Assembly (NCBI GenBank): GCA_963514005.1
Contig: OY740816.1
Span: 18,352,001 to 18,416,000, forward strand
DNA: 64,000 nt
Direction: 5' to 3'
DNA from: Raja brachyura
Lineage: Eukaryota
Of the stretch, positions 1-64,000 are shown in pieces. The position numbers were made by a program, and so were the translations under genes. The notes under the pieces were generated by a model that saw only the letters and a program-made list of their open reading frames with translations, was not told the origin of the DNA and made no database searches. Positions within the stretch are counted from its first letter, which is position 1. Every line of letters starts with the position of its first letter.

Positions 1-1916
1 TGGGACTCATCAGGGAATCCCAGAAACGTTTACAGCTAAATCTTTGAAGGATTGTCCCTTTTGTAATATGAAAATATAGTAGTCAACTACTGCAGATAGA
101 CACAAAATGCTGGAGTAAGTCAGCGGGATAGGCGGCATCTTTGGAATGGGTGTAATTGAGATAAGTCAATTAATGTAGAATGAGCTTCGACCAACAGCAT
201 TCTGATGGTCAGAGGATTCGATCTTCTATAAACCTCCATAAACAAAAATGAGCCCTGTTTTTTTTAAAAATCCAACCACTCCTAAAAATACGTCATCAAT
301 AACAGTATAGCAATTCCTTAGCACCACACTGCATTTGGCAGCCCAATCGTTTAAGGGGAAAGTACCAATGACCCAACTCAGAACTGACAGGGCTACCGCA
401 ACATAGCGAAAATCCACAATAAAGCCGCAGGATTTTGCGTCAACATACTTCTGAACCCTGGACATTATTGTTCTGGTGTCTGTGCTCTTTTGGATGACTA
501 TTAGAAACATTCCATAGTGTGCGGTTGGCCACCTTATGAGATAAGTGCCAAATGGAAAAATCACCCAGTCTTCAGCTTCTGGTTTTTAAGAAACCCAACT
601 GCGACGTGAAGCATTAACCATTTCCTGGCACACTTTGCACAGAATTTTAATGCGCGTTCCATCTAGAGAGTTGCAGTCCAGAATTCTTTGAGAGTCTTTA
701 CAACAGATGCTTTATTCCTGTCCACATATGTTACAGATTCTCAAGATGATTTAACTGGATTGGAAATTGAGAATTAATTTAACACACCTGACATTTCCTG
801 AATTCTGTAAGTATCTTACAGCAAGGTAGCCCTCGAAGGACCCATCCAGACAAAACTCAACCTGCATCTCCCATTAACTGAAATATTTCTTGTCTTCTTA
901 TGGATATTGTACAAATTCCCCAGGCTTTTCCAACATTTTGTTTAACCTCTCTTGAATTAGTCACGTCTGAACGCATTTTAAAACATTGGCGATGGGCCCA
1001 GAGGGGCGGTGAAGAGTTTATTTTTTTTACCCAGAGTTGTCCTGAAAAGGAGCTGGAAACGAATTCTATAAACATGTTTTGATGACAGTTTTACAAGAAT
1101 TGGAAGATAGACTTGCTGAAACAGTGGGTGGGGGTGAATGAAGTCTGGCCGATCTTTCAAAGGACTGGCATGGACAATGTCGACTGAATGCCTTCTTTCT
1201 GTGCATTGTCAATGAAGTCTGCAAGGTTCTGGCTCCACAACTGGTTGTTGCTTGATATCTTTGAAGTAACAATGTTTGAACTATTTTTCTACATTTTATT
1301 GTCAGTTTCTCACTGCAGGATTTAGTGAGGCTGCCTTTTTGGTAAGGAGTTAAAACCCTTGATACTTGATAGACTTGGGTAGATTTCAAAGAAATGTGAA
1401 GTCATTTGAAGAAACGATCATATCATAATGTTGATGATTAATAAGAGATGCAACTAATGACTGTGTGAAGGTCCTTTGATATAAAGTACTGTAATTTTTT
1501 TTTGTTTATGCAGATTGGAAATGAATTTTCTGTTTTTTTTTTCCATTGGCAAAACCTATCATTACCGAGACAGCTTGTTTACTGAGTGAAGGGGCAGTGC
1601 AAAGACAAGAGGAAATTGTGCTGGGAAAAGTTGACAATTCTCCGGAGTTGATCTGGAGTGTCTGGTAATTTATGAAAATTACTGTGGGGCTCCAGAATGC
1701 TGCTTGTTTTCTCACATGCCTTTTTGATTTTATCGCTCGCAGGCTGAAGGATCCTCTGGCGTCTGCATTGCTGTTTAACGGATGCCCACTGGCAGCCCAT
1801 TCATTCAGTGAGGTCCCACATCTTGGGGGAGTCAGCAGGGAAGGAGACTTCTCACGGAACACTCAGTAGGATGGGTACATTAAGCATGACTAAAATGTAA
1901 GAAACCTTCTACACGA

Positions 1917-2368
1917 GTTTAGTTTAGTTTGGAGATACAGCGTGGAAACAGGCCCTTTGGCCCACCGACTTCATGCCGACCAACGATCCTCGCATACTAA
2001 CACTATCACTAACCGACTTCATGCCGACCAACGATCCTTGCATACTAACACTATCCTACACACACAATTTAGTGATTTTTAGAGATACAGCACGGAAACA
2101 GGCCCTTCGGCCCACCGACTTCGTGCCGACCAGCGATTACCCCATAGACTAATACTACACACACTGGGGAGACTTTATATCTGTACCAAGCCAGTTACTC
2201 TACAAACCTGTAAGTCTTTGAAGTGTGGGTGGACACCAGAGCATCCTGGAGAAAACCCATGCAGTCACTGAGAGAAGGTACAAACTCCATATAGACAGGA
2301 TCCGTAGTCAGGATCAAACTCAGGTTGCTATAAGGCAGCAATTCTACTGCTGCACCATCATGCCACCC
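1917..2368 (-). mobile_element. HE1-type tRNA-derived SINE with tandemly duplicated tail segments
   Basis: (tttag)n tail, gagatacagc..gaaacaggccc; head tggtgcagcagtaga on minus strand; internal repeat ccgacttcatgccgaccaacgatcc. Confidence 0.8.
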
Positions 2369-4565
2369 TGTTTACAGGGATGTTGTACATGGATGACCTT
2401 ATATTTATGATTATAATGAAGTTTTAATCTTGGCACCACGACAGTGCTTATGAATTTACTACTGCTGTGCAGTCTCTACCTGTTAGCTGTTGTGTTCACA
2501 TATGGAAAATGCACTGACTTTAATGACATCAAATGTTTGACGACTGATATTCTCCTGTGGTTAGCAACGTCGAACTGGGATACATTTCATTCCCAGTTAT
2601 TATTAAGCTATAGGCGTTCTGACGAGAATAAGATTTGTCATGAGGGAATGTTGAAATTTGTGGCGAGAGGAAAAACCAAAGATGAATGTGTTTAAAAGCA
2701 AGTAATTTCCAGTGCTTGAGAGTCTGCTGGGTCCCACTCATGAAGTGGCTGCTTACAGTAGCCAGGCCTGGAAACTATTGATTGCCCGGATCATTAAGCT
2801 TCACTGCGGAAGTTGTTGTAGTTGCAGCCTGTGGCTTAGAGGGTCTCAGACATGGCAAAGGCTAAAGGCATCCAGGCACTGGGTTTGGACTGGATGTGAG
2901 GTGTGTTTGCTCAGGTATGAAACGAAAACTTGAAATGACCACAACCAACCTGAGCCCAAGCCCCTGTCTTCCTCTTACATCCAACCTAACTTAACCCAGA
3001 GGCATCCTCACTTCAAATTGGAAAATTGCTTCCTGATCTTGAACGCTGTTCCCTGTCCAGTCCCTGACAGCGGCACTAAGGCCAACTTAATCAGATGTTC
3101 CTCCATTCTGGGTCAAGTTCTTAATACATTTAAAAGATACTTGGACTGGTTACATGGATAGGAGGTTTAAAGGGATGTGGGCCAAATGCAGGCAAATGGG
3201 ACTAGATTAGATCTTGGTCGGCATGGATGAGTTGGGTCGAAGGGCCTGTGTCCATACTCTATGATTCTTTAACATTATGCAGTCCCCGATTGACTGTCCA
3301 ACTAGTATGGATGACAGCAGTAGTGAAAATGATTTGGACAGAGTACAGATGTGTGCTGGCACAGAATAACCAATCTGATCCATCCCAACACTGTTTTGCT
3401 GGGACATAGATTGAGCCCAAACCCACACTCACGGTACGCTCCTGTTGAACTCGTATACACTTGCTTTAATGAATTACTAATTGCAACTGTAGTGGGAAAA
3501 CAAGATTCAGTATTTTCAGAAACAATAATTATCTCAAACAGAAAATCTATAGGACTCAATATCTGAAATATTAAGGCCTTGTGGATTCGGTCTTGACCTC
3601 TGTATAATGGGATCATCCTTATGCTAAAAATAAACCAAATATATGTACACGGTTTATAATGCAGTTCAGACAATTCTTTACAGAAAATCTTGGTGGCAGT
3701 TCAATCAACTTGCCATAGTTTGAGATCAGACTTGAAATCCCCTCTGTTACTTCCTAAATAGCTTGAGTAAGAATTATCTAGCCATGATGTCTCAGTCATC
3801 ATGAAACGTAATAAAGGCAACGTTGCATGTTTGCCTGATCACCAACTAACCTGAGGATGAAAGGTCTTCCTCCTGAAACATTATCTCCATTTTTCATCCC
3901 TAATATGCTGAGTGTTTCCAGAATTTTCAGTTTTTGTCTCAGATTTCCAGCATCTGCATTGTATTTTGTTTTCTGATTTTCTCCAATCGCTCCACCCTAG
4001 CCACCACTAGGGGGAGTCTCAGTCTGTGCAAGTACTTCTTGCATATTCCTGGTGCCGATACAAGTGCAATGGTCTCTTCAACAGGGCTTGATACAAACTG
4101 TATCAAGAGAACAAGGAGGATGCGGCATGGGGGAGCCACCGAGGGGGAGGGGGGAGAACAAAGGAGGATCTGGCGCGGGATACTTTGTAACTCTGTTGGC
4201 GCCCTTTATGTGCCGACTCTTGGCATACCTTTGATATGCAAAACGAGGAATTTCACTGTGACTTGTCACATGTGACAATAAAGAATTCATTCATTCATTC
4301 AGTGGCTAAACTATTTCAGTTGCTGGGAGATGGGAAAGGTCTCCAACATATCAGCAATTTCACTTTGTTTTTATGAATGAAATTCTCACTACCTGTTTTG
4401 ATTTGGTTGGGAATTTTGACTTTGAGACTGAAAGCTATGGAGAAGTCGATAGGATGAAACGTCCCACACTGCTGTAGAATTATGTAATGGTCTTGGGAAA
4501 TGAGAAACAGACTGAAAATAACCGCCAAAACCCAGACCAGAAGCCTAAAGGCCCATAAAATCTTC

Positions 4566-4700
4566 ATCAGTCTGAAGAAGGGTCTCGACCCGAAACGTCA
4601 TCAGTCTGAAGAAAGGACCCGCCCTGAAACGTCACCCATTTCTTCTCTCCAGAGATGCTGCCTGACCCGCTGAGTTACTCCAGCATGTTGTGTCTACCTA
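4566..4700 (+). repeat. Penelope-terminus repeat with tandem hammerhead-like motifs
   Basis: ctgaagaagggtctcgacccgaaacgtc (4572-4599) immediately followed by a second ctgaaga..gaaacgtc (4606-4633). Confidence 0.75.
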
Positions 4701-5896
4701 GACGCCCATGAAGTGTCATTTACAAGTTCATGGCCAGTTCCCTCTTGCCAAATGACTTAAGGCATCACAATTATTTAGTGTTATAAAGACTAAAACCAAT
4801 TTGATGCATACTGAAACTATGAATGTGTTGAACGAGAGCGGATTTCAATAGTGGCAGATCCGAATGGTAGTGTGTTGCCCATCCGTCGTCTTTCAATACC
4901 CCTGAAATGTTGTGTCGACTTTATAGTAACCATTGTAGTTAGAATGGTCTACAGTGTGATGCGCTCCATGTAGATAATCTCGGGGTAGGAGTCAACGAGG
5001 AGGGAGAAAGAATAGCAAGCTTTTCGGCAAGGCATCATCGTCATTGAAGCACCTTGACAAAATAGATGGGGGGTTCGGTTTCACTGAATACTGCGGCTCA
5101 ATCTGATGTCAAGCGCAACAAACAATGGGTAAAATGTTTGACCATCGGTAGGAGACCACTGTTTCCACCATTCATTCCATTCTCGGCTGGTCTGTTCTTC
5201 AGAATCGCTAAGTGCTGCCAGTGTAAAGGAACTCCCATGCTGCAATTCCTTAGATTCTGGCACTGTAAAATTAAACCAGTTTTGGTCAAAGTGACAGAAT
5301 TTATTTGCCCTAGGTACAGAATGACATTATAACACCAGCTCTCTCTCTATGGGCACAGAGTCTGAATGGATTTAAGACAAAAATAATTCCTCAGATGTGG
5401 TTGCTGCTGGCAAGAGCAGCATTTATTGTCCACCTCCATTTGCTGTTTACATGGTGAAAATGAGTCACTTGCCTCAAACTGTTGTAATCCATGTATACAG
5501 GGTGATTCGAGAACATTATTGAGATGGAGAGTTGCTGTATTTTGACTCGGTAAACATGAAGGAACTTCAGAAATACATATCCAGATTGTATATCCAGATA
5601 TGCATCCAGTGTGATGGTTTTCCCTTACTGCTGGTCATGTTTTCTTTAGTGCTAGAGGATGTGGAGTTGGAAGGTGCAATCAAAGAAGCAAGGTTTCCTC
5701 TGTCAGAAAGTAATACTTTCCACGCTGTACGAGATCCGTGCCCTGAAGAACAAGACATTTCCCATATGTGGGATAAAACACTTAACTCATTTTATGCACT
5801 TTGTTCATTCATGAGTCACTGTACATTAGGAGATCGTCACCTGTGGTGTGTGTTTCATAATGGCCGCTCCCCCTGAGAGATTGGTGCCCTGCCCAT

Positions 5897-26838
<20,942 letters not shown>

Positions 26839-28421
26839 TATCAGTTATCAGTAGCCCACTGAAAAAAAAGAATGAGATTAGTGCCAAATTACACCTTGTA
26901 CTAATAATTGGATCGCTAAATCAGAATATCCATTATCACTGATGCACCATGCAGGGAGGAACTACATGTGATGATTTATAGCAAAGATAGACGCAAAATG
27001 CTGGAGTAACTTAGCGGGTCAGGCAGCATCTCTGGAGAAAGAGTTAACCAGGGAGTTGCGAGGAAACGCTCACTGTGGAAGGCGGTAAGGGGTGGAGATG
27101 GTTTGTGGTGGGATCCCGTTGGAGGTGGCAGAAATTTTGGAGGATTATGTGTGTTCAATGGCAGTACTGAATGACTGCAACAATCCTTTGACTATAAAAC
27201 TCGATGAGGTACCTTGATTTTATAAGAAGTGGTGTAAAATTCAAGTATTTCCTTATTCATTCCGTGGATGATTTCCGGACTGTTTATTCTGCATCACACT
27301 GAAAAAACCCCTCTTCTAAATCAACAGGAAATACTTCCAAAAGACCAAAGTGAATACAATCGTCTCCAAAATTTTAATGGAGGCTCACTGAGGATAAATA
27401 TATCTTCAGTTCCTATGCTAAATGTGTTTGACGATGTTGGCTTAGCCTCTGATATTCAGCTCTCCCAAAAGCTAAATGTAATCAGCAGATAAGAACTTTG
27501 AACCCATTTGATCTCAGTGCCAGAAGATGAATTATTCAGACCCCATGGGGGGGGGGGAAATAATCAGTATGTGTAAAAATGTGCAATCCAGCTTGCTAAG
27601 ATCTGCTAATTAGGTGGTTATAATTTCCCTTGTTTATGGTTTCTCTGCTATTTTTTGTGAGAATTAATGAAGACAAAATGCAGCCCTAACCTATGATATA
27701 CAAATCTAACCAGTCAGGCCGAATTGGAAGTCTGGAACTAGAAATGTCAACAGAGGGCGCAGATCAATCAATGTTGTTTAACTGTATGGCTCATTTGTAA
27801 CAGTGTTAACTACGTTCTATCTCTCACGCACAATATAAAGTGCTAACCTCGACAGCAATCTTATCTGATGTCTGGCATGGCTCAAGGGTAGCAATCTTGC
27901 CTCCCTCCTCATAAGGTTATTGGATCAAGGTCCATCCTAGGATGGCACACCAGTCAGGGAATGTTGAGCAGGAGTCATCTATCAGATGTGTCATCAAGGC
28001 ATTGTTTTCTCTCTTAGGTGAAAGATTCCCACAGCATCATTTAATGAGATGAGCAGGATATAATCCATGACGTGTGATTGCACCGGAATGAGTGCATGGG
28101 AGATTCATAAGAGAAAATTATGTGATGATAGGCGAGAATGAGGATGGGCTGGGGGCGTTTTGATACAGAAGGTGCGTGGAGACTTAATTCAGACATACAG
28201 AGTGAAAAACAAGGAAGGAATATTTTTCCTGTTTGAGGAACCAATAATTCGGAGGTAAAGTTTGACATAAAGAATGAGAGGGGAATGAGGGAACTTTTAT
28301 TTATTCAAATGGTGTTAGAGGTCTAGAATTTGCTCCCTCAGAGTGAAAAGAAATAGGTAGACATCCTCGTTGCATTTAGAACATGCGTGAACATGTCCTG
28401 AGGAAGCAATGATTTGCAGGA

Positions 28422-28742
28422 CAATAGACAATAGGTGCAGGAGTCGGCCATTCGGCCCTTCGAGCCAGCATCGCCATTCAATGTGATCATGGCTGATCAT
28501 CCCCAATCAGTACCCTGTTCCTGCCTTCTCCCCATATCTCCTGGCTGCGCTATTTTTAAGAGCCCTATCTAGGTCTCACTTGAAAGCATCCAGAGAACCT
28601 GCCTCCACCGCCCTCTGAGGCAGAGAATTCCACAGACTCACCACTCTCTGTGAGAAAAAGTGTTTCCTTGTCTCCGTCCTAAATGGCTTACTCCTTATTC
28701 GTAAACTGTGGCCTCTGGTTCTGGACTCCCCCAACATCGGGA
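28422..28742 (-). mobile_element. CR1/HER1 3' fragment
   Basis: Reverse complement of the 18290-18610 type 3' end. Confidence 0.88.
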
Positions 28743-31700
28743 CCTTCGATCAGGTACTGGGAATTTGAGTTAGGAGATGCAGAACTGGAATAAAAGCAAT
28801 GGGCCAAAAGGCCTTTTCCTAGATTTTGTTATGATTCTTTGACATCTTGGCCTATGTTTATCCATAATGATTAAAAGCAGATTATCTATATGTTAAGACA
28901 TTGCTCTTTGTGGGAACTCACTCAGTAAAGATTGGATGCTGATTTTCATCTATCACAATGACAGCACTTCAAAGTCTATCTCTTTTACTTCATTGACTGT
29001 GAAGTGATTTGGGAAGTTCTGAGGAGAGATACTGTAGGTGCAGTATTCAAAACATCTTTCTTATTCATGCTGGGCAGTTCAAACCAATAAGAATTTGAAA
29101 CTCTGCTCTATGATGATTAGGCAGTCTCAATGTTTAATGTTCTCTGTGTCATTCCTAACTGTCTCTCCATGTCATGTTGCCGCTTGCGGGCGGAGCACCA
29201 AGGCAAATTCCTTGTATGTGAATACTTGGCCAATAAACTTATTCATTCTTTCTATGACAGTTTCCCGCCTATGGTGACTCCTGACAGAAAACCTGTGGGA
29301 GAGTTATGATCAAATGGACATAGCTGTAAAATAAAGGTGCATAGAAAATAAGGGACCCCAAGGGATGCAGATGCACGAGACATTTAAGACAGAGGTGGAA
29401 AAATATTTGAAATTTAAAGAATTGAGGGGTGTGAGAAACTGGCACAAAAGAGGAGTTAAGGTCAGTATAGATCAGCTATGATCGTATTAAATAGCGGAGG
29501 GGTCCGGTGACCTGTACCTGCTTCCATTTTGGAAAAACACAAAGTGCTGGAGTAACTCAGTGGGACAGGCAGCACACCTGGAAAACATGGATAGCTAACG
29601 TTTCAGGTCGGATCCCTTCTTTAGACTGATCCTGCTTCTATTTTCCAGTGTTCTTATGAAATTGACAAAGTAGTGTTTTTTATAGGAACAGGGTTCAGAT
29701 GTTCAAAATTGATTTGTATCAATTCTTACAACAAAAATTATAAATGCTTTAGCTGACAGTGCAAGAAATTGATGAAGAACACCTTCAGAAGTTAGAATCG
29801 TTAAGGCACAGGAGGCCATTTGACCCATTGAGACTATGCTGGTTCTTCATCATTCAACTCAATTTGGTTGTCTGAAGAAAGATCTTGACCCGAAACATCA
29901 CCCATTCCTTCTCTCCAGAGATGCTGCCTGTCCCGCTGAGTTACTCCAGCATTTTGTGTCTATCCATGTTCTTTCACAACAGGCTTGCAAATAACTTTCC
30001 CTCAACCTTTTCTGAAAAGTATATTTTCACTCCTCTCAAAGGAGGCAATCTGCTGATTGTAACCACAGTTTAATAAAAAAACAATTTCCTTGTATTCCTT
30101 GTAATTCCTGCCAGCCCTTCATATTATTTGTATATCCATATAATTCTGTCCTCATTTCATCCAATAATGGGAACAATCTCTCTATTTACCCTATATAAAA
30201 CCATTAAAGTTAATTACATGGGTTAACGTTCCTTCCAAAAATTTCTTTCCATTTTGATGAAAATAATATTACTTTTCTCATGGCTACAGTAGCCTGAACA
30301 CGCAGGTACTGGTTTGTACAAGTCTGACACAACTCTCTTTGCTAATACAGAGTGAAACCTCAACCACTTCATGAATCACATTCCACACATTTTTCTCGCA
30401 AAGTCTCAGTTTCTGTGCCACAAAGAACCACCGATTAGTTTTTCTTGCCTACCTTCACGTTCTTTGCTCTGGTTGTTGATCCGTTAACCATAAGGTACAG
30501 CCATTTAGGGTGGAGGTTATAGTCAGAAGTGGCAGAACACCTCAACATAGCCCTGGGGAGCCGCACCTCCAGGGAAATCTATTAGCTGGCAAGACGCAAG
30601 GGGTCTGAAGAGAGTTGTCAGGTACACTCACACCTGATGGGGAGCTTAACCTCAGTGACGCAGCAAAGCCAGTCATTTTCTTATGCAACCCCTTAACAAA
30701 TAAAGTGGCAACTCTGATTCTATTTAGTGCTACGAGTCTACTGAGCATTTGAGAGGCACGGCACCCCCACAGAATGTGGAATATCCCAGTGCTATACTCC
30801 ACCCTTTGGCTTAGAGTAGAGGACACTTGACAGCAAACCTGCGTACCTTTAATGCATGTCATTCAGACCAGGAACTGGAAAGATTGTGCAAACAGTGCCC
30901 TTCCCTCTTGCAAATACCCAATCAAGATGACCAACCATAGGGGTTGCTCAGCAATCAAAACAACTAGAGCACTGCGCAGTACAATAGGAGTATTTGTGTA
31001 ATTGTGTACTTTTCATTTGTGATAATACCAGAGATGTTAAAAAAAAAAATAGCTGGGTATTAAACTGCCAAGGCCAGGGGAAGAAGAAAGTTCACAAGGG
31101 TTTTTCTGCATGGAAATATGCTCTTCAGCCAAACTTGTCCATGCCAACCAGCATGTCTCGTTATGTTAGACAAAAATGCTGGAGAAACTCAGCGGGTGCA
31201 GCAACATCTATGGAGTGAAGGAAATAGGCAACGTTTTGGGCCGAAAAACCCTTCTTCAGTCCAAAATGTTGCCTATTTCCTTTGCTCCATAGATGCTGCT
31301 GCACCCGCTGAGTTTCTCAAGCATTTTTGTCTACCTTCGATTTTTCAGCATCTGCAGTTCCTTCTTAAACATTCGGCCTCTTTTTGTTAATCCTATCAGT
31401 CTACATTTCACCCATATCCCCCAAAACATTTCCTTTCATCGTACCTGTCCAAATGTCTTTTAAATATTGCAATAATACCTGTCTCAATCACCTCCTCTGG
31501 CAGCTCGTTCCATATATGCATCACACTGTGGGTGCAGCTTGCTGCTCAGATTCCCTTAAACTCTTTCCTCCCTCATCTTAAACCTTTGTCTCCTAGTTTT
31601 AGACACACTTATTAACATCTATAAATTCAGCCCTTCCTGGGAGAAGAGTCCCTGCCTATTCAATCTCTCTTTAAACCTCGTCCTGGCAACATTCTTGTGA

Positions 31701-32427
31701 ATCTATTCTGCACGCTTTCTAACATAATCACATCCTTCCTGTAGCATGGCAAACAGAATTGCACACAGTGAGATCACGTGATGAAACCTCAGGACACACC
31801 CAGGTAGATTTGGCAGAACTTGCAGACAGTGATGAATAATAGATGTTTGGGCTTTTACCCAAGAGCTTCTGCTCGCCTGGCCCTGCCACTTAGTTCAATG
31901 GGAACTGGCATCACATGTCTCTTAAATGGCTACTTTTATTGAGTACATGTAGTTAAGGGCCATGGAGACGTACAGCCAAAGCCCTAATGCAACATTTGCG
32001 GAGGCAAATGGACTGACGATGTTTTGGGTCAGCACTCTTCTTTATTTTGATGGTGAATGATTATGGTGTCTGACCCGGCGTGGGGGGGCCGCTGTGAGGG
32101 AGGGGGAAGAACAATGAACAATGGAGGACCTGCCGTGTTGGGACCGCCCGGTGGGAGGGGATTTGAGGGAGAACAGGGGTATGGGAGAACAAAGGAGGAG
32201 CCGGAAGTAACAAAGGAGAGTTACTTTGTAACTTTGTCAACAATATATGCGGCGACTATTTCCATACCTTGGGTATGCAAGCAAATAATTTAATTGTGCC
32301 TTGTCACATCTGACAATAGTCTTCCATTCCCTTCCATTTCCTTTCACAGATACTGCCTGACCCACTGAGTTCCTTCAGCAGTTTGTTCTTTGCTGTAGTT
32401 TCCAATATCTGCAGCCTCTTTGGACTT

Positions 32428-33045
32428 AGAGAAACATAGAAAATAGGTGGAGGAGGAGGCCATTCGGCCCTTCGAATGGGATCATTGTGATCATGGCTGA
32501 TCAACCCCTATCAATAGCCCGTGCCTGCCTTCTCCCCATATCCCTTGACTCCACTAGCCCCTAGAGCTCTATCTAACTCTCTCTTAAATCCATCCAGTGA
32601 TTTTGCCTCCACCGCCCTCTGTGGCCGTGAATTCCATAAATTCACAACTCTCTGGGTGAAAAAGTTTTTTCTCATGTCAGTTTTAAATGACCTCCCCTTT
32701 ATTCTAAGACTGTGGCCCCTGGTTCTGGACTCGCCCAACATTGGTAACATTTTTCCTGCATGTAGCGTGTCCAGTCCTTTTATAATTTTATGTGTTTCTA
32801 TAAGATCCCCCTCATCCTAAATTCCAGAGAATATAAGCCTAGTCTTTTCAATCTTTCCTCATATGACAGTCTTTCCTCAATCTTTCCTCATATGACAGTC
32901 CCGCCATCCCAGGGATCAATCGTGAACCTACGCTGCACTGCCTCAATCACAAGGATGTCCTTCCTCAAATTAGGAGACCAAAACTGTACACAATACTCCA
33001 GATGTGGTCTCACCAGAGCCCTATACAATTGCGGAAGAAACTGCA
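32428..33045 (-). mobile_element. CR1/HER1 LINE 3' fragment
   Basis: ESRTRGHSLRIKG..FFTQRVVNLWNS; tail agaaacatagaaaat on plus strand. Confidence 0.9.
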
Positions 33046-33096
33046 GACTGCAACTGCAGACTTCTGCAAAACAACTGGTTCATTTTTAAAGGTAGA

Positions 33097-35528
33097 ACCG
33101 AAAGGCAGGAACTTGTAAAATATATCAAACCTTGATTAGAGCAGATACTTGAGATTACATAAAACCATTACAAGTGACAGATGTAGACCATGCAGCCCAC
33201 TTCACTATTTAACCATTTAATATGATCAGATCTGATATAATTGAGGGCTTCTATTCCACCTTCCTGCCCATTTCGTATTACCCTTGATTCTCTTACATTC
33301 TAAATGTTCATCATTAGCAGCTTAGAAAATAGTGTTTCATGAAACATATTCTGGTGTCCATATTGTAAAAGCATAAAGGGCCTGTCCCACTTGGCGACCT
33401 AATCCTTGAGTTCTGGCGAGTTTTCCCTCGACTCATACTCGCAGCACGGTCGGCACAAGGTCGTAGGAGGTCTTCGGAACGCCCCTTCATGCTCGAGAGT
33501 GGTCCCCGAGTCCTCAAGGCCTCAGCTAGGTCGCGGCGTTTTTTTCAATATGTTAAAAAATGCCAGCGAGTAAGGAAAGGTCGCCATGGAAAAAAACAAT
33601 ACTCTTTTTACTCATAGATTTAGTCGTGGTAGGTTGTACTAGATCGTCATGTTATTGGTAGGTAATCGAGGGTAGTCAAAAGTAGTCGTAGATAGTCTTC
33701 AACATAGTTGAAGGGAGGTCGAAGGAGATCGAAGGAGGTCGTCTTCACTCTCCACTGTTCGGTGACCAATTTTCCCGAAGCTAGTCGTAGATAGTCATAG
33801 CTTGTCAAAGCTAGTCTTCAACATAGTCGAAGGAAGTCGAAGGAGGTCTTCTACGTAGTCCAAGGAGGTCTTCAACATGTCATTTTTTCAAACTCTTCTA
33901 AACTCACCAATTATGTCGCCCAAGTGGGACAGCCCCTGAACAAAACATATCAGAAGGTGCAGAAGTGATTCACAAGATTAAAATCAGAACTATAAGAGAT
34001 TTCACCCTTCAGGTAAGAGTGAATAGGCTGGAACTCTTTTTGAGAAGAGTATGTTATAGTGATTTGATGTTTATGTTATTTACAAACCTCTACCTCTCTT
34101 CGTCTCAGTTTATCCTTATAAACTGAGATTATGTTATAGTGATTATGATGGAAATACAGAAGGAATAGGGCAGAACAGGGGGAACAAGATTAATATAATA
34201 ATTCATACTGCCAATAGAGAGTGATGCAGAAAATGGGAGGCTTAGTTGAGACAAATAACATATATGCATTTGAATCTAGATATAAAACACGAGGAAGAAC
34301 AATAAGAGGAATAAACTGAGATGAAGAGAGGTGAAGAAGGCTTGTAAAAGGTCATAAACACCAGAACTAACCAAATAGTGTTTGATGCATGACCAATTCT
34401 GTGCAACCCATGCAGAGGGAATACAACATTTCTGATAGCTGGCTGAATTTTCGTTATGCAATTCACTCTGCATCATCTACTTCAAGATACCAGTGAGCAA
34501 AAATGTGAAGAGATTGGGGAAGTAAATCAATGAAGAGGAAAAGAGAAGATTCAATAGAGGAATCCAACATATGAGGGACTTAATTTAGATAGGGAAACGC
34601 TGTTTCTGTAAGATGGACTGTTAATCAAAAAACACACAGATTTAAGACAATTGACAAAATAAGTTGTTCTATAGTTTTATGAGCGATATTCAGTTTGGAA
34701 GGATGCAGGATGCAATTTAGGTAATATTTTTCAAAAAGTGGGAGTTGGACTAAATGAACAAATGAATGTTCTGCAAGCTTCATTCATTCCAGGAAAGTTT
34801 ACAGATGATTTCAGTCCACTATTGCACGTTTCCATTGAATTAATTATCTCTGTAACAAGCATTCAAAGTAATTATGCTGCAGAATTCAATGAATTGATGC
34901 TGGAACTATTTGCTTCATAAAGAGATGACAGCTTTATTGCACTCATACAGTTGCTACTTTTTAACAAAAAACCTTATTTTCTTTCAAGCTGTTAAGTACT
35001 TTATTAAGATTCATTTTTTATCATTAATTCCAGGTAATGGCAAAGGCTGGTTGATCACTGGTTGAATAACCTAACATTTATTGGCTAACTATATTTATCT
35101 TTGAGTAGGTGGTGTGTGAGTCACCTTTTTCTTAAAGCATTCAGTTTTGTATTGAAGGAAAGGACATACAGTGCTGTAGTAACTCAACGGGTCAGGCAGC
35201 ATCTCTGCAGAACATGGATAGGTGACATTTCGGGTCGGGACTTTTCCCTCAGTAGTTTGTAAACTAGCATCTACACTTCCTTGCTTGTACGATGTGTTGA
35301 AGGAACTCTTACCGAAAAGCAGGAACTTGTAAAATATATCAAACCTTGATGAGAGCAGATACTTGAGATTACATAAAACCATTACAAGTGACAGATGTAG
35401 ACCATGCAGCCCACTTCACTATTTAACGATTTAATATGATCAGATCTGATATAATTGTGGGCTTCTATTCTACCTTCCTGCCCATTTCGTATTACCCTTG
35501 AGTCTCTAACAGTCTAAATGTCATCATT
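33097..35528 (+). repeat. ~218-bp direct repeat pair (33097-33315 and 35311-35528)
   Basis: accgaaa(g/a)gcaggaacttgtaaaatatatc...ctaaatg(t)tcatcatt present twice, ~95% identical by eye. Confidence 0.92.
33377..33938. mobile_element. Harbinger-like MITE with internal (gtcgaagga/gtcgta)-type repeats
   Basis: taa|agggcctgtcccacttggcgacctaat...tatgtcgcccaagtgggacagcccct|gaa. Confidence 0.8.
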
Positions 35529-35839
35529 TGACACAGTTGTGGGGCTTGTTGGGTCAGAGAGGAGCATTCTTACATAATGGTGCAAGAGTGAAATCTTATA
35601 TCGGCACTTCCCACAGGAACAGCGTGCACCATGAAGAACTGAGATTAACCAGTTGAGTTTTTTTATTATAATTTTATACTATAATTTGACAAAGTTATGG
35701 TCAATATTTTAATTCCAAACTGGCATAGGCAGCGAAACACACATCACCCAGAGTATTGCTATGGCATTACACATCTCTCCTCGTGCAGCTAGACACCAAT
35801 TAAAAATAATGATGTTTTCCTTTATTCTTAATTGTCAAT

Positions 35840-36370
35840 GGTGCTGTGACTCCTCTTCATAATTAACAGGGCTCTCAATCACATTTGTTCCATTTCCCAC
35901 AATTCTGTTCTTAACCTCCTCTCCTCCCACGCAACAAAAATATAGGGATCTCTTTGTCCTCAACATCCACCCACCAGCCTCTATATTTAACACATTTCCT
36001 CGATTATTTATGCTACTGAAAGCCACCACTGGATGCATCTTCCCATTCTCTCATCTTTCAGCAATCTAAAGGGACCATTTTGCAACTTGCAGCTTCATTC
36101 TTCCATCTCCACCAAAACTCACTCCTCTTCCCTTGCAACCTGCCCTTAATCAAACCACTTTATGAAACACAGCTTTATTTAATCTGCAAAGGTGACCCTG
36201 AGCTTCCACATGCCTGTCACTTTAATTCCCCATCCCACTCCCTCATTGCCCCCTGTCTTTAGTTTTGTACCCTCTTTCAGTAAAATGTAAGCTTCAGAAA
36301 CAATGTCTGATCCTTTGACCTGGAACATTAAAGCCCTCAGGATTCATCACTGAATTCAGCAATTTCAGAT
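35840..36370 (+). mobile_element. Older Penelope-like element fragment
   Basis: Degenerate LVLxxHPPA../TTGCIFP../HACHFNSPSHS segments recognised as chondrichthyan PLE ORF ends. Confidence 0.6.
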
Positions 36371-37026
36371 AGTCACCATTTCAAGAATGTATCAGAATAA
36401 TGTAATGAAAGGTCATTTATTTGTAACATTTACCCAGTTTATTCTCTCTCCTGAAGCAGCCTTTAGAGTGATACAGCGTGGAAACAGGTCCTTCGGCCCA
36501 ACTTCCCCACACCGGCCAACATGTGTCAGCTACACTAGTCCCACCTGCCCGCGCTTGGTCCATATCCCTCCAAACCTGTCCTATCCATGTACCTGTCTGT
36601 TTCTTAAATGTTGGGATAGTCCCTGCCTCAACTACCTCCTCTAGCAGCTTGTTCCAAACACCCACCACCCTTTGTATGAAGTTTACTCTCTCTACAGATG
36701 CAGCCTATCTTGCCAGGTTATTCATCACGCTCTTTTCTCTTCCTCATTGAGATTTCCAGCGTCCATTTCCCTTTGCTTTTCATACACCATTATTGCTTGT
36801 TTGATGGCATTACTTACCAGCCGTGATTAGACCCTCTTTGACCCACTGAACACAAACATCTGCCTAAGTTGGATGTTCATAGTTATTCAATAACACCGAG
36901 ACGTGATGTATTATAGAAAGAGACAAATATTTTCCAGTATTCCAAACCCTGCTGATTCAAATACAAATGTTAGTCTAGCACCTGGACACTGGTTTTGGTG
37001 TAGTAGTACTCAGCCCAGGTAGCTTT

Positions 37027-37510
37027 GGCACTTTCCCAGGCAACTGCACCAGGTGCCACACCTGTTCTTTTATCTTTTCTCTTTCTACCATTCAAACATT
37101 CCCTGCAGCTGAAAGAATGAACCACTTGCACTTCCTCTAAGGTAATATATTCCATTCAGTGCTCTCAAGGTGGTCTCCTTCACACAAACCTCAGATATGG
37201 TGATTGCTTTGCAGAATACCTGCATTCGCCACAGTGGTGACTCTTGAGTTTTCTTTTCTCTCTCACAATTCTCTACCCCAGTCCCACTCTGCCCTATTGT
37301 GGCCTCCTGCCCTGTTTTCATGTAAACTTGGGAACAGTACCCCATCTTCCGTATTGCTGCCTTTTGGATTTATTATCAAATTCTACATTTTCAGCAAACT
37401 CACTCTCTCTGATCAGTCTGAAGAAGGGTCTCGACCCGAAACGTCATTCATTCCTTCTCTCGAGAGATGCTGCCTGTCCCGCTGAGTTTCTCCAACATTT
37501 TGTGTCTACT
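37027..37510 (+). mobile_element. Penelope-like element 3' fragment: degenerate GIY-YIG endonuclease followed by hammerhead-motif terminus
   Basis: GTFPGNCTRCHTCSF..TCTSSKVIYSIQCSQGGLLH..GDCFAEYLHS, then ctgaagaagggtctcgacccgaaacgtc at 37418-37445. Confidence 0.8.
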
Positions 37511-38009
37511 CTCTGTACCAGATCTGGCACGTTTACCCCTGGGTCATCTATCTGCATATCAGATTAGTTTTCACTACACTAATGCTGTTTGAGCATTTGT
37601 TACGGTTCTGCATTTCACATCTTTGAGTGTTTTTTTCCCCTCTCTATTTATTTAATAACTTATTTTGTTCCTTTGTTAACTTTCTCACTCATTAACGTCC
37701 TGCACTGGCTATCAACTGGGTGACTTCATGCAGTGGCCTCACCATATCAAAGATATGAACTGATATTCATCTCCCCCTTATCCTCTTTGCAACTGAAAGT
37801 TAACTTTTATTCCTTCTTTCCCAGTTTTGAAAAGAGATCTTCAACCTTAATGGGTTACACAAAAAGCTGGAGAAACTCAGTGGGTGCAGCAGCATCTAAG
37901 GAGCGAAGGAGATAGGCGACGTTTCGGGTCGAGACCTTTCTTCAACCTTAATCATTACTTTTTTTTCTCTTTCCACAGATGCCTATCCGACCTGTGGAGT
38001 ATTTCCAGA

Positions 38010-38144
38010 NNNNNNNNNNNNNNNNNNNNNNNNNNNNNNNNNNNNNNNNNNNNNNNNNNNNNNNNNNNNNNNNNNNNNNNNNNNNNNNNNNNNNNNNNNN
38101 NNNNNNNNNNNNNNNNNNNNNNNNNNNNNNNNNNNNNNNNNNNN
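38010..38144. other. Assembly gap (135 N)
   Basis: Run of N. Confidence 1.
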
Positions 38145-38224
38145 TGGAAACAACTGACTCGAAAGAAGCTGAGGAAACATTTGCAGAAGATCCACAGTGC
38201 TAAAATGTTGTTTCCATCAGCAGT

Positions 38225-38925
38225 TGGAACAGTACAGCACAGGAACAGGCCCTTCAGCCCACAATGTTGGTGCCAAACATGATGACAAGTAGAACTAATC
38301 TCATCTGCCTGTACATGATCCAAATCCCTGTATTCCCTGCACTATCTAACAAGCCTCTTAAACGGCACTATCGTATCTGCCGCCTCCATCACCACTAGCA
38401 GTACGTTCCAGTCCACCTTCGTTTAAAAAAGCGCCCTGCACATCTCCATTAAATTTTCCCTCTTTCACATTATTGCTATGCCCTCTAGTGATGTACATTT
38501 TTACTTTGTGAAAAATATTTTGACTGTCTACCCTGATAATTTTGTATACTTCTAAAATGTCATCCCACAACCTCCATGGAGAACAATCCAAGTCTATCGA
38601 AACCCTCCGTGTAACTGAAATCCTCTAATCCAGGCACCATTCTGGTAAACTTCCTCTGCACCCTTTCAAAAGCCTCCACATCTTTTCTGCAATGGGGCGA
38701 CCAGAACTGCACGTAATACTCCAAACATGGTCCAACCAAAGTCCTATAGAGCTGCATCATAGCTTCCTGACTCATATATTCAATGCCCCTAGCAAAGAAG
38801 GCAAAGCATACCATACGCCTTCTTAACCGCCCTATCTACTTGTGCTGCCGCCTTCTGTGAGCTACGAGCTTGAACTCCAAGATCCCTCTGCACATCAATG
38901 CTGTTAAGGATCTTGCCATTAACTG
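38225..38925 (-). mobile_element. CR1-type LINE 3' fragment (different subfamily)
   Basis: VQRDLGV..VKKAYGML; LYRTLVGPCLEYYVQFWSPH. Confidence 0.88.
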
Positions 38926-41900
38926 TATAAATAGCTAGTGTCAGTCTTTTCCATCTGCCTAAGATGTGACTACTTACTGTGCCCACATGAGACAGAGAAG
39001 TTCTAACTTATGGAAGGCACAAATCGCTGGAGTAACTCAGAGGGACAGACATCATCTCTGGGGAGATGGAATGGATGACATTTCGGTTCAAGACCCTTCT
39101 TAAGACTGAAGAAGGGTCTTGACCCGAAACGTCACCCATTCCTTCTCCCCAGAGATGCTGCCTGTCCCGCTGAGTTACTCCAGCATTTTGTGTCTACCTT
39201 ATATTTGGAATACTCTGTACTCTGCTGAGTATCAAACCAAAATAAAGATATATGTTAACTGTCTGCCGGAATCATCAGAATATTATTAGGGTTGCAAGGG
39301 CTAATTCCTAAAAATAAATTATGTAAATTGTGCTTGCATTTCCTTGGAAGTGGTTATTAGAATTAATTGGATGGTAAAATGCTCCTATCCTTGTAATACA
39401 AGCCTTCCTTTAACATAATCAATATTATATTAGGTAGATGGGACTAGGTGAGTGTAAGTGTTTGGCATGGACTAGAAGGGCCGAGATGGCCTGTTTCCAT
39501 GCTGTAATTGTTATATGGTTATATGGTTATTGTTGTGACCCAGCATGTAATTAATAGGGATGTTAATGTGTTTGAAACAAAGCCAAGCAGACATCTCCCA
39601 GTTAGACAGGAGTTTTGGAAAGTCTGCACCAGAGACATCTCAATGGGGTATGTGTCATTGTAGTCCTAACCCCTTAAAATCTCTACTATTGGAACCGTGA
39701 TGTTATCATGGTGCCTGAACAACTGGATCTTGGCTTTGGACAGGCAACAGTTACATAATAATGTGTTTTGAAAAATTAATGTTGAATTCATAGGTCAAGT
39801 TTAATAAAAATCCAGAAACATGAAATAAACTATTTCGAAAGAAGCTTATGGATGTATTGAAGAATAGCTGACAATTATTGAGTATTGTTTTCACAAAAGT
39901 GAACAATTTTCATTTATATAGCACTTGTCACATCACCCCAAAAATGTTTACTATCAACCAAGATTTTTTAATTAATGGTCAATTACATAATTAGGTAATC
40001 TAGGTAGTCACATTATGGATTGCAAGCTCCCATAAATATGATAAAGGTTATTTTGAAGGTGAAAGTATTGGTTGGAAAAAATTAAGGGAAAATAGTGCCC
40101 TTGGATCATTTGCCCCAACTGAAAGCAGATGGGGTCATGGAATGACGTCACCTTTAAAATAACATATATTTATTCAAGAGATGCGGGTGTCATTGATCAT
40201 TTATCATCAGGGTCAGACTCAGGATCTTTGTAAATGGATCCCGACTCAAAATGTCGCTATCCATTTCTGTCCACAGATACTGCCTGTCCTGTTACTACAG
40301 CACTTTGTGTTTTGCTCAAGATTCCAGCATCTGCAGTTCCTTGTGATTCCAAGTGAACTACAATACTACCTTATCCCCTGAAGGATAGCACAAGGAGTTT
40401 AAATCTCTTAGGGAGAATTTCTAGGCACTTTCCATTCAGCAAAAAAACATGTTTCATTTGTATTTAGTTTACGCAACAATATTGATGATTGCAACATGCT
40501 GAGAGTACTGTTTAGGAAGAAACTCAGATGCTGGTTTACATCGATGATAGACACAAAATGCTGGAGTAACTCAGCGTGACAGGTAGCATTTCTGGATAGA
40601 AGGAATGGGTGATGTTTTGGATCGAGACCCGAAACGTCACCCATTTCTTCTATCCAGAGATGCTGCCTGTCCTGCTGAGTTACTTCAGCAATTTGTGTCA
40701 ACAAATGGACTGTTTCCCAGTAAGATACTTTTTGGCTGGGGCTGGAATGAGTTTGCTGTCCAACAACGTAAGTGAGTTATTTTTTAGGCATTTGTTCAGT
40801 GTAGACTTGTCGATACATTACCCACATACCATTCAGAGCTGCCTCAGAGGAATTCCATGAAAACAGCCAAATGATCAAACAGGCAAGTCTGAACTAGGTA
40901 GGAATAAGCCAATCAAGGTTAAAATGTGCCTGACTAGAGTTAAATACTTTGACTGTAGCTTGCAGGACCTCCTGGATATATTCTGGACATTATCCTGAGC
41001 TTTTGTAAGGGATTGTTTAACTTTTTCACTTCCTCAATAGTTATTAAGAGAAAGGTACTAGCCTGGAGTGTGAAAAGTTATTTGAACGGGATTGGAAGCC
41101 AGAGGCCAATAAATGTGAGTACAAACTAAGGAAGTCATAAAGTAAATATCATCAAAACTTCACTCTATTGCACTGAATCATCAAGGGAGTCGGGAGACCT
41201 GAGACTAGGAAGGAAAAACATTTGACTGTTTCATTTGGTGTAGCAACACACATTTATTCTTGGTTGTTTCAAACAAAACGTCAACAGGTAATTAAAGGCT
41301 TTTCAAATCTTTTTGCTGCTCTAGACAGTGGCTGAAGAACCATAACAAATGAACAGAAGCATTAGGTTCAACTGCTGAATTGATGTACATTAGCAGCAGG
41401 TGGGTGAGCTCGATTTGGCATGTGCTCCTTGAATTAGAGGATGGTTATTCCAAAATATTGCAAAGAATGAGTAGCCCCAAAATAGGCCATTTGGCCTTAC
41501 AGATACATTCATGCCTATTATGCAGAAGATGATTTTATTTAATATTAATGAACATTAATATTGTTTCTCGATTAATAATTGTGAGGTAGTTATAATAAAT
41601 AGAACTAAGAATATGTGTTATGGTTGTGGACTTTAGAGAATTCACAGAGATGTAACTTCAAAGTGCAAAGTTGAAACTGAGTGGGTAAACGTGTTTGACA
41701 TCAGGCCCATAAACCAAAAACTACCAAGTCCACAATGAGATATGAGTCCTAAAGTGCTTAATCTTGCTAAATGACAGGTAAAGTATTTTGACAACAATAT
41801 TTTGTCCATTGCTCATCATTCTAGTATTGATATGAACTGTAGATAATGCAAGATTAAGTACTTTAGGACTCATATTTCAGTTGAACTCTTATCTGCAGTT

Positions 41901-42682
41901 CATACCAATAGCAGAATCATGAGCAATCAACAAAATATCTTTGTTCTGAAGTAGGGTCTCCACCCGAAACGTCACCCATTCCTTCACTCCATAGATGCTG
42001 CCTCACCCAGCATTTATTTTCTCCAGCATTTTTGTCTACTTTCGATTGTTCCAGCACCTGCAGTTCCATCTCAAACACATATCTTTGTCTGTTACTTTAC
42101 CTGTCATTTATAATGATACAAATTCACATGTTATTTTATATAATTTCAACTGAGTTTGCTTTTGCCATCTCCAAGCAATTAATTTGCTTCTTCATCCAGT
42201 CTGTGGAAGACATTCCTAAATCTATCTTCTGAATGACAAATGTGGGAATCTTTTGTTGTACAAGGCCTCTGGAGCGAGGAAATCCCATTGAGATGTATTA
42301 TAACATGGCGGAGAAGTACTTTTGGCACTAATTCATGATCTCATTTCCCACATATAAGATGATAAGAGAATGCAAGAGAACCTTAGAGATGCTATGATCA
42401 TAGCCACTGTCTTGATGGGAAGCCTCGATCCAAAATGCCGACTATCTATTTCCCTCCATAGATGCTGCCTGGCCCGCTCATTTCCTCCAGCTTCCCTCCT
42501 TTTTCTGGCTTCAGATTATAGCATCTGCAACCTGGTGTTCCTCAAGAATGGAGGTCTGAATATGGTAATTATAGTGGGGTCTTCCGGTTATCTGATGCAG
42601 GGAAAGTCCTAACAAGGATCCTCCTCATCTGTCCCCTCATATCACCTGAGGAGTCATAATAGCAAATTTCCATCAAGAAATT

Positions 42683-43415
42683 TGGGGAGATGCAGCGCGA
42701 CCTGGGTGTCAAGGTACACCAGTCATTGAAAGTAGGCATGCAGGTGCAGCAGGCAGTGAAGAAAGCGAATGGTATGTTAGCTTTCATAGCAAAAGGATTT
42801 GAGTATAGGAGCAGGGAGTTTCTACTTCAGTTGTATAGGGTCTTGGTGAGACCACACCTGGAGTATTGCGTACAGTTCTGGTCTCCAAATCTGAGGAAGG
42901 ACATTATTGCCATAGAGGGTGCAGAGAAGGTTCACCAGACTGATTCCTGGGATGTCAGGACTGTCTTATGAACAAAGACTGCATAGACTCCGTTTATACT
43001 CTCTAGAATTTAGGAGATTGAGAGGGGATCTTATAGAAACTTACAAAATTCTTAAGGGGTTGGACAGGCTAGATGCAGGAAGATTGTTCCCGATGTTGGG
43101 AGGTCCAGGACAAGGAGTCACAGCTTAAGGATAAGGGGGAAATCCTTATTTAGGACCGAGATGAGAAGGACTTTTTTCACACAGAGAGTGGTGCGTCTCT
43201 GGAACTCTCTGCCACAGAGGGTAGTTGAGGCCAGTTCATTGGCTATATTTAAGAGGGAGTTAGATGTGGCCCTTGTGGCTAAGGGGGTCAGAGGGTATGG
43301 AGAGAAGGCAGGTACGGGATACTGAGTTGGATGATCAGCCATGATCACATTGAATGGTGGTGGAGGCTCGAAGGGCCGAATGGCCTATTCCTGCACCTAT
43401 TTTCTATGTTTCTAA
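42683..43415 (+). mobile_element. CR1/HER1 LINE 3' fragment
   Basis: [32 protein letters not shown]; 3' UTR ending ttttctatgtttcta. Confidence 0.92.
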
Positions 43416-43800
43416 ATTCTATGAACATATTGTTGCATGTGAAAAATCAATGAAAAATGCAGAAGACAGCTCCAACCATAAAATATTTTTTGATACTGTA
43501 TAAAGATTTAACACCGCCCAAATATGGATGATTCCTTTCAGATGTGGCTGTCTTGCAAAAGCCATTGGATCCAACATCTGCTGCCCAATCATATAGAATC
43601 TGTGATCTATCAAACTTCCTAATTGAAACACTGCACTTCACCTCCAACTGGAGTGTTGCTCTACATTTGGAGCAGAAAACTGTTCAATTTCCATTGCATC
43701 TTCTTCAAAGTCAAGACAGTCCAACTTTAGAAAACATGCTCCACATTATTGACTCCTTCAATTTAGTGAAAAGATGGTCCTCACACAAAACATCCAGAAG

Positions 43801-44375
43801 ACTATTGATCCATAGGCCAGGAGCTTGAGATTTTGGCAGTTGTTCATCCTTCATCAGCCAAGGTCTGACTATTGCACTGCAGGTGATGAATTTTGTTATC
43901 AATTTCTTCAGCATGAAAAAGAAATGTAACACTCAAAATGGAGGAGCATTTTGGATGATCCTAAGAACCATGTGCTTTGATGAAGGTCCTGGGATGAACA
44001 TTAATTTACAGTTTCAAGCTGCCGATGATCATTGGTTATTGTAGGGAGCAGTGATTACAACGTAGCAAAACAAGATTAGTAGAGGACCTTTCTCTACTAA
44101 TCTTGTTTTGCTACATTATAATCACTGCTCCCTACAATAACCAATGATCATCGGCAGCTTGAAACTGTAAATTAATGTTCATCCCAGGACCTTCATCAAA
44201 GCACATGGTTCTTAGGATCATCCAAAATGCTCCTCCATTTTGAGTGTTACATTTCTTTTTCATGCTGAAGAAATTGATAACAAAATTCATCACCTGCAGT
44301 GCAATAGTCATCCCTTGGCTGATGAAGGATGAACAACTGCCAAAATCTCAAACTCCTGGCCTATGGATCAATAGT
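43801..44375. repeat. Near-perfect 575-bp palindrome (284-bp arms, 7-nt loop)
   Basis: 43801-44084 is the reverse complement of 44092-44375 with about 5 mismatches. Confidence 0.95.
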
Positions 44376-47300
44376 GATCATTGCTGCTTTGGGGTCAATC
44401 CTAACCGACAGTAGAGACCTCAGGAACTGGAGAAATAGCGCCATTGTTATGTCCACAAAATCCTGCAAGTCATTTGGCAGAAGATGTGAAGCAAGGTTGA
44501 TGAACTCAATGTACTCAGCAGCGAGGCCTGATCATATTCAACAACCCTCATTGAATGAGATGCATTGTGGATATGTCTGTCACCAGCCTTTCAAAAGCAA
44601 TCATTCTACCTTGAGTTCTGTAACAGGCAGACATTTCCAGGAAGGCAGAGGAGAAAGTGCTTCAAAGATGTTCTTCAAGCCACCTTGAAGAAATGTAACA
44701 TTCACAATCACCGATGGGAAACCCTGCTTAAAATTGAGCAGCATTTGGGATGGGACTGAGAACCTTGAGTTTCAGTGACAGGAGCACACTGAGTCAATGC
44801 ACAAATAATAGCGGAAGTGCACAATAGCCTAAAATACAGACCCTTTTTTTTGCTCCATTTGTGGAAGAATCAGCAATCTTGCATAAACACTCTTTCAATT
44901 ATCCAAAACTAGAGTGGGAGCAAATCATCCTTGAGCTTAAAAGACTCCCTCGGCACCTATTGACCTGAGATAATTACTTGTTTTCAAACAACTATGATTG
45001 CTGCCTGAAACAGTTAGTGTGCCCAATAAAGTAGTGAAATCAAGTGTCAGATGATGCAAGTTAAGTCCCAAGCACAATTTTCACATCAATATTTAACTTC
45101 CTCAGTACATTCAAACAATAGAGAGGTGCAGATTGGCAAGTGGCCATTACCAACATCAGTTAACTAAATCTTCACTAGCTGCAGTTTAAAGTACTGGAAT
45201 GGTTTGAGACATTTAATGAGTGGATTATATTATATTATATTAATTGAATGTGAAGGGCATATGGTGAATCATAAATTCAAATGGCATAGAAGGAATTGAT
45301 CCATTGTGCCTGTGCGTGTATCCAATTATATCTTTCAATTTTGCTCTTTCTCCCAACCTTTTCTCCCCAGTTAGTTCCCATGTACTTTGCCTTGAAGCAA
45401 AACCCAAGCCGCAACAGTGGATAACCAGTCAGGCTGCACTTCCTGTTTGTGTTAATCAGGTGACTGCTAGCATTTACTCATTTCCCTCTGGGCGACTGGA
45501 AGGATGACAGTGATCTAGGGTTGGTGCGGACAAGCCTCTCCCTTCTTGGGCCTCTTTGATTTGACTCGGGCCATCCTGTTGACTCCTTCAGCTAGATTTG
45601 CCGTTTTCATAAATGAAGAACAATTTGCAGAGTTGTGGGAAAGGGTTAGAGACAGTTGGGTTCATTGGACAGTCCTTTCAAAGAAGTAGCATAGATACAA
45701 TGGGCCAAATGGCCATATATGAATGAGTCTATGGTTCGCGACTCTCAAAGGCTTAAGCTCCATCAACATAATACTGGAGTTTGATCATCAGTCATAAACC
45801 ATGTCTGTCTCTACCTGTTTCCCAGACAAGGTTAATCAGATAATGTGATTGTTACTATGCCAACTGAAATCCATTTCCTTTCTCCCTGGGAACTCTGTCC
45901 CCTTGCAATGGTATTCTGTTCTCACATTGGCTTCCGATGAGCGACTGCAATGCTGAAGCTTCTGGAAAGTTCTTTTGGTTACGTGCACCCTCTGCTGGAA
46001 GCATTTCACCTGCATTCTAAAATCTATGCTTTCTCTTTGCGTGAAAAATGTACCATATTTGTGTGCCATATTGTGCAGTATATTTAACATAATCCACCTA
46101 GAAATCAGATTGGCATCCTTGGGCAAAAGTTAGAGCTGCAATCTTATGTGAATCTAGCAATGGGTTCAGAAATCTTCATAGCATTGTTGTTTTTTGTCAA
46201 GTATGAACACCACCCCCTCCTTACATTATTTACACAGAAGTGTAATTATTGGATTATTTTATAGTTATATTTTGCCGTAGAAATTGTTCGTAGCCCTCTA
46301 CACTATCCCCACCTGAAGGAAGAAAAGCTATTCAATTTACACACAGCAAGCTTCCACAAGCAGCAATATGTTCATGATTAGGCATTCTGTTGCAGTGATG
46401 TTGAATGAGGAATATCTATAGGAGCAGGATATCAGGAATGATTCCCTTCCTCCATCCAAATCAGCGAGAATATTTTTTATGCTTGTAATTGTATACAAAA
46501 GATATTGAATGCGGTAGCCATATAGGGTGTGAAGCGGAGACTCATCAAATGTTGATAAGAAATTACAGATGCTGGAATTTCAGGCAAAACACAAAGGCTG
46601 TAGGAACTGTATCTTTGGCTGTAGGAACTCAGCAGGTCAGGCAACATTTGGGGAGGGAATGGACAGGCATTATTTCAGGTGGGGACCCTTCTTCAGACTG
46701 AAGGGTCTCAATTTGAATCAATTTGAGTGATCCGCCAAGACTGTCCAGTACTTTGTGTTTGGTAATTAAATGTTGACTGGAACGGAGGGCTGAAGATATC
46801 AGGAGAGAATGGAGAGGCTTGAGTTACTCTAGTTGGAATGGAAGAGGTTGAGTGGTGACCTTAAGGAGGTTTATATTTTGAGGGGGCATAGATAAGATAG
46901 ACAATATATTTTTTAAAGAGGCAGAGGAGTCTAGAGCTAGTGAACATGAGTTTAAGATGTTAAAGAAGGAACTGCAGATGCTGGAAAATCGAGGGTACAC
47001 AAAAGGCTGGAGAAACTCAGCGGGTGTAGCAGCATCTAAGGAGCGAAGGAGATAGGCAATGTTTCGGGCCGAAACCCTTCTTCAGATGAGTTTAAGATGA
47101 CTGGGGCACGCGGACTCTGGACAGGTGAAGGTGAAGTTGAAGCATCTAGTCCTCTGTGCATCTTATCCTTCTAACTCGGACATACACCGGTGGTATAATA
47201 ATTCTTCTTACAATGGCAAAGATTTCAGATTTCGATGGGCAAAGATAACCAGTGCAAAATGAGGAATGGAAAGAGGTGAGACAGGGGCCAGTGGGTGATT

Positions 47301-47564
47301 AGTGCACCAAGGAGAGATGGTAAAATGTTTAAGAGGCTTTTATATAGGTACATGAATATGCAGGGAGTGGAGGGTTATGGATCATGTGCAGGCAGATGAG
47401 ATTAGTTTATCTGGGCATTATGTTCGGCACCGACATCGTGGGCCTATTCCTGTGCTATACTTTTCAAATGTCTGCATTCTCTTGTGTCTCCTCAACATTC
47501 CAATTCGGCCAATATTGGTGATAATAATAATCATTCTTACAGTGGCATTGTCATCTGGATGGTC

Positions 47565-47701
47565 TTCCTCTTCTTTCGTGTGGCGTGCACGGCCTAAAGC
47601 TGTTGGACAACTTGTTCTATTTGATCTTCTGTTTGTGCTCGTCAAGTTGATTGCTTTAGTCGAAACAGGGCGGACCACGTGAAGGTTGCAATCTTCCACC
47701 C
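47565..47701 (-). mobile_element. Short retroposed insertion with 13-bp TSD and (GAA)-like tail (RTE-type 3' end?)
   Basis: catctggatggtc at 47552-47564 and 47702-47714. Confidence 0.65.
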
Positions 47702-48084
47702 CATCTGGATGGTCAAAGCATTCCTACACACCAATTGGAAAGAACAGAACATTTGCACTAACAATTTGGAATCAGAGACCTCTGCAACATGGAAGAAGCC
47801 CGACAGCATCTCTGGAGAGAAGGCATGGGTGACGTTTCGGGTCGAGACCCTTCCCAAAACATCACCCATTCCCTCACTCCAGATGCTGCCTGTCCAGCTG
47901 AGTTACGTCAGCATTTTGTGTCTGTCTTCAGTGTAAACCAGCATCTATAGTTCCTTCCTGCTCATGGAAGAAGGCCATTTGACCCATCCAACTCCTCCAG
48001 CAGATGGTTGACGTGGGTTCAGTTCCCACTCCCCAGCTATTTGAGCAATGATTAGTCCAGTTGCTGAAAATAACTAATTAATAA

Positions 48085-48244
48085 TGTTATGTATTGGTGC
48101 TCGAATCTGACTTAAAATAAGACTCGGAACACACCAGTAATTTAACATGATTGTTGTATTGAAATTGCCATCTTGAGTCTCACTGCGCATGCGTACAATC
48201 GCGCAAGTCATTCAATTATACCATTCATATTCTCATACACAACA
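48085..48244 (-). repeat. 3' LTR of Gypsy element
   Basis: tgttatgtattgg...catacacaaca; adjacent minus-strand polypurine tract aaaggtggaggag. Confidence 0.95.
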
Positions 48245-48357
48245 CTCCTCCACCTTTAACTTAGGCAGTTAACACAATTTCACTGTATATGATATTTTAC
48301 ACAAAATCCATACCGTAACACAAACATTTCTTTGATTATGCAAACATGACTTGATGT

Positions 48358-51300
48358 TTAAACCATTTTATCTGAGATATCAGGCTCTGGTTGTGATGTT
48401 GTGTTATCACTGTGGATGAAAGGTCCGTCACTCTCTGAAGTTTGTTCAGAATCTACACCTGCAGTTGGAGTAGGCAGAACTATCAGTGGCTCCTCGCTTG
48501 GTTGAACCACTTCTCCTTGTTGGACGTCGGTGTGCTCATCCCCTTTTGGCAAGTATACTCTCATTTGATCTACATGACGACGAACGACTCTTCCCTCACT
48601 CAACTTTACATTGAACATGACTTCACTGATGACTTCTGCTATCATTCCGTAAAGCCGAGTAGGACCTGATGTGAAGTTCTTGACCATGACATGATCATTC
48701 ACCTCAAAGACTCGTTTCTTGCTTCCTCGTTCTGCTGCCTGTTTCATTGAAGCTTGCTTCCTTCGGACAGGTTTACTTAGATCGGGTTGCAGACTGTCAA
48801 GTTGAGTGCGGATCTTTCATCTGAACATTAGTTCACTGGGTGACTTTCCAGTCGTTTCATGAGGTGTGATTCGGTACGTCACCAAGAACTTCTGGATCTT
48901 TAGTTCCAGGTCTGATCCTTTTCCTTTCTTCACACCTGCTTTCATCGTTTGTACACCTCTTTCGGCTAGTCCGTTGCTGGACAGGTGTTTGGGCGACAAT
49001 TGAATGAGGCAGATGTTGCTGCTGCTGAGGAATCTGGCAAATTCTTCAGACACAAACTGTGTACCGTTATCTGTGACCACCGTTTCCGGCAACCCATGAG
49101 TTGCAAACAACCGTCTCAGGGCAATCACTGTTGCTGCTGCCGTTGCATGTCACACCCGAATGGCTTCAATCCATTTGCTGTGAGCATCGATCACAATCAG
49201 CAAATTCTTATCGTTGAGGCCATAGTCACAGTGAATCCTACTCCACGGTTTCTCAGGAAACTTCCATGGATGAATTTGGGTTGCAACAGGACTATGTTGA
49301 CTCTGCTGACAGCTTGGACAACTACTCACTTGTTGTTCCAACTCTTTGTTGATTCCTGGCTTCATTTGCCAGGGTGCGTGCTATAAAGTTCTTCAAGGAT
49401 TCTAGTCCTCATCCCCATATTATCTGGGATGACCACTCGTGGTCCCCACAGGATTATGTCATCCTCCACTGACAGCTCTTCTTTCTTGCTGGCAAAGGGC
49501 TTTACTTCTTCTGGAAGATTCCTTGCACTTGGCCACCCTTTCATGACGTGGTTCTTCACCTTTGACAAAATTCTGTCCTTTTTGGTGGCTCTCTTCACTT
49601 CCTGTGCATCAACAGGGCATGTGTCCAGATCGGTGAGCATGTTCATGCATGCCTCCGGTGCTTCATCAAGCTCCGCGAGTTCAGGGTGATATCATGAAGA
49701 ATCTTCTTCGTGGATCGGCAAGCGTGACAATGCGTCTGCATTCTGGTGTTTCTTGCCTTCTCGGACTATTTTGTAACTGTAGGCCGACAGGATTATATGC
49801 TATCTTGCTACACGGGCAGAAGCCATTGGGCTGGCAGGCTTGTGGTCTCCAAAGAGTCCATGAGAGGCTTGTGATCAGTCACAATGGTGAAAGACCTCCC
49901 ATGTAACTGCTTGTGGAACTTCTTCAGTCCGAAGATTATGGATAAACCCTCCTTTTCATATTGTGCGTAGTTCACTTCGCTGGGCTTGAGAGTGCGTGAG
50001 GCAAAAGCTATCGGACGTTCTTGTCCATCTGAATCCACATGGCTTATCACAGCACCTAAGCCATAGGGGCTTGCATCCGTTTGGAGCAGGATGGGTTTAG
50101 TTGGATCACAATGTGTCAGCACACATCACTCTGAAGAAGACGCTTGGATCTCTGGAATGCCTGCTCTTGTTCCTTTCCCCATTTGAACTTGGGATCAGGC
50201 TCGCTGCTTCTCCCACTCTTTGAATCTGCTGATCTATACTCATCCTTCAGCATTAGAGTCAATGGTGTAATCTCCTTTGACAGGTTGGGTATAAACTTCC
50301 TGTAATACCCAAGTAAGCCTAGGTATACCTGGAGTTGGCTTTGGTTCACAGGCAGCTTTGCTTCCCGCACCGCATCAACTTTATTTTGAAGAGGGCGAAG
50401 ACCATACTTGTTCAGTCCATGTCCGAGATAGTCGACTGACTCTTGCATCAGTGCACACTTCTCCTTCTTCAGACATAACCCACTGGTTTCTAGTCTTGAC
50501 AGGACCACTTCCAGGTTCCTGAGGTGCTCTTCGTCAGTCTTTTCGCTGATGATGATATCATCAAGATACGGCTTGCACATGGGAATATCTACTAGCAGGC
50601 TCTCCATTGCTCTCTGGAACATGGTTGGTGCACTGGATATCCCAAAGGGTAATCTAGTATACTCGAAGAGACCTTTGTGCGTATTGATTGTGGTGAACCT
50701 CCGAGCTTCAGGGTCTAACTCTATCTGATGATAGCCATGGGAAAGGTCTAATTTAGAGAACTTTTCTCCTCCTTCTAGTTCCTGCAGGAGATCCTCCAAG
50801 GTTGGAAGGGAATACTGTTCAACTTTCAGCACCTTATTTGCTGTGAGCTTGTAATTGCCGCATACTCTCATACTCCCATTCGGTTTTGGAACAGCTATGA
50901 TTGGGCATGTGAAAGCTGCTGTCTTCAATGGCTTGATAATGCTATCCTGCAGCAATTCATCCAATGCGGCATCAATCTGCTTTCTAGCACCATATGAAAC
51001 AGGAGCTGCCTTGTAAAACTTTGCTCCACTGTTTTCGTCTTGTGGATACACTTTGGCTTGGTATCCCTTCAGTACTCCATGGGTGCTGTTATCAAACAGT
51101 TTAGCGTGTTTGTTGAGTACTGTGTTCATGGCATCTTGCAAACTGTGTATACTACTCAGTGGACTTAGGCTTGGATCCGGCGTGTTCTGGCTGGCTAAAT
51201 TTAACAGCAATCCAGGGTACTTGCTCAACCAGTCTCTTCCCAATAGGCTTGCACCTTTCTTTACTACCACTGGGGTCAGCGTTTCTGGCCTCCTGTGAGG

Positions 51301-52340
51301 TTCGAGCTGTACCTGTACCGCTGCTTGTCCATAGATGTCAACCTTCTCGCCTGTGTAGGATTTCAGCTTGAGGCTACAGGGATCTGGTCTGGGGTCCTGA
51401 CCGAGTATTTTGAAGACTTCTGGTACGATAGTCCATGGACTTCCAGTGTCAACTTCTAGTTGTACCTCCCTGCCGTTCACTGTTAAAGTGGCTGTATACG
51501 GGTCAGAGTTCGTCAACTTGTTGATCGATTCATCTTCCAAGTGGTTCATGCTTCCTTCTGATGAATTCGAATCAGTCTCCTCCAAGTGATTTGCTTTTTT
51601 CCGGAATTGTCCCCTCCTCCGCTGGTCGCCTCTAACAGCATCACACTGGCTTTTGGTGTGACCCGTTCCCGAGCACTTGAAGCACCTACCATCTCGAAAT
51701 TGACACGTCGCTGGCTCATGGCTGCCGCCACATCTCCAGCACTTCTTGGAGTATTGGACCTTTTCTCTGGATGCCCTTTGTGGACTCTTTAGTCTTCTTT
51801 AGTCCAGCCGCCTTCCTTTGAAGCTGATGGACGGAGGTAGCATCATCTTGTTTAGCAACCTCCATCACTGTTGACTTTGTTCTCGAAGGTTAACTTTGGT
51901 GTACCCAACAGTTTTCGCTGGATGTTAACATCTGCACATCCTACCACCAATCTATCTCTTAGCATATTCTCCAGTTCCTTAAAATTACACCCATCACTTA
52001 ACTGTCGAAGCTTTGCTATGAACTGAGGGATTGTTTCATTTGCTTTTATGCATGTATAGAATCGATATCTTTGCACTATTTCTGTTGGTTTTGGCGAGAA
52101 ATAGCAATTAACGCCTCCGTACATTCCTTGTACGTTTTACTAGCGGGCTTAGCTGGCTGCAGCAATGCACGTTGGGTGCGATAACCCTTGCTTCCTAAAC
52201 CTGTAAGGAAAAATGCTCTTTGCTTCTCTTCTGAAGTGATATCCTTTGAAGTGAACCAAGCCTCTAAGATTTAGGTCCACTCCTCAAAAGTATAACCACA
52301 TTCTAACTGGGGGCACATTCCCAACGATTGGATTAGCCAT
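48358..52340 (-). pseudogene. Frameshifted gag-pol of the Gypsy element
   Basis: gag (QRYRFY..LRDRLVVGC), protease VDTGS, RT KLDLSHGYHQI..YLDD, RNaseH TDASPYGLGAV, integrase HPG..CPSC, HCDY, TDNGTQF, NGLAER; split across ORFs by stops and frameshifts. Confidence 0.93.
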
Positions 52341-52865
52341 GGTTACACTGTTGCTACTCAGTTACACAACGTGGCGTCCTCTTACACAATGTCCTCTTCA
52401 ATGAACTTAATTCCTTTACAAAATCACTGAGCAATTATCACATAAATTCACTACCAATAACTCTCTTATACTAATCGATTTATACTATACCAATATAATA
52501 TACTAATATAATAATTGATTTACACCAATATACTAATATTAATAATATACTAATATATTTCAAGCCATATACATGCAATGCACACATATATCCTCTAAAT
52601 TATTGTTCATCAAACAGTTTAACGTGTTTGTTGAGTACTGTGTTCGCTAAATTCGTAAAGTCCGGGTTTTGCTGCAATGAAATCACCAGTCGTCTTGACT
52701 GTAGCCCAAACTGTCTCAGGACTCCAGTGCCTCGGTGACATCTCGGCTGGCCTCACGGGCTGGCTTTGCTGGCTTCACGGGCTGGCTTTGATGGCTTCAC
52801 GGGCTGGCTTTGCTGGTAGCATCAGCTCACTTTCAGGCTATGCGACGTACAGCTGGCGACATGGT

Positions 52866-53246
52866 ATAGAAACATCAAAATTAGGTGCAGGAGTAGGCCA
52901 TTCGGCCCTTCGAGCCTGCACCGCCATTCAATATGATCATGGCTGATCATCCAACTCAGTATCCCGTACCTGCCTTCTCTCCATACCCTCTGATCCCCTT
53001 AGCCACAAGGGCCACATCTAACTCCCTCTTAAATATAGCCAATGAACTGGCCTCAACTGCCCTCTGTGGCAGAAAGTTCCAGAGACTCGCCACTCTTTGT
53101 GTGAAAAAAGTCTTTCTCATCTCGGTCTTAAAGGGTTTCTCCCTTATCCTTAAGCTGTGACCCCTTGACCTGGACTTCCCCAACATCGGGAACAATCTTC
53201 CTGCATCTAGCCTGTCCAACCCTTTAAGGACTTTGTAAGTTTCTAA
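52866..53246 (-). mobile_element. CR1/HER1 3' fragment nested in the Gypsy leader
   Basis: DRLDAGRLFPMLGKSRSRGHSLRI..; near-identical to 43060-43415. Confidence 0.9.
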
Positions 53247-53600
53247 ACTTTTTTTTTGGTAGACCTTCGGCTAGGTAAGTTGATCGCATCTGGGCCGCAC
53301 CGCTTACCGATGTTTCCTTATGTCATCACCGGTGCTGGTCTACTCTCGGAGACTCGGCTTCTCGTCGTCGGTGGTGGTTGCTTGACTTGGCCGTGGCTGC
53401 ACGGCACTGGAAACTCAATCGAAACCTGCTGTCAAGGTTACTTCGCTGAGCTGTTCTACCCCGCTACAGCACTGCTTGTTGCATGGCGATCATGCGTTGC
53501 AGTCCCACATTTTTCGCGCCAAAATACATAACTCGTCTTTAACTTCAGGTCCGATCGTGCGAAAAGCCTCAATTCAACCGCAATACTGTTCCTGTTAGCG

Positions 53601-53620
53601 GAATCCCATCCTCGTCACCA
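53601..53620 (-). other. Primer-binding site complementary to tRNA-Ser(GCT) 3' end
   Basis: Minus strand TGGTGACGAGGATGGGATTC, 3 nt inside the 5' LTR; matches the vertebrate Ser-GCT 3' end (..GAATCCCATCCTCGTCGCCA, from memory) with one mismatch. Confidence 0.85.
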
Positions 53621-53623
53621 AAT

Positions 53624-53783
53624 TGTTATGTATTGGTGCTGGAATCTGAGTGAAAATAAGACTCGGAACACACCAGTAATTTAACATGCTTGTTGTATTG
53701 AAATTGCCATCTTGAATCTTACTGCGCATGCGTACAATCGCGCAAGTCATTCAATTATACTATTCATATTCTCATACACAACA
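53624..53783 (-). repeat. 5' LTR of Gypsy element
   Basis: Same sequence as 48085-48244 with about 7 mismatches in 160 bp (counted by eye). Confidence 0.95.
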
Positions 53784-53814
53784 AAAAATCAAATAATGTA
53801 GCGGCGCCTTCTGG

Positions 53815-53875
53815 CGCACGCAGGTATCGAACCCGGCGTTCGGAAGTCGCGGTCACATGACTCGGGAAGGGCTGC
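53815..53875. promoter_or_regulatory. Small CpG-rich motif cluster: B-box-like GGTTCGATACC (minus), ETS CGGAAGT, E-box GTCACATGAC
   Basis: Motifs read directly in the sequence; function is inferred. Confidence 0.4.
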
Positions 53876-54299
53876 TCGTTTTTCACGCGGTTTCGCTTTC
53901 GCGCGGCAGTTGAGTGCTGACCACTGTTATGTCCAAGACGTGTTGTAAGAGGAACCTGTGAGCTAAGAAGCTATTTTGAGAATAAAATAAGTTGCAAAAC
54001 CTAGTAGTCGTTCTTGCGACCGCCAAAATATATTGAATCAACCTATTTTTCAAGCCCTTATCAATAGGGTTTTGCCCGGAAACGTTGCCGATTTCCTTCG
54101 CTGCATAGATGCTGCTGCACCCGCTGAGTTTCTCCAGCACTTTTGTCTACCTTTTATCAATAGACTTGTATGCTCTGCGTACTATAGCACGTAATAAATA
54201 ATGTAATGTTGGCCACTCCTCGACATATTTCGAAATAATATGTTATAACACCTTTTTAATAATAATATTTGTCGGCATTGAAAGGCAGCGTAGGATAGT

Positions 54300-54560
54300 T
54301 TTAACCCGCTGTCGCTGCTGCCGCCGCGTTATGTGCATGGACTCACTCAGGTCGAAGATGACGGGGCGAGCCGCTGCCGCCGCCATTTTGAACGCAACGG
54401 TCGCGGCGCGCGCCGCCATTCGAACCAAACGGCCGTTGGCCCCGAGGGCGTTGCCAATGGCAACGGCAACGGCTCGAGCGCGCCTTCGGTCACCCCCTCA
54501 CATCGGAGCCCGGCCGAGGAGCTCCGAGCGGACACACACACCCACACTCTCACACTAACT
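54300..54560 (-). promoter_or_regulatory. CpG island / probable promoter and first exon of the minus-strand gene
   Basis: High GC and CpG density; YY1-type CGCCATTTT at 54381-54389 and CGCCATT at 54414-54420; strong minus-strand donor A|gtgagt at 54347/54346; divergent from the tRNA. Confidence 0.7.
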
Positions 54561-54751
54561 TTAAAACAAAACAATGAAACTTTATCTAATAAGCGAAATG
54601 GAAGCTCGTTTACGATTCCGAACCTCCCGGAGTCAAAACATTTAGACGCCACCGTTGCAAGGCGATGAGAATCGACAGAAAATGATAGGCGATTATCGCA
54701 CGCTTCTGATGCAAGAATGAATAGACTATTTCCAGCTTGGATCCAACAGGT

Positions 54752-54836
54752 GGCTCCGTGGCGCAATGGATAGCGCATTGGACTTCTAGTGGATGAAGCG
54801 ATTCAAAGGTTCCGGGTTCGAGTCCCGGCGGAGTCG
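54752..54836 (+). tRNA. TRR-TCT: tRNA-Arg(TCT) with 12-nt intron (54789-54800)
   Basis: GGCTCCGTGGCGCAATGGATAGCGCATTGGACTTCTA|gtggatgaagcg|ATTCAAAGGTTCCGGGTTCGAGTCCCGGCGGAGTCG; A and B boxes, canonical 37/38 intron, TTTTT terminator at 54842-54846. Confidence 0.97.
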
Positions 54837-55557
54837 AGTTCTTTTTATCTCCAATAAATAGAATAGAATTAACTTTCGCAATAATTTATAAAGACTCAGA
54901 ATACTTATATACATTTTAGATGTATTAATGCAAAACCCGTGCTTTATGCCTGCTTTAGATTAGCCTAACCAAATGAGGGAATACATCTTTATAGAAGCAA
55001 GGTACTGCAGAAATCTTTATAATGTATTTTAGAATTATAATTATGAAATATTATTAACAAATATATATTAATTCATTTTTTTCTCGAGGTTTATATCCTG
55101 TTTTGATTAACCAATTGGGGTGAGGGGGTAAGGGGGGGGGACATAAATCTTTATTTTAATTATAATAATAAAAGATAAATCAAATATTTTAAAATATAAA
55201 TTTATTTTTGTCTTTTGAATCTGTATCCTGCTTTGATTAACTAGATTGGGGGAGTAATAAAAAAATAATTTTATAAATATTCTCCAAATAGGGGCTAAAT
55301 AATATAATTTGGATAATAAAGTTCAATTTTTTGTTGTTATTAGGAATTGTTGTAGGAAAGCAGTATCAAGTTGAAGTACATTTTGTAGATTTTAAAAGAA
55401 TAGCTTTTTTTTTCAAAATATGCATTAACAATATTCTAATCTGGTGATAAAACAAATAATTCCTTTGGAAAGATCAAAAATACTGAGGGAATTAAGGCAA
55501 ATTCAGCTTGAAATACTTAACAAAACCTGGCATCAAATCCAGAGGGAAACAAAATAA

Positions 55558-55790
55558 ATGAGTTTTCATCAATCTGAGAGAAAATTGCGTGAGTTTTCAT
55601 CCAAATCAATGTTAAATTGCGAGTTTAATCAGAATGGGGAAAAAAATAGAGTTTGCAATCAAAATGGGAGAAAACTGAATTTTAACGCGAGTACTTTGTG
55701 AGGTTTTTATCAGAATGAGAGTAAATTGTGAGAGTTTACATCAAAATGGGAGAACATTTTGTTTTTATGAAAATGAGAGAAAATTGTGGC
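55558..55790. repeat. Degenerate ~30-bp minisatellite (gagttttcatcaaaatgagagaaaattg-like)
   Basis: About 7 imperfect units read directly. Confidence 0.7.
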
Positions 55791-57384
55791 CACTGTATCT
55801 ATCAAGTCCACAGCTTTTAAGCTGCAGAGGAATGCAGGGGTGAAAAGGACTAAAGAAAAGATAGTGAAAGTTGGCACAGATGTGTGATGGTTCTTGATGT
55901 CCCAGAAGAGGATCTACCCTTGTAAAGCTATATTCCAACTGCAAATCTATCAGGATTACTAGGTACACTAAACTACATTCTGCACTCTGGTATTTTTCTC
56001 TTTGCATTATCTGTTGTGGTTGTGTATGGCAAGATTGTGTGTATTTATGATTTGATCTGATTTAATTGGATAGCATCCATTAAAAGGTTTTTATTTTACT
56101 TGTGTACATATGACAATAATAAACTAATACCAATAGCAAGGAGATGTAAAGAGAAATAGAAGAATCGTATCTAATCGTATTGTAGAACTTAGTGTTGGGC
56201 CAAGAAGACTGTAAGGTGCCTCAATGGAAGGCGGGGACACAAAGAACTGCAGATGTTGGTTTCTTGAGCAAAAGGACAATGTGCTGGAGAAAGAGTGGAT
56301 CAGGCAGTATTTATGAAGGGAATGGACAGGCAACATATCTGATTGGGACCCTTCTTCAGACTCCGGAGTCTAAAGAAGGGTCCTGACCCAAAACATCGCA
56401 TACCCATTCCCTCTACACATGCTGCCTGACTCATTGCATGCTCCCAGCACTTAGTACAAATAGATGAATCATGTAGCATCAAAGAGTCCCTTAAGCACAC
56501 AGAGTCTGTGCTGACATCATGACTTTGGTTCCTGGGAAACCAAGGTTAGGTGACCACTCTAAGCATCACCACCACCTGCTCAGTTTGCAAGTTCGGCTCT
56601 AAACTTCCAGTCATCACTTCAACTATCCATCCTATTATCACTCTGACTTGCTTGCTACAGAGAAAATGCAGATAAAGAAAGTGCATGGGTTGCAGCGAGG
56701 CTAATAGTCATTTAGCTTAACTCAGTGAGTTATAACTATTACCAGTTACATTTAAATGTTATTTGCCTGTAATTATGTGCGTAGGAGTTATACATAGTCT
56801 GAGGCGTGTTTGTGGCTGGGATTCTCACGCAGACTCCCTGGTAGTTAGTTTAGTTTGAAGAAGCATGGGGGAGAGGTCACAGCTATCGACCATGCACGAG
56901 TATGACCACGAGTAAGATTAAAATGCACTCATACAAGAAGAAGTTTGGATGAATATCTTGCTGTTTTTACTACTACAATAAATAAACTATTAATTAAGAG
57001 ACTATGTTTGGAAGATTTATCTTTCGATGGCATTGAATGTCTCGTGAGCGTATATCGATTATCTTCTGATCTCATGTCTTCAATTAAAGTGACTAAAGGA
57101 AAGAATCCTTGAAATGATATAAAAATCTGTCACTAAAGCGAGGTTGATTGGACAAGTGGGAATTTTTGGTCTCAGGAGTATGGATTTCATGGCATTATTT
57201 TGAAGCAGGTCGAGTTTTATAACTGGTGTTCTGGCCAACATTTATTCTCATTTAACATTGTCAAAAAAGAGCCTCTTGCTATTACCATGTTGCTGTTTGT
57301 GGGAAGTTGTTCCATACAAAAAGTACTTAAGAGGTTTATACTCAGCTTAAATTAACTTTAAAATATGATCGTGAAAGGTATTTT

Positions 57385-57940
57385 ATAGAACATAGGACAG
57401 GAACTGGCCCCTTAGCCCACAATGTCTGTGCCAAACATGATGCCAAGAACAATTCTTATCTACCTGCACATAATCCATATTCCTCCATTCCCCGCATATC
57501 CATGCGAAACTTCCTCCTGTACATCTCCTTTAATCTTTCCTCCTTTCACTTAAAGTTATGCCGTCTAGTCTTTGACATTTCCACCAAGAAAGAGGTTCTA
57601 ACTATCTACCCTATATATACAGTATATAAATCCCTTCATAATTTTATATATTTTTAATCAGATTTCCCCTCAGTCGCTGGCTTTCCAGAGAAAACTTCCA
57701 AGTTTGCTCCTTGTAGCTAATACCTCAGAATCTAGGCAGCTTTCTGGTAAAACTATTTTGCACCCGCTCCAAAGCCACATCCATCCTGTATTGGGGTGAC
57801 CCGAATTGCGTGGTATACTTCAAATGTAACCTAACAAGAGTATTATAGAGCTCAACATGACCTCCTGACTCTTATATCCAATGCCCAGACCAATAAAGGC
57901 AAGTATACCATCTGCCTTCTTTCCCAGTTTAGCTATGTGT
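57385..57940 (-). mobile_element. Older CR1 3' fragment
   Basis: Degenerate similarity to 38225-38925. Confidence 0.7.
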
Positions 57941-59104
57941 GTTGATTGCTTGTCATATTATTCAAAGTTATAGAATAAGTCATTGTGCTAATTTATCCCA
58001 CTACTCCTTCTAACCTTGTTGTAACCTTGTCATTCAGCCCTTGTCACTCAGGAAAGCAAAAAAATAAATTTAAGCTGCTTGTGTGTTCAAAATTAATTAC
58101 ATTTAATTGTCTTTTTTAATCATACCACCAGATGGAGCCACAGGCCTGTCTCAGAAGCGGGTAGTTTCTTCTGCATGACGATAAGGGTGAGTGATTCTTC
58201 AACATTCTTGCACAGTTTAAATAAGTTTCCAGTCAGTTTTATCTGACTGAGCACTGTTAAAAGAACATGGTCTGAAAACATTTAATTATTTATTAACTAA
58301 ATTCTGTATGGTGTCCAGATTGTTAATGATCAGTCCAGTCAAGGTCTTGTGTCTTCCATTGGAAGGCAAACCGTTGGTTCAGTAGGAAGTCCCTCTTGGA
58401 GAGGGTGGTGAAATTCCATCATTGTCTAACCAGGAGGATTACTAAATTAATCTTAGTGGCATTATCATCTCTTGTTCCAAAGTGTGTTGCCAATACTAGT
58501 TAAAAGAAGTCTGGCATTTACTTCACATTAACATGGGGTTCCATATCTCCACCTGTTGTTAGCTCTTCACACCATGTAACGTGGAATTGCTGACGTTTTA
58601 GACCGAGACCCTACTCCATGAGAGTGGTGAGGGAAGATAGGTGGTGTAAAGAGAAGAGGGGGAAAAGCCAATTAACCTATGAATCACAATGGGATGTGGG
58701 GGGAAAACAGAGCACCCAGAGGAACACCAGGAAGTTACAGGGAGAACATGCAAACTCCACACAACAGCACCCAAGGTCAGGATCGAGCCTGGGTCTCTGG
58801 TGCTGTGAGGCTACTGCGCTACCTGTTTTCTGTGCTAAAGGAAATAAACATGTGCCTACACTATTGCCAAAGTCAGGAGTGCCTTGTTAGAATCTTACTC
58901 CAGAGGTTTGATTATTTTTGCCATATTTGACACCTCTCTGTTATAGAAAGCAAATAAAACTGTGCTGTCTAAGACCACAGTGTTTGAATGTGATCTTAGG
59001 CTGGAGTGCTCGTATTGTTATAGATACTTCAGTGGCATGCCATTCATCTGCCATGTGCTTTTTGCTCGAAAAAGCCACTTCCTTCTCTTCAAAAAGCTCC
59101 AGGT

Positions 59105-59485
59105 GAATGATCGCTGGCTAGGTTGTAGTGCGACTCCCTGACGGCTACTATCATGGCCTAAACATCCGTCAGGCGGGAATTAAATGCTCGGAGAAGGAGA
59201 AAGAGGTGCAGCGCACAGGCCTTGAACCTGGTGAGACGCAGGAGGAGCCCGGCCGGGAGTCACCTCACAGAGCCCAGTCCCTCCATGCACTAGAGTCTCC
59301 CAACCCCTGCAGAGTAGTTATTAAGATGGCTGATCCGTGGGCGGTTGCTGCTGGGACGCGTCGGGGCCTGATCAACCCCGTCTGGGTCGCCTGGGTGAGG
59401 GTGTCTGATGCTGTGAGACCCGAAACACCCGATGACCCCAGATCACATCACTGAGGATGCGTCCCAGCTCATCTAGAAGATGTAT
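59105..59485 (+). mobile_element. Internally deleted HERO/NeSL-like (RLE-clade) non-LTR element
   Basis: ORF GLNIRQAGIKCSEKEKEVQRTGLEPGETQEEPGRESPHRAQSLH (N-terminal-like) fused to IK..DPW and a 3' UTR gggtgagggtgtctgatg..ccgaaacacc..catcactga; recognised from memory. Confidence 0.55.
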
Positions 59486-59524
59486 AGTTTTCACATTGAG
59501 GTCAGGTGAGGAAGGTGAAGAAAG

Positions 59525-59815
59525 TTTCAGTTTAGTTTAGAGATACAGCATGGAAACCCATTCACACTAGTTCTAGTTCTATATTATCCCACTTTTGCAT
59601 CCAACTCCTACATCCTAGGGGCAATTTACGGAGGCCAATTAACGGCCAAACCTGAAAGTCTTCGAGGTATGGGAAGAAACTGGAGCACCCGGAGTAAACC
59701 TATGTGGCCACAGGGAAATTGTGAAAACTCCACACAGACAGCACCCAAGGTCAGAATTGAACATGGGTCCCTGGTGCTGTGAGGCAGCAGCTCTACCAGC
59801 TCGGTCATCATGCCT
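59525..59815 (-). mobile_element. HE1-type SINE
   Basis: Reverse complement of the same family. Confidence 0.8.
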
Positions 59816-61007
59816 TTTGATGTCACCTCTTGTCAGAAGTCTCTCTCTCTCTCTCATTTGCTTTAAAACTTAGTGAATGTGGACTCATTTTATGCCCAAT
59901 TTTTTCTGGCATTGCTGGCCACAATTTTGAGGAAGAACCCATTGAAATTACCTCGGGTGTGGTCTAGAGCTCCCAAGATTGGTTGGTCTACTCGAGATGT
60001 ATTTAGTAGAGATCAACACAACATTCTCCGAATGGTCTCCAAAATTGTTAAAACCTAGATCTTCCAGAAGTCAATAGCATCACCTGTAATTCAGATCAAC
60101 GTTTTTTAAAATCGCAACAAAATCACAGTTTGGCAGTTGTATATGATTAGCATCATTGGAAGCAAGATAGCATAATTGGAAGCCAAGATAAAATATGGGA
60201 AATGTTTGCAACTAAATGTTTGTCTTTATAAACAGCTGGTATTAACTAACGTGGAACCGTGGGTAAAATTGCTGTTGCCTTACACACAGATGAAGCTCTC
60301 AGCCGGTTTCTTTAAACAGTGCTCAAAAATAATGATTTCTTTCAGCTGAAATTCACTCATTCATTAATAGTAAGATGCCATCAATTATAGATTCTATCAG
60401 CATTGCAGATTACATCCCAGGTTCAATTCCCAGCCTAGGCTGAGTTACTAATTTAATTTGGGCGATTCTGGATACAATTAGCCTTATAATCCCTGTCCTG
60501 GGGATGGGAATTTAAACCATAACTCCTGCTCCTGATCAATATCTCAGGATGCATGCTGAAATGTGCACATTTTTAGTCGTGGACTTAGGACAGAATCATT
60601 TGTGACATCCCACAATATGGAGCAGTCTGCAAGCACACTGGTTGCCCTTGCACCAAAAGGAAAAGTTGTCTGTTTTGTTAGCAAGATGGAAGAAATTCTG
60701 TGTCATGCTCCTTGTCTCCTGATAGTTTTGCAGGATATTGGGGGATTGTTAATGTTCATAAGTGATCAGAACAGAATTGGGCCATTTGGCCCATCAAGTC
60801 TACCCTCACCAATCAATCATGGCTGATCTATCTTTTCCTCTTAACCCCATTCTCCTACCTTCTCCCCATAACCTCTGACACCTGCACTAATCAAGAATCT
60901 AGCTATCTCTGCCACAGACTTGCTCGTTGGTGGTCATTTATTTAAACTGTACCTCTTTGAAATGTATGTGTCAAATGCAAATAGGATTGGTTCTACCGAT
61001 GATTCAA

Positions 61008-61300
61008 AGGGCGGCGCAATGGTAGAGTTGCTGCCTTACAGCACCAGAGACTACGATCCTGACTGTATGTCTGTATATGTCTGTATGGAGTTTGTATGGT
61101 CTCCTCATGACCTGCGTGGGTTTTCTCCAGGAGCTCCAGGTTCCTCCCACATTCCAAAGACGTACAGGTTCGTTGGTTAATTGGCATGGTAAAATTATAA
61201 AATTGTCCCTAGAATAGTGTTAGCGTGTGCGGATAGCTGATCGGCACGGACTCGGTGGCTGGAAGGCTTGCTTCCGTGCTGTATCTCTAAACTAAACTAA
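61008..61300 (+). mobile_element. HE1-type SINE
   Basis: ggtagagttgctgccttacagcaccagagac..ggttcctcccacattccaaagacgt..ctctaaactaaactaa. Confidence 0.85.
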
Positions 61301-63619
61301 GTTAAATTGAATACTTAAGCTCACAGGACGGAAGACATCAAAGGCCATGGAATTATTTGCAAGAATGTGGTGTGGCTGGAGAACTTTCAAAAGATAAATA
61401 CATAACCAACATTTTCATTATTTGAGCTGAACCTTGTAAAATTCCCTTAAGGTAAAAGCTACAGGGCCTGGCCACCTTACAACCTCAGAGCTGGCAAGAA
61501 AAGTCGCTCAATTCTTCTTTCTCTCCAGATAGTAAGGGTGCTGATACTGGAACCGCCTCTCAAGTGCAAATTTGTTTCCATGGGGACACATTGATGGCTA
61601 AACACGATGCTCCAAATAACTTGTATTCATGAGCAAGAAAATGATAACTGGTTGGCATAGGATGGTGAAAAGGGGATGAGCAGACGGATGTACTATGGGC
61701 AGCGGGGTGGCATAGTTAGACAATTGATGCAGTGTGCATCCTCACCAATTGGCAAGTTCTTCCAGACTGGCTTCTGGAAACTGACCCATTTATTATCTTA
61801 ATAAGGTTCGTGTGACAGTGCTCAAGCTCGCTGACCTGGTTCCCATCCAAGACAGCCATGCTGCTGTGTGAAGCAGTACAATCGCCGCCTCTGAGGGCAG
61901 CGCTTTTGCTGCGTTGCGCCCTGTCAACACCCTTGCATTTTCCAACTTCTGCTCATTGTCTGAGACAGAATGAATACAAGCCACCACCTCCTACCCCACC
62001 GAAAATAAACAAGAGCACAGCCTGAGCTGTCAAAACCAATCACCTTTATGAAGACCATTTGCCTGTTTGTCAGTTGACATTAGACTGGGTCACTGCCCTT
62101 GGTTTCCACCTTAGAACATATACCCATTTTAATTTGACATTGCATCGCAAAGTTATGTGGTCCTGACCAATCTGTGGATACGTAACAGAAATCAGTATGA
62201 ATCTCTTGATAATCACATAGCCAATAGATAAATTCACCTCTACTCCGAGCTGGCTTTTGTCACTAACGGCCTGGAAAACAATGTGAGTTCATTGGGTTAT
62301 TCGTTCTTGGACCTAAATACAAATTACATCAGCACAAAGCATTACTATTAGAATGAGTGACTGTTTAAAAGGAAGGAGACGTTCCCAGAAAGCACTCTAC
62401 TTACCTTGAATTTCTTCTTGCGGGCAGTGAAATTTCACCACAGCGGATTACTGGCATTTCTCACTTTCACTGAGAAAGAGCATTGAAAAAGGAAAAAGTA
62501 GAAGAGGTTTTCTGGAGAGATCCATGCCTTAACTTAACTCTGGAGAGTCCGCCTTAACTTACCTGATCTCCCAGTTGCTTAGCACTTTAACTACATTGCT
62601 GATTGATTTCAATATAATGCACTCAATTTTGAACTCCCAACATTACACCAAGAATCAAATTCTGTTTAGTTTAGAGATTTAGTTCAGAGATATATCACGG
62701 AAACAGGCAATTCAGCCCACTGATTTCATGCCAGCCATCAATCACCTGCTCACTCCATTTAGTTCTATGTTTTCCCATTTACACCCCTATGCACTAGGGC
62801 CAATTTACAGAGGCCCTACTAACCTGCACATTTTGTACAGAAGAGATGCTGCCTGTCCAGCTGAGTTACTCCAGCATTTTGTGTCTACCTTCGATTTAAA
62901 CCAGCATCTGCAGTTCTTTCCTACACATGTTGGGAAAAGGTTGGGGAGGATCATTGATTGACTTGGGGTTGGTTGGCAGATTGGTAGTGGGGGCAAGGGA
63001 GGTTATTCAGTAGGTTGGTAGGTGGGCAGGGTGGGAGGGGAGAGGGTAAATCCCTGGCCAGTGGAGATTTAATGTCACAGGAAAAGAAAGGGCTGTAAAA
63101 AAACACAGGAGATATGCAAATAACATGAGAGAAAAATGATGGGAGAAAGCTCCAGGAGGGATCTATGGTGGTGCAGGAAGATAGCTACTTCATTCTATTG
63201 TGTTTGTGATGTGGAGGAATTTGGTAAATTGGCTTCACAAAAGTTCTGAATGTGGTTTAAGGTGACGCTGGAGTTGTTCCAGACCTGGTGCATTACCACA
63301 AAGCATCGTTTCTGACCGAACTGTCAGCACAAACTCAAATATCACTGCACCTGACCTCTGCTGCAAATGTCAAAGAGTTCACTTCTCTGGCCCACTCAGC
63401 CTGTCACTTTGCGTAGAGTGAGTGTCAACAGAGTCATCAGGAGCCATTGGTATTTTTAACCCTTGTAAAAGCTGCTGAAGTCAGACAGCTGTGGCATGTC
63501 CTGATAAATCCTTCACTCTGCGGCCCAACAGAGGATTGACAAGTACTGCAGTATAAAAATACGCAGTTTATAAAATTATAAATCTTTGTTTCGATAGATA
63601 GTTCCTCCTTTTGATGAGG

Positions 63620-63940
63620 GAGGCACGGTGGCACAGCTGATGGAACTGCTGCCTCACAACGCGAGAGACTCGGGTTCAATTCCGACCTTGGATGCTGTCG
63701 GTGTGGAGTTTGCACGTTCTCCCTAACATTATGTACTTTCCCCCGGTACTCTAGTTTCCTCCCACATCCCAAATGTGCAGGCTTGTAGGGCCTCTGTAAA
63801 TTGCTCCTAAGGCATAGGGAGTAGATGCAAAAATGGGAAACATAGAACTAGAGTGAGCAGGTGATTGATGGATGGCAGGAACACGGTGGCTCAGTTGCCT
63901 GTTTCGGTGTTGTATCTCTAAACTAAATCTCTAAACTAAA
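63620..63940 (+). mobile_element. HE1-type SINE
   Basis: ggcacggtggcacagctg..gggttcaattcc (A/B boxes); ctctaaactaaa tail. Confidence 0.85.
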
Positions 63941-64000
63941 CAGAATTTGATTCTTGGTGTCATTTTTGGGAGTTCAAAATTGATTGCATTATATTGAAAT

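Follow-up and report, generated by a model that had tools for sequence, protein, structure and literature searches.

In the 64,000-nucleotide stretch of the Raja brachyura genome analysed here (the window, on contig C38), an intron-containing tRNA-Arg(TCT) gene lies upstream of, and on the strand opposite to, a gene of the NSP family. A sequence-only reading of the window held that human tRNA-Arg-TCT-1-1 is placed in the same way at the NSP-family gene BCAR3, and proposed that the arrangement is older than the vertebrate genome duplications. The locus thus raises the question of whether a tRNA gene and its protein-coding neighbor were duplicated together and retained on two chromosomes. We propose, with a probability of about 0.8, that the tRNA genes linked to SH2D3A and to BCAR3 are ohnologs which arose in the genome duplication that made BCAR3 and SH2D3A themselves.

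Rfam (56.9 bits) and ARAGORN run with introns both place a tRNA-Arg(TCT) gene of the Arg-TCT-1 isodecoder at 54752-54836 on the plus strand, as that reading had claimed, and this is the only tRNA that the two recovered in the window. Exon 1 (54752-54788, +) and exon 2 (54801-54836, +) are separated by a 12-nt intron (54789-54800, +), which ARAGORN positions 3' of position 37. The stems of the cloverleaf and the anticodon are intact, as are the internal promoter elements, presumed from the usual consensus to be an A box at 54759-54769 and a B box at 54815-54825, and a T5 Pol III terminator read from the sequence at 54842-54846 (+). Judged by these sequence features, it is a genuine, intact intron-containing gene. 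Sequence comparison further identified a conserved 10-nt leader or start region immediately upstream (54742-54751, +), which is identical at 10/10 positions to that of human Arg-TCT-1-1 and forms part of an 11-nt match to a metagenome contig (L085). The human sequence was taken from the row of a supplement that gives an Arg-TCT-1-1 construct with its flanks (PMC13373322); compared by eye with that row, the exons of the window gene are equal, the construct's engineered anticodon aside, and the intron is identical at 8/12 positions, in line with what the sequence-only reading had stated about the human exons and intron.

The 3' part of the intron can pair with positions 32-35 of the anticodon loop. 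A C32-G pair (with intron position -3) is present in 8/8 skate and vertebrate rows, long-intron types included, and the U33-A pair is likewise present in all eight rows, again with the long-intron types; being invariant, these pairs indicate compatibility with pairing rather than covariation. Single-strand folding of the pre-tRNAs gave no signal above background (z -0.07 to -0.40). The suggested constraint on the intron appears to reflect largely the known, standard anticodon-intron pairing.

The protein-coding gene of the window occupies 5897-26858 on the minus strand, with its start codon at 26838. Its approximate exons (all -) lie at 26731-26858, 25289-25735 (SH2), 23823-23921, 20269-20905 and 17464-17580, with further exons at 16436-16612, 12985-13101, 11006-11206 and 5897-6070 (Cdc25-like/NSP domain). 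The SH2 exon and the C-terminal Cdc25-like domain match the structures of BCAR3 and SH2D3C. The best match to the SH2 exon is from Amblyraja radiata (95%), which marks the animal as a skate rather than a shark. Of 21 candidates across the genome, 3 matched as NSP genes, one each on C38 (the window), C10 and C35. In a tree of 32 rows (the 3 skate genes and 29 proteins picked from 240 listed), which is unrooted, built by a quick search without bootstraps, contains no mammalian SH2D3A and gives the skate BCAR3 gene of C10 a long branch, three clades with SH-aLRT values of 99-100 each hold both cartilaginous and bony vertebrates. Among these, the window gene sits with the coelacanth 'SH2 domain containing 3A', the C10 gene with tetrapod BCAR3 and the C35 gene with SH2D3C; the coelacanth and chimaera records in the first of these clades bear the name SH2D3A. 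A tree constrained to unite the SH2D3A rows of chondrichthyans with skate BCAR3 was rejected (AU p=1.6e-8), which rules out a duplication from skate BCAR3 confined to chondrichthyans. By its sequence the window gene is therefore SH2D3A, of the NSP1 type, and not BCAR3, the clade and the neighboring TRIP10 gene agreeing with the original assignment. Since each clade holds cartilaginous and bony vertebrates, the BCAR3/SH2D3A split is older than the shark/bony-fish divergence. No SAM-domain exons were found at skate SH2D3A (window 26858-54200); a SAM exon is present in the coelacanth and some teleost SH2D3A orthologs, and also in skate BCAR3.

A DNA search of the genome with the window tRNA returned at least 15 matches among 15 candidates, five of them at 95% identity or more over the whole gene. 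One of these is a twin on C10 (62,253,994-62,254,079, -), located between DNTTIP2 and BCAR3, which points away from BCAR3, with 58 kb between it and the first coding exon of that gene. The twin matches the window tRNA at every exon position and at 9/10 leader positions; its 13-nt intron shares 9/13 columns with the window intron and, by eye against the human row, is identical at 11/13 columns to that of Arg-TCT-1-1 (PMC13373322 supplement). The orientation of the tRNA relative to the NSP gene is the same at the SH2D3A and BCAR3 loci. Thus the proposed survival of the tRNA at two paralogous loci holds within the skate genome itself. When 864 kb surrounding the three NSP loci were scanned with a covariance model, only three hits emerged: the window gene, the C10 twin and, 8 kb from the twin, a degenerate copy. 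The model gave no tRNA at SH2D3C in the 400 kb of C35:14.75-15.15 Mb, for which the scan had been extended by 200 kb on the upstream side of that gene, and C35 has no row among the matches listed genome-wide (at least 15 plus at least 15); a third ohnolog in that interval was accordingly rejected. Between the C38 and C10 flanks only repeats and the tRNA match, with no similarity beyond the 10-nt leader.

Gene order at the three loci supports the same picture. An F-BAR gene lies tail-to-tail with each of the three skate NSP genes: CIP4/TRIP10-like on C38, FBP17-like on C35, and closer to CIP4 than to FBP17 on C10, where it is assigned to FNBP1L by position. Compared by one exon each, the C38 and C10 genes are both nearer CIP4 and the C35 gene nearer FBP17. 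On C38 the order is TRIP10 (+), SH2D3A (-), tRNA (+) and then a NOTCH gene about 225 kb to the right of the tRNA. On C10 it is an ABCA-type gene (62.01-62.09 Mb), DNTTIP2 (62.244), the tRNA (62.254, -), BCAR3 (+) and the F-BAR gene (-), with a calponin gene also on this contig; we take the DNTTIP2, ABCA-type and calponin order to be that of human 1p22. Of the flanking synteny named in advance, TRIP10/VAV1 against FNBP1L/DNTTIP2, the adjacency of TRIP10 held and DNTTIP2 was found at the C10 BCAR3 gene, but the VAV gene of C38 is 2.2 Mb away and hence linked rather than adjacent. Neither ABCA7 nor calponin was found near the C38 tRNA. A Pfam scan of 136 ORFs (128 of 983 candidates to the right of the tRNA, 6 F-BAR-gene controls and 2 island ORFs) recovered one RT fragment and missed the F-BAR controls, and is therefore insensitive. 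The order of F-BAR gene, NSP gene and tRNA is thus common to the C38 and C10 loci, and homologous tRNAs occupy matching positions in paralogous synteny blocks.

The remaining close matches bear on an alternative scenario, namely that retroposition or transposition of the BCAR3-linked gene in the cartilaginous-fish lineage produced the window tRNA at a later date and happened to place it upstream of the paralog. Retrocopies of the pre-tRNA do exist in this genome. Four scattered copies (C38:21.99 Mb, C38:16.83 Mb, C1:130.47 Mb and C10:62.262 Mb; L002, L003, L004 and L006, about 1500-1590) each consist of 1-5 leader bases and an unspliced tRNA followed, in 4/4 cases, by the in-sense 3' end of a CR1-type ORF2, and two further degenerate copies abut SINE or LINE pieces. 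From this structure we read L002, L003, L004 and L006 as intron-containing pre-tRNAs retroposed by template switching. The intron has 12 nt in three of them and is the C10 intron in the fourth, and the trailer of the window gene recurs in two; the four would thus be retro-chimeras derived from two active source genes. The concern that the isodecoder is multicopy and scattered is therefore borne out solely by such CR1 fusions. Because three of the retrocopies carry the 12-nt intron length and two its trailer, the window tRNA appears as a source gene rather than a product. Its 3' end has no LINE tail or repeat, it retains the 10 upstream bases common to human where the retrocopies keep 1-5, and only the C38 and C10 copies combine unique 3' flanks with a full leader. 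Chance co-location comes to 0.7e-4 to 4e-4 under four assumptions, about 1e-4, in a model in which one of 6-20 random copies lands in the right orientation no further than 30-200 kb upstream of either of two paralogs, insertion bias being ignored. The SH2D3A-side copy being known from one genome, with none listed on chicken chr28, is in keeping with a later arrival, which we nevertheless consider quite unlikely. The twin with the same exons and orientation, the identification of the other copies as retrocopies and the low chance estimate together make it well supported that the tRNA genes form an ohnolog pair older than the shark/bony-fish split, although the absence of a copy from the 400 kb scanned at SH2D3C, the retroposition of this tRNA in skates and the single genome behind the SH2D3A-side copy count against it.

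Two other kinds of skate Arg(TCT) gene were observed. L007, L008, L010, L011, L013 and L015 (C39, C45 and C50, with four on C50) form a second group with 17-18-nt introns. An intronless tRNA-Arg(TCT) at L014:1498-1571 (C24:20.11 Mb) presumably resembles the mammalian neuron-enriched Arg-TCT-4-1, and suggests that an isodecoder like the latter is also older than the shark/bony-fish split.

Human tRNA-Arg-TCT-1-1 is mapped to chr1:93,847,572-93,847,657 (+) in hg38 (PMC6775249) and to chr1:94,313,129-94,313,213 in another source (PMC4662488). By the latter coordinates, and provided that the two sources use the same build, it is 662 bp (about 0.7 kb) from miR-760 (94,312,388-94,312,467, +), which is labelled intergenic in the source of its coordinates (PMC3853583) and described as antisense-intronic in BCAR3 by others (PMC6841734; PMC4523495). 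On that proviso the published maps agree with the placement of the human tRNA next to BCAR3. A pattern scan recovered one further locus among metagenomes (the L085 contig) and none in bacterial and viral collections. L085 represents vertebrate host DNA, probably of a bird, and carries the same tRNA gene and leader, a 12-nt intron and CpG-rich DNA on both sides. A strong splice donor at L085:207-215 (+), on the strand opposite to the tRNA and about 60 nt past its 3' end, suggests that intron 1 of an antisense Pol II transcript may contain the tRNA at that locus.

In the species sheets of one supplement, 7/7 birds have a single 86-87-nt Arg-TCT gene, that of chicken being on chr8, and the five tRNAs given for chicken chr28 include no Arg-TCT gene (PMC8044555 supplement). 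The gene content of C38 and the LER29-LOC19-GGA28 trio (PMC10115646) point to chr28 as its chicken counterpart; a loss must therefore be assumed under ohnology, and the SH2D3A-side copy appears to have been lost in birds. The same supplement gives a 93-nt Arg-TCT gene at chicken chr17:5,519,260-5,519,352, on the 1R partner of chr8, which by its length should bear an intron. This gene may mark an older sister locus, but skate C35 yielded no counterpart.

The block duplication predates the gnathostome crown by the protein tree, the tRNA itself holding no dating signal. GGA8 and GGA17 have been described as a 1R pair (PMC7269912), and the scores of the F-BAR exons put C38 with C10; for these reasons we favor BCAR3 and SH2D3A as the younger, 2R pair. 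The proposal that the tRNA unit predates the vertebrate genome duplications can thus be followed back to the BCAR3/SH2D3A split but not beyond it, because SH2D3C has no copy in the 400 kb scanned and the tree and the loci cover jawed vertebrates. Under the ohnolog model, a single tRNA gene would have stood 5' of the ancestral NSP gene and would have been copied along with the surrounding chromosome segment, probably at the 2R event of jawed vertebrates. Each copy would then have acted as an ordinary Pol III gene, with internal A and B boxes, a short leader, a T-run terminator and a TSEN-type intron. Selection for the supply of tRNA-Arg(UCU) would have retained each copy, likely helped by nearby unmethylated CpG-rich chromatin: the exons would be kept by tRNA function, the 3' part of the intron by its pairing to the anticodon loop, and the leader probably by the needs of Pol III initiation and processing. 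Because retrocopies carry its intron length and trailer, the SH2D3A-side copy was presumably transcribed in the germ line in the past.

A CpG island with its core at about 54291-54560 (65% GC, 35 CpG, CpG o/e 1.25 against 0.44 across the window) is single-copy in the genome (1/1 candidates) and lies on the 5' side of the tRNA at a distance of about 190-460 bp. The tRNA had been described as lying some 200-400 bp from a divergent CpG island and first exon; the island is indeed there, but the start codon of SH2D3A is 27.5 kb from it, and the sole candidate donor in the island (54346) is weak, falling below the cut-off of a rough donor matrix. In contigs assembled from four sequencing runs that we take to be RNA, a non-coding 5' exon of SH2D3A (30453-30591 or longer, -) is spliced to the start-codon exon ending at 26858 in 4/4 sets, and then to downstream exons. 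These contigs end at 30518, 30527, 30543 and 30591 with no loose end, which speaks neither for nor against an exon further upstream; none in the four runs joins SH2D3A to the island.

We lean toward the island being an upstream promoter of SH2D3A, a candidate assignment that we regard as somewhat probable. The interval from the gene to the tRNA has no other CpG island that is single-copy, and no other coding gene was found there. It contains two motifs that we take to be YY1-like (54379-54388, exact, and 54412-54421, both -); they are oriented toward SH2D3A, and the five matches across the window are not above chance (mean 2.45 expected; 13/100 shuffles as high). A lesser but serious possibility is that the ohnology stands while the island is the open-chromatin island of the tRNA itself or the promoter of a non-coding RNA, with SH2D3A starting near 30.6 kb. 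The weak donor fits such a start, and the contig of run X1 is colinear to 30591 without a join, passing unspliced 40 nt beyond the candidate acceptor at 30552, but a second acceptor-like site is present at about 30605. The N-terminal extensions of homologs gave no match in the window upstream of the start exon; further N-terminally extended isoforms gave chance-level matches only, and no chondrichthyan one tested matched the island ORF, which again fits a start near 30.6 kb.

Two other segments were discarded as promoters: 21.6-22.1 kb, which is a MITE-like repeat, and the CpG-rich 53.25-54.03 kb (53250-54030), which consists of the end of an LTR transposon and a dispersed repeat. The transposon is a Ty3/gypsy-like LTR retrotransposon (48085-53783, -) situated between island and gene and not part of the tRNA unit, with 160-bp LTRs (48085-48244 and 53624-53783) that are 96% identical. 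Its pol is broken by stops, and beside the right LTR is a primer-binding-like site that presumably matches tRNA-Ser. The 232-bp dispersed repeat at 53797-54028 (694 candidates, 85-91% identity) carries promoter-like motifs and could be mistaken for a promoter. The 482-bp MITE-like element (21612-22093), with terminal inverted repeats of about 47 bp, has 40 scored loci, the window included, at 99-100% identity among 1757 genome-wide candidates; its spread is a very recent burst.

The sequence-only reading went further and suggested that the tRNA and promoter form a conserved Pol III/Pol II coupled or insulator module. In such a scenario the pair would have the same origin but would be retained for setting NSP expression, or bounding it, as a coupled unit or a TFIIIC insulator. 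Position and orientation are kept at both skate loci and in human, CpG-rich DNA adjoins all three sequenced copies, and Pol II marks near active tRNA genes have been reported as a general feature (PMC11065635). Yet the CpG-rich side differs between the loci: at SH2D3A the island is on the 5' side of the tRNA (o/e 1.41, the 3' side having 3 CpG), at the BCAR3 locus of the skate the richer side is 3' (o/e 0.84 against 0.46), and in L085 it is both. The flanks have no similarity beyond the leader, the first coding exons are 27.5 kb (SH2D3A) and 58 kb (BCAR3) from the tRNA, and chicken chr28 has no copy. Mice lacking Arg-TCT-1-1 have been bred and analysed, and the name Bcar3 does not occur in the main text of that study (PMC11065635). 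A conserved coupled or insulator module is thus unsupported, and retention for this reason strikes us as improbable; the tRNA probably just travels with the conserved synteny and does not regulate the NSP gene. We likewise give little credence to the strongest form of the idea, in which the tRNA-Arg(UCU) gene would regulate the NSP locus in cis, having held open or bounded the BCAR3/SH2D3A promoter as a Pol III/TFIIIC unit since before the jawed-vertebrate doubling. Were it true, the tRNA, leader and intron would have been frozen for more than 450 million years at two paralogous loci, and the Arg-TCT-1-1 knockout mouse would misregulate Bcar3. Since that mouse exists, the effect of a lone tRNA gene on a Pol II neighbor is cheap to test (PMC11065635).

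The tRNA, the NSP family and ohnologs as a kind are already known, and the tRNA ohnolog pair is a new instance; a search of the mainly open-access literature found no report of this tRNA/NSP pairing or of vertebrate tRNA ohnologs. Yeast tRNA genes have been linked to breakpoints, which is a different matter (PMC2675101). The turnover of vertebrate tRNA genes is fast; one survey counted only 5.5% as deeply rooted among Sauropsida (PMC8044555). A tRNA pair traceable to a genome doubling would be a dated natural experiment on which pre-tRNA bases (leader, intron, trailer) are under selection, and the Arg-TCT family, which is of medical interest, likely includes at least one pair of copies that stems from whole-genome duplication.

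Several known systems resemble parts of this locus. In what we take to be the CLGM or 'MHC' paralogon, on assumed human map positions, the 2R ohnologs FNBP1L/TRIP10/FNBP1, BCAR3/SH2D3A/SH2D3C, NOTCH and VAV agree with the skate in gene order and orientation on three chromosomes; in contrast to these known ohnologs, what has stayed in duplicate here, at 2/3 loci, is a tRNA gene whose exons have not changed. The human and mouse tRNA-Arg-TCT-1-1 (n-Tr22) at BCAR3 in 1p22 shares with the window gene identical exons, the 10-nt leader, a 12-nt intron (8/12) and a position upstream of, and on the opposite strand to, an NSP-family gene; however, the window copy flanks SH2D3A, and the true ortholog is the skate C10 copy with its 13-nt intron and DNTTIP2 neighbor. 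Small-RNA/LINE chimeric retropseudogenes, presumably of the U6-L1 type, are like the four scattered skate copies, where a pre-tRNA runs in sense into the 3' end of a CR1 element, except that the skate chimeras retain the tRNA intron, and the window gene, unlike such retropseudogenes, has no LINE tail. Finally, as with tRNA genes beside Pol II promoters and tDNA-TFIIIC insulators, an active-looking tRNA gene lies within 0.5 kb of a CpG island, but the island geometry here is not conserved between the loci.
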